Below, piece by piece: positions 1 to 44,343 of a stretch of DNA of 44,343 bases. Source of the stretch: a virus (lineage: Duplodnaviria; Caudoviricetes); the IMG/VR virus record IMGVR_UViG_3300024265_000101, positions 1 through 44,343 of that record; one strand, 5' to 3'. The position numbers and the translations under genes are program-made. Under the pieces are notes generated by a model. The model was not told where the DNA came from. It ran no database searches and saw only the letters and a list, made by a program, of their open reading frames with translations. The number at the start of each line of letters is the position of its first letter. The stretch's first letter is position 1.

Positions 1-126
1 GTACGGAGTGGCCCTCAGAAGCCATCCGCTGTGCGAGGGAGATTCCATCTCCTTGGGAACTTAAGAACAGAATTTTCACTATATTCTACTGAAGCGTATG
101 TATAAGTTCTGCTATTGAAGAACTAT
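1..126. repeat. Terminal overlap copy 1 (circular contig)
   Basis: 1-126 is identical to 44215-44340. Joining the ends places the TerL stop (86-88) 6 nt before the GTG start of the 43211..44293 ORF. Confidence 0.95.
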
Positions 127-1777
127 CATACAAGTCCTCGAAATCTGGTTCAATGGAGGCCGAAGCAGCGTGCGAGGAAATTGGAAATGAACTTTGGCGC
201 TCTCGAAGGGGAGTGAGGATTCCTTCCAAGGAGAAAGGATCATGTTGCTGGGTGAGGCCAGGCGATCCTTTCTTTTCGCCTAAGATCATCGCCGCAGGTC
301 CTCGCACGTGCTCGGCCATTGCAGAAGCGATAACTCTGTCATCGTGGCAACCATCCTGAGCTTCGAGCTTACCACCTTCTTTCTCAACAAACGAGTCCAG
401 TTCGTCTCTCAATAACATCGAATGGATGGTAAAATAACTAGCAAGTGCCATACGAAGGTTACCAATAAGATAAGGTTTGCTCCGAGAAGTAGTACGGAAA
501 CCGAGCTGAGCAAGACGATTAAACTCTTCACCTTTCTTTGCCGTTGTGGAGGATCTATGTATGAGGTATGAGGGATAACTCTCATTGAGCTTGGCCAGAG
601 TAAGAATACCATGATTGTTAGATTCCACTCCAATGTAGGCATTGTTGAACTGCTTCCCGAGCGTCGGAAGGACCTCACTACCGAACTTATCAGGTTCTAC
701 TTTGTTAGAAGCCCACTCAGCAACTTGTTCGCAGGAATCTATATCCATAACACACGCAACGGAATAGTCTGCGTCTCCGCCGAGACCACCAGAAACATCC
801 GCGCCTATTGCATAGCGGTGGCCTATCTTGGGTTCGTCCGCCAGCATCCAGAGAGAGTTGTCTATTCTAGTCCAAGCATCTGTGGGGAGATATCGAACTT
901 TATAGAATATACCAGCACCAGTTCCCTGGAAGCAGTCATCGAGAGTTAGTGGGTATTCTTGTTTGAATAAGCGCAAATCGAACTCTAGTTCCTCCAGCTT
1001 GTCCCGGCGCCAAGCAAGGCGTCCTGCATCGATACCTTCGATTTTAATAAGTTGATCTTCTTCAAGGTCTATATCCAAATGGGCTAGGAATTGTGCTTCT
1101 TCCTTGTTCGTTAGGTCATAGCGATATTCGTCGGTGAACAGCCAACCGAAGAAATGCACTCGATACTTGGAACGGCCTTTAATCGAATTCATCGTGCGCT
1201 GGTGATAGTAATTTCCTTTGCCGTTCCCAGTAGACTCGAGAGCAATCTCTCCTTGACGAGGAACTGCTTGAAGAAGTCCGGCCATGAGATCTCGAGCGTT
1301 TGGCCAGAAGGCAACTTCTGAACAGTGCAGGTGTGTTATAGTATCACCACGCCCAAAGGTCTTTGCACCAGCTGTTCCGATGTAGAACATGCTATTGGTC
1401 TTTGGGAAGGTAATCTCGTTCCGAGACATGTTCTTTATAACCGCGGAAGGTCCGCGGATGTTCTCGAGAAAATACCGCACCCGCATAAGGAGACGTTCGG
1501 TAGCGTTGGATTCATGAGAAATTACTACAGCGCGCACGTTGCGTTGAGCCAAGCAAGCAGCGGTATATCGACCAAGGAAATAGCTCGATACTCCTGGCTG
1601 ACGCATCTTAGGAATAATATCCCGCCCGGTGAGGTTTGCATCCAATGTAGCTTGGACTTCATTCAATGCGAAAGGAACATCCAAACCGGCTTTGTCCGGA
1701 ATAGAGAACATGGATTCAACTATAAGGCGTTCTTTAGTAGGCATGGGGGAAGAATCGTTTGACCAAATGTTGGTCAA
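86..1777 (-). CDS. terL: Terminase large subunit
   Basis: Walker A-like KMRQPGVSS, Walker B GRGDTITHLHCSEVAFW, motif III ESTGNG, and RNase H nuclease motifs IGADVSGG, VESNNHG, HDDRVIA. The start may instead be the ATG at 1744. Confidence 0.95.
   Translation of the reverse strand: MTNIWSNDSSPMPTKERLIVESMFSIPDKAGLDVPFALNEVQATLDANLTGRDIIPKMRQPGVSSYFLGRYTAACLAQRNVRAVVISHESNATERLLMRVRYFLENIRGPSAVIKNMSRNEITFPKTNSMFYIGTAGAKTFGRGDTITHLHCSEVAFWPNARDLMAGLLQAVPRQGEIALESTGNGKGNYYHQRTMNSIKGRSKYRVHFFGWLFTDEYRYDLTNKEEAQFLAHLDIDLEEDQLIKIEGIDAGRLAWRRDKLEELEFDLRLFKQEYPLTLDDCFQGTGAGIFYKVRYLPTDAWTRIDNSLWMLADEPKIGHRYAIGADVSGGLGGDADYSVACVMDIDSCEQVAEWASNKVEPDKFGSEVLPTLGKQFNNAYIGVESNNHGILTLAKLNESYPSYLIHRSSTTAKKGEEFNRLAQLGFRTTSRSKPYLIGNLRMALASYFTIHSMLLRDELDSFVEKEGGKLEAQDGCHDDRVIASAMAEHVRGPAAMILGEKKGSPGLTQQHDPFSLEGILTPLRERQSSFPISSHAASASIEPDFEDLYDSSSIAELIHTLQ
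1759..1777. promoter_or_regulatory. Dispersed palindrome copy 1 (TTGACCAA-ATG-TTGGTCAA)
   Basis: Perfect 8-3-8 inverted repeat at the 5' end of terL. Confidence 0.85.
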
Positions 1778-1786
1778 TAGGATGAA

Positions 1787-1993
1787 TTAGGTATGCCTTC
1801 TGCGGAGGTTGCATTGGAAAGGATACCATTTTGCTGATACTATTACAACTTCTCCGAAATTAAATGCGGCGTAGGTATTTCCCACCATATGTCTCCAGCG
1901 TTCAGGCTTACCAGCAAGAGGAACTATTGTTCGCAAATACGGGCGGCCAGCACCTGAAACAGAAGCGCGCTTTATAGCATTGTCAAGTGCCAT
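1787..1993 (-). CDS. Small adaptor-like protein P3
   Basis: N-terminus MALDNAIKRA..RP..R....WR...GN.Y is paralogous to 3129..3368. TAATG coupling with the upstream gene. Confidence 0.75.
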   Translation of the reverse strand: MALDNAIKRASVSGAGRPYLRTIVPLAGKPERWRHMVGNTYAAFNFGEVVIVSAKWYPFQCNLRRRHT

Positions 1994-3132
1994 TACGGAC
2001 CGGTCTCCATTTCAACTTCGCTGTAATCACTTCCGTCATCTGTGAGTTGTTTCTTTGCAATGACAGTCCCAGCATTGTTGTAGATATTTAAGACGTCTGG
2101 TGCCCCAGAAGTGTTTACGTCCAGACGATTTCGCAGAGCCATATAGAGAAGCATAAGGCCAGTTCTTAATGTGGGGGTTGCTGACGGCGCCGCCTGAGCG
2201 AGTTCAGCGATAGCAGTATCTAGCGCAGCATTCACTTGAGTGAGAACTTCCGCAGGAGTAGCATTCGCAGCTACATCAGTTGGGAGATTCGCAGCATCGA
2301 GTTCAGCAAGCCGAGGTTCTGTGCAGACAGAGGCGAGCGCGGCAGAATCCGTCCCTCGCATATCAGTATTGGTCGTTACAGTATCAACCGCGCCACCAGT
2401 TGTGGCAATACTAGCCTCGGCCATTCTTGCATCAAGGATGTTGTCCAACCGCCCGCCATTAATCCAATCAGTTAGCGTCGCCATTCGTACGGCGGTTATC
2501 TCGTCTTTTATGAGCTTACCAATAGAACTCGCAGTAACGATTGCTGCTAACGCTTGATGCCAGATAGCAAGGATTCCTGGCGTAGAGAGGGAGAATCCTG
2601 CTTTGTCCGTTAGCGCACTATCGGTACCACGCATATCGGTGTTCGTTGTCGTCGTCGCTACGGTTGTAACATTAGCAACAGCATCCGCCACAGGATCGAA
2701 GTAGGAAGCGGCGACAAGAGTCCGAGCGTTGAATTCGGCAACAGTCGGAATATCAAGAGCAAGTGTTCTTAACGCGCCAAGTCCGTCCGTAGCATTTGCT
2801 AGATCCTTCGCAGCGGCGCTTTTGTCTAGAGTAAAATGCGCTACCATTTCGCCAATGACCGAAACGCCGCCAACAGTTCCAGCAGTGAGAATAGCTGAGT
2901 AGCTTTGCCCTGCACCGAAGCCGTTTGCTGCCGTTGCAACAACCTTAAGCATATTAAACCCAGCGATGCTGTCTGGAGTCGATAACGTCTCAGCAACAGT
3001 AATTTGTGTTACTGAATCATCTTCGTATATCTCAACTACACCACCGCTTAATACCGTTGGAACACCATCGGAGAATTGCCTGGTGGTAAACGGGAAGTAT
3101 AAAGTATCTTCCAATTGATAGTCGCCACTCAT
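1993..3132 (-). CDS. Putative virion appendage/fibre protein A2 (paralog of 3368..4228)
   Basis: Ala/Thr-rich. N-terminal beta domain (DY.LE.T....FTTR.F..G.P..LS) and C-terminal domain (VLTQVNAALDTAI..TPTLRTGLMLLYMALRN..LTDDGSDY) are shared with the paralog. TTNTDMRGTDSA occurs twice internally. Confidence 0.7.
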   Translation of the reverse strand: MSGDYQLEDTLYFPFTTRQFSDGVPTVLSGGVVEIYEDDSVTQITVAETLSTPDSIAGFNMLKVVATAANGFGAGQSYSAILTAGTVGGVSVIGEMVAHFTLDKSAAAKDLANATDGLGALRTLALDIPTVAEFNARTLVAASYFDPVADAVANVTTVATTTTNTDMRGTDSALTDKAGFSLSTPGILAIWHQALAAIVTASSIGKLIKDEITAVRMATLTDWINGGRLDNILDARMAEASIATTGGAVDTVTTNTDMRGTDSAALASVCTEPRLAELDAANLPTDVAANATPAEVLTQVNAALDTAIAELAQAAPSATPTLRTGLMLLYMALRNRLDVNTSGAPDVLNIYNNAGTVIAKKQLTDDGSDYSEVEMETGP

Positions 3133-3368
3133 CCGGCGAGTCCTCCACCAGTACCAGCCAAGCCTCCAAGTCCAACAAGACCGCCAGCATTGACAAGACT
3201 ACTCATAATCCGACCAGTAACGGCAGGAGCGAGGGCATTACCTCCGTATGCGTTACCACTGGAGATACGCCATTCTTCATCTGAGGCCGCCCTAGGAAAC
3301 TTATCGCGCATCCAAGGTCTAGCAACACCAAGGACGGCAGCACGTTTCTCTTTATTATCAATAGCCAT
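3129..3368 (-). CDS. Small adaptor-like protein P2
   Basis: N-module resembles P3; C-module RIMSSL...GGLVG.GG.AG..GGLAG resembles P1. Translationally coupled on both sides. Confidence 0.8.
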   Translation of the reverse strand: MAIDNKEKRAAVLGVARPWMRDKFPRAASDEEWRISSGNAYGGNALAPAVTGRIMSSLVNAGGLVGLGGLAGTGGGLAG

Positions 3369-4228
3369 TAAGCCATCTCTGCTTCAGTGTAATCCGATCC
3401 GTCGTCTGTTAGGAGCTTGGCAGCAATTTTTGTTCCGGCATCATTATGGATTTCGAGAGCGTCCGTCCCTGAGGTTTGTACAATCGTCTTATTCCGAAGC
3501 GCCATGTAGAGCAGCATCAACCCTGTGCGCAAGGTCGGAGTTGCCGTTGGTGCTGCGACGCCGAGTTCTGAAATGGCAGTATCTAGCGCCGCGTTCACTT
3601 GCGTGAGAACATCAGAAGTTGCAATGTCATTCAACGCGGCAATCAAGCCCGGAACGTCATCTACTTGCAACTCGTTCGTATCTGCTACGATAAGCGCGGT
3701 CTCAGCCTTTACCGCATCAATCAGCGTTTTGAGTGCTCCTAATCCGTCTGTGGCATTGGATAGATCAGTATTAACTGTGTCGATTAAAGTCTTGAGTGCG
3801 CCGAGACCGTCCGTACCATTGGACAAATCTGTGTTAACTGTGTCAATAAGAGTTTTCAACGCTCCCAGACCGTCAGTGGCGTTAGCCAAATCGACTGCGG
3901 CTGTGGAACGTCCAATAGAGAAACTACCGACAACCTCCCCTACGACTGAAACGCTATCTACGGTGCCTGCTTCGATTACTACGTGGTAGCTAGCTCCTGC
4001 ATTGAATCCATTACCAGTCGTCGCAACAATAGGTACCATGTTAAGTCCGACAATGCTGTTGAGGTCTTCCGTTACAGCAACCGCGGTCATGATTGGAGTC
4101 GCAGTGCCATCCTCGTAAACAGCAACAGTCGCCGCAGACAACGTACCGGGGATGCCTGTAGCGAACGCACGAGTAGTAAAGAGTAAGTGAACTGTCTCTT
4201 CTAATGGATAATCAATTCCTGAACTCAT
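3368..4228 (-). CDS. Putative virion appendage/fibre protein A1 with 21-aa coiled-coil repeats
   Basis: Paralog of 1993..3132. Central DL.N.TDGLGALKTLIDTVNT repeated three times. Confidence 0.7.
   Translation of the reverse strand: MSSGIDYPLEETVHLLFTTRAFATGIPGTLSAATVAVYEDGTATPIMTAVAVTEDLNSIVGLNMVPIVATTGNGFNAGASYHVVIEAGTVDSVSVVGEVVGSFSIGRSTAAVDLANATDGLGALKTLIDTVNTDLSNGTDGLGALKTLIDTVNTDLSNATDGLGALKTLIDAVKAETALIVADTNELQVDDVPGLIAALNDIATSDVLTQVNAALDTAISELGVAAPTATPTLRTGLMLLYMALRNKTIVQTSGTDALEIHNDAGTKIAAKLLTDDGSDYTEAEMA
3716..3892 (-). repeat. Coding 63-bp tandem repeat (about 3 units, synonymously diverged)
   Basis: Encodes DLANATDGLGALKTLIDTVNT / DLSNGTDGLGALKTLIDTVNT / DLSNATDGLGALKTLID. Confidence 0.85.
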
Positions 4229-4431
4229 CCCGCTAATCCTCCAGAGACACCAGCTATTCCACCTTTACCAACCAGTCCGCCATGTCTTGCTAGACTTGAC
4301 ATGACACGGCCACCAGCAGGAGCTGCCCCTACAGGCTCTACAGCGCCCTTCCATCGCTCAAAGGCATTACCTGAAGGACTCGTCTCGGCCGGCTCGACAG
4401 CGCCCTTCCAGCGTTTATAGGTATTTGCCAT
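4225..4431 (-). CDS. Small adaptor-like protein P1
   Basis: RWKGAVEP twice, then a Gly-rich C-module RVMSSL..GGLVGKGGIAGVSGGLAG shared with P2. Confidence 0.8.
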   Translation of the reverse strand: MANTYKRWKGAVEPAETSPSGNAFERWKGAVEPVGAAPAGGRVMSSLARHGGLVGKGGIAGVSGGLAG

Positions 4432-5717
4432 TATTGCCCCATGCCGAATTCACTCGGGAGTGAGCCTTCTTTGACATTCCCGCCTGCAACTGGATTAAAA
4501 TCACCGTTGGCAGCGTCGGTGAAAGCACTCGCTGAAAGAACTTCGTTGTCGCTCAAACCGAAGATTGTCTTGTCTTGGGGGTTGTCATAGTTTGTTGCGT
4601 TGTTAAATGCGGCGTTGCCGTCAAACCAAGTTAATCTCCCCCCTGTTACACCGAAATTAAACCCTTCTCCTCCTGTACCGCTAAACCCCTCTACAATATT
4701 GTTTGCGACTGTAATGCCAGTTCGCTCTCCGGTGACTTGAATTCCTTGTCCTGTTCCGGCGTTCGACCAGACAGAGTTGTTAACGCAACAGGCACCATCC
4801 AGCAAAGAGATTCCATCACTGGCACCGTCGATCTTAATAATGTTATTCGCAATAAACATGGGTACTGTGGATACACCCACAATAGCTGCAATGAAATCAT
4901 TCACTCCATTCTCAAAGAAATTATGGCGAATTGATCCACTATTACATTGGACGCCTACGCTTCCACAATTATGTATATAGCTATTATTAAGGATAAAATT
5001 GCTATCAGCATCGATTCCTAGGCTCGTCGTATTGTCTAGTTCGCAATTAATAACTGCGCAATGATTATCAAATCCAAAGATTCTGTTGGAGCCTGTGTTG
5101 TGACAATGTAAGTCGATAAACGAAACGTAATCGAATGTGGCGTCGTTATAGACTGAAACCGAACCGCCGCCAGAAAGTCCACCGATACCGCCATCATCTA
5201 TCTTCGTGGTATATCCACGAAAGACACAAGGCGCGGCTTCAGTCGGTGCCCACGCAGCAGTCGTGCCAGTGTTTGCCATTGCAACAGACAGCTCCGCCGC
5301 CAGCACTTCATCCGTACCGGCTTTGATGTTGACCTGCGTGCCATTGGTTGTGTCAAAGGTCGTCTGCTCTACAGCATACTCAACGTCACCGAAAGGCGAT
5401 CCAGAATCTACATCTGACGTTGAGTCTGCGGTCAAGCCCGCATCTGCTGCAAGCAGAATGGCATCATCATCTACTCTACTAGCAACCTCATAGAGTCCAT
5501 CAGCAACACCACCGACAGCGTTTTGTAGGAAAAAGAGATCGCCCGCAGTGAATGTGTAGCTGGCGAATGCAGCAGTTAACGAAAGATGACGTTCGCCCTC
5601 ACCATTTCCGGTATGGTCATAACTCGCATTAACGAAAGTTATATTGAGCGGCTGATTCCCTTCGCCACTATCCGCCGCGATAGCCGGATCGACATAGATG
5701 TGACTGAACGCGCCCAT
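4431..5717 (-). CDS. Right-handed parallel beta-helix protein (tailspike/depolymerase-like receptor-binding protein)
   Basis: N-terminal IYVDP motif, repeated Asn-ladder strands (INCELDN, LNNSYIHN, IANNII, VNNSVWSN, VANNIVEG), C-terminal FTDAANGDF. Confidence 0.75.
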   Translation of the reverse strand: MGAFSHIYVDPAIAADSGEGNQPLNITFVNASYDHTGNGEGERHLSLTAAFASYTFTAGDLFFLQNAVGGVADGLYEVASRVDDDAILLAADAGLTADSTSDVDSGSPFGDVEYAVEQTTFDTTNGTQVNIKAGTDEVLAAELSVAMANTGTTAAWAPTEAAPCVFRGYTTKIDDGGIGGLSGGGSVSVYNDATFDYVSFIDLHCHNTGSNRIFGFDNHCAVINCELDNTTSLGIDADSNFILNNSYIHNCGSVGVQCNSGSIRHNFFENGVNDFIAAIVGVSTVPMFIANNIIKIDGASDGISLLDGACCVNNSVWSNAGTGQGIQVTGERTGITVANNIVEGFSGTGGEGFNFGVTGGRLTWFDGNAAFNNATNYDNPQDKTIFGLSDNEVLSASAFTDAANGDFNPVAGGNVKEGSLPSEFGMGQ

Positions 5718-5723
5718 GAGTGT

Positions 5724-6059
5724 CTAGATGATATTGCCTGGACCGGCCAGCTTGACATACAATTCGCGTGCGCTGTCTGTGTTGTACGTCGCAAGCAAAT
5801 TGACAAGTTGTGTTGCGACGAGCGTTGTCAGTTCTTCTTTCGTCACGTTGGCGGCCCCGGCAAGCCCTGAGAGATTTGGGATTATCTCGCCTACATCAAG
5901 AGACGCGACAATCGCCGAGACCTGAGCATTCCAGTCATCCACCAATACAGTTGCCTTCGTGTTCGTTTTTGCAAACTCGCCAGCAAAAGCGCGAAGTTGA
6001 GTCGTCAAAGCGCCGAGAATGTCTTTCTGCTCTGCGGTTAATGAAGCATAGGTTGCCAT
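5724..6059 (-). CDS. Hypothetical alpha-helical protein (possible chaperone/partner of the beta-helix protein)
   Basis: AAGGA RBS, tight packing in the operon. Confidence 0.65.
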   Translation of the reverse strand: MATYASLTAEQKDILGALTTQLRAFAGEFAKTNTKATVLVDDWNAQVSAIVASLDVGEIIPNLSGLAGAANVTKEELTTLVATQLVNLLATYNTDSARELYVKLAGPGNII

Positions 6060-6087
6060 TTCATTACTTTCCTTAAAGCATCATGTT

Positions 6088-6813
6088 TTAGAAACTTTCC
6101 ATCCCGTCGTAACCGAGAATCTGAAAATGCGCCTCGTAATTCTCCGCCGGTGGATTGGCGCCCGTATACATCCCAAAGTGCCACTCAGCCGGTGTTTCAC
6201 GATTCAGCGTGCCGGTCCAGGCGTAGATGACGATCCACTCACCGAGAACGAATTGTTTCAGCCGTACCCACGAATTAACGCCGTCTGCAATACCCTGAAG
6301 TTTGAACTGCACCCACTCGTCATAGTTGATAGGGCCGAAAGTATGCTCATCGATAACCGTTTCCGAAGAGAGTCGCGATGGCGGCACGCAAGCATCTTCA
6401 GCGCCGACATCAACATCGGAAACACTTATAACGTAATAGCCGTCTCTTTCCCTCAACCGAATATGCACCCAACACATTGGACTGAATTGCGTCAGCGAAA
6501 TCCCTTGCGTCGTAGGATCGTGCGACATCAACATGATCCGGAATTTCATGCTGTAAGAAGTAGCTACGATATCCTCTAAACGAGAATTCACTTCCGACCG
6601 AAATCTTGGACCGGGCATACTCGTCATAAGGCGCATACGATAGGCTTGTCGCGTTTCGTCTTCCGGATCAGCGACGATAGAGATATTGCCGCCCGTGCCT
6701 TTCTTACTCCAGTCGTCGAGAATGTCATCCACTTGGACAGCAAACGTAACAGACATGCAAGCAGAAATAGAAAATATGGAGAACATAATTAGAGAATTTA
6801 CAAAATATTTCAT
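6088..6813 (-). CDS. Exported polysaccharide lyase-like / ConA-like beta-jelly-roll protein
   Basis: Hydrophobic N-terminal signal with a possible lipobox ISA-C. R.E (RFRSEV), QF, W..F, and HFGMY resembling the K/YFG.Y motif of jelly-roll lyases. Confidence 0.5.
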   Translation of the reverse strand: MKYFVNSLIMFSIFSISACMSVTFAVQVDDILDDWSKKGTGGNISIVADPEDETRQAYRMRLMTSMPGPRFRSEVNSRLEDIVATSYSMKFRIMLMSHDPTTQGISLTQFSPMCWVHIRLRERDGYYVISVSDVDVGAEDACVPPSRLSSETVIDEHTFGPINYDEWVQFKLQGIADGVNSWVRLKQFVLGEWIVIYAWTGTLNRETPAEWHFGMYTGANPPAENYEAHFQILGYDGMESF

Positions 6814-6832
6814 ATTTTCTCTCTCGATCGTA

Positions 6833-7099
6833 TTAATCTTCTGAGATGGGATGATTCGGAGGATATTGAGGCTTAGTTTTTTCTAGTTGCTTCGTATTAG
6901 CTTTGAGAAGGTCTTTTCCTTCCTTAAACCTCTCACCCTTCGTTGTTCGTCCTAATGTTCCTTTAGAGAATCTCCCCCCGGGAAGAAGGACATAAATCCT
7001 TCCTCTAGCATTCACCCGAAGGACTTGGCACTTCTTACAATATTGACATTGAACGCGTTGTAAGCAATTGCCAGAAGTGCGCTTTCTTATCGTTATCAT
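6833..7099 (-). CDS. Small basic Cys-containing hypothetical protein
   Basis: CQYCKKC, K/R-rich; fills the gap between neighbouring genes. Confidence 0.45.
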   Translation of the reverse strand: MITIRKRTSGNCLQRVQCQYCKKCQVLRVNARGRIYVLLPGGRFSKGTLGRTTKGERFKEGKDLLKANTKQLEKTKPQYPPNHPISED

Positions 7100-7102
7100 A
7101 TT

Positions 7103-7456
7103 TCACGGATTAGGTCCTTCCAGACGGCGCAATTCTTGAAGGATTTCTGAAGTCTCCCTTGCGCTTTGTATTCGAATTTCCTTTTGAGTATCTCGAATCT
7201 CCCGTTGAGTATTTTGCATTGCTCCGATCTGAACTTGAATCGTCTGCAACTTTGCATCAATTTCAGTACGCGGTACGAATATCTGTGGAATGGTAGATAA
7301 AGCGGTTCCGTTATCTTCTATCTCTCTAGCATTCGCGTCGATGCGATAAGTAGATACGAATATAGAACCTATAGCAAGAATGGTAGGAACTGCAAAAATC
7401 ATGAGAATGGAAAGATTAGGAAGTTTTCCATTCAATGTTTGCTGCAGGCCCGGCAT
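7103..7456 (-). CDS. Membrane-anchored coiled-coil protein (lysis-associated; i-spanin-like topology)
   Basis: One N-terminal TM segment followed by a heptad-rich region with FVPRTE. Confidence 0.55.
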   Translation of the reverse strand: MPGLQQTLNGKLPNLSILMIFAVPTILAIGSIFVSTYRIDANAREIEDNGTALSTIPQIFVPRTEIDAKLQTIQVQIGAMQNTQREIRDTQKEIRIQSARETSEILQELRRLEGPNP

Positions 7457-7468
7457 ACTAGTTGCCTA

Positions 7469-7726
7469 TTAGTTGCCGGCTAAGGCTTCTTGCGCACGCT
7501 TACGAACGGTATCAATATCACCTTGAATCTGCCCAGCTAGGAGATCGATGTCTCCTTGCGCTGGCTCCGTCCCAGCAGCAATCATCGCTTCTATCCGTGC
7601 AGCGTGCGCACGCAAGGCAGGCAATCGACTTGTTTGATTAAGTTCAACTGCGGTAGCAATACCAGAGACAACTTTCGTAAGGAGACTTACAAGTTGCAAC
7701 GTTCCAGCAACTGTCATAGCAATCAT
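7469..7726 (-). CDS. Small helical protein coupled to the lipoprotein
   Basis: ATGA overlap, GGAG RBS, amphipathic N-terminus. Confidence 0.6.
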   Translation of the reverse strand: MIAMTVAGTLQLVSLLTKVVSGIATAVELNQTSRLPALRAHAARIEAMIAAGTEPAQGDIDLLAGQIQGDIDTVRKRAQEALAGN

Positions 7727-8118
7727 GATACTGCTCCTTTTGCAAGGGCTCGAGCAAGCTCAGCCTGAAGTTGCAATAGCAACGTCGTCCCAAGGGAAAG
7801 ATAGGTAGTAAGTTCGTTCGCGTTGTTTGTAACACGAAGGATCTCTACAGTCGGAGCAAGACGAGAGAGAACCTCGTCAAGGGCAATAACAACTTTTCGT
7901 TCAGCACAACGTACGACGACCGTTGCAGAACAGAAGTCTCGTATCGAGTATGCACTTGCAACCGCAGTCCAGGTTTGGATATCTGCGAGGAGAATATATC
8001 GCTCGTGCGCAGGCGTAAGTTGTGCTTTTGTCGCGTCGGAGAGTTCTCCTTTAATGCCGATCTTATCGCTACAGCCGACGAGGAAGAGAAGAATTACAAA
8101 GAGGAAGAGCCCTCTCAT
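7723..8118 (-). CDS. Lipoprotein (lysis module; o-spanin candidate)
   Basis: MRGLFLFVILLFLVG-C lipobox; ATGA overlap with the holin stop. Confidence 0.7.
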   Translation of the reverse strand: MRGLFLFVILLFLVGCSDKIGIKGELSDATKAQLTPAHERYILLADIQTWTAVASAYSIRDFCSATVVVRCAERKVVIALDEVLSRLAPTVEILRVTNNANELTTYLSLGTTLLLQLQAELARALAKGAVS

Positions 8119-8291
8119 GACTTATTAGGAACAAGATACGTCAGCAATGCACTTATTCCAGCCGCTGCGAGAGTTGTAAGAACAGCCACAAGAGAGAGGC
8201 CCTGTTCTTCGGTAAGGGCACCGCTGCCTACGAGGTACGCAACACCAGTTGTGAGAAAGGCAGTTACCATTTTATCTACAGAAGTAAACAT
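8115..8291 (-). CDS. Holin, 58 aa (below the ORF-track cutoff)
   Basis: MFTSVDKMVTAFLTTGVAYLVGSGALTEEQGLSLVAVLTTLAAAGISALLTYLVPNKS: two TM segments and the C-terminal Y.VPNK typical of small holins. GAGG RBS. Confidence 0.75.
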   Translation of the reverse strand: MFTSVDKMVTAFLTTGVAYLVGSGALTEEQGLSLVAVLTTLAAAGISALLTYLVPNKS

Positions 8292-8341
8292 AAGTCTAGT
8301 CCTCTTGTAATGGTGGCAGCCATTAACGAGTTAAGTAGAAA

Positions 8342-8812
8342 CTACGCTACTACGTCTCGGAACTTCGATCGGGTATCTTCGAGTAGCGTTTGTGCATTCG
8401 AGATTCTTTGATGGAGACTCGCAAGGAGGTCATCACATTCCAAGCGTTTGCGATTGAAATCGTCTTCGAACTCTTCCACCTTAGTGGAATATTCCTTTCG
8501 GGCGTTCTCCACAGCTTTGTGAGCAGCATCTTCTTGCTGTTGGTATTTTGCAGAAAGGACTTCGTATTCTAATTTGAGCGTAGCAGAAGACTTCGCGTAT
8601 TGCTGTTTCTCTTCTACCAACGAAGTAGAAACCGCAGAGACTTCCTCAGCAAGAACCTTATGTTTTTGTTCTAGTTCCTTGCAAGCGAGGTTAAGTTCAG
8701 ATTGGTGTTGTTCTGCAGCAAGCGCAGTTTTGAGAACTTCCTCCAAGTACTCGGCAGAACGATACGTTCGGAGGACTTTCTGCAGTTCATTTAGAGCTTG
8801 TGAAGTTTCCAT
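8342..8812 (-). CDS. Coiled-coil hypothetical protein
   Basis: Continuous heptad pattern; TAATG coupling. Confidence 0.7.
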   Translation of the reverse strand: METSQALNELQKVLRTYRSAEYLEEVLKTALAAEQHQSELNLACKELEQKHKVLAEEVSAVSTSLVEEKQQYAKSSATLKLEYEVLSAKYQQQEDAAHKAVENARKEYSTKVEEFEDDFNRKRLECDDLLASLHQRISNAQTLLEDTRSKFRDVVA

Positions 8813-9165
8813 TACGTAGTCCTCTTTACGACTAATACGACAGCAAGAGCCGTAGCACCATCACCGGCCGTTACAGCAGGACGAATAAATTTAGGATTTT
8901 CTCTAACCATAGAAAGGATAGTATCGGCAGTCAATGCTATGACCGAACCGTCAGCATCATTAAGAGCGCCGAAGGCAACATTGTTGTTGCTCCCTTGCAT
9001 TGCAACACTACCACCTACACCGAAATTACCGTCGGCTTGAACTGTTTTGTCCGCAGATGCAGGCATTACAAGGGGAGTACCAGTATCCCCATTAGCCATA
9101 GCAGCCCAGGTATATACCGTGACGCCTGCGCCGAGAGTTTCGCTAGTCGGGACGATTATCGCCAT
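8812..9165 (-). CDS. Small all-beta virion protein (head decoration/spike-base-like)
   Basis: TVQ.DG.FG.GGSV..QGSN...IRP pattern; AAGGAG RBS. Confidence 0.55.
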   Translation of the reverse strand: MAIIVPTSETLGAGVTVYTWAAMANGDTGTPLVMPASADKTVQADGNFGVGGSVAMQGSNNNVAFGALNDADGSVIALTADTILSMVRENPKFIRPAVTAGDGATALAVVLVVKRTT

Positions 9166-9736
9166 CGGAGAGTTCTCCTTCGAGAATGCTAGGCGAATTG
9201 GAAAGGGAAGGGGTAGAAATTGTAGGAGAACTTCCTATTCCTGCCTCTCCCAATTCGCCTACATTCGTGTTTATATTCACCTGGACAAGTGGGTTCTGCA
9301 GAATGCGTTGAATCACATCCTCGGCGGTTTCCTTACCAGTATCCGCATCCTGATACTTTCCACTTGCGCGGAAGTAGATATCCACAGCCTTCAAGCGAGT
9401 AGTATAGGCGGGAGTTTTTGCTAAGGTTTCAGCATCCATTGCTTCACGGAGACGTTCAACGGATTTGGGATACAGCGCCTCAAATTCCTTCTCTGTGTCC
9501 TTGAGTAGGCGAGAAATTTCGGGCTCGGCGAGAGGATCGTGGAGAATTCTAGAAATGGATACCGGAGTTCGACCGGAAGCCAGTGCTATTTCGTTATTGC
9601 TTAGGCCGGAAAGGTGCATCAAGATGATTTGCTTGTGCTTAGCTGTGAGACGTTTCAACGGCATTGCACCATTCGGCAAGCGCGAACCGTTACGCTTCTC
9701 TTCGAGATATTCCTCAGGAGAATATTCTAGATCCAT
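9143..9736 (-). CDS. HTH protein, terminase small subunit candidate
   Basis: LT.KH..I..MHLSGLSNNEIA..SG.TP.SIS.IL helix-turn-helix followed by helices. Start re-assigned to the ATG at 9736 (TAATG overlap with the endolysin stop). Confidence 0.6.
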   Translation of the reverse strand: MDLEYSPEEYLEEKRNGSRLPNGAMPLKRLTAKHKQIILMHLSGLSNNEIALASGRTPVSISRILHDPLAEPEISRLLKDTEKEFEALYPKSVERLREAMDAETLAKTPAYTTRLKAVDIYFRASGKYQDADTGKETAEDVIQRILQNPLVQVNINTNVGELGEAGIGSSPTISTPSLSNSPSILEGELSDGDNRPD

Positions 9737-10098
9737 TAGAGGGGCTCTCCTGCCTCGGTGCGGGGAGAAAGGATATTTTTCGTATTCGGATGGACTTGAA
9801 AATGCAGATGAAAGCCCTGCCCTGTATCGTGAGCCATACAGCAAAGACGCTTTGGCCTGTCAGGATCGTACTGCCATCGAGAGTTTACGAACTCAACTAT
9901 AGGCACCGCAAGTTCTTTTTCCCTGCACCGCACGTCGATTCCGCGCAAAGGCAACGTCCCATGCACCCCAGGAGAATCAATCCGATATAGACTCGTAATC
10001 ACAAAAGGCATACCATAGTGTTCTTGCACTTCATACAATATAGCACGAAGTGTGCGATCTATGAATTCGAGTTGGTGAAGGTCAATGAGACAAAGCAT
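9736..10098 (-). CDS. Endolysin, peptidase M15 family
   Basis: ITSLYR, H..D zinc motif (VHGTLPLRGID) and HLHFQ. Confidence 0.8.
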   Translation of the reverse strand: MLCLIDLHQLEFIDRTLRAILYEVQEHYGMPFVITSLYRIDSPGVHGTLPLRGIDVRCREKELAVPIVEFVNSRWQYDPDRPKRLCCMAHDTGQGFHLHFQVHPNTKNILSPRTEAGEPL

Positions 10099-10368
10099 AG
10101 GATAGGAAGTATTGATATACTCGAGAAGGTGGAGGATTCCCCTCAGCCCACATTCCGAGAAGAATCCTCCGATTGAACGGAAACCCGCCGTTCACGGGAT
10201 CGAAGGCTCCGGTCGGCAACCTCGGAAGTGCTGACGGCCGAGTCCTTCTGATTCGATTCTTGCGCGGTGCTTGCTCCTTTCAGCACTGCACTTGCTCGAG
10301 AAGCAATCGCCCTCGCTTGGGGACAATTCCATAGCTTCAATATAGACGACTTCTCCATAGTACATGAA

Positions 10369-10398
10369 ATTATATCGCGTCTCAAATGATGAAAGCAA
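10369..10398 (-). promoter_or_regulatory. Leftward sigma70-type promoter facing the late arm
   Basis: TTGCTT-N18-TATAAT on the - strand. Confidence 0.5.
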
Positions 10399-10475
10399 GG
10401 TAGATACGTATCCAATCAACTAGCATCATTAGAATGTCCTCCGGGAGGAATGTCCTTCCCGCCGGGAATATCCTT

Positions 10476-10494
10476 TTGACCAAATGTTGGTCAA
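10476..10494. promoter_or_regulatory. Dispersed palindrome copy 2 (TTGACCAA-ATG-TTGGTCAA)
   Basis: Perfect copy in the divergent intergenic region; a half-site GTGGTCAA follows at 10506-10513. Confidence 0.85.
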
Positions 10495-10866
10495 TGCTTC
10501 TATGTGTGGTCAATGTTTCTATTGGGATTGAGTAGGAGAGATATAGAGAGAGGATAGAAAGGAGAGCCCAACATCCCACAGGCCATCGCCCTTGGGGGGA
10601 GGCGGCCCGTGCCTAATGCGAATGGGAATCATCTACATTGCCCAGTCCGGGCATGGTGCAGTGCACTACCAGGCTACTGGATGGAAGGACAGCACTGTAC
10701 AGAAGAACAGTATCCCATGTTCGGCACGGCAATTGCATGAATTCGGATTAGTATTCGTAATGCCTCGCATTAGAAAATGTACGTTGAACATCAGGCTGGG
10801 GTATGTTCGTATGGTGTCTAGTCCTGTATTTGCCAGCCCGCGGGTATATCCCCGCGATGCCAGGAC

Positions 10867-10880
10867 CGCTCTTTAACAAT
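10867..10880 (+). promoter_or_regulatory. boxA antitermination site
   Basis: CGCTCTTTAACAAT matches rrn/lambda boxA (GCTCTTTAACA); preceded by a hairpin at 10839-10856. Confidence 0.7.
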
Positions 10881-10939
10881 TCGATTTGATACCATCGCGG
10901 GATACCCCCGCGTATGGATTTTTACTGTGAGGAATTATC

Positions 10940-11311
10940 ATGGCTATCAAAAAGACCACGACAATCACCGGTGAAATTGCAGTCGCAATCCGTAGCGTGA
11001 AAATCGACGAAACCGCTACCGCGGCCAGCGAATTTAAAAGGACGTTCGATTTCACCGGATGTACTCGGGAACAATTGTTCGGCCCGGCGGTCAGATCATT
11101 GGTCATTGACGAACAAGGCGATTATCGGAAAGCCACTCCCACCGAGCGAAAAAAACTTCTCACTCGGACCATAAAGGTGACGGATATGCTTTCGAAAAAG
11201 CGTAAGCCCCGAGTGAAAAAGCCACCTACCCCCACGGATGTCGCGAATGTTCTCGCCCAAATGACCCCCGAGCAAAGGGACATTGCAATGGCCGCATACA
11301 ACGCAAAATAA
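10940..11311 (+). CDS. First early protein, hypothetical
   Basis: GAGGA RBS, own terminator, basic linker and C-terminal LAQMTPEQR motif. Confidence 0.8.
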   Translation: MAIKKTTTITGEIAVAIRSVKIDETATAASEFKRTFDFTGCTREQLFGPAVRSLVIDEQGDYRKATPTERKKLLTRTIKVTDMLSKKRKPRVKKPPTPTDVANVLAQMTPEQRDIAMAAYNAK

Positions 11312-11328
11312 CCGAACCCCCACAATTC

Positions 11329-11353
11329 GACCCCCGAAAGGGGGTCTTTTTTT
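11329..11353 (+). terminator. Rho-independent terminator
   Basis: GACCCCC-GAAA-GGGGGTC followed by T7. Confidence 0.9.
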
Positions 11354-11427
11354 GCCCATAGTCCTCCCCTCCCCATATAATATAGTTTCCACATTACTAC
11401 ATTCCATTTTCCACATACCTCCATCTA

Positions 11428-11639
<212 letters not shown>

Positions 11640-11697
11640 ACGATGTAGCAACATGGAATGTGGAATATAGGAATGGAGAATTATAGCAATTCCTTCC

Positions 11698-11726
11698 TTG
11701 CATTTGGGCGGAAGATCGTGTATAAT
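11698..11726 (+). promoter_or_regulatory. Early sigma70 promoter
   Basis: TTGCAT-N17-TATAAT. Confidence 0.8.
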
Positions 11727-11796
11727 ATATGGAGGAATGGACGAACTATAGCGACGGGCCGGAGGAATAGAAGAAATACCATTAAGGAGAAATACC

Positions 11797-12252
11797 ATGC
11801 CTAGGACAGTACGTCAAAATTCTAGAAAGAAGATAAATGCCTTTTTTCGCGCCTGCGTCATGTATGTGAATAAACAACGGCGAGCGCCACCTAGATTGAA
11901 AATCACATTACCTACATGGAAGCGAGATGTGATAGCACGAGGGATAGATCCCGACGATGTATTCGATGATTACGCAAACTGGGGATTGGCGGAGAAGATT
12001 GCACGGGAAGTAGGTACAAGCACGGAAGAGGAGTTGGAGGTTCTTTGGAACAAACACAAGTGGAGGGTAGATTATAGGAACAAAACACGTGGGAGAGAAA
12101 TAGTAGCTAAGCTTGCTGGGGGTGATATTCAGGGCGCGCATCAAATGATAACCGAGCGGCGGGAAGGGTATAACATACGTGAGGAAGACGCGGCGGGGGT
12201 AGCTAGGGCAGTGCAATCCCTATTGACCAAGGTTCGGTCAAAAGGTGGCTAG
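11797..12252 (+). CDS. Hypothetical early protein
   Basis: TAAGGAG RBS downstream of a promoter. Confidence 0.75.
   Translation: MPRTVRQNSRKKINAFFRACVMYVNKQRRAPPRLKITLPTWKRDVIARGIDPDDVFDDYANWGLAEKIAREVGTSTEEELEVLWNKHKWRVDYRNKTRGREIVAKLAGGDIQGAHQMITERREGYNIREEDAAGVARAVQSLLTKVRSKGG
12223..12241. promoter_or_regulatory. Dispersed palindrome copy 3 (TTGACCAA-GGT-TCGGTCAA)
   Basis: One mismatch; flanks CTA..AAGG conserved; lies 35 bp upstream of a promoter -35 box. Confidence 0.75.
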
Positions 12253-12276
12253 GCTATGTTCCTATGAAAATATCGC

Positions 12277-12305
12277 TTGCATAGAAGTGCCCATCGTGGT
12301 AAAAT
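12277..12305 (+). promoter_or_regulatory. Early sigma70 promoter (extended -10)
   Basis: TTGCAT-N17-TAAAAT with TGn. Confidence 0.8.
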
Positions 12306-12354
12306 AATAATGCTAAATTCTATATTGGAATAAGCAAATTAGGAGTATTCTTCA

Positions 12355-12573
12355 ATGTTCTTATACGAACTTCTCGATTTTATCGAGCAGGAAAAACTAG
12401 AGCCAAACGACCAAGTAATGATTGGCTATGATACTTTTGATACCACATCAGGAAAAGAGGCGCGTGCTGTTACACTTACGGAGATATGGAAAACTAATCA
12501 AGTAGGAAATATCTTACTTCTTATTGCTGACGATGACGAAGCAGTAATTCCACTTGAGGGAATAGGGCACTAA
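12355..12573 (+). CDS. Small acidic hypothetical protein
   Basis: AGGAG RBS. Confidence 0.7.
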   Translation: MFLYELLDFIEQEKLEPNDQVMIGYDTFDTTSGKEARAVTLTEIWKTNQVGNILLLIADDDEAVIPLEGIGH

Positions 12574-12577
12574 TTCT

Positions 12578-13129
12578 ATGCAAATACCACTCTGGGAGGA
12601 AATTGCTTTGGAAAAGTCTTTTACAAAATCTCCTGAAATTACTATTAAAGGTTTGGAAACTATCCTACATACTCGCGTAGTAGAATTGATAGAACTAGCC
12701 CAGGGAAGCTTAGATAAATACACATTGAAAGTTCCTAAGGTTTCCCTATTTTCGTCTGGAGCTATCGCGGGGGATGCTACTAGGGACGGAGACGATATAA
12801 GATTTAGTCTTCAGTTGTTCTTAGAAAACTATGAAGATTTTCTCGCAACTACAGTTCCGCATGAAGTAGCCCATAGTATTGTACGTCAAATCTGTGGCCC
12901 GAAGGAACAACCTCATGGGCGCGCTTGGCAAGATGTTATGTATATCCTCAAAGCGCCTGCTAATAGATGTCATAACTACAAGATAGCTAGAACCCCTAGG
13001 ACTAGGCAAAAGCGCCATCTATATAAGTGCGCTTGCCAAGAAGGCGTACAAGTTAGTACTACGATACATAATAGGATTAAGCGGGGAAATTCCTACTCCT
13101 GCCGCAAGTGCAGGAATGTGCTCACATAG
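12578..13129 (+). CDS. SprT-like zinc metalloprotease
   Basis: HEVAH, PHG..W, and C-terminal zinc ribbon YKCAC...H...CRKC. Confidence 0.9.
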   Translation: MQIPLWEEIALEKSFTKSPEITIKGLETILHTRVVELIELAQGSLDKYTLKVPKVSLFSSGAIAGDATRDGDDIRFSLQLFLENYEDFLATTVPHEVAHSIVRQICGPKEQPHGRAWQDVMYILKAPANRCHNYKIARTPRTRQKRHLYKCACQEGVQVSTTIHNRIKRGNSYSCRKCRNVLT

Positions 13130-13143
13130 GAATGGAATATCGC

Positions 13144-13172
13144 TTGCAAAGGAGTGCAAATTATGCCATAAT
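13144..13172 (+). promoter_or_regulatory. Early sigma70 promoter (extended -10)
   Basis: TTGCAA-N17-CATAAT with TGn; flanks shared with the 12277 promoter. Confidence 0.75.
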
Positions 13173-13216
13173 GATAGTGCTATATTCTATATTGAATTCG
13201 GAAAGGAGAACATCCC

Positions 13217-13444
13217 ATGCCTAAAATTACTATCACAATAGGAATAGACGACAATGGTCCTGACTTTGCTTTTGAAGATGAATCAGCATACTTGCTTCTA
13301 GTTTGTGCTGATATAGGATTAGATGGGTGTCCAAAAGATTTCGCTTCTGAAGAATTCTCAGCCAGCGTTCTTCACGACGTTCGCTACATGCTTACACGAT
13401 ATGAAGAAGTACAAGGAGAGGAAAGAGGAGAATCCCCAACATGA
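13217..13444 (+). CDS. Small acidic hypothetical protein
   Basis: AAGGAG RBS. Confidence 0.7.
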   Translation: MPKITITIGIDDNGPDFAFEDESAYLLLVCADIGLDGCPKDFASEEFSASVLHDVRYMLTRYEEVQGEERGESPT

Positions 13445-13662
13445 CTAACTACGTTCGACATAGAAATATGCTGTATTCCTTCGGGACTAATCTAGTTAAG
13501 AAGGAAATCATGGTTCAGTCCTTTCCTTCAATTAACAAGTGTAAGAAAGAATCTCGCGCACTCCAGTTGTATGAGAAAAGTAGAATTCGAGTTGCTACTT
13601 CAGGCAAAGGCCACGAGATTGAAAATATGCTTCTAAACATGGAAACCAGATACGGAGGCTAG
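13441..13662 (+). CDS. Hypothetical protein
   Basis: GAGGA RBS, ATGA overlap. Confidence 0.7.
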   Translation: MTNYVRHRNMLYSFGTNLVKKEIMVQSFPSINKCKKESRALQLYEKSRIRVATSGKGHEIENMLLNMETRYGG

Positions 13663-13670
13663 ATACTAGA

Positions 13671-13955
13671 ATGAAAACTATTTTACGAGAACACATCCCT
13701 TATGGGATATCCCTTGGAGTATACTCCAATCCGCAGGAAGCTATCTCCCGCTTAGTTGACCCACATGGAACTATACATCAAGTTCCAGACAACCTGTGCA
13801 AAAAAGGACAGGAATCCAACCTGCTGGAACTATGCAAGGTCCAGTGGGAACTTCACCTATGCTTCGACGTATTCGAGGCATTGAGGAAAGGAAGAAAAGC
13901 TACACAGGAAAAGGAACGCGAGCAGCAACAAAAGGAGGAAATTCCCCCATGTTAA
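13671..13955 (+). CDS. Hypothetical protein
   Basis: GGAGG RBS. Confidence 0.65.
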   Translation: MKTILREHIPYGISLGVYSNPQEAISRLVDPHGTIHQVPDNLCKKGQESNLLELCKVQWELHLCFDVFEALRKGRKATQEKEREQQQKEEIPPC

Positions 13956-14122
13956 CACTATCAGAAACTCGTCCTGTAATGGATAAACTTCGTAGACGAT
14001 ACACTGCAAATGAATTGAATAAAAAGAAAGCTGTTGCTGTCCTTCGTGCCTGGATTCGAGAATCACAGAAACACGACGAGGGGGATTTGATAGAACTATT
14101 CAAAGCCGGGTGGTTAGAATAG
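13949..14122 (+). CDS. Hypothetical protein (57 aa)
   Basis: AGGAGG RBS before the ATG at 13949, inside track ORF 13796..14122. Confidence 0.65.
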   Translation: MLTLSETRPVMDKLRRRYTANELNKKKAVAVLRAWIRESQKHDEGDLIELFKAGWLE

Positions 14123-14134
14123 GAGGACCTTCCA

Positions 14135-14455
14135 ATGACTCCCCATATACTTCAACACTTTCGAGAGGAATATTCTAAACGTATCCACTCCGGACTATGC
14201 TGGAACCGAGAAGGAGTTCCCAATTCTGAGACGGGCGAGTTAAACTATTTCCACGAATCTTTCGATGCAAAGAAATTCCTTTCCAGGTTCACTGAAGAAG
14301 AAGCCGCTGCAATAGCAGAAGGAATTGCTCCTCCGCCGAGGAAGTACAAAGAGGATAAGCAATTTGCTAAAGTACGTAGGATGCTAGCGGAACTGGATGA
14401 GGAAGAAAGGCAAACCGTACTGGAGATGTTTAATTTACAAAAGGAAGGAGAATAG
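14135..14455 (+). CDS. Hypothetical protein
   Basis: AGGAGG RBS; C-terminal MLAELDEEER motif. Confidence 0.75.
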   Translation: MTPHILQHFREEYSKRIHSGLCWNREGVPNSETGELNYFHESFDAKKFLSRFTEEEAAAIAEGIAPPPRKYKEDKQFAKVRRMLAELDEEERQTVLEMFNLQKEGE

Positions 14456-14460
14456 TTCTC

Positions 14461-14649
14461 ATGCTAAAACTCGAAATGAAACTTGAAAAGGAAACCAAAG
14501 GAGCCGTACGATATCAAGAACTCGCGTATGACGGCTCGGTGAAAACCATTGCTGACGGTGCCATACTCGGAACTTTATACATCCGTAAAGCCGCTTTTCC
14601 AGGAGGAGTATTCACGCCACTCATCGAAGTATCAATCGCGGAGAAATAG
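14461..14649 (+). CDS. Small beta-rich hypothetical protein
   Basis: AAGGAG RBS; EKETK.AVRY.E...GTLY.RK pattern. Confidence 0.7.
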   Translation: MLKLEMKLEKETKGAVRYQELAYDGSVKTIADGAILGTLYIRKAAFPGGVFTPLIEVSIAEK

Positions 14650-14654
14650 CTATC

Positions 14655-15323
14655 ATGCCCACGCGAAGAATCACATGCACTCTTGAAGATTCTATCCTCG
14701 CCGCGTGTGTATTCTTCCTAGAAGAGAATGGAGTGGAGATGCAAGGACGCTCTCCCTCCGATGTAGTTGAACTTTCGATGCAAACCTTAACTACATTTCT
14801 CTACCAGGAAGGATGTGTCCCCGCGGAAGGAATTGAGAATCCCACGGAGTATTTGGATGAAAGATTTATTAAAACTCCTAATGGAGCTACTCCTCAAAAA
14901 GGAAATCTTCGAGAATCCCTCCAGCAAGTCCTAAACTCAAATATTGAGCCAGGAGTCCCTGTAGCCACCTTGCTTTCTCAAGCAACAGACTATGAGACTC
15001 CCAACTCTATCCCTGCGCCGCAGGAAGTACCTCCTCCTGAACCCGAACCGATAGATTTGGAGAATCCTCCCTGGCGCGGAGTAGACAGCATCCCTTTCGA
15101 CCAACTTCAAGAAGCTAGTCCAAAGGATGTTCTTATTGAAAAGGTAGCTTCTTCTAACGACCCTATACTAAAAAAAGCTGTTGAGGTAGTCTATGCTATC
15201 TACCCTGCTAGTCATTGGGGCGATGAAGCTTGTTTGAACCTTGTATCGAGCACATACGAGAAGTTTAAGCCCTACATTGAACTATTGCTAGATCGATCAG
15301 CTCCTCCTAAGGAGGTTTCCTAA
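14655..15323 (+). CDS. Protein with an N-terminal ribbon-helix-helix-like domain
   Basis: RRITCTLEDS strand, helix, G...SPSDVV helix; Pro-rich linker. Confidence 0.55.
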   Translation: MPTRRITCTLEDSILAACVFFLEENGVEMQGRSPSDVVELSMQTLTTFLYQEGCVPAEGIENPTEYLDERFIKTPNGATPQKGNLRESLQQVLNSNIEPGVPVATLLSQATDYETPNSIPAPQEVPPPEPEPIDLENPPWRGVDSIPFDQLQEASPKDVLIEKVASSNDPILKKAVEVVYAIYPASHWGDEACLNLVSSTYEKFKPYIELLLDRSAPPKEVS

Positions 15324-15469
15324 TGTTCTTCTTACTTGAATGGTTCTTCAAAATAGTAAGCTGGATATTTCTTGTATTCCTCCCTGCTACGATGGAGCTA
15401 ATCGCCTTTGGAATATTCTTCCTAGCAATTGCCCTTCTCCTATTCATGGGACTTTACCCAGAAGGATAA
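15323..15469 (+). CDS. Small membrane protein, 48 aa (not in the ORF track)
   Basis: TAAGGAGG RBS, TAATG overlap; MFFLLEWFFKIVSWIFLVFLPATMELIAFGIFFLAIALLLFMGLYPEG. Confidence 0.65.
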   Translation: MFFLLEWFFKIVSWIFLVFLPATMELIAFGIFFLAIALLLFMGLYPEG

Positions 15470-15528
15470 TTGGGCTTGACAACTACCCGTTTGTATGTCA
15501 CAATGCCCTGGTGGATGGAGACAGGCTT

Positions 15529-15547
15529 TTGACCAACCTTTGGTCAA
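15529..15547. promoter_or_regulatory. Dispersed palindrome copy 4 (TTGACCAA-CCT-TTGGTCAA)
   Basis: Perfect intergenic copy. Confidence 0.85.
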
Positions 15548-15602
15548 TAGAATATCCGTCCGAAAACTCTATCATTTCACCACGCCACAAGGAGAATTTC
15601 TC

Positions 15603-16031
15603 ATGGCAAAGAAAGAGGAAGCACCCGAAGTTGCTTCTAACCCCACCGGAATCGAGGACGTAACCGCAAAGACTCCCGATTCAGGCCGCGAACTCACGGT
15701 ATCCTTCAACTACGGCGCCAACCTGCAGGATATGACTTCCAAGTTCGGGGAAGCCATTGTCTATTCGCAGGCGCAAGCGAACATTCGTATCAACTTGCAG
15801 GCTCTACTCCGCCGGCACATGGTCGATACCTTCGACAAGGAAGGGAAGAAAACCGCCGATGCCAAATCGGATGTAGAACTCCGCGAACTGGTCGCTGGAT
15901 GGAAGCCGGGAATGGCTGCAAGGGCACGGAAGTCTCCGAAGGACAAGCTCGCCGCATTGCTGGAGAAGATTTCTCCCGACGAGCGTGCAGCTTTGCTGAA
16001 GGAGGCCGCAGCGGAACTGGCAGCAGCGTAA
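15603..16031 (+). CDS. Hypothetical protein
   Basis: AAGGAG RBS before the ATG at 15603; C-terminal LLEKISPDERAALL motif. Confidence 0.8.
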   Translation: MAKKEEAPEVASNPTGIEDVTAKTPDSGRELTVSFNYGANLQDMTSKFGEAIVYSQAQANIRINLQALLRRHMVDTFDKEGKKTADAKSDVELRELVAGWKPGMAARARKSPKDKLAALLEKISPDERAALLKEAAAELAAA

Positions 16032-16207
16032 AAAGAGAATTAGGGCCAAAGGCGAGGCAGAAGCCCAACATGGAGGTTGCGGCTTTGGCCCTTCTATCCT
16101 CCTCCCACTGGGAGAGGGGAAGCATACCATCAAAGGTGTTTCTCCTCTCTCTTTTTTCCTGAAGAAAATATCGAAACGCGAAGATGAACATTCCGGAGTG
16201 CGAGTAG

Positions 16208-16477
16208 GTGGGCTGCAATGATTTTGTAGACGTGCGTATTGTTGAGGAGTTGCAGCGCAAATATAACCAACTCCGCGCTCGCAACGAGAAGCTGGTCGAG
16301 GCTTTACAATTCTATGCAGAGCAAAATCATCTTTCTGGCGACGGCACCCCCTGGGAAGAATGGGACACTGTTAGCGGCGAGCCGCAAAATTGGCTCTGTG
16401 GGCCAGATGACTGGGCTGGCATCGTCGAAAGTGGCGGCATAGCTCGCGGCGCATTGGAGAACAGCAGCGATGAGTGA
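16208..16477 (+). CDS. Hypothetical protein
   Basis: LVEALQFYA...G.IAR.AL pattern common in small phage proteins. Confidence 0.65.
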   Translation: MGCNDFVDVRIVEELQRKYNQLRARNEKLVEALQFYAEQNHLSGDGTPWEEWDTVSGEPQNWLCGPDDWAGIVESGGIARGALENSSDE

Positions 16478-16820
16478 CGAACAGGAACGACTTGATGCTG
16501 CGGTAGCGAAGGTACTGGAGGTTGTTGACGCATGCTGGCGTGCTGGGGGCGAGGGGGATTTATGGACCCTCCCCGGAGAGAAAGAATTGTGGTTCCCAGA
16601 TGAAATTAAACCGCATCTCGACTTCAACGCCCTACACGCAGCGATGGCGAAGTTACGGACTGAGGGCTATCGGTTTCGTTGTTACGGAGACTCAATATCG
16701 GTTGGTTGGGTGGTACTCGACCGAGATGGAAAACACCTGTTTGATGTGGATTTCGAGCCTGAATCAGAAGCTCTCGCCATCGCCCGTTGCATCCATGCAG
16801 CAGCAAACCATGAAAACTGA
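16470..16820 (+). CDS. Hypothetical protein, ABA-sandwich-like
   Basis: D.NA....MAKL...ALAIARCIHAA pattern; GGAG RBS. Confidence 0.5.
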   Translation: MSDEQERLDAAVAKVLEVVDACWRAGGEGDLWTLPGEKELWFPDEIKPHLDFNALHAAMAKLRTEGYRFRCYGDSISVGWVVLDRDGKHLFDVDFEPESEALAIARCIHAAANHEN

Positions 16821-17196
16821 AGATCCAAACACCCAACTAGAGCAAACAGTAGAGCAGAAACGCCTCGCTAAGTTGGAGCGGCGCTCGGAGGATTTGCTGC
16901 CTTCTAACGAATATTCACCTTTAGAAGTAGCCATTGCTATAAGCTTGTATACGTACAACGTTTCTCCTGCGGAACGGGCGCTAAAACTACATCAACACTT
17001 CAGTGGGCAATGCGCCGAGCTTGAAGATCTTGTACGTATTTTAGTAGATGTTCCCGCATTTTTTGCTACCGAGTTTGCAGTTCCTACAGCTTTTGTCTAC
17101 GTTAAACACGCACTTCTGCGGTATGGGTTGGAAGCTAAAAACCGCGTTGCTGCTGAAACACACATGGGAGAACTCGGAGATTCCCCTCATGCCTAA
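16810..17196 (+). CDS. Hypothetical protein
   Basis: Start re-assigned to the ATG at 16810; packs between neighbours. Confidence 0.6.
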   Translation: MKTEDPNTQLEQTVEQKRLAKLERRSEDLLPSNEYSPLEVAIAISLYTYNVSPAERALKLHQHFSGQCAELEDLVRILVDVPAFFATEFAVPTAFVYVKHALLRYGLEAKNRVAAETHMGELGDSPHA

Positions 17197-18217
17197 ACTC
17201 TACGACAATACTCGTCTCGCCGCAGCTAAAACTTGCTTGCGTCTGTTCTATTTTCGCCATCGCAGACACTGGCGCCGCGAAGGTACGGCTATTCCTCTTG
17301 TATTCGGCTCCGCTTGGCATGAGGCTATGGACCAGGTGTGGTTACATCTCAACGCGGGGAAGCCCGACGACGAAGTAGCCCAACTTGCCTTGATAGCTTT
17401 CGATAAGAAATGGACCGAGAACGGATTTCCTGGATTCGCTGATTGGACTCTTGATGATACCGCGCGCTATTCTCCTCGTACTCCCGGCATCGCAGCAGAA
17501 ATGATTCTCCAGTATATTAAGCACCGAGGAGATTTCATCCGCAATGTAGAGATCCTCGCCATCGAAGCTCCATTTGCGGTCCCCCTCACCACGGACACCA
17601 GCCCCTCCGCCCCACTTGCTATCGGAAGGACTGACAAGGTTATAGGATTATCTCGTCCCCTCCTGGGACTCCGCGCCGGTGTCTGGGGAATCGAGCACAA
17701 AACTACCGCATGGTACAAGAAAGATGGGGGCTTCCGTTCTGAATGGACAGAATCCTTCTCACCGAATTCCCAAGTTGATGGATATAACCATCAGTTGAAT
17801 ATGAACTATGAGAATGCACGAGGCATCCTTGTGGATGGCGCTTTAGTTCATAAGACCGTCCACGATAAGTTCAAGTTCATTCCTTGTGACCGCCTCCTCG
17901 AGCAACTCGACGCCTGGTTGAATGAGACATTATACTATATCCAGCAAATCGAGGAGAATGATACCAATCTAAAGACAGAAGTCGAATCAAATCTATTTCT
18001 AAAAGAAGGAGAAAAGAGCAAATTCCTCCGCGCTTTTCCCAAGAACACAGAGTCTTGCGCAGGGAAGTATATGCAAGTCTGCGCTTATCGAGACATTTGC
18101 AGGTTTAATCCTAATCCTGAATTATTGGTTGAACCTCCTTTGGGATACATTGAGGAGAAATGGAGCCCCTTCGATGTATTGCAGCTAGAAAAGATTGGAA
18201 TCAAACCGGAGGAATAA
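17189..18217 (+). CDS. PD-(D/E)xK exonuclease, Cas4/RecB-like with Fe-S staple cysteines
   Basis: N-terminal Cys (KTCLR), FGSAWH, IE.PF, GRTD, IEHKT, Q..GY, and C-terminal C...C..RDIC. GGAG RBS before 17189. Confidence 0.88.
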   Translation: MPKLYDNTRLAAAKTCLRLFYFRHRRHWRREGTAIPLVFGSAWHEAMDQVWLHLNAGKPDDEVAQLALIAFDKKWTENGFPGFADWTLDDTARYSPRTPGIAAEMILQYIKHRGDFIRNVEILAIEAPFAVPLTTDTSPSAPLAIGRTDKVIGLSRPLLGLRAGVWGIEHKTTAWYKKDGGFRSEWTESFSPNSQVDGYNHQLNMNYENARGILVDGALVHKTVHDKFKFIPCDRLLEQLDAWLNETLYYIQQIEENDTNLKTEVESNLFLKEGEKSKFLRAFPKNTESCAGKYMQVCAYRDICRFNPNPELLVEPPLGYIEEKWSPFDVLQLEKIGIKPEE

Positions 18218-18220
18218 GAA

Positions 18221-18433
18221 ATGCGTTCTTTACAAACAATTCTTCTTGATGACCAATACACTCATTGGAGCAGCTCTCTTGGACACGTCTTCGGACTAGG
18301 TTTAGATGGAGAAACTCCTATCGAGCTCACTCTAATTCGCGTAAATAGGCAGGAGGGAGGTAACAAGCTCTATTTCAAAAGAGATGATTGTCCAACAGAA
18401 ACGGTTGTAGTTGTGTCTATAGCCCGCGGATAA
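18221..18433 (+). CDS. Hypothetical protein
   Basis: GGAGG RBS. Confidence 0.6.
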   Translation: MRSLQTILLDDQYTHWSSSLGHVFGLGLDGETPIELTLIRVNRQEGGNKLYFKRDDCPTETVVVVSIARG

Positions 18434-18444
18434 GGAGAATTCTC

Positions 18445-18669
18445 ATGTCTGGTAGGACTTGGTACCCAACGGAAGCACTAAGGTTTTCTCTCTCAACAAA
18501 AACAATTCAGCTCTTAGACAATCTCGCAGAAACTGGACTTTATGGTCGAGACCGCGGGGATGTAGCTAGAACACTAATCAACGAAGGAATTCGTCGAGCT
18601 ATGTTAGCAGTTCATAGAATGCCAGCTCGTAAGGAGATTCACCCACATGCCAAACGCAGCGAAGATTGA
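18445..18669 (+). CDS. Ribbon-helix-helix (CopG/Arc-like) DNA-binding protein
   Basis: LRFSLS strand, LLDNLAETGLYG helix, RGDVARTLINEGIRR helix; TAAGGAG RBS. Confidence 0.7.
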   Translation: MSGRTWYPTEALRFSLSTKTIQLLDNLAETGLYGRDRGDVARTLINEGIRRAMLAVHRMPARKEIHPHAKRSED

Positions 18670-19489
18670 AACCCCACATACCTGGCTGGTGTTCGCTTTA
18701 GGCTATACCGGTGCAGGAAAGACTACCAACTTCCTAACAATGCCCGGGAAGAAATTCGCATACCTATTCGATCCCAATGCTATCCGAACCTTGCGCGGGC
18801 ACAATATAGATTATGAAGAATTCCTTCCTGATGTACAGACCTTCGCGGTGAAGTCCTTAGCAAAGAAGAAAGGCTCTTCTAGCAGGGAGGCTAAAGGAGA
18901 TAAACCTATCGTCTCCTCTAAAGGCTCGGAAACCTATCGATTTTGGGAAGAGCATTTCGAAACCTCTTTGGAAAATGGATTCTTCGACCACTACGATTCT
19001 ATCCTATTCGATTCTGCTACAACTTTCCTCGATATCATTATGGATAGAGTACTCACCATCAACGGACGGCCCGGACAATGGCCTAATCAGGACGATTACG
19101 GTCCACAGATGGTAACCTTTACAAGTATCGTCCGAGCTGCATGTGCGCTTGGGAAGAATCTTTTCTTCACCGGGCATGTGGAAATTACTAAGGACGATAT
19201 CACTTCTCGAGTGTTCCAAACCCCTATTCTCACAGGGAAGCTCAAAGCAAAGCTCCCTCTGCTGTTCTCAGAGATTCTATTCTTCGAGGCCGCGGCGGAT
19301 ACTAGAGGCACGGTAGACTACATAGTCCAAACTAAGCCTGACCGCCTCACGCCGTTGATTCGTACTACTCTTCGAGGGCTAGACTATAAAGAGAACATTA
19401 ACATCGACTTTAGCAAGCCTCTTGAAGGGCAGGGACTATATTCGTTGATTCAGAAAAGCTTATATCATTCGGGAGAATCTAATGGTTGA
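18647..19489 (+). CDS. AAA_24 / Sak4-like RecA-fold ATPase
   Basis: GYTGAGKT Walker A, ILFDS Walker B, FTGH; sits between the nuclease and the SSB-like gene. Confidence 0.85.
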   Translation: MPNAAKIETPHTWLVFALGYTGAGKTTNFLTMPGKKFAYLFDPNAIRTLRGHNIDYEEFLPDVQTFAVKSLAKKKGSSSREAKGDKPIVSSKGSETYRFWEEHFETSLENGFFDHYDSILFDSATTFLDIIMDRVLTINGRPGQWPNQDDYGPQMVTFTSIVRAACALGKNLFFTGHVEITKDDITSRVFQTPILTGKLKAKLPLLFSEILFFEAAADTRGTVDYIVQTKPDRLTPLIRTTLRGLDYKENINIDFSKPLEGQGLYSLIQKSLYHSGESNG

Positions 19490-19679
19490 CTCCGCAGGTA
19501 GAAAATACATCGTACTGGAGGGCGAAGAAGTAGAACGTGCTAAATACGCTTCTCTCGACGCTGCTCAGGCTATGGCACAAGATAGTGTCAAAACAACGGG
19601 TAATACTCATTACGTTGCTGAACTTATCTCTGCTTTTACAGTAGAGAAAACTGTGAAGAAAACAAACGTCCCAGAATAG
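19482..19679 (+). CDS. Hypothetical protein
   Basis: GGAG RBS. Confidence 0.65.
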   Translation: MVDSAGRKYIVLEGEEVERAKYASLDAAQAMAQDSVKTTGNTHYVAELISAFTVEKTVKKTNVPE

Positions 19680-19727
19680 TTTTCTTCCCCACCCATGTAG
19701 GGGCGTGCCCCCTAGGAGAATACACTA

Positions 19728-20162
19728 ATGACTTTCATGCAAATCGAAGGCCTGGGAGATGCCAAAGAACCCGAACTACTCCCAGAGACGAAAACCAACC
19801 TCGTAGTGGAGGATGTTCATACCTACGAGTCCGAAAAAAACGGCCGGACTATCACCCGCATTCGGCATAACGTAGAAGATGAACGCTACGAGGACGCGAA
19901 TGCTATCATGCACTGGATGAGTCATCCGATGGAAGATGACGAGCCTGAAACGGCACGATTGCTCGTCTTGCAGATGAAACGCTACCTTATAATGACCGGA
20001 GTTCCTTTCGAGGCCACAGGATTCAACGAGGAAGATCTCTACGGCGCCTCATTCGAAGCAGATGTCATCATCGATGAGAATGAAGACTCCGGCGAGCAGT
20101 TCAACAAACTCGTGCTCCCACGACTTCCAGAAGAGCATGGCGGGAAGGCCAAAGCGAAATAA
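19728..20162 (+). CDS. Single-stranded DNA-binding protein-like (DUF669-type)
   Basis: Acidic, beta-rich, downstream of the Sak4-like ATPase; AGGAG RBS. Confidence 0.6.
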   Translation: MTFMQIEGLGDAKEPELLPETKTNLVVEDVHTYESEKNGRTITRIRHNVEDERYEDANAIMHWMSHPMEDDEPETARLLVLQMKRYLIMTGVPFEATGFNEEDLYGASFEADVIIDENEDSGEQFNKLVLPRLPEEHGGKAKAK

Positions 20163-20166
20163 AATC

Positions 20167-20238
20167 GAACCGGAACGCAAACTGGTGAGCGATTAGACTT
20201 TCAATCTAATGAAGCGGGTTCGAGTCCCGTCCGGTTCT
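20167..20238 (+). tRNA. trnE: tRNA-Glu (anticodon TTC), CCA not encoded
   Basis: Acceptor GAACCGG/CCGGTTC, D arm CGC/GCG with GG, anticodon arm TTAGA-CTTTCAA-TCTAA, T arm GCGGG-TTCGAGT-CCCGT. Confidence 0.85.
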
Positions 20239-20316
20239 TAACAGTTAGCATTGCGGCGCCCGTCGCATCGAGCACAGGGACGTGCTCACCTTTTAGGAGA
20301 ATAGGAGCCCCTGCTC

Positions 20317-20574
20317 ATGCCAATCGAGTATTCTGGAGAGGACATTAGACTTAACGTCGAAGTTCCTAAATCGCTCAATGATGAAGTGAACTCACTCCTT
20401 CCTCGAGGAACTAAATCCGAGGTAGTTCGTGGTCTCCTCAGAATGCTCGTCCGCGAATTGAAAAGCCCGAAGAGTTTAATTGTCCTCGAAGCGCTGTTAC
20501 GAGACACCGCAGTGGTGCAGTACGACGAGCGGTTGTTACCTTCCCATTCACGATATTCGGAGGAAGAAGATTGA
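20317..20574 (+). CDS. Ribbon-helix-helix DNA-binding protein
   Basis: IRLNVEVP strand, SLNDEVNSLL helix, GTKSEVVRGLLR helix. Confidence 0.7.
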   Translation: MPIEYSGEDIRLNVEVPKSLNDEVNSLLPRGTKSEVVRGLLRMLVRELKSPKSLIVLEALLRDTAVVQYDERLLPSHSRYSEEED

Positions 20575-20783
20575 TGAACAGAGAAGAACATTTGGAATGG
20601 TGCAAGGTTCGTGCTCGAGAATACTTAAAGCGAGGTAATCCTGAAGAAGCAGTAATTTCGATGCTGAGTGACTTGAACAAGCATGAAGAAACTAGTGGAA
20701 TTGGCGAAAAATTGGGAATGCTCGGGATATTCTCGTGTTCATCTATTCGAAAAGCCGAACAGTTCATTGAAGGCTTCAACTAA
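20574..20783 (+). CDS. Hypothetical protein
   Basis: GAGGA RBS, coupled to neighbours. Confidence 0.7.
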   Translation: MNREEHLEWCKVRAREYLKRGNPEEAVISMLSDLNKHEETSGIGEKLGMLGIFSCSSIRKAEQFIEGFN

Positions 20784-21013
20784 TGGCTACACTCGAAGAA
20801 TTAGTACGCTCTTTCTCCTCCATGAACCCCGAAGAGCAATTAGAGAAAATTCGAGACATCAGACGGAACAAGTATGTACATAAGCCCGCTTTGGAAAAGA
20901 GAAAGCGCCAGGCGCGGAAGAAAAGTACTTCTGCAGTCAGGAAGCTTCTCGCAACTCTATCGGAAGAAGACCGAGCCGCTCTCATCGAACGATACGGTTC
21001 CGACGACGAATAG
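20783..21013 (+). CDS. Small basic hypothetical protein
   Basis: TAATG coupling; C-terminal LLATLSEEDRAALI motif. Confidence 0.75.
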   Translation: MATLEELVRSFSSMNPEEQLEKIRDIRRNKYVHKPALEKRKRQARKKSTSAVRKLLATLSEEDRAALIERYGSDDE

Positions 21014-21275
21014 AAATAGCTATAGCATCCCACAAGAGCTAAGCAAGGAACTTTTCGCATCCTTAAAAGATAGGACATTATTCTATCAACCATATCATGA
21101 AGGGTTTGTGGCCGCAATTTCTTCGGGAAGCCCCCTAGGAAATTCTACCAAGAATCCTTATTCACCAATAAAAGGAACTCTACCAAATGCAGACGCTTGG
21201 GAGCAAGGCTATAAAGATGGAAAACTCTCCAGAAAAAAGCGAGAAGAGAAAGTCTCGAAAGCAAAGAAAGGATGA
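20994..21275 (+). CDS. Rmf/CrpP-fold-like small protein, start uncertain (ACG at 20994 or ATG at 20874)
   Basis: YHEGF.A...G.....NPY......DAWEQGY.DG pattern; fills an otherwise empty 200-bp gap. Confidence 0.5.
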   Translation, partial: TVPTTNRNSYSIPQELSKELFASLKDRTLFYQPYHEGFVAAISSGSPLGNSTKNPYSPIKGTLPNADAWEQGYKDGKLSRKKREEKVSKAKKG

Positions 21276-22782
21276 AGAAAAGCATCTAGCTAGGCTTCTA
21301 AAGCAAGAGCAAGAAGCACAAGAAAAGGAAGAGCCTGCTCCGCCTCCTGCGGAATTGCTATTCGTTTCTATAACTGACATTATTATCGGAGATCGCTTCC
21401 GAGAGAAGTATGAAATCGAAGATCTGGTTGAGTCTATCAAGGAAAAGGGCGTTATCCAGCCTATTACTTTAGATAAGAATCTACGCCTACAAGCTGGGGG
21501 TAGACGCCTCGCTGCGGCGAAGGTAGCGGGTTTAGAAGTTATTCCTGCGTTGATTCGAGACTTTGTAGATGAGATCGATTCTAGAGAAATAGAACTTCTC
21601 GAAAATGTCCAACGAGAGGATTTAACATGGCAGGAACGAACGAAGCTGACCAAGGAGATAGACAGCCTCTACACTATCAAGTTTGGTGTAAGATCTGCCG
21701 GTGTTGGGCAAGGGTGGAGCGGGAGAAAGACTGCGGAATTATTATCAAGGAGTCATGGGAGCGTCCAGCGAACACTTGCCCTTGCAGAAGGGATGAACCT
21801 TATCCCAGACATTGCCCTATGCAAGAGTGAGAAAGAAGCTTTCAATATGCTCAAGAAAATTGAAGAAGCTATCCTAGTGAAGCAACTTCGTAAGGAGCAA
21901 GCTGAAGTCCTTGCTACGCATACTCTTACTTCCGAAGAAGAATTTCAAGAATCACTCTCCTTCGCCGATAGCGAGCATGAGAAACGCAAGCTTACGCAAA
22001 CCCGTTTCCGTGCAACACGAATCGCTGCGGCGGAGGGGAACTTTCGTATCGGCAATGCACTAGATGAGTTAAAAGACCTAGCGAAAATCTACACCGAGCA
22101 GGAATCCCCTATTAGATTCATCGAGTGCGATCCTCCATTTGGGATTTCTTTACAAGAAGTAAAGAAGCGTACTAACCGTGCCGCAGCTTCAACGCTTGAT
22201 AAATACGAGGAAGTTCCCGAGAACGAATACGAAAGTTTCTTAGCTAAGCTAACTCCCCTGCTTTATTCCATCGCAAATGAGAACTGCTGGATGATTTTCT
22301 GGTATGGTCCTACCTGGACGACGCAAGTAATCTCCGCACTGACCGCCGCCTCCTGGCATGTGGACCACATCCCAGCAATATGGGTAAAGGGGGAAGAAGA
22401 ATCTGAAGGTTCCGGGCAAACCGGATCTCCGGAGCGGTATCTAGCAAGGGCTACAGAATTCTTCTTTGTATGCCGCAAGGGACTGCCACTGCTTGCTAAG
22501 GAAGGACGCACCAACGTATTTTCCTATAAACCTGAATTGCCTTCCAAGAAGTATCATCCCACTCAGAAGCCTCTCGCGCTGTATCAGGAAATATTACATA
22601 CCTTTGCATTTCCTGGTTCGGTAATGTGTTCTCCCTTCCTAGGCTCAGGTGCAGTCCTGAGGACAGCATATTTAGAGAACATGATGGGTTTAGGTTGGGA
22701 TTTGAACAGCAAGAACAAGGACCGCTTTCTAATTGCGGTAGAAGATGACATGGAAAAGCAAATAGCAGAAGCGGAGAAATAA
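21187..22782 (+). CDS. ParB (CTPase + HTH) fused to a beta-class N6A/N4C DNA methyltransferase
   Basis: ParB: LVESIKEKGVIQPI, AGGRRLAA, ELLENVQREDL, HTH GWSGRKTAELLSRSHGSV. MTase: DPPF, HPTQKP, SPFLGSG, GWD. The start may be 21217. Confidence 0.88.
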   Translation: MQTLGSKAIKMENSPEKSEKRKSRKQRKDEEKHLARLLKQEQEAQEKEEPAPPPAELLFVSITDIIIGDRFREKYEIEDLVESIKEKGVIQPITLDKNLRLQAGGRRLAAAKVAGLEVIPALIRDFVDEIDSREIELLENVQREDLTWQERTKLTKEIDSLYTIKFGVRSAGVGQGWSGRKTAELLSRSHGSVQRTLALAEGMNLIPDIALCKSEKEAFNMLKKIEEAILVKQLRKEQAEVLATHTLTSEEEFQESLSFADSEHEKRKLTQTRFRATRIAAAEGNFRIGNALDELKDLAKIYTEQESPIRFIECDPPFGISLQEVKKRTNRAAASTLDKYEEVPENEYESFLAKLTPLLYSIANENCWMIFWYGPTWTTQVISALTAASWHVDHIPAIWVKGEEESEGSGQTGSPERYLARATEFFFVCRKGLPLLAKEGRTNVFSYKPELPSKKYHPTQKPLALYQEILHTFAFPGSVMCSPFLGSGAVLRTAYLENMMGLGWDLNSKNKDRFLIAVEDDMEKQIAEAEK

Positions 22783-22795
22783 CAGGAGAAATCTA

Positions 22796-23047
22796 ATGAC
22801 TAAAGCACAGAAACTTCTACTCTGCATCGGTTGTAGAGATAATTTTTACAACGGAAACAACGATTTAGGAATAAAGGAATGCTGGTGCTTGGAAGATGCT
22901 GAGGTTGTCAAACGAATGCCTATTCCATTGGATTTAGCGCCTCCATATAAACCTTTTACTGAAAAGACCCTTTCTTGCCACCGCAGACAAGGCTGTGTAA
23001 TGATAGATCCAGAGAAGGTACTAACTTCTAAGGGGTATTGGAAGTAA
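22796..23047 (+). CDS. Small Cys-rich hypothetical protein
   Basis: CIGC..NFYN...CWCL; AGGAG RBS. Confidence 0.7.
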   Translation: MTKAQKLLLCIGCRDNFYNGNNDLGIKECWCLEDAEVVKRMPIPLDLAPPYKPFTEKTLSCHRRQGCVMIDPEKVLTSKGYWK

Positions 23048-23053
23048 TTATCA

Positions 23054-23248
23054 ATGTATCTCATAGTAGTATGTTCCCTTTGGGCTTGTGCTTCTACTCC
23101 ATTAGTAGAAAAGATTCTTCGTGTTCAAACTTGCCAGCAACTCGCCCATGTCTATGATGCTCGCATATCTCCTATGACCGGCCATTTCGTTTTATGTATG
23201 ACTGAGGAACAATACAATGCCACGCCGAAAATTCACGATTCCAGATGA
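23054..23248 (+). CDS. Small hypothetical protein
   Basis: Hydrophobic Cys-containing N-terminus; packs between neighbours. Confidence 0.5.
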   Translation: MYLIVVCSLWACASTPLVEKILRVQTCQQLAHVYDARISPMTGHFVLCMTEEQYNATPKIHDSR

Positions 23249-23456
23249 AGTGATTCTAATCTATCACGACCCTGACAATAAGCAGAATAGTATCGTTCTT
23301 CGATATTTCGAGGGAGATATTCCCAACTGGGTTGCAGATGTAGATATTCCTATGCGGGATATTGAAATGATAGAAAGCCGCTCAGCAGGAAAGGCTTTCA
23401 AGAAGATTCTAGAAGACGTTCCTCCGGGACCGCCCATTCCTCCGGGGCCACCATAA
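23217..23456 (+). CDS. Hypothetical protein
   Basis: GAGGA RBS; TAATG coupling to the next gene. Confidence 0.6.
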   Translation: MPRRKFTIPDEVILIYHDPDNKQNSIVLRYFEGDIPNWVADVDIPMRDIEMIESRSAGKAFKKILEDVPPGPPIPPGPP

Positions 23457-23866
23457 TGCCTTCCGACGATCCTAAGGAAGTAATCACCGCAACAGGGAAG
23501 CTAATATTTCTAGCATCACCATATTCTCATTATGATTCCGTTGTTAGATATGAACGCTATGCTGAGGTGAAAGCTTTTCTCACTCGAGCCTTGCTTAAGA
23601 AGAAAAACATCTATTCTCCTATCGTGTATACTCATCCAGTTCATTTGCTCGGCGCCGGATCTACAACATTCGAGTTCTGGAGTGATTTCAATCGAGCAAT
23701 GCTTACTCGAAGTTCTGAAATGTGGATTTTAACTATAGGAGGTTGGGAAGAATCTAAGGGAATAGCTTACGAGATTGAAGTAGCTATAGATTATCACGTA
23801 CCTATTTTCCTAGTAAACCCACAGAGTCATGCCCTTTCTCAGTATACCCACAACCGCAAGGTTTGA
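23456..23866 (+). CDS. DUF1937 / nucleoside 2-deoxyribosyltransferase-like protein
   Basis: IFLASPYSH, YSPI..TH, W...N..ML, GWEESKG..YEI. Confidence 0.8.
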   Translation: MPSDDPKEVITATGKLIFLASPYSHYDSVVRYERYAEVKAFLTRALLKKKNIYSPIVYTHPVHLLGAGSTTFEFWSDFNRAMLTRSSEMWILTIGGWEESKGIAYEIEVAIDYHVPIFLVNPQSHALSQYTHNRKV

Positions 23867-24884
23867 AGTAGGTCCTGCTGGGCCTATAGATGCTAAGATT
23901 GCTATCATCGGGGAAGCTCCTGGCCGTGAGGAAGCTCGCACAGGAAAGCCTTTCGTTGGTCAAGCTGGAAGGGTGCTTGAGGAGATTTGCCACGACGCTG
24001 GACTAATCAAAGGCCAGTTGTATCTTACAAACGTAATCAAAGAAAAACCTCCAGATACTTACAAGAAGAAAAACGACATTTCCTCGTATTTCAACGAACG
24101 CACTGGAAGGTTCACCGAAAAGGGACAGCCTTGGGTAGATCTCCTGCGTGAGGAACTTCAAGGAATCGGTGCAAATATTCTAGTTCCTATGGGCAAGTCT
24201 GCGACCGCAGCTATTATCGGTCCGCCCGCTCATAAGATAATGACCTACCGAGGATATATTTATGAAGCTTCCGGCCCCGCAATACCGGAAGGAACGTCCC
24301 GCAAAGCTCTACCAACCATACACCCGGCAGAAACTCTCTACGCTCCTGCGAATTACATCCACCGGTATTATATCTCGCATGATCTTCACAAAGCGCGGCT
24401 ACATTCGGAAACAGCTGAGGTGGTTTGGGACCCCGTTGAGGCGATTGTTCCTGAAACTTTGGGATCTGCAATAGAGTGGCTCAAGTACTTTAATGAAATT
24501 CCTGAAGTTTCTGTTGACACAGAGAGTATGAACTATGAAATTACCTGCATTTCTTTCACCGACCAAATCGATTCCGCTGTGGCTATTGATTTCTTTAATA
24601 AGAAATGGACAGAAGATGAGGAAGTCATCTTATGGAGTTACATCGCAAAGATTATTGAGAACCCCAAGGTAGGATTGATTGGGCAGAATCTGATTCACGA
24701 TTTAGAACTGCTTGCCCTTAACATGGGGATTGTATACGACGGGTATATAAAAGACACGATGATAATGTCGAGTTTGATGTATCCCGACTTTTCCAAAGGA
24801 TTAGGTTTTCTTGGAGGAGTCTATACGAACATGCCCTACTGGAAAGATATAGTTAAGTTTAATACGAGTAAGGAGGAGGCGTAA
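23829..24884 (+). CDS. polA: DNA polymerase A N-terminal subunit: family-4 uracil-DNA glycosylase plus partial 3'-5' exonuclease (ExoI, ExoII)
   Basis: UDG motifs GEAPG..E..TG.PFVG.AG, TNVIK, HPA; ExoI VDTE; ExoII QN..HD; DTM; ends just after YT..PYWKD. Confidence 0.88.
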   Translation: MPFLSIPTTARFEVGPAGPIDAKIAIIGEAPGREEARTGKPFVGQAGRVLEEICHDAGLIKGQLYLTNVIKEKPPDTYKKKNDISSYFNERTGRFTEKGQPWVDLLREELQGIGANILVPMGKSATAAIIGPPAHKIMTYRGYIYEASGPAIPEGTSRKALPTIHPAETLYAPANYIHRYYISHDLHKARLHSETAEVVWDPVEAIVPETLGSAIEWLKYFNEIPEVSVDTESMNYEITCISFTDQIDSAVAIDFFNKKWTEDEEVILWSYIAKIIENPKVGLIGQNLIHDLELLALNMGIVYDGYIKDTMIMSSLMYPDFSKGLGFLGGVYTNMPYWKDIVKFNTSKEEA

Positions 24885-25123
24885 TGTTAATTAGAGTATT
24901 TGAGATTCCTCCCGAAGACGGACAATTCTGCTTTGGAGGCAAGATTGTTTCTTGGAGACAGGTGGATTGGTTTAGGGATGACGGACCACCAGACGGGCCA
25001 GAGAAGCATACCAAAAATCAAATTCAAGACTATATTCAAGAGAAAAACTATTACTCTCCTGATATACCGTTATTAGTGTTGACGGAAGATTACACGTTTA
25101 CCCTCAATTACTCCGCTCCTTAG
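24884..25123 (+). CDS. Hypothetical protein inserted in the split polA
   Basis: AGGAGG RBS, TAATG coupling. Confidence 0.65.
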   Translation: MLIRVFEIPPEDGQFCFGGKIVSWRQVDWFRDDGPPDGPEKHTKNQIQDYIQEKNYYSPDIPLLVLTEDYTFTLNYSAP

Positions 25124-25131
25124 GAGGCTCT

Positions 25132-26277
25132 ATGGAACACCCACTTTCGCTCACACCCACACAAGACGCCGCGCTACAATCTATTCGTTCCTGGTACAAG
25201 CAATGCCACGAGGAGAAGAGAAATGCCCACAAGCTTAATAAGCCTTTCTTCTATCTCGCAGGATATGCCGGTACCGGCAAAACTACTCTTGTGGGAATAT
25301 TTCGAGACTACATATCTGGGAAAGTTTGCTACGCTGCCTATACTGGCAAAGCTGCAATGCAGATGCGTAAGCAAGGAGTTGCTGCCCAAACCGTTCACTC
25401 ACTATGCTACATTCCTCAGGTCGATAAGGAAGGGAAAACCACATTCGCGTTGAACCCAGATTGTGAGCTGTCCTACGCTAAGCTTCTAGTCCTCGACGAG
25501 TGTTCGATGGTTGGCAAGGAGATGGGAGCAGACCTGTTATCATTCGAGACTCCTATTCTTGTACTCGGAGACCCGGGGCAACTTCCACCGATTAAGGGCA
25601 CCGCCTTCTTTACCGGCAAAACTCCTGATATCATGCTGGAGGAAGTACACCGGCAAGCTTTGGATTCGCCCATACTACGAGTAGCTACAGAAGTGCGGCA
25701 GGGAAAGACTCTCAAACGTACAGACGAGGAAGGCTTGCTAGTCTATCCTATGCTTGGTGATGGAGACAAGGAAGATATTCTCCTAAACTGCGAACAAGCT
25801 ATTACAGGGACAAACAAAGTACGCAATCGTGGAAACAAGATTGTTCGAGAACATTACGACTGTCCAGGACCATTTCCTATTACGAACGAACGCCTTGTGT
25901 GTTTGCGAAACAATAGAAGGTTCGGGCTATTCAACGGATTGATTGTGCAAACTCTTAGCGATGCCAAGGAAAATGGCGAAGAGATCAAATTGAATATTCG
26001 TACAGAGTTAGGGACGGAACTAAAAAGCATTCGTATTCTAAAAGAATGTTTCTCGAATTACAAGGCAGTTCAAGAACTTCCATACAACCAGCGAGCATTG
26101 TATGATGAGTTCGACTATGGATACGTCCTTACCGTGCATAAATCTCAAGGGAGCCAATGGGACGACGTGCTATTGTTGGACGACGGATTTTTGCGATGGG
26201 ATAGAGGACAGAGGAAACGCTGGTTGTATACTGCAATTACTAGAGCAGCAGAGAAGCTCACGATAATTAGAGCATAG
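25132..26277 (+). CDS. Dda/RecD-like superfamily 1B DNA helicase
   Basis: GYAGTGKT, DECSM, GDPGQLPPI, HRQ, TVHKSQG, LYTAITRA. Confidence 0.92.
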   Translation: MEHPLSLTPTQDAALQSIRSWYKQCHEEKRNAHKLNKPFFYLAGYAGTGKTTLVGIFRDYISGKVCYAAYTGKAAMQMRKQGVAAQTVHSLCYIPQVDKEGKTTFALNPDCELSYAKLLVLDECSMVGKEMGADLLSFETPILVLGDPGQLPPIKGTAFFTGKTPDIMLEEVHRQALDSPILRVATEVRQGKTLKRTDEEGLLVYPMLGDGDKEDILLNCEQAITGTNKVRNRGNKIVREHYDCPGPFPITNERLVCLRNNRRFGLFNGLIVQTLSDAKENGEEIKLNIRTELGTELKSIRILKECFSNYKAVQELPYNQRALYDEFDYGYVLTVHKSQGSQWDDVLLLDDGFLRWDRGQRKRWLYTAITRAAEKLTIIRA

Positions 26278-26290
26278 GAGCATCCCCACA

Positions 26291-27892
26291 ATGCCTGCGC
26301 CTGACCTCACCCGTCTTGCTGAATACAACTGTATGGACTCAGCCGGAACGAAGCAAATCTCAGATATTCTCTGGGAAGAACTTAACTCTACCGGCTATCG
26401 AGATCTATACAATTTCTACGTCGAACTTCACAAGCCCTTGATGTATATGATGACTCGAGGGATTCTCGTAAACCAGGATGACCTCAAGGACGTACTAGTA
26501 GAAGTCACATCTCAACGGGATGCTGCGCAGGAGAAGCTCGATGCTATGTGCGGGCATGAGCTGAACGTGGACTCACCGAAGCAGTGCATTCAGTACTTCT
26601 ACCTCGAGAAAGGAATCACCCCCTACCTTAATCCTAAAACCAAAGCTCCTACATGTGATGACATCGCATTGCAACGCCTAGCTAAGGGTACTGTTGCTCG
26701 GAAGCCTATTCCCGAAGCCAGACTAGTACAAGAAATTCGTGGCCTAGGAAAACTCAAATCCACCTACTTGGAAATTGAGTTTGACAAAGATTCCAGAATG
26801 CGATGTTCTATCAAACCGCGGGGTACTAGATTCTCTCGACTCTCCACAGGTAAGACTGCCTGGGGAACTGGAATGAACATGCAGAATCTTCCTGCGCAGT
26901 TCAAGAAATTTCTCCTCGCCGATCCAGGATTCCTATTCATGGAATTCGACAAGAGACAAGCCGAATGGGTAGCGGCTGCCTACTTATTCAACGATGCGAA
27001 TATGATTCAAGCGGTGGAGAGTGGAAAAGATATTCACGTCCACACAGCTTCGATGATATTCAACTGCGAACCCCAACTTATTCAAGCAGATGACGAACTT
27101 ATCGGACATATGACAAATCCTTTTGAGATTGAGGAACTTCGGAAGCATCATCTTCCAGAAGTATTGGCCCTTCCTTATTTCATTCGCAATATGTCTTTGA
27201 GACAGTGCGGAAAGAAATCCAACCATGGACTTGACTATGATGAAAGATTCAGAACATTTGCACTCATCAACGATATGCTGGAGCGGGACGCTAAACGAGT
27301 TATCGAAGGATATCACTCGATATACCCGGGCATACGCCAAGCTTACGAAGGAATTAAGCATAAGCTCAGTAAGGATAGAACTCTCATCAATCCATTTGGA
27401 AGGAAGTACCGATTTCTTGGGAAGTGGGGGCACGATCTTTTCAAACAAGCTTACTCTTACCTTCCTCAAGCCACCGTCGGAGACATCCTCAATGGCTTCG
27501 GCTACTCAGGAGGAATCCTTGGAATCTATAAGAAACAAAAGCTTCGAGAATATTCCTGTCTAAAGAAACTCGAACAACTAATTCAAGTACACGATTCTGT
27601 ACTCACTCAATATCCTATCGCCGACTTAGATGATATGGCCGAAGCTTGTATCGTCGTCGCCCAGAACTTAAAACCAACTATGGAATATGAAGGGCGGTCT
27701 TTCCAAATCGAAACTGACTTAAAAATCGGAAACAACTGGGGAGATATGTTCAAGGTTCCCCTTAGTGAGAATAAAGAAACTATGCGACGAAATTTGGAGA
27801 AAGTAATCTATGACAACGAGCTCGGATCGCGAGCTGGAGGACTGGATAAAAGCGTATCTGAAATTCGCGGAGAACTCGGAACCACCCATTAG
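26291..27892 (+). CDS. polA: DNA polymerase A C-terminal subunit (ExoIII plus polymerase domain)
   Basis: ExoIII YNCMD at the N-terminus; N.DSPKQ, RLS, NMQNLP, motif A D..QAE, DIH, motif B R..GKKSNHGLDY, GR, PQ, motif C QVHDS. Confidence 0.92.
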   Translation: MPAPDLTRLAEYNCMDSAGTKQISDILWEELNSTGYRDLYNFYVELHKPLMYMMTRGILVNQDDLKDVLVEVTSQRDAAQEKLDAMCGHELNVDSPKQCIQYFYLEKGITPYLNPKTKAPTCDDIALQRLAKGTVARKPIPEARLVQEIRGLGKLKSTYLEIEFDKDSRMRCSIKPRGTRFSRLSTGKTAWGTGMNMQNLPAQFKKFLLADPGFLFMEFDKRQAEWVAAAYLFNDANMIQAVESGKDIHVHTASMIFNCEPQLIQADDELIGHMTNPFEIEELRKHHLPEVLALPYFIRNMSLRQCGKKSNHGLDYDERFRTFALINDMLERDAKRVIEGYHSIYPGIRQAYEGIKHKLSKDRTLINPFGRKYRFLGKWGHDLFKQAYSYLPQATVGDILNGFGYSGGILGIYKKQKLREYSCLKKLEQLIQVHDSVLTQYPIADLDDMAEACIVVAQNLKPTMEYEGRSFQIETDLKIGNNWGDMFKVPLSENKETMRRNLEKVIYDNELGSRAGGLDKSVSEIRGELGTTH

Positions 27893-29027
27893 CTACCATG
27901 TATGGACCGCAATATCATGTATCTCAGGAGCTTTACAACGAAAAGTAAGGTTGCTATGGGGACACGAAACGCTTTACGCCAATCTTTATATCGTTCTTGT
28001 AGGACCTTCTGGGCGATGCAAGAAAGGTACAGCTATGACTTTAGGGTTGGAAATTCTAAAAGAGGTCACAGGAGTTACAGTAATTCCTGAAGATGTGACA
28101 CGAGCACAGTTGATTCGCCGAATGGCTACTGCGGTATCTACCTTTACAGATACTGATACAAAGAATATAATGTTCCATTGCTCGGTTACGTGTTTTTCAG
28201 AAGAATTGTCTGTATTCTTGAAAAAGAACAATATAGAATTTCTAGCCACATTAACTAATTGGTATGATAGCCGTGATGAGTGGACCTATGAAACGAAAAA
28301 TGCTGGAGTAGACAAGATCCAAGGGGTATGTTTCAATCTACTAGGAGGGACTGCTCCTGATTGGATTCCAATCATGCTCCCACAGGAGGCCATCGGTGGT
28401 GGATTTACATCAAGGATTATTTTTATTGTGGAAGAGGATAAGGCAAAAACTGTCCCTTCGCATACCTTATCAAAAGCAGAAAAAGCCCTTCGCGCTGCTC
28501 TCGTTAGAGACCTCCAGCGAATCTATAACATGTCTGGAGCTTTTACATTCGCAGCAGACGCTGCCGCCCGGTATATATCTTGGTACTCTGACCAGGATAA
28601 ACGAATTCGAAACGGTGAATCCCCTATCACAGACCCACGATTTGCAGGTTATGTTGAACGTCGAGCGACACATGCGAAGAAGTTGTCAATGGTCCTCACT
28701 GCGAGCAGAACTTCCGAGAGAATAGTCCAGTTGCGAGATTTTGAACGGGCGCTAGAATATATGCAAAAGGCTGAACTACGAATGGGCAAAGCTTTCGGAG
28801 GAATGGGAAAGAGCCAATACGCCCAGGCTACTGAGCAGGTACTAGTCTATTTGAAGGAACGGAAAGGAAGGAAGGTAAAACGAAGTACTTTGCTGAAAAC
28901 TTTCTACAGAGATATCGATTCAGGAACAATGAAAATCATCGAGGATTTGTTGCATCAGATGAAGGTGGTGAAATTAGAGATAAACCCTCGAGAGAACGAT
29001 GTCTACTATACGTATGTAGGGGAGTAG
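27810..29027 (+). CDS. DUF3987-type P-loop helicase (replicative helicase candidate)
   Basis: NLYIVLVGPSGRCKKGTA, FSEELSVF, L..WYD, GGF.SR.IF; C-terminal winged-helix-like tail. Confidence 0.8.
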   Translation: MTTSSDRELEDWIKAYLKFAENSEPPISYHVWTAISCISGALQRKVRLLWGHETLYANLYIVLVGPSGRCKKGTAMTLGLEILKEVTGVTVIPEDVTRAQLIRRMATAVSTFTDTDTKNIMFHCSVTCFSEELSVFLKKNNIEFLATLTNWYDSRDEWTYETKNAGVDKIQGVCFNLLGGTAPDWIPIMLPQEAIGGGFTSRIIFIVEEDKAKTVPSHTLSKAEKALRAALVRDLQRIYNMSGAFTFAADAAARYISWYSDQDKRIRNGESPITDPRFAGYVERRATHAKKLSMVLTASRTSERIVQLRDFERALEYMQKAELRMGKAFGGMGKSQYAQATEQVLVYLKERKGRKVKRSTLLKTFYRDIDSGTMKIIEDLLHQMKVVKLEINPRENDVYYTYVGE

Positions 29028-29048
29028 TATTTGGGCTGGACAGCCCTA

Positions 29049-29067
29049 CTGACCAAAGGTTGGTCAA
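29049..29067. promoter_or_regulatory. Dispersed palindrome copy 5 (CTGACCAA-AGG-TTGGTCAA)
   Basis: One mismatch; intergenic; abuts the RBS of the 29080 ORF and is preceded by a GGGCTG/CAGCCC hairpin. Confidence 0.8.
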
Positions 29068-29079
29068 AAGGAGAGTAAA

Positions 29080-29256
29080 ATGTTAAGGTTAGAGAACTGG
29101 TTTGCTAGTGCTATTATTATTCTTATATTCGGAATCATCTTATTTGGAGTTTCTAAGGTGTTTGCCTACGGGCAGGAAGAAGTTCTAATCTTCCGTCCTG
29201 ATGGCACTGCAGAATATTGTATTACCTACAGCGACGGAACAGTATATTGTAGGTAG
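29080..29256 (+). CDS. Small exported/membrane protein, 58 aa (not in the ORF track)
   Basis: AAGGAG RBS; MLRLENWFASAIIILIFGIILFGVSKVFA signal/TM followed by a Cys pair. Confidence 0.65.
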   Translation: MLRLENWFASAIIILIFGIILFGVSKVFAYGQEEVLIFRPDGTAEYCITYSDGTVYCR

Positions 29257-29274
29257 ATACTAGGATATCAACTA

Positions 29275-29502
29275 ATGGAAAAGATCTATAATACCTATGA
29301 AGATGTAGGAATTCTAGCTAGGTTAGGCAAGATTCTTTCTTGGATAGCCTCAACGCTTGCTATTATATATCTTATTATTGGAGGATTAGTAGCCCAAGAA
29401 CATCCAGGAGGGTGGGTATTATTCTTTCTCGTTATACTTATCCCTGCAATACTCCTATGGGCTTGTGGACGACTTCTTCGATATGTTCTTGCCGGCTTTT
29501 AG
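29275..29502 (+). CDS. Two-TM membrane protein
   Basis: Two hydrophobic helices; last gene of the + arm, converging on the virion arm. Confidence 0.65.
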   Translation: MEKIYNTYEDVGILARLGKILSWIASTLAIIYLIIGGLVAQEHPGGWVLFFLVILIPAILLWACGRLLRYVLAGF

Positions 29503-31058
29503 AAGCTCTGTCCTATATCTTCCACAGCTCGTCTTTGCAAGTTTCCAAGCGTTTTAATCCCCCCAGCAGAATCATTTACTTCTGCTCCTGCTACTTGGTT
29601 TACAAGTTGTCCAAGGAAGGCCCATCGTTGCGCTGGAATATCTCCTTTCCCCAAGCGCACAGCACGCTTTAACATTCGCGCTCCCTGCGGAGACATAAGT
29701 AAAGCTGTTACCATTTCAGGCAAGGATGCACCTGCCAAAGCTCCAACGCCCCCGCCAAGGGGGCCGGCAACACCAAAGCCTATCATACCTCCAATAATAG
29801 TTCGTCCAGTCTTAGCACCAATACCACGAACAACTATCGACCCACGCCCCGCAGGATTTGTATCTTCTGCAAGTTTCGCTAAATCGCTTAGGTGTTTCCG
29901 TACAGCGGGAACTTCTTTTCGTAGTGATTCGGAAAAGTTCTTATCAAACTTCACACTCTTTGGATTTGTCACATCTCGAAACCACTTCTGCAAACCTACT
30001 ACATTAAGTTGTGCGGCGGTTTCATCCCCAGGAACATCTTTAGTAAACCTAGCAACGGCAGCATCCATGTCTTTTACAGAGAATTCCAACTTTGCTCGTT
30101 TCGCAGCTGTTTGTGCTATCTTGGCCGGACGTCGAGCTTTCGTAGTACCCTTAGCGATAGTATCTATATCATCGCTCATCGCTTTGAATAATCTTTTCGC
30201 AGAGCCTAAGCGAACACCGGAGGCGCGCTCCGCTCGATCAAGAGCAGCCCCTACTAGTTGTCTTGTTTTGATAAAAGTATCAAACGAAATGGGTTCCTGC
30301 CCCCCAAGCGCAGCTATTGTCCTATCAATTAGATCAATCGCTTGTTTTCCTTCAGGAAAATCTGCAATTATCTTTAATTCATCATCGAGTTGTGCTAATG
30401 CAGCACTGGTATTTTTTAATTCCTTCCCAGGGACAACAGCCCCTGTTCGCCGAGCTGACTGATAAAGCACCGAAGAGGGCCTACTCATCAAACCCGTTTG
30501 TTTTGCGATAACCTTTGAACCCAAACTCTCAAAATCCTCTACCGCTTCACGCTCAGCTAATCTTCCCAAAGCCGCCCTTGCTGGAGGTATCGTAGTCAAA
30601 CTACCGCCAAGAAGACGCCTACCAAGCTTCAAACCTCCCCCAACGGCTGTACCTCCAATAGGACTAAGCGCCGCAAAAGGCTTTGCCAATTCATTTTCAG
30701 GAGAAATCCCAGATTCCTGTCCAAGAATTTCTCCTAAAAGTCCTCCAATTCCCGCACCAACACCAACTCCTACAGGACCAGCAGGAAGTCCTAAAGAACC
30801 TCCCGCCGCACTTAGAGAAGTAGCAGGAGCCATTTCTGCAAGGAATTCTAAAATTGCTGGCAGATCTTCTATAGATTCTCTTCTTGAAGCCTTTCCAAAT
30901 TCTTCTTTTGTAATAGCTCTAGCTTCACCTGGCCTATCTGCGGTGCCAATACGAGAAGCTTCTTGCAGTTGTTCCGCTATTAGAAATTCTTCTTCCTCCG
31001 TTGGAACTTCCCCCGCAATCTCAACGACACCAAGACCTTTTACTAGAATTTTACTCAT
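29499..31058 (-). CDS. Internal virion / DNA ejection protein
   Basis: Helical with Gly-zipper hydrophobic segments; last of three large genes after the nozzle. Start re-assigned to MSKILV at 31058. Confidence 0.65.
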   Translation of the reverse strand: MSKILVKGLGVVEIAGEVPTEEEEFLIAEQLQEASRIGTADRPGEARAITKEEFGKASRRESIEDLPAILEFLAEMAPATSLSAAGGSLGLPAGPVGVGVGAGIGGLLGEILGQESGISPENELAKPFAALSPIGGTAVGGGLKLGRRLLGGSLTTIPPARAALGRLAEREAVEDFESLGSKVIAKQTGLMSRPSSVLYQSARRTGAVVPGKELKNTSAALAQLDDELKIIADFPEGKQAIDLIDRTIAALGGQEPISFDTFIKTRQLVGAALDRAERASGVRLGSAKRLFKAMSDDIDTIAKGTTKARRPAKIAQTAAKRAKLEFSVKDMDAAVARFTKDVPGDETAAQLNVVGLQKWFRDVTNPKSVKFDKNFSESLRKEVPAVRKHLSDLAKLAEDTNPAGRGSIVVRGIGAKTGRTIIGGMIGFGVAGPLGGGVGALAGASLPEMVTALLMSPQGARMLKRAVRLGKGDIPAQRWAFLGQLVNQVAGAEVNDSAGGIKTLGNLQRRAVEDIGQSF

Positions 31059-32637
31059 TAGTAATCTCCACAAGGCGGCCATTCCTTATTGCAAATTCAC
31101 GAAGAGGCTCTCCATTATCACCTAAAAGGATATCATCTTGTGCCGCTTGATCTTCTTCAGCAAGCATACCAAACTGATTTCGGATATTTGCTTCTCGTTC
31201 ACTAAGCAAATTATCTATAAGGCCAAGCCTATCTATAACCTGTTCAGACGATCTAAGCCCACGAAGTTTAACTATAGCAAGAGCTCGTTTAATAACCTCA
31301 ACAGGAACACGTCCTTCAGGAGTCTGCAATCTAGCCAAGATAAGCCCAACGCTATTTTCGATAATATCTAGAACGGAGAGAGTAGGATCGGATAGAAGGC
31401 CCCCAACTTCATTAGCCTCATCACCAGAAGCCATCCCAACTATTTCCTTAGCAGAGTCTACAATACCCTCAAGACCTAAATCAGATAATACACCAACGAC
31501 GGTCTTACCCGTTGCACGTAGGCTACCGCGTACGCCAACTAAGCCCGGGTCAGTTTTAAGTTTCTCCCGCAACCCGTTTAGCGTAACTCTAGCTTCATCA
31601 ATAAAGCCAAGATCTGCACGAGCCTTAACTATCTTCCTTCCTATCTCACCAGCTTCGGAAGTGGCCCTAGTAACATCTTCTGGAGATCGCGGAGTTAAAT
31701 TCTTTACTTCTCCGAGAGTTGTTCCTGCAGGAACTCCAAGTTCCGCTGCGAGAGCCGTAGAGATGGGCTTATTCAAATCCTTTGAGCGAAGAATCTCCGG
31801 ACTATTATCTACTAGAAAGTTAGCTTGAGTAATCAAACTATTTGCTAGGCTCGATTCTCCAGCACTAGTAAGAGCTCTTGCTTGAATAAAGAGATTTGTC
31901 GCTAAAACCGCATCCTTACTAGCCTTATCCGTACCAGAGAAAAGATTATCTACCGAAGCTATATCCGCTGAGGATTCTCTCCCCAACGAATCCAAAATTC
32001 CTTGGATGCTTTCCCGCCTAGCTTTTAATGAACCAGCTTTCTTTACTTCTGCCTCCTTTCCGATAGTCTTTAGAGACTTGCCACTAAGCTTTTCAATCTG
32101 CCTTTCAAGCATACTAGCACGGCGAGAATTTCCCTTTGCTTCGGCTGCCGCTCTTGCAGCTTCTAATTTTTGAATTCCCTCACTATCCGCTTCTAGTGTA
32201 CCCGCACGTCTAGCCTTTGCAGTTTCTCGAACTTGCGCTGGAGTCAACGGAGGAGTTTTATTTAACTTCTGAAGTTTAGTGCTGAGAATAATACCTGCTA
32301 TATCTCCTGGTTCAAGAAACTCTCCAAAGGCACTTAAAATCTCTGAAATTGGGGGAAGGTCATCTCCTTCACGGGGAAGTCGTTTTCCTGTTGGAACCTG
32401 CTCCAATCCGCTAGCAACTTGTTCTGGAGTAGGCTCTTCCTCTGCAATATCCTCGTCCTCCCCAAGTCCTCGAGGAGCAATTTCAGGTTGAGTTGTAAGC
32501 TCCTCAAGAGCTTCCTTAAAAAGTCTTGCTCTTTCTTTCTTTTTTCTTTCATCAAAGAATGCCTGAAGTCCAGCGCCTATCCCGGCACCGATATTACCGA
32601 AGCGTTCATCTCTAGGGAGATTAATAATTGAAGCCAT
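31051..32637 (-). CDS. Internal virion / DNA ejection protein
   Basis: FGNIGAGIGAGL N-terminus, helical; position in the podovirus module. Confidence 0.65.
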   Translation of the reverse strand: MASIINLPRDERFGNIGAGIGAGLQAFFDERKKKERARLFKEALEELTTQPEIAPRGLGEDEDIAEEEPTPEQVASGLEQVPTGKRLPREGDDLPPISEILSAFGEFLEPGDIAGIILSTKLQKLNKTPPLTPAQVRETAKARRAGTLEADSEGIQKLEAARAAAEAKGNSRRASMLERQIEKLSGKSLKTIGKEAEVKKAGSLKARRESIQGILDSLGRESSADIASVDNLFSGTDKASKDAVLATNLFIQARALTSAGESSLANSLITQANFLVDNSPEILRSKDLNKPISTALAAELGVPAGTTLGEVKNLTPRSPEDVTRATSEAGEIGRKIVKARADLGFIDEARVTLNGLREKLKTDPGLVGVRGSLRATGKTVVGVLSDLGLEGIVDSAKEIVGMASGDEANEVGGLLSDPTLSVLDIIENSVGLILARLQTPEGRVPVEVIKRALAIVKLRGLRSSEQVIDRLGLIDNLLSEREANIRNQFGMLAEEDQAAQDDILLGDNGEPLREFAIRNGRLVEITNE

Positions 32638-32678
32638 GAGAGGTTTCTCCTACTACTGCGCCGTGCTGACTAGCCCGC

Positions 32679-33881
32679 CTACGCCGCTTCCATCAGAGCA
32701 TCGATTTTTCTTGCTAATGCTTTATTCGACGCTAAAGTAATACCCATTACATCGGCTAAATGGATAGTCTTGCCATCGCCGACTTTGAAGGTTTCCTGGA
32801 AATCTTCTGCCATTGGCCCCATATGAGTAGTTGTATCTCCCTTGTATCTCCAAGTGTGCAGATCTATATCTTCCAGTGCTTGAAGAATTTCGTCATCGCT
32901 TAGAGGAACAATATCTTCCTTGAGTTCTCGTGAGGAGAAAATACCTCCAATAGCTCCGCCTATTGCACTACCGCCACCACCGCCAATAAGCCCTCCAAGT
33001 AAACCTTCCTGCCCCCCAAGGCCGATGCCGATGTTCTCCACTCCCTGTACATTCAAAGCGCCTAGGATCTGTTCGATACGAAGAGCTTTTTCCTGCTGTA
33101 CTCGTAAGAATTCTGTATACTCTGCAGTAAGCCCAGCTTGTTCGATTTGCTGAGGAATCTGTCCAGCTTCTAGCAACTTAATAGCTTGGTCGATAGGAGC
33201 CCCAGTAACGGTGTCTACCAGCCCCAAAGCCTGTAAGGTGCGGTTCTGGGCAGATTCTTGAGTAGCAAATGCAAATTCAGATGCTTGTGCAGTCAAAGAA
33301 TCTAACAAATCCTCAGTAGCAAGCTCCTCTTGCGTGAGCCGACCCGAGGAGAAAAAGTTCTTTGCATTCTTTGCTCCAATACTTGGAAGGATTTGCTCAT
33401 TAAAAGTAGCGAGGGCCGGATCTACTACAGACGATTGAAAGAAATCTTGGAAATCCGTAGGATTAGGATTAAGCAAACCCTCCAACGCTTGAATAGCAAG
33501 TTGTTGAGTAGGCGTACTTCCAGAAGCTAGTGCTAAAGCATTCTGTTCTAACCCTTCAAGAGAAGTCTGTTGAAGATTGCTTAGTCCAGCAGTAAGCTCT
33601 CCGCCAAAACCTTCCGGGTTTCCCGAACTAAAAAGAAGATTTAGAACACTAGATAATCCCGTCTGCTGCTCAGGAGTTAATGTAGTAAGACTTTTGAACT
33701 CAGCACTCGGAGCAGTCCCAAAGATCAAATCATTAAGTGCCTGATCATCAACTAAACCAAGGAAATCAACAGGATCAGCGTTGTTAGCAAGAGGAAAAGT
33801 ATTCTTCCCACCAACAGTAGAAGACGGTTGACTCAAAGGTGCCGGTTTGGTAGTTGTTAGATTGTTAAAATCCAAGGGCAT
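32679..33881 (-). CDS. Ejection/pilot-like protein with a C-terminal peptidase S74 chaperone domain
   Basis: Q/S/T-rich helical body and Gly zipper, then SSRELKEDI...WRYK...GPMAED...coiled coil. Confidence 0.75.
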   Translation of the reverse strand: MPLDFNNLTTTKPAPLSQPSSTVGGKNTFPLANNADPVDFLGLVDDQALNDLIFGTAPSAEFKSLTTLTPEQQTGLSSVLNLLFSSGNPEGFGGELTAGLSNLQQTSLEGLEQNALALASGSTPTQQLAIQALEGLLNPNPTDFQDFFQSSVVDPALATFNEQILPSIGAKNAKNFFSSGRLTQEELATEDLLDSLTAQASEFAFATQESAQNRTLQALGLVDTVTGAPIDQAIKLLEAGQIPQQIEQAGLTAEYTEFLRVQQEKALRIEQILGALNVQGVENIGIGLGGQEGLLGGLIGGGGGSAIGGAIGGIFSSRELKEDIVPLSDDEILQALEDIDLHTWRYKGDTTTHMGPMAEDFQETFKVGDGKTIHLADVMGITLASNKALARKIDALMEAA

Positions 33882-33902
33882 AGCAATTCTCCTACTAATA
33901 TC

Positions 33903-35684
33903 CTATCTACTTTCGCCTTCAATTATGAAAGTAAAGCCAAACCAATCTATTGCAAAGCCGCTACCAGATCCCGAGAGTCTCCACGTAACTTGCCTTGAAA
34001 CAAATTGCTTGTATACCTCATACTTTGTTAACGCTCCAGTGAGAGTTATCGTAGCATAGTTCTTCCAGCTCCCGCCTTTGTCTGTACTATACTCAATGGT
34101 TAGGACACCCCCTTTGGCAAAAATAGAAAACGAATCCATGCGAATTTCTAATTCAGAAATCATGAAGTTTTTGCTTACCCAATTCCAAGGAATAGCCGCG
34201 CCGTCGTCTGTGGTAGAGAAGAAATCATATTCAAATACTTGTAATGCAACGTCTCCTCCAAGAAGCATGGTCGGAGCAGATGCTTGTACGATACTACTTC
34301 CCCAAGTAAACGACTGTGCTGTCCAATCACCTTCGAGCTCACTCCAGGCTTTGGAGATAGTCTCCTCAAATATCCCCCAACCAGAAAGTTCTATACTAAA
34401 ATCTCGAATAGACCACCGATTCTTATTAAGATCTAGCCTCGCAACTTTCGTAGGAAACTCATCATTTGTATTAGGCCAGAAGATAAAAATCTCTCGCAAA
34501 CCTCGTAGATGAATCCCAAATACGCGCTGAAAGAATCCAGGAGAAACCTCTGAACCTACTCCGAATAGTTTATCAAAGAGTTCTCCTGAGATACTATCAG
34601 CATCGAAGCCTCCGAAATATTCATAGATGTCAGATTCGTCCATACAGATGTGACGAGTTCCTATAGGAATTACAGCATCATGAGAAACTATACCTTTCTC
34701 TGTTACCATAGTATTCCAGTCAACAAGGTCTGTATCGTCGCCTGTCCACTCCCCTCGACGAATCGAATTCGCACGGTAAGCAATCAAAAAAGGTCCGAGG
34801 ATTATTAAACGCTTTATATCATCCTCTTCATCAAAGAAATCTGAAAACCCCGCAATGCCCGCATTCCAAATCTCAAAGCCTCCTACGTCCGAGTTTCGTA
34901 CACGTTGAGGTTTATTCGTAGCACTCTCTACAACAAAACCCAAGAACAAGGTGTTGTTAAAAATAGCAAGGGTTCTGCAAGTATCTACATTGACTGTAGA
35001 TAGCCCTCCGAGGGCTGTAACAGTTCCTCCTGCGGCAGGGTCGTACTTTTGAACTACGTCAACGCCATTAGTAAAGATTACCCAATCGTTAGAAGGGTCA
35101 GTAACAATACTAATTTGTCGGTCATCAATTCCGACATATACAGCAGCTTTTAAGACCACTGCACCGCTATCTGCTTGTCTCCCGGCGGGGATGCCATCGT
35201 CTATAGTAATGTCATTGAGCCCGCCATCGATAGAAGCAATCGTAGTCCTGTGCTGAGAACCATCATCTAAGGCGATACCAATCCGATCTGTCGCAGAGAA
35301 ACCTGTAACATCTACAACAGAGATAACCGTTTCCGCTGCGGGTTCAATAGCATCTGTGGTGGTGTCGGTTCCATTAGAAATGTACTGCCAAGCAGAAGCT
35401 ATCCGCCTATAAAAGGTAGCATTTGTTATTAGAAGATATTCTACAGTCTGGCTAGCAAGTACAAACCGGTAGACTCGTCTAGGCGCTCCAACCACCACGC
35501 CTTGAAATTTATCATACCCGGTGTCTGAACGAATCTGCCCCTGACGGAAGAATACGTTTAGAAGATCACTTGCCTTGGAATCATCTAAATCATCTGGATC
35601 ATCTGAAACGTCCAAACCAGCGTCTAAACGGTTAACAAACCGAGAAGTAACGCCATCAGGAAGTTGGATATCTTGTCCAGGCAT
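33903..35684 (-). CDS. Tail nozzle / head-stabilisation protein (P22 gp10 / T7 gp12-like beta-propeller)
   Basis: GL..SDDP..L......LLNV N-terminus, FTNG, R.R.S...W blades; size and position fit. Confidence 0.75.
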   Translation of the reverse strand: MPGQDIQLPDGVTSRFVNRLDAGLDVSDDPDDLDDSKASDLLNVFFRQGQIRSDTGYDKFQGVVVGAPRRVYRFVLASQTVEYLLITNATFYRRIASAWQYISNGTDTTTDAIEPAAETVISVVDVTGFSATDRIGIALDDGSQHRTTIASIDGGLNDITIDDGIPAGRQADSGAVVLKAAVYVGIDDRQISIVTDPSNDWVIFTNGVDVVQKYDPAAGGTVTALGGLSTVNVDTCRTLAIFNNTLFLGFVVESATNKPQRVRNSDVGGFEIWNAGIAGFSDFFDEEDDIKRLIILGPFLIAYRANSIRRGEWTGDDTDLVDWNTMVTEKGIVSHDAVIPIGTRHICMDESDIYEYFGGFDADSISGELFDKLFGVGSEVSPGFFQRVFGIHLRGLREIFIFWPNTNDEFPTKVARLDLNKNRWSIRDFSIELSGWGIFEETISKAWSELEGDWTAQSFTWGSSIVQASAPTMLLGGDVALQVFEYDFFSTTDDGAAIPWNWVSKNFMISELEIRMDSFSIFAKGGVLTIEYSTDKGGSWKNYATITLTGALTKYEVYKQFVSRQVTWRLSGSGSGFAIDWFGFTFIIEGESR

Positions 35685-35693
35685 TAGAAGTCC

Positions 35694-35945
35694 TTACGTT
35701 GTGGTTCCATCAGGAAGTGTCCAATTCGTACCGTCGTCGATATTTAACTGGCCATCATCGGAATTAAAGATAATCTTTCCCATAATTCCTGCTGCGGGAC
35801 GAGAAGCATTCGTGTAGATTTTAGGAAGAAGTTCCTGCTCTCGTAAAACTACAAGTTGCCTGAGCAAAGATTGCAACTGTACTCTTTGTTCAGGCGAGAA
35901 GCTAGTTAAGTTAATATCAAAGACAGGAAATCTTTTTGCAGACAT
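35694..35945 (-). CDS. Small tail-associated protein
   Basis: RP...G.IIFNSD...L...DGTNW motif typical of tail proteins. Confidence 0.6.
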   Translation of the reverse strand: MSAKRFPVFDINLTSFSPEQRVQLQSLLRQLVVLREQELLPKIYTNASRPAAGIMGKIIFNSDDGQLNIDDGTNWTLPDGTTT

Positions 35946-35959
35946 ATTACTATGCCTTT

Positions 35960-36223
35960 TTAACTCGCGCGTGGTGACCGGCGAACGCTAGCAACTGCAC
36001 CCTCAGCAGGTCCCCGCCATGTCACTCGAGCAGTTGCGGGAACAATCGTTAATCGGTTCATGAGTGCGCGTGCGCGTACAAAAGGGTTCGCGCCGTTATC
36101 GATTGTGAAATCTACAGCCTCATCTACTATTGGATCCTCAACCGGCTCGAAAGTAATGTCAGTCTCCTGCACATGAAAATGCAAAAGAGCCCCAGCAGAA
36201 AAGTAAGCACGACAGTATAACAT
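35960..36223 (-). CDS. Small hypothetical protein (tail-fibre chaperone candidate)
   Basis: TAATG-coupled to the fibre gene. Confidence 0.55.
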   Translation of the reverse strand: MLYCRAYFSAGALLHFHVQETDITFEPVEDPIVDEAVDFTIDNGANPFVRARALMNRLTIVPATARVTWRGPAEGAVASVRRSPRAS

Positions 36224-37017
36224 TATGCGTTTATATACCTGTGGTCTACGTCAAAAGTTGTGTTCCCGCCACCACCAATATTTGAAATTGCGAGGCGGGG
36301 GTTGTCGGCTGAAGCGCCATCTACCGAATGCCCACTAATCAGCGCTTGTCTTACGCCTGTATGTAGCATTGGGAAGAACGAATAAGCATTCAGGGTAACA
36401 TCAACCTTCGTATTAGTGTTTGAAGCCCCAGCTGTACTAGCGGTGGCAGTTGTGATCTTTGCTCTCTCTACGGCAGCAGCAGCTATTTCAGCAGTGTCAA
36501 CGGTGGCTAGGACTGCTAATGCGCCGAGCCCGAGAGTAGTACGTTGCGCAGCTGCATCAGCATCATCAACGAGCGCACGACCAGCAACAGTGAATGCAGT
36601 AAGCGCTGCAGTACCCGAACCTGTGAAATAAGCAAGTTTATCTGCTGCACTTACGAGCGCTGCTATTGCAGTCAACTCAGCATCTAATGGCTGAACACCG
36701 AAAACAGCGCCCGCAGCGGAAAGTTGTAGAACATTCCCATCCTCATCTTTCCAAAACAATTCAGCTTTTGTGGATACGTCTTTAGTATAGAGCATCCCCT
36801 CATCGGCAACATCTGCAGGATCTGCTCCGAGAGGATCTACAAAAGTAATCTGCGTATGCTTTCCTGCATCCGTAGTATCATCCCAATCGTGATCTACCTC
36901 AGCCCGCTCACGAGTATCTCGTTTGAGATTTCGTATCCGCAAAGCACCTTCGGATGCTTGATCGTTATCGGCAGGGATATTCTCGTAAGCCGAATCCCAA
37001 ACTTGTGTATGTGCCAT
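36223..37017 (-). CDS. Short tail fibre / fibre anchor protein
   Basis: P.D.D..SEGA..IR.LK anchor; QPLDAELTAIAAL...DKLAYFTG...GRAL.DDADAAAQRTTLGLG fibre repeat. Confidence 0.75.
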   Translation of the reverse strand: MAHTQVWDSAYENIPADNDQASEGALRIRNLKRDTRERAEVDHDWDDTTDAGKHTQITFVDPLGADPADVADEGMLYTKDVSTKAELFWKDEDGNVLQLSAAGAVFGVQPLDAELTAIAALVSAADKLAYFTGSGTAALTAFTVAGRALVDDADAAAQRTTLGLGALAVLATVDTAEIAAAAVERAKITTATASTAGASNTNTKVDVTLNAYSFFPMLHTGVRQALISGHSVDGASADNPRLAISNIGGGGNTTFDVDHRYINA

Positions 37018-37716
37018 TTAGTGAACTCCTCGCACAAAGGGATCTAACCAATAGTCTCCTATTGATACTCCTGCTTCAAATACGGGTACTATATCTCTAC
37101 CAGGTTTTATCTTCTCTTCCTCTTTTGCTCGAGCAAGAAGAGCACCAAAGACTTGATACTTCTTTACAGCCTTATCTAGCATTCCAAGAGAATCCATTAG
37201 ATCTGCTGTTGCAAGGACTATTAGCAAATCATCCTTTTCTTCTAACTCCGTAGTCTGGGCAAGCGTAGTTAGTGGTATGGGCCAAGAGCCGCGCTTGATA
37301 TTGATCTTGTATTCTATATCTGGAACTGGCCAAAAAGCCCAGAATTTTCCCCAATTATTGAAGAAGTTTGGAGAACTCTTTGTTAGCGTCGCAGTAGAAT
37401 CATGAATTCTTGGAAAGCGTTTGTCGAATTCTGTAGGAGTTAGCCAATGCAACCTAGTTGTACTATCGCCATCTTTGAGAACCATACTCAACTGGTAACG
37501 GAAATTCGCAGGATAAGCTAAGCTAGTAGCGTCTGCGGGGAGAGTTAATTCTGCATCAGGAGTTTCAAGTTCTTCCCAGAGGCTCTCTCGAGTGATTTTC
37601 ACCTGAGCGATATTTAGCCAACGTTCAATACGAGAGCCAGCGACAACGGTTAAATCATCACGAGTTGCGAGCGCCGCATGGACTTCGTCTTGAAGGATTT
37701 GATTCGTAAAGGACAT
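37018..37716 (-). CDS. Head-tail adaptor (tail tubular protein A-like)
   Basis: WLN.AQ, YP..F, FWPVPD..Y motifs; located between capsid and nozzle genes. Confidence 0.75.
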   Translation of the reverse strand: MSFTNQILQDEVHAALATRDDLTVVAGSRIERWLNIAQVKITRESLWEELETPDAELTLPADATSLAYPANFRYQLSMVLKDGDSTTRLHWLTPTEFDKRFPRIHDSTATLTKSSPNFFNNWGKFWAFWPVPDIEYKINIKRGSWPIPLTTLAQTTELEEKDDLLIVLATADLMDSLGMLDKAVKKYQVFGALLARAKEEEKIKPGRDIVPVFEAGVSIGDYWLDPFVRGVH

Positions 37717-37731
37717 TAGAGGTTTATCCTT

Positions 37732-37750
37732 TTGACCAAAGGTTGGTCAA
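37732..37750. promoter_or_regulatory. Dispersed palindrome copy 6 (TTGACCAA-AGG-TTGGTCAA)
   Basis: Perfect intergenic copy abutting the adaptor RBS; GC hairpin next to it at 37754-37774. Confidence 0.85.
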
Positions 37751-37799
37751 TAGAAGGGGGCATCCGTGCCCCTTGGAGGTAAATCCTTTAGAAACTTCC

Positions 37800-38270
37800 T
37801 TAGAATGGAAAGTCACAGATGATTTCCTTATCCGAAGCGTCTCCGGTCCAGGCACAGATATGAGCATTCGCTGCAGTAGCGACGTTGATATCCAAAGTAC
37901 CATCACCACTACCTGTTGGAGTATACGGAGAATCGTCCGTAGCTACAGTAAGCGCGATGCTCAAGGTAGCGAAGCCCTTAATCTGAATCCAACCGTATTC
38001 AGCTTCTGACATAATAGCCTGAAGCACTCCGGCACCGATCGAAGAAGATGCAGTAAGATCGGAAGTCACCTGATGAAGTTTGTAACCGTCGATCGCATCA
38101 TAGTATGCTACTTCTCCAGCCACACCATCCACCGCAGCGGCTTCTTCGTTATACTGAACCCACTTGTAGACCTTATTTCCCTCGAAACGAATAGTACCGA
38201 GGCCCTCAACATCCGTTGTCTTTACATCCGTGAGTTTCGTTACGAAGATCTTTTTCATACCACTTGGCAT
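37800..38270 (-). CDS. Capsid decoration/cement protein
   Basis: G..Y.WVQ and GV......YGWIQ.KG motifs; immediately after the major capsid gene. Confidence 0.65.
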   Translation of the reverse strand: MPSGMKKIFVTKLTDVKTTDVEGLGTIRFEGNKVYKWVQYNEEAAAVDGVAGEVAYYDAIDGYKLHQVTSDLTASSSIGAGVLQAIMSEAEYGWIQIKGFATLSIALTVATDDSPYTPTGSGDGTLDINVATAANAHICAWTGDASDKEIICDFPF

Positions 38271-38295
38271 TTTCGCATTCCTCTATGAAGTTACC

Positions 38296-38330
38296 AAATA
38301 AAGTAGGGAGGGCATCCAATCCCTCCCCAC
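38296..38330 (-). terminator. Terminator after the major capsid gene
   Basis: GTGGGGAGGG-ATTGGATG-CCCTCCCTAC followed by TTTATTT. Confidence 0.7.
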
Positions 38331-38345
38331 GACACCGGCCGGGGC

Positions 38346-39332
38346 TTACGCCGTATCCAGACCGAAAAGCACGCCCTGAGTGAGGCGTCGACTTGTAGTG
38401 AAAGCACAGGCAGTAATGATCTGTGCAGCGCGGTCCTTGACTTGCTCAGGAATGTGCTTCCATTCCGTCATGTCGAAGAACGCAATCGGATCGTACCTGA
38501 ACGTCAGATGACGAGTGTTCAGGAAGTACATCCGAGTGTTCGCACACTGCGGCGACCAAATCATTGGAACGCCCTTGAAGCTCTGGTTGTCGAATCCAGC
38601 ATCAGCCAGCTTATTGTTCTGAGTCCTATAGTGCGAATCGAGAACGAAATCCTCGTACCGCTCATAGGGAGTTTGCCCAGAGACAATAATATCCGGCTTG
38701 GAATTGCCCAGATTCTGTGACGTGTCATGGAACATCGTACGCATTGCAGACACGCCTAACGTGGCAAAGCTATTGCTAGCTTCGTCGGAGAACTGGTTTC
38801 TCCAGAAGGTATTGTCATTCTGCGTGATGCCACCGACAGTTACAGCGGCTGTTGGATCGTCGGCCACCAGATGCTGAAGGCCAGAGATCTTATTGGTAGC
38901 TGAGTTGTCACCTTCAAAGAGACGCTGCTCGAGGTCGTCTGCAAGAGCACTTTGCAGATTCGCCAGTTTAGCGTTCATGAAGTTGACGATTAGAGCCTTT
39001 CCTCGATTCTGCTGATCATCGACGAAGAATCGCACGATGGAACCGACTTGATATCTCCACGACCACTTAGAGGTAGTGATGAACTCGAAGTCGTTCAGCG
39101 AAACCGTACCGCCTTTCGTGAGCCAGAAGATCTGGTCACTCTTGGCGTGCTGGATCGGCTCAGCGATATCTCGACCACCTGAGGTGGTTTGCAACCGCCC
39201 CTTGTCCCGCATGAAGAACCAGAACGGAACCGAGTCGAAGATATTGTCCTGAATCACCTGCAACCGATGCCGCCAGGTACTGGAGTATAGGTTGTCGAGT
39301 GTTTCAGTTAAATTAGCAGGTACTGCTGCCAT
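38346..39332 (-). CDS. Major capsid protein (HK97 fold)
   Basis: DNIF, GG..I..PI, ISGL, VGGI.....FWRN, PD.I, GF....FKG, YFLN; follows the scaffold gene. Confidence 0.88.
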   Translation of the reverse strand: MAAVPANLTETLDNLYSSTWRHRLQVIQDNIFDSVPFWFFMRDKGRLQTTSGGRDIAEPIQHAKSDQIFWLTKGGTVSLNDFEFITTSKWSWRYQVGSIVRFFVDDQQNRGKALIVNFMNAKLANLQSALADDLEQRLFEGDNSATNKISGLQHLVADDPTAAVTVGGITQNDNTFWRNQFSDEASNSFATLGVSAMRTMFHDTSQNLGNSKPDIIVSGQTPYERYEDFVLDSHYRTQNNKLADAGFDNQSFKGVPMIWSPQCANTRMYFLNTRHLTFRYDPIAFFDMTEWKHIPEQVKDRAAQIITACAFTTSRRLTQGVLFGLDTA

Positions 39333-39372
39333 TGGATTTCACCTTTAGAAGTGATTGATAGATTCCATCTAT

Positions 39373-40143
39373 CTATATAGTGTCTATCCCTAGAGCCTTT
39401 TGCATTTCCTCTCGCCCGCCCAGGGCATCCTCAACTTCGTCCCACGCTGCGTCGGCGGCCTCATCAGGTTCCATATCAGTACGTTCTTCGACTTCACCAC
39501 CCCCCGAGGGGCGCATTCCGCCAAAGTTGCTTCCTTGCTCAGCAGCACTTCGTTCTGCCTCTTCCTTTTGCTTCGTAGCTATTTCCTCATCTACCTTCTT
39601 GGACTTGTCTGGATCTCGGGTTCGTGCAAGAAGATAAGCATCCTCTACTGAAAGATTTGGATTGCCCCGGAGTTCTTTGGCAACCTCTTGCTTCCAGTGG
39701 TCAAAATCAGGGCGATTTCCTCGAATAGAAGAGACTTCATCCCTCACGGCTTTGGTCTCGAATTCGGAGGAAACGCTTTCTAGTCGGTCGGAAACAGTCT
39801 TGAGTTTCGTATCAAGCATGGTTCCCAATTCAGGAAGAATTACATCGTGTAAGAATTCCTTCCTCGAAAGAGCTTCTACATCCTGGTCATTACCGGAGGC
39901 AGGAGTCTTCCGTTGTGTGCCTTGCTCATCAGAGAGTTTCTGGAAAGAGCCTTGCATAGATTCGATGGCATCTTTCTGAGACTTCACTACACCAGCAAGA
40001 GCCTGCATTCCTTTTAGGAGCTTCGCATTCTCCTCTGTTTGGGTCTTCACGGCAGATTGGAGAGCTACCATATCCTTACCGGACTTTTCTACAGCTTCTT
40101 CAGCCGCCTTCTTGAGTTCATCTTCTGTCTTAGGTTTATTCAT
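39373..40143 (-). CDS. Capsid scaffolding protein
   Basis: Acidic coiled coil, PDF, EDAY.LA; precedes the major capsid gene; GAGGTG RBS before 40143. Confidence 0.75.
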   Translation of the reverse strand: MNKPKTEDELKKAAEEAVEKSGKDMVALQSAVKTQTEENAKLLKGMQALAGVVKSQKDAIESMQGSFQKLSDEQGTQRKTPASGNDQDVEALSRKEFLHDVILPELGTMLDTKLKTVSDRLESVSSEFETKAVRDEVSSIRGNRPDFDHWKQEVAKELRGNPNLSVEDAYLLARTRDPDKSKKVDEEIATKQKEEAERSAAEQGSNFGGMRPSGGGEVEERTDMEPDEAADAAWDEVEDALGGREEMQKALGIDTI

Positions 40144-40177
40144 TTCACACCTCATGTGTGCTAGAAGAGATTAGAGA

Positions 40178-40486
40178 TTAAACTTCTTCGTCTTCAACTT
40201 CAGGAACTTCTTCGTCTTCAACTTCAGGAACTTCTTCTTCAGAAGGACTTCTCGCCTCTGCCACTTCTCGGGCTTCTTCAATAAGTCTTGCTTGCTCCGC
40301 CGCTTCCTCTGTACGCTTCCTTCGCATTTCTACTCCAGCCAACGCGCACAAGCGCACGAGTTCCTTTCTTGCTTGCATTGCTGCTCGAGCTACCTTTCCC
40401 GGAGTGATTCCATCGATAGAAGAGAACTTCACCGTACTGGAACCATTCGGAAGGAATTCAACAGTTAATCTCGGATTTGGCATCAC
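40178..40486 (-). CDS. Hypothetical protein with an acidic repeat tail
   Basis: AGGAG RBS; ends EEVPEVEDEEVPEVEDEEV. Confidence 0.65.
   Translation of the reverse strand: MMPNPRLTVEFLPNGSSTVKFSSIDGITPGKVARAAMQARKELVRLCALAGVEMRRKRTEEAAEQARLIEEAREVAEARSPSEEEVPEVEDEEVPEVEDEEV
40181..40237. repeat. 24-bp coding tandem repeat (2.4 copies)
   Basis: AACTTCTTCGTCTTCAACTTCAGG twice plus a partial copy. Confidence 0.85.
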
Positions 40487-40503
40487 TTTCTCCTGTAGTC
40501 TAT

Positions 40504-40794
40504 TTAGACTTCCGTTACATGAGGACCGCGTTCCCCATCTATACTATAGTAACATGTGAGATCATTCTTTGCACAGATCTTGCGGAGTTGCTTCTTGCTT
40601 GTCACATACTGTGGGTCGTTGTCAATATGCTCGAACCATTGTGATTTGAAGATGGACAACCCTGGAGGCCGAATGAGCACTCGCATGGGAGCGGAGCAAT
40701 CTTTGCAGGGAATGTTCTCGAGATCAGCAATTTTCAAGAACACATCGATATGCTCTTCCTTGCACTCGTCACATCGGAGATCATAAAAAGGCAT
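40504..40794 (-). CDS. FmdB-like zinc-ribbon protein
   Basis: MPFYDLRCDEC...CKDC...M; a common neighbour of portal genes. Confidence 0.8.
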   Translation of the reverse strand: MPFYDLRCDECKEEHIDVFLKIADLENIPCKDCSAPMRVLIRPPGLSIFKSQWFEHIDNDPQYVTSKKQLRKICAKNDLTCYYSIDGERGPHVTEV

Positions 40795-40807
40795 CAGGAG
40801 GTTCCTA

Positions 40808-42532
40808 TTATTGTTCCGCCACCGGCGCACTTTGCGGCCCAGCGAGAAGCCCCGCCACCTGAGGAGCTTGCCCAAGGAGACTTCCCAATTGACCTACATC
40901 CAATGGTCTCTGCTGTGTTCCTTGTCCTTGCAAATCTCCTCGAAGCATGGACGAGAACTGCACTCCTTCCATTTCATTCAAGAGATACTGGGTCAACCTT
41001 AAAGGATCTATCAAAGGATTGGTTTTCAACTGCTGATACAACGTCAACGCCTTAGCTTCACGCAATTCCTTTGTTTGTGGGATAGAAGTATCTGGGTCAA
41101 TCTTAATTTCATAGCTCCCTTGCTTGAGAATCTCAGGCCTGAAACGCACCCATAAAGGAGCTCCTTGTGGACCTGCTACGTTAATCACTTCCTCACCAGT
41201 CCAATGTTGAAAGATAACTGTATGCATCGAATCTATAACATCCGTTAGCATATCAGCGGTCATATCTCTGCGTTCGTCTACACGAATCTCAGAAGCATTC
41301 CGTACGATAGCTGCTTCGGTTGCAGTTGTGCGCTTCGATTTGCCTTCAGAGAACTCACCGAATTGATTACGCCCAAAGCCTTGCTGCTCCCGCACGTCTT
41401 GGAGAATAATCGCTTCAGCTTCGATTAACCCATTAGGAATACCTGCGGCAGTAAGAACTTTTACCACACTATCAGGATCTCCCTTAGTATGGATAACTGG
41501 TCCAACGACTTCGGAAACAAGTTTTTCTGCTTCCTCATCGTCCATGCCACCGATCTTTACAAGGAATTTCACTAAGGAAAGGCGACGATGTTTCATCTGC
41601 TGGGTGCGAACTTCGTTTAGTTCGCGTTGCTGCGGATCGAGGATATGTGCATCGGGAACTCCCCAAGCAACGTCATCGTCCTCATTAAAGACCAGCATAT
41701 GCCAGTTGAATCCGCCATCCTGCTGAAAGAAGTCATCATCGAAGAATAGAATTTTCTCAGTGATGTGTGGAGCAAGAACGAAGACTTTCCCAAGCTTTTT
41801 GTCTCGAATCTCCAAAAGGTCTATCATGTCTTCGCCGTCTTCGATAGGAGAGGACATAGGCGGGTCGATGTGGGTTTTATGTGCAGAGCCGGCACGGAGA
41901 TTCTTTACATTTTTGAGGGTAGGATCTGAGCGAACATCATCCATAGGACGGCGAATCCATTCTGCTGCCCAGCGAGCACAGTCGAGAGATTCCGTATTCG
42001 CAGGAAGAACGAAGTTTCCTGTTTTTACCCGACTAAACCAGGGCATTTGACGGAGTACTCGAGAATTATACTCAAAGATCTCCCCACCTGAGGATATAGG
42101 ACGATCTGTAGCTTCGCCAAGGATAGGAGTAGGAACGAACTCAGCCCCAAAACCGAGCTTTCCAAAAGAAGATCCCCACATCCAAGTATCCTGGACCATT
42201 TTCTTAATCTGCTGCTTCATCCGCATTTGCTTGATAAGCTTATTGTCCACAGATTCGAGGACTTTAGCAAAAGCCATAGGCATGACCCCAGGCTGGGAGG
42301 CTTGAACCGAAACGGACGGATTACGGAAGTATATTCGTGGGACAATCGTTCGGACCATACGAAAGTATAGATTGGAGGGAATCACCCCTGCGTGCCAGTT
42401 TCCACGGTAGTAGTCTCTCCAAGTAGACCAGGATTCTTCGTGGGTGAATTTCTTACGAAAGGCAGTGCCTAAGCGGACTTGGCGCAACCAGAACTCGGGG
42501 TCAGGCTTACCTTTGAGATATCCAGCAGGCAT
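40808..42532 (-). CDS. Portal protein
   Basis: 574 aa; YY.G, P..YFRNP, Q.ELN..R, RTTATEA motif; position in the head module. Confidence 0.88.
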   Translation of the reverse strand: MPAGYLKGKPDPEFWLRQVRLGTAFRKKFTHEESWSTWRDYYRGNWHAGVIPSNLYFRMVRTIVPRIYFRNPSVSVQASQPGVMPMAFAKVLESVDNKLIKQMRMKQQIKKMVQDTWMWGSSFGKLGFGAEFVPTPILGEATDRPISSGGEIFEYNSRVLRQMPWFSRVKTGNFVLPANTESLDCARWAAEWIRRPMDDVRSDPTLKNVKNLRAGSAHKTHIDPPMSSPIEDGEDMIDLLEIRDKKLGKVFVLAPHITEKILFFDDDFFQQDGGFNWHMLVFNEDDDVAWGVPDAHILDPQQRELNEVRTQQMKHRRLSLVKFLVKIGGMDDEEAEKLVSEVVGPVIHTKGDPDSVVKVLTAAGIPNGLIEAEAIILQDVREQQGFGRNQFGEFSEGKSKRTTATEAAIVRNASEIRVDERRDMTADMLTDVIDSMHTVIFQHWTGEEVINVAGPQGAPLWVRFRPEILKQGSYEIKIDPDTSIPQTKELREAKALTLYQQLKTNPLIDPLRLTQYLLNEMEGVQFSSMLRGDLQGQGTQQRPLDVGQLGSLLGQAPQVAGLLAGPQSAPVAEQ

Positions 42533-43200
42533 TAGTTTTGTTTCCCTTGAAGATTCTGCCCAAGTTCCTGAAGGCGCTCAAATTCTTTCTCTACTATTTT
42601 ACGTTTCATCTGGAGCGCTCGATCTTTCCCACGAAGTTGGGTACGAAGATCTAGAAGTTCTTGACTAGTAAGATCCCCAGCATTCGTAAGTTCTCCTGTG
42701 AAAGGATCTTCTAATTCAATTTCTTTCAACTTTCTTTTAATTCGAGCTCTAGTAAGTTCAGGGGTGGCTGGATTATCCGCTGCTCGACGTAAACTCTGAG
42801 CATCATCCACGCCGGTTAGGACAGTTGCTAGCTTTGTGTCCTGGCCAAGAATGGTTCGAGCTTCGTCCCCGGAGGCGTTTAATTCTTTAACAAGTTGTTT
42901 CAATCTAGGACCGACTAAGTCCTTTATCATTGCCCCAGAAACAAAAGGAGCTATCCCCAAGGCAGTAAACAGCGCCTCTTCTACACTTGGGTCCTTAGCG
43001 AATCTCTGTACTCCCGCGGCAGTTCCTAGAACATCTCCTACCACCGGTATTGGAGAGGAAAGCAATTCTGCATTCCCTAAAGGATCTTCCTTTATATCGG
43101 ATACAAAATTCTCCAAGAAGATATCAAATCGACTGCGCCCACCACCGAGTTGAGGTTGTGGAATCGGAGGAACTCGGCGCTTTAGATTTTCGTTGGGCAC
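42532..43200 (-). CDS. Hypothetical virion-module protein with a pre-toxin-like hydrophobic hairpin
   Basis: PIPVVGDVLG.AAG...ALGIAPFVSG, followed by a coiled-coil C-terminus. Confidence 0.6.
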   Translation of the reverse strand: MPNENLKRRVPPIPQPQLGGGRSRFDIFLENFVSDIKEDPLGNAELLSSPIPVVGDVLGTAAGVQRFAKDPSVEEALFTALGIAPFVSGAMIKDLVGPRLKQLVKELNASGDEARTILGQDTKLATVLTGVDDAQSLRRAADNPATPELTRARIKRKLKEIELEDPFTGELTNAGDLTSQELLDLRTQLRGKDRALQMKRKIVEKEFERLQELGQNLQGKQN

Positions 43201-43210
43201 CAGAAAATTC

Positions 43211-44293
43211 TCAACTCAAATATCCATATTCTTGCAGTTTCTTGAGCCTCTCTCCCGAGGCCTTACCAATATCCGTCCGGTATTGTTTATCCTCCAGGGG
43301 AATCCCACGCACGGTGCGGAGAACTCTCGCTTGTACCTCGTCGATGCTCCTTCCTACTGCTGTCGCGCTGCATACTACCCCCGTGAGCCCAGCGATACGA
43401 AACAACTTACCTTCGCAATAAGCATCTTGGAAGTGCAGATGTTTGAGGGCTTGATCTGAAAGCTCACCAATGCCCATACCGCGGATTTCTCCATTAGGCT
43501 GTGCATGAGGCCAGGGGGGCACAGAAATCCTAGCTGAAAGCATGTAATCAAAAGTAGTGATGTGCAGAGACTTTTTAAGTCCAATAGCGGTTTCGAATAT
43601 AGCATCTCCCAACGGCTCCTGCAGGCCCTCTATGAGAGCAAAAGTGCTGTCATATTGGAAGCCTAACAATAGACTATCTACTGAAGTACCTTTCAACCAT
43701 ACTCGGCATCGGACATTCACCGGTCCGCGCCAAGATATTTTCTTGAGGAATTTCTCAAGTGGGAACAGTACATTCTCAAAAAGTGGATAATCTTTCTTTG
43801 CCGCCCAGGTGAGACAACCCATCGAAGGAACTATGGGACCTACATCGCCATTCATGAAGTGATCTTCATTCATGGATACAAGAAAGGGGCGTACCCAAGA
43901 ACGACCATTATACCATGCTTGGACGATGCAAGGAACGGCGTCTTGTGGAATTTCTTCCCCGGGAACTTTCATTGAGAGGAGCGAGAGTATTCTTGATTGT
44001 CTACTTGGAGATAAAGCCATATCTGCTAGACGATTGCAAGCAAACACCGGACGTCCATTTCCACGTAGAACTTTGGCATAATTCCCGAATCCCGGGCTAT
44101 CACAAACTACCAGGTCGGAATCCATGAGATTAGGCCGCCACGTTTGAACGCGGTTCACAAAGCCTGTTCCAAGCACGTCTGCTCCAGAACCGCCGTGGCC
44201 TCGAACGAACACGTGTACGGAGTGGCCCTCAGAAGCCATCCGCTGTGCGAGGGAGATTCCATCTCCTTGGGAACTTAAGAACAGAATTTTCAC
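43211..44293 (-). CDS. Degenerate PurD (GARS)-like ATP-grasp protein
   Basis: Pre-ATP-grasp N-terminus KILFLS..G..LA, MNGDVGPIVPSMG (cf. GD.GPNTGGMG), PPWP, and C-terminal YRTDIG. Confidence 0.7.
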   Translation of the reverse strand: MKILFLSSQGDGISLAQRMASEGHSVHVFVRGHGGSGADVLGTGFVNRVQTWRPNLMDSDLVVCDSPGFGNYAKVLRGNGRPVFACNRLADMALSPSRQSRILSLLSMKVPGEEIPQDAVPCIVQAWYNGRSWVRPFLVSMNEDHFMNGDVGPIVPSMGCLTWAAKKDYPLFENVLFPLEKFLKKISWRGPVNVRCRVWLKGTSVDSLLLGFQYDSTFALIEGLQEPLGDAIFETAIGLKKSLHITTFDYMLSARISVPPWPHAQPNGEIRGMGIGELSDQALKHLHFQDAYCEGKLFRIAGLTGVVCSATAVGRSIDEVQARVLRTVRGIPLEDKQYRTDIGKASGERLKKLQEYGYLS

Positions 44294-44340
44294 TATATTC
44301 TACTGAAGCGTATGTATAAGTTCTGCTATTGAAGAACTAT
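44215..44340. repeat. Terminal overlap copy 2
   Basis: Identical to 1-126. Confidence 0.95.
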
Positions 44341-44343
44341 TAT

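Follow-up and report, generated by a model that had tools for sequence, protein, structure and literature searches.

The window, that is the whole 44,343-nucleotide stretch of tailed-phage DNA analysed here, contains a cassette of six open reading frames (ORFs), all on the minus strand. Their order and lengths are as originally noted, and terL is the next gene after P3. The genes and their parts, in cassette order, are:

5724..6059, minus strand: 111-aa gene, directly upstream of the beta-helix gene
4431..5717, minus strand: right-handed beta-helix cargo protein, 428 aa; stops short of the closing D-K-G-A-[IV]-Q strand present in its homologues
4225..4431, minus strand: P1, 68 aa; residues 1-36 at 4324-4431; Gly-rich tail (residues 39-68) at 4228-4317
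3368..4228, minus strand: A1, 286 aa; predicted Ig-like N-domain (residues 1-107) at 3908-4228; C-domain (residues 205-286) at 3371-3616
3129..3368, minus strand: P2, 79 aa; MAID head (residues 1-47) at 3228-3368; Gly-rich tail (residues 49-79) at 3132-3224
1993..3132, minus strand: A2, 379 aa; predicted Ig-like N-domain (residues 1-104) at 2821-3132; C-domain (from residue 294) at 1996-2253
1787..1993, minus strand: P3, 68 aa; MAID-type head (residues 1-45) plus a basic tail belonging to a recurring class
86..1744, minus strand: terL, terminase large subunit (PHROG 2, E 7e-17); context, marking the cassette end

The junctions read TAATG, ATGA, TAATG, ATGA, and TAATG in cassette order. The strict alternation of the two that had been pointed out is present, but it adds little because both are the commonest overlaps in phages, accounting for 248 and 233 of 1,473 other junctions. 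A second contig (L026) carries A2 (5'-truncated), P3, and terL again. Homologues of the 111-aa gene also lie upstream of the beta-helix gene in L095 (E 1e-14) and L058 (E 2e-9), and its product is likely a further component of the distal end. A1, A2, and P1-P3 have no Pfam match, and their PHROG matches are weak and unrelated.

A1 and A2 share their ends and differ in the middle, as had been noted, with 46% identity between the N-domains and 74% between the C-domains. Between its end domains, A1 has a helical stalk with three 21-residue repeats, and the A2 stalk is different. The AlphaFold2 model of A1 (mean pLDDT 91) places the N-domain strands in residues 2-105. By folding, the paralogous A1 and A2 are predicted to be Ig-capped helical rods, with an N-domain that would be an Ig-like beta-sandwich of the BppU-N/LtfC/Gp77 kind, a helical middle, and a C-domain predicted to form a helix and a four-stranded meander. 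BppU N-terminal and LtfC domains are fold neighbours of the N-domain in the viral library and in the Atlas, where the clusters are 94-100% viral and the matches fall below the bar for naming. The N-domain aligns with 8jou_D over 88 residues (Z 6.5, rmsd 3.5 Å), a Z within the generic Ig range, and VIA ranks generic Ig domains highest (Z 8.1, rmsd 3.3, 93 aligned). No Pfam family, BppU_N and LtfC included, matches A1 or A2 at E 0.05, and PDB sequence searches gave nothing useful. The C-domain, modelled as an 88-residue monomer of a probable oligomer, has no Foldseek match at E 0.001 and a best VIA match of Z 3.5 (rmsd 2.6, 39 aligned); the absence of a clear match is not evidence of a new fold.

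A1 has 1,230 homologues. Its N-domain is 86% identical to that of L166 compared with 46% to that of A2. A recent tandem duplication of an A+P unit is rejected because A1 and A2 are each closer to outside relatives than to each other. The proposal that chain length changes by such duplication is better replaced by one in which junction units are captured and recombined out of a common pool.

The two modules ascribed to the small peptides are borne out. The P2 and P3 heads score 100 against each other and the P1 and P2 tails 103, each reached by 0 of 2,000 shuffles. The four comparisons between non-cognate modules score no better than chance, their values being equalled by 226-787 of 2,000 shuffles. 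Among the 143 homologues of P2, the head is constant and the tails are swapped. The head module occurs in 6,218 clusters at 50% identity and matches no Pfam or NCBIfam family and no PDB sequence. Of the best 150 matches among these clusters, 69 contain it 2-4 times as an internal repeat; it also follows a cargo domain in P0241 and is joined to an Ig domain in L183. The P3 tail had been considered unique; a basic RR tail in fact ends 10 of 68 short MAID-type peptides, including those of L166, L167, and L026 (the last being the same P3). The Gly tail is carried by 65 unrelated body families (118 bodies), and 82 of 124 carriers are longer than 100 aa. By these counts, Gly tails are usually part of large cargo proteins, and the system is wider than first described.

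P1 residues 1-36 contain RWKGAVEP twice, which had been likened to a beta-helix closing strand. Four homologues support this by carrying strand and tail inside a single beta-helix ORF. The beta-helix protein has a Pfam Beta_helix match under the cut-off (E 0.006), Atlas support (features 0.97; TM 0.60-0.65 to beta-helix clusters), and homologues in L058, L059, L062, and L095 (E 1e-45 to 1e-52). NCBIfam returned no meaningful match for the cassette, so the label 'choice-of-anchor Q / D.GA.E' is unconfirmed and the argument for P1 rests on direct homologues. Judged by these, the strand of P1 belongs to the C-end of the beta-helix, from which it has been split off. L250-L252 have the same beta-helix/P1-type split with another tail attached.

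Pairing of the modules was compared in 248 related loci, mostly phage contigs, which with the window make 249 sequence sets. A Gly-rich tail is followed by an A-type Ig-like N-domain at 83 of 86 junctions. After an A C-domain, a MAID..KR head comes next in 70 of 111 cases when scored by a narrow HMM and in 94 of 111 when a looser motif is allowed, against a background of 24 of 3,288. Within three genes, all 88 of 88 GGLAG modules have an A-type N-domain downstream and all 105 of 105 MAID modules have an A-type C-domain upstream, as the original prediction required, with profiles built partly from such pairs. Broader profiles place a head adjacent to 97 of 112 C-domains and up to three genes away from 6 more, leaving 9 with no recognisable head within four genes. 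Fourteen of the 138 N-domains lack a scored tail, most of them having variant Gly tails. Since these modules served as queries to collect the loci and the profiles came from adjacent pairs, the counts are partly circular, and near-identical strains were counted separately. The rules are kept in 26 of 29 and 7 of 7 loci fetched via the protein's other end, and the pairs persist despite inserted HNH or membrane genes (L137, L178, L038, L190, L209, and L085).

Further classes of tail/N-domain and C-domain/head pairs recur. The class of the partner is predicted from the peptide in 131 of 171 cases (shuffled mean 74, maximum 89) and 128 of 151 (mean 70, maximum 87), and small socket classes are poorly predicted (0/7, 0/4, and 2/13). 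Across 22 genes, partners in different genes correlate at 0.39 and 0.42 and the two ends of one A ORF at -0.03; the cross-gene correlations are also expected from distance alone because neighbouring DNA is coinherited. No ORF in the 249 sequence sets joins an N-domain to a tail or a head to a C-domain, and the C-domain is absent from all of the best 150 head matches. Such separation of cognate modules is as expected for a finite chain. At the level of sequence, then, the end motifs stay paired with their neighbouring domains in more than 100 related phage sequences.

Among 32 Ig-sized candidates picked by hand in relatives, 4 are Gp77 fibre-tail adaptors (PF23148, over the cut-off) encoded directly behind the last peptide, and the chain of L095 ends directly before a head-tail connector-like gene, named from sequence and context with no family match. 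Among the window proteins scanned, none matches Gp77 (PF23148) or BppU_N, and terL comes after P3. Elsewhere the window encodes portal and capsid proteins, an SU10-type adaptor (37018-37716), and a nozzle-like protein (33903-35684). A tblastn search of 50,697 phage records found no relative of A1 or P2 in a cultured phage, all support coming from uncultured sequences. A GTDB scan found five loci in 185,579 genomes; four are MAG contigs, which do not fix the host, and the match in L249 spans 34 residues of a protein that looks unrelated.

Comparative genomics, from which both binding and virion location are inferred, makes it probable that the cassette carries a docking code for assembling a segmented appendage of the virion. 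Because the motifs are paired across related phages, the peptides likely clip the proteins together head to tail. P1 would complete the beta-helix through strand donation and insert its tail into the Ig socket of A1. A1, probably an oligomeric coiled coil, would hold the P2 head at its C-end; the P2 tail would enter the socket of A2, which would bind the P3 head, and the basic tail of P3 may attach the chain to the particle. The rods would point N-terminus outward, and the tip would be formed by glycan-binding-like cargo. Judging from the tandem heads, each rod may offer more than one head site, making several linkers per joint or branching possible. Recombination within genes may exchange stalks and cargo as junction pairs remain together, in which case gene order would mirror assembly order. 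A complex prediction that combined the P2 head with three A1 C-domain copies returned scores of 0.30, 0.66, and 0.39; replaced-partner controls scored 0.02 and 0.02 but a replaced-A-domain control 0.29, and the prediction counts neither for nor against binding.

Other readings of the same pairing assign the modules different roles. Recombination inside genes could merely keep junctions together, the modules functioning separately without binding one another. The junction behaves as an inherited unit, as DNA distance alone predicts, and the overlap types are conserved with it (-1 in 56 of 111, -4 in 94 of 152). Linkage nevertheless leaves unexplained why 26 tail residues are kept at the protein level on so many unrelated bodies, why the C-domain lies upstream of the head in every one of the 105 cases, and why there are tandem internal heads and a beta-helix/P1 fusion, and it is considered unlikely. 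A role of the motifs as translation signals, either a Gly-codon ribosome-binding site or coupling element or a frameshift site giving a polyprotein, is very improbable. GGA is preferred at tail positions -5, -4, and -1, a Shine-Dalgarno-like word is found at 107 of 134 N-domain starts versus 1,058 of 2,278 other starts, and both overlap types put the next ORF in the -1 frame. However, the strong GGA bias is limited to the Shine-Dalgarno and stop positions of the tail. The rest of the Gly tail is conserved as amino acids with every synonymous codon in use, spacing varies (-4, -1, 0, +1, +2, +3, and more), whole genes may intervene, and heads are repeated within ORFs. The ribosome-binding or frameshift reading is therefore rejected save for two or three codons.

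Binding may also serve a purpose other than a serial chain. Small genes behind fibre genes often encode assembly helpers, and lambda Tfa and T4 gp38 act as assembly chaperones or caps. The peptides could likewise bind their domains as chaperones or caps, with A1, A2, and the beta-helix protein attaching to the virion separately, which would suit the two head-bearing peptides that follow one A gene in some loci (L035-L051) and the fact that no virion anchor was found in the window. This is improbable, given that a chaperone has no need of a second module matched to the next gene, that the tail usually belongs to a large cargo protein, and that P1-P3 match no Pfam chaperone family. A real chain that assembles off the virion, on the host surface or inside the cell, or pairs that dock on a hub and not serially, would fit the position of the cassette between lysis-like genes and terL, away from the capsid and tail genes, and the absence of an identified partner for P3. 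Against these options, which have a low probability, the chain in relatives ends at Gp77/BppU-like adaptors, in one case right before the connector-like gene, and the A proteins open directly with the Ig domain and have no evident signal peptide.

A serial virion appendage remains the preferred reading, and a broader version of it is put forward tentatively, at somewhat less than even probability. Environmental tailed phages may share a combinatorial kit in which at least 10 mutually exclusive peptide-domain pairs address the joints, gene order spells linear or branched assembly, and the BppU-N/Gp77-like Ig domain would serve as a peptide socket in general, with different tails recognised by its subfamilies. 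If the docking reading holds, a function would be assigned to a very large set of phage genes that lack annotation, appendage architecture would be readable from gene junctions, the shuffling of fibre modules without loss of assembly would be explained, and the pairs would be natural orthogonal peptide-domain pairs.

Peptide docking between phage fibre parts is already known from single pairs. The literature holds analogues but no account of these module families, with most subscription papers and supplements outside the coverage. In the Klebsiella podophages KP32 and K11, a short terminal peptide of a receptor-binding protein (RBP) docks on a domain of the neighbouring gene product, and engineering showed the arrangement to be modular (PMC13352976). 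At the genomic level, the cassette likewise pairs a short peptide of one part with a domain of the neighbouring product. However, the Klebsiella system, as described there, is a single pair in which RBP2 itself contributes the peptide, as its N-terminus, and RBP1 has an N-terminal anchor, without a free two-module adaptor or alternative classes. Searches of Pfam, PHROG, and the 50,697 phage records (tblastn of A1 and P2) found no homology to the RBP1 anchor or branching domain or to RBP2.

T-even gp38 is a separate small protein, encoded by the next gene, whose N-terminus caps the C-end of gp37 and whose distal part is rich in Gly (PMC6851490); P2 would take a similar place behind A1. According to that source, gp38 folds into a terminal adhesin that includes a three-Trp helix bundle and a polyglycine sandwich, whereas the Gly tail of P2 tracks the Ig domain of the next gene. 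With 79 aa and about three Gly motifs, P2 lacks the three-helix Trp domain, beta-helix, and ten-motif polyglycine sandwich, and it has no Pfam or PDB sequence match. The cyanophage A-1(L) neck fibre, gp82-gp81(x14)-gp80, is a self-assembling head-to-tail trimer chain from adjacent genes with cargo at its tip (PMC10966104), an architecture similar to that proposed for the cassette. Its globular beads are joined directly via N-terminal hairpins and one subunit polymerises, whereas rods alternate with separate peptides in the cassette; a self-polymerising subunit with both cognate ends is absent from the 249 sequence sets.

The predicted N-domain of the A proteins resembles the BppU N-terminal and LtfC Ig-like domains (PF10651, PF23926) in being a beta-sandwich of about 100 residues. 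Known members of these families, among them mycobacteriophage BppU (PMC13252515), are located on the baseplate or collar, whereas the A N-domain is proposed to lie at the outer end of the rod. In fibre I of Ralstonia phage GP4 (with fibre-tail adaptor gp77, PDB 8JOU, PF23148) and the chain-like fibre of phage A1002, segments of a peptide 'rope' attach to beta-sandwich proteins through sheet augmentation (PMC13730344). Gp77-family genes end some related cassettes, and the A N-domain aligns with 8jou_D at a Z in the generic Ig range. One long rope carries dimers in GP4 and A1002, whereas in the cassette short bifunctional peptides of 68-79 aa would join rods in series, A1 being predicted to combine an Ig domain with a long helical stalk.

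The 44.3 kb phage genome is circularly complete, the first bases of the window being seen again from position 44214. Its gene content is typical of a short-tailed phage, with genes for terminase, portal, major capsid protein, an SU10-type adaptor, and ejection proteins. The cassette is encoded on the minus strand, flanked by lysis-like genes and terL. The order and lengths of its genes, their overlaps, and the two shared modules, namely the MAID..KR head that starts P2 and P3 and the Gly-rich tail that ends P1 and P2, are all as first described. The claimed kinship of the modules also held up, with cognate scores far above shuffles (0/2,000) and non-cognate modules not above them. At cut-off, none of the six cassette genes receives a Pfam or NCBIfam assignment, and A1 and P2 have no tblastn match among 50,697 GenBank phage records. 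Other genes of the window include the following:

43211-44293, minus strand: 360-aa PurD/GARS-like ATP-grasp gene, after terL, across the circle join and before the portal gene; L026, a second contig with A2 (5'-truncated), P3, and terL, has the same order for this gene, terL, and portal
32679-33881, minus strand: Peptidase_S74 chaperone domain ending a virion/ejection-type protein (PHROG 8003, 4287)
23829-27892, plus strand: apparently split DNA polymerase; one gene combines UDG-like and 3'-5' exonuclease parts, the other is PolA, and a Dda-like helicase gene separates them
8812-9165, minus strand: 117-aa gene without a Pfam match; homologous genes lie close to related cassettes in L148 and L167; possibly a further fibre/decoration subunit

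Related loci were fetched by three baits: the head, the C-domain that ends A1 and A2, and the Ig-like N-domain that starts them. Three of the fetches covered the best 80 of 105, the best 80 of 158, and the best 80 of 313. With the window's own contig (L165) left out and genes called by a simple script, 248 loci and the window gave 3,399 unique junctions. The gene after a terminal Gly tail has an A N-domain at 83/86 junctions, and the gene after a C-domain has a head at 70/111 (narrow profile) or 94/111 (looser motif), against 24/3,288 elsewhere. Broader profiles with a slack of at most three genes give 88/88 for tail to downstream N-domain, 124/138 for N-domain to upstream tail, 103/112 for C-domain to head, and 105/105 for head to upstream C-domain, counts that flatter the pairing rule because adjacent pairs were used to build the profiles and each near-identical strain was counted on its own. 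The rule holds in 26/29 and 7/7 of the loci fetched by the opposite end of the protein, and pairs are kept despite intervening HNH (L137, L178) or membrane-protein genes (L038, L190, L209). The HNH-like genes, named from sequence (L137:9618-10010 and L178:5603-5995), are similar 130-aa genes of two different phages, inserted exactly between the Gly-tail gene and its N-domain gene.

Clustering of gene starts and ends yields further recurring pairs. Tails of the types PKGP..GPFGGP, HHYR.RH, and GNPW..YAQQ lie upstream of other N-domain classes, and the C-ends TLDD..PTS.TR, TAP..GDTF, DGNR..V, and DPWGP each precede their own heads. When classes were assigned by the leave-one-out nearest peptide, restricted to neighbours with a partner domain <60% identical, the partner class was recovered in 131 of 171 cases (mean 74 and maximum 89 after shuffling) and in 128/151 (mean 70 and maximum 87); several small classes were poorly recovered (0/7, 0/4, 2/13, 2/8). 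Across 22 A genes with both ends, the C-domain correlates with the next head (rho 0.39) and the upstream tail with the N-domain (0.42), whereas the N- and C-terminal ends within one ORF show no such relation (rho -0.03); the inherited unit is the junction, not the gene, though closeness on the DNA would yield this pattern as well.

A1 homologues number 1,230 among 7,991 scored candidates and P2 homologues 143 among 154; P2 relatives keep the head constant and swap the tail, and a head profile search returned 6,218 clusters at 50% identity. Of the 120 best A matches, 72 have both end domains, 31 the N-domain only, 14 the C-domain only, and 3 neither. Each end domain is thus exchanged independently of the other. 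Of 113 loci of at least 12 kb, duplicates included, 93 have one A-type gene, 18 two, and 2 none. Recent duplication was considered as the source of A1 and A2, but each is nearer to foreign genes than A1 is to A2, and the two-unit chain therefore stems from capture or old divergence.

The tail could be kept as protein or as a DNA signal. A strong GGA bias at tail positions -5, -4, and -1 coincides with the Shine-Dalgarno site and ATGA overlap. Yet in 31 long tails, picked by first and last motif, unselected Gly/Leu positions are conserved in 30-31/31 with all synonymous codons in use. The tail is borne by 118 bodies in 65 single-linkage families, and 82/124 carriers exceed 100 aa. Of the 150 best head matches, in a ranking that favours repeats, 69 carry 2-4 copies of the head in tandem; the head is also found behind a cargo domain (P0241) and joined to an Ig domain (L183). 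Such conservation, body range, repeats, and fusions characterise peptide ligands rather than translation signals. In L035, L036, L039-L042, L044, L048, L050, and L051, one A gene is followed by two consecutive head peptides with different tails, suggesting that a rod offers several head sites or that the chain branches.

At the cargo end, four beta-helix homologues (E 1e-45 to 1e-52) align with the window protein as far as its last residues and, within the same ORF, go on with D-K-G-A-[IV]-Q and a tail; the repeated W-K-G-A-V-E of P1 aligns with this strand. In L095, a fused beta-helix with Gly tail precedes an A N-domain, equivalent to the window's beta-helix and P1 as one gene, and L250-L252 (one phage type) are likewise split but bear another tail. 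A second P1-like class of short peptides has a repeated IP..G motif (L001:3966-4148, L013:1283-1474, L170:5094-5282); these come after cargo proteins whose ends are Y.[DN]..(I/P) strands, and they carry swappable tails behind the IP..G part.

The A1 model (mean pLDDT 91, pTM 0.55) comprises a beta-sandwich (2-105), helices (109-216), and a helix with four strands (233-282). Its N-domain has an Ig-like fold, and viral models of the BppU-N and LtfC types are among its neighbours; against the GP4 fibre-tail adaptor chain 8jou_D it scores Z 6.5, a generic level. From its repeats, we infer that A1 may be an oligomeric coiled coil. In many relatives, the tail of the last peptide is made of two or three short repeats, and the next gene encodes a protein of 90-137 aa. 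Among 32 such chain-end candidates, selected by eye out of 87, four score above the Gp77 cut-off and one below it, and one lies just below that of BppU_N. These matches link the kit with virion fibre adaptors already known and make it likely that cargo faces outward and C-ends face the particle. In the window, terL comes after P3, and the basic tail of P3 is of a class that recurs (10/68 short head peptides). Another end class, DDE..L.LL (acidic then hydrophobic), often behind Arg-rich stretches, forms C-ends of peptides or cargo (L004, L007, L013, L044, L178) and is a candidate virion anchor.

The proposal that each module docks on its neighbour stands in its genomic predictions, borne out by the tail/N-domain and C-domain/head neighbour counts; its physical part we only infer. 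The cassette probably forms a docking chain on the virion. Free two-module adaptors from several exclusive pair classes were not found in the literature searched. Known analogues come from several phages: a branching domain and its conserved peptide in Klebsiella phages (PMC13352976), the neck fibre of A-1(L) (PMC10966104), the rope fibres of GP4 and A1002 (PMC13730344), and the T-even pair gp37-gp38 (PMC6851490). In phage 7-7-1, linker proteins stabilise the capsid, and one with an Ig domain is a suggested fibre anchor (PMC12796354). The cassette belongs to none of these systems by sequence; its likeness to them lies in how they work.
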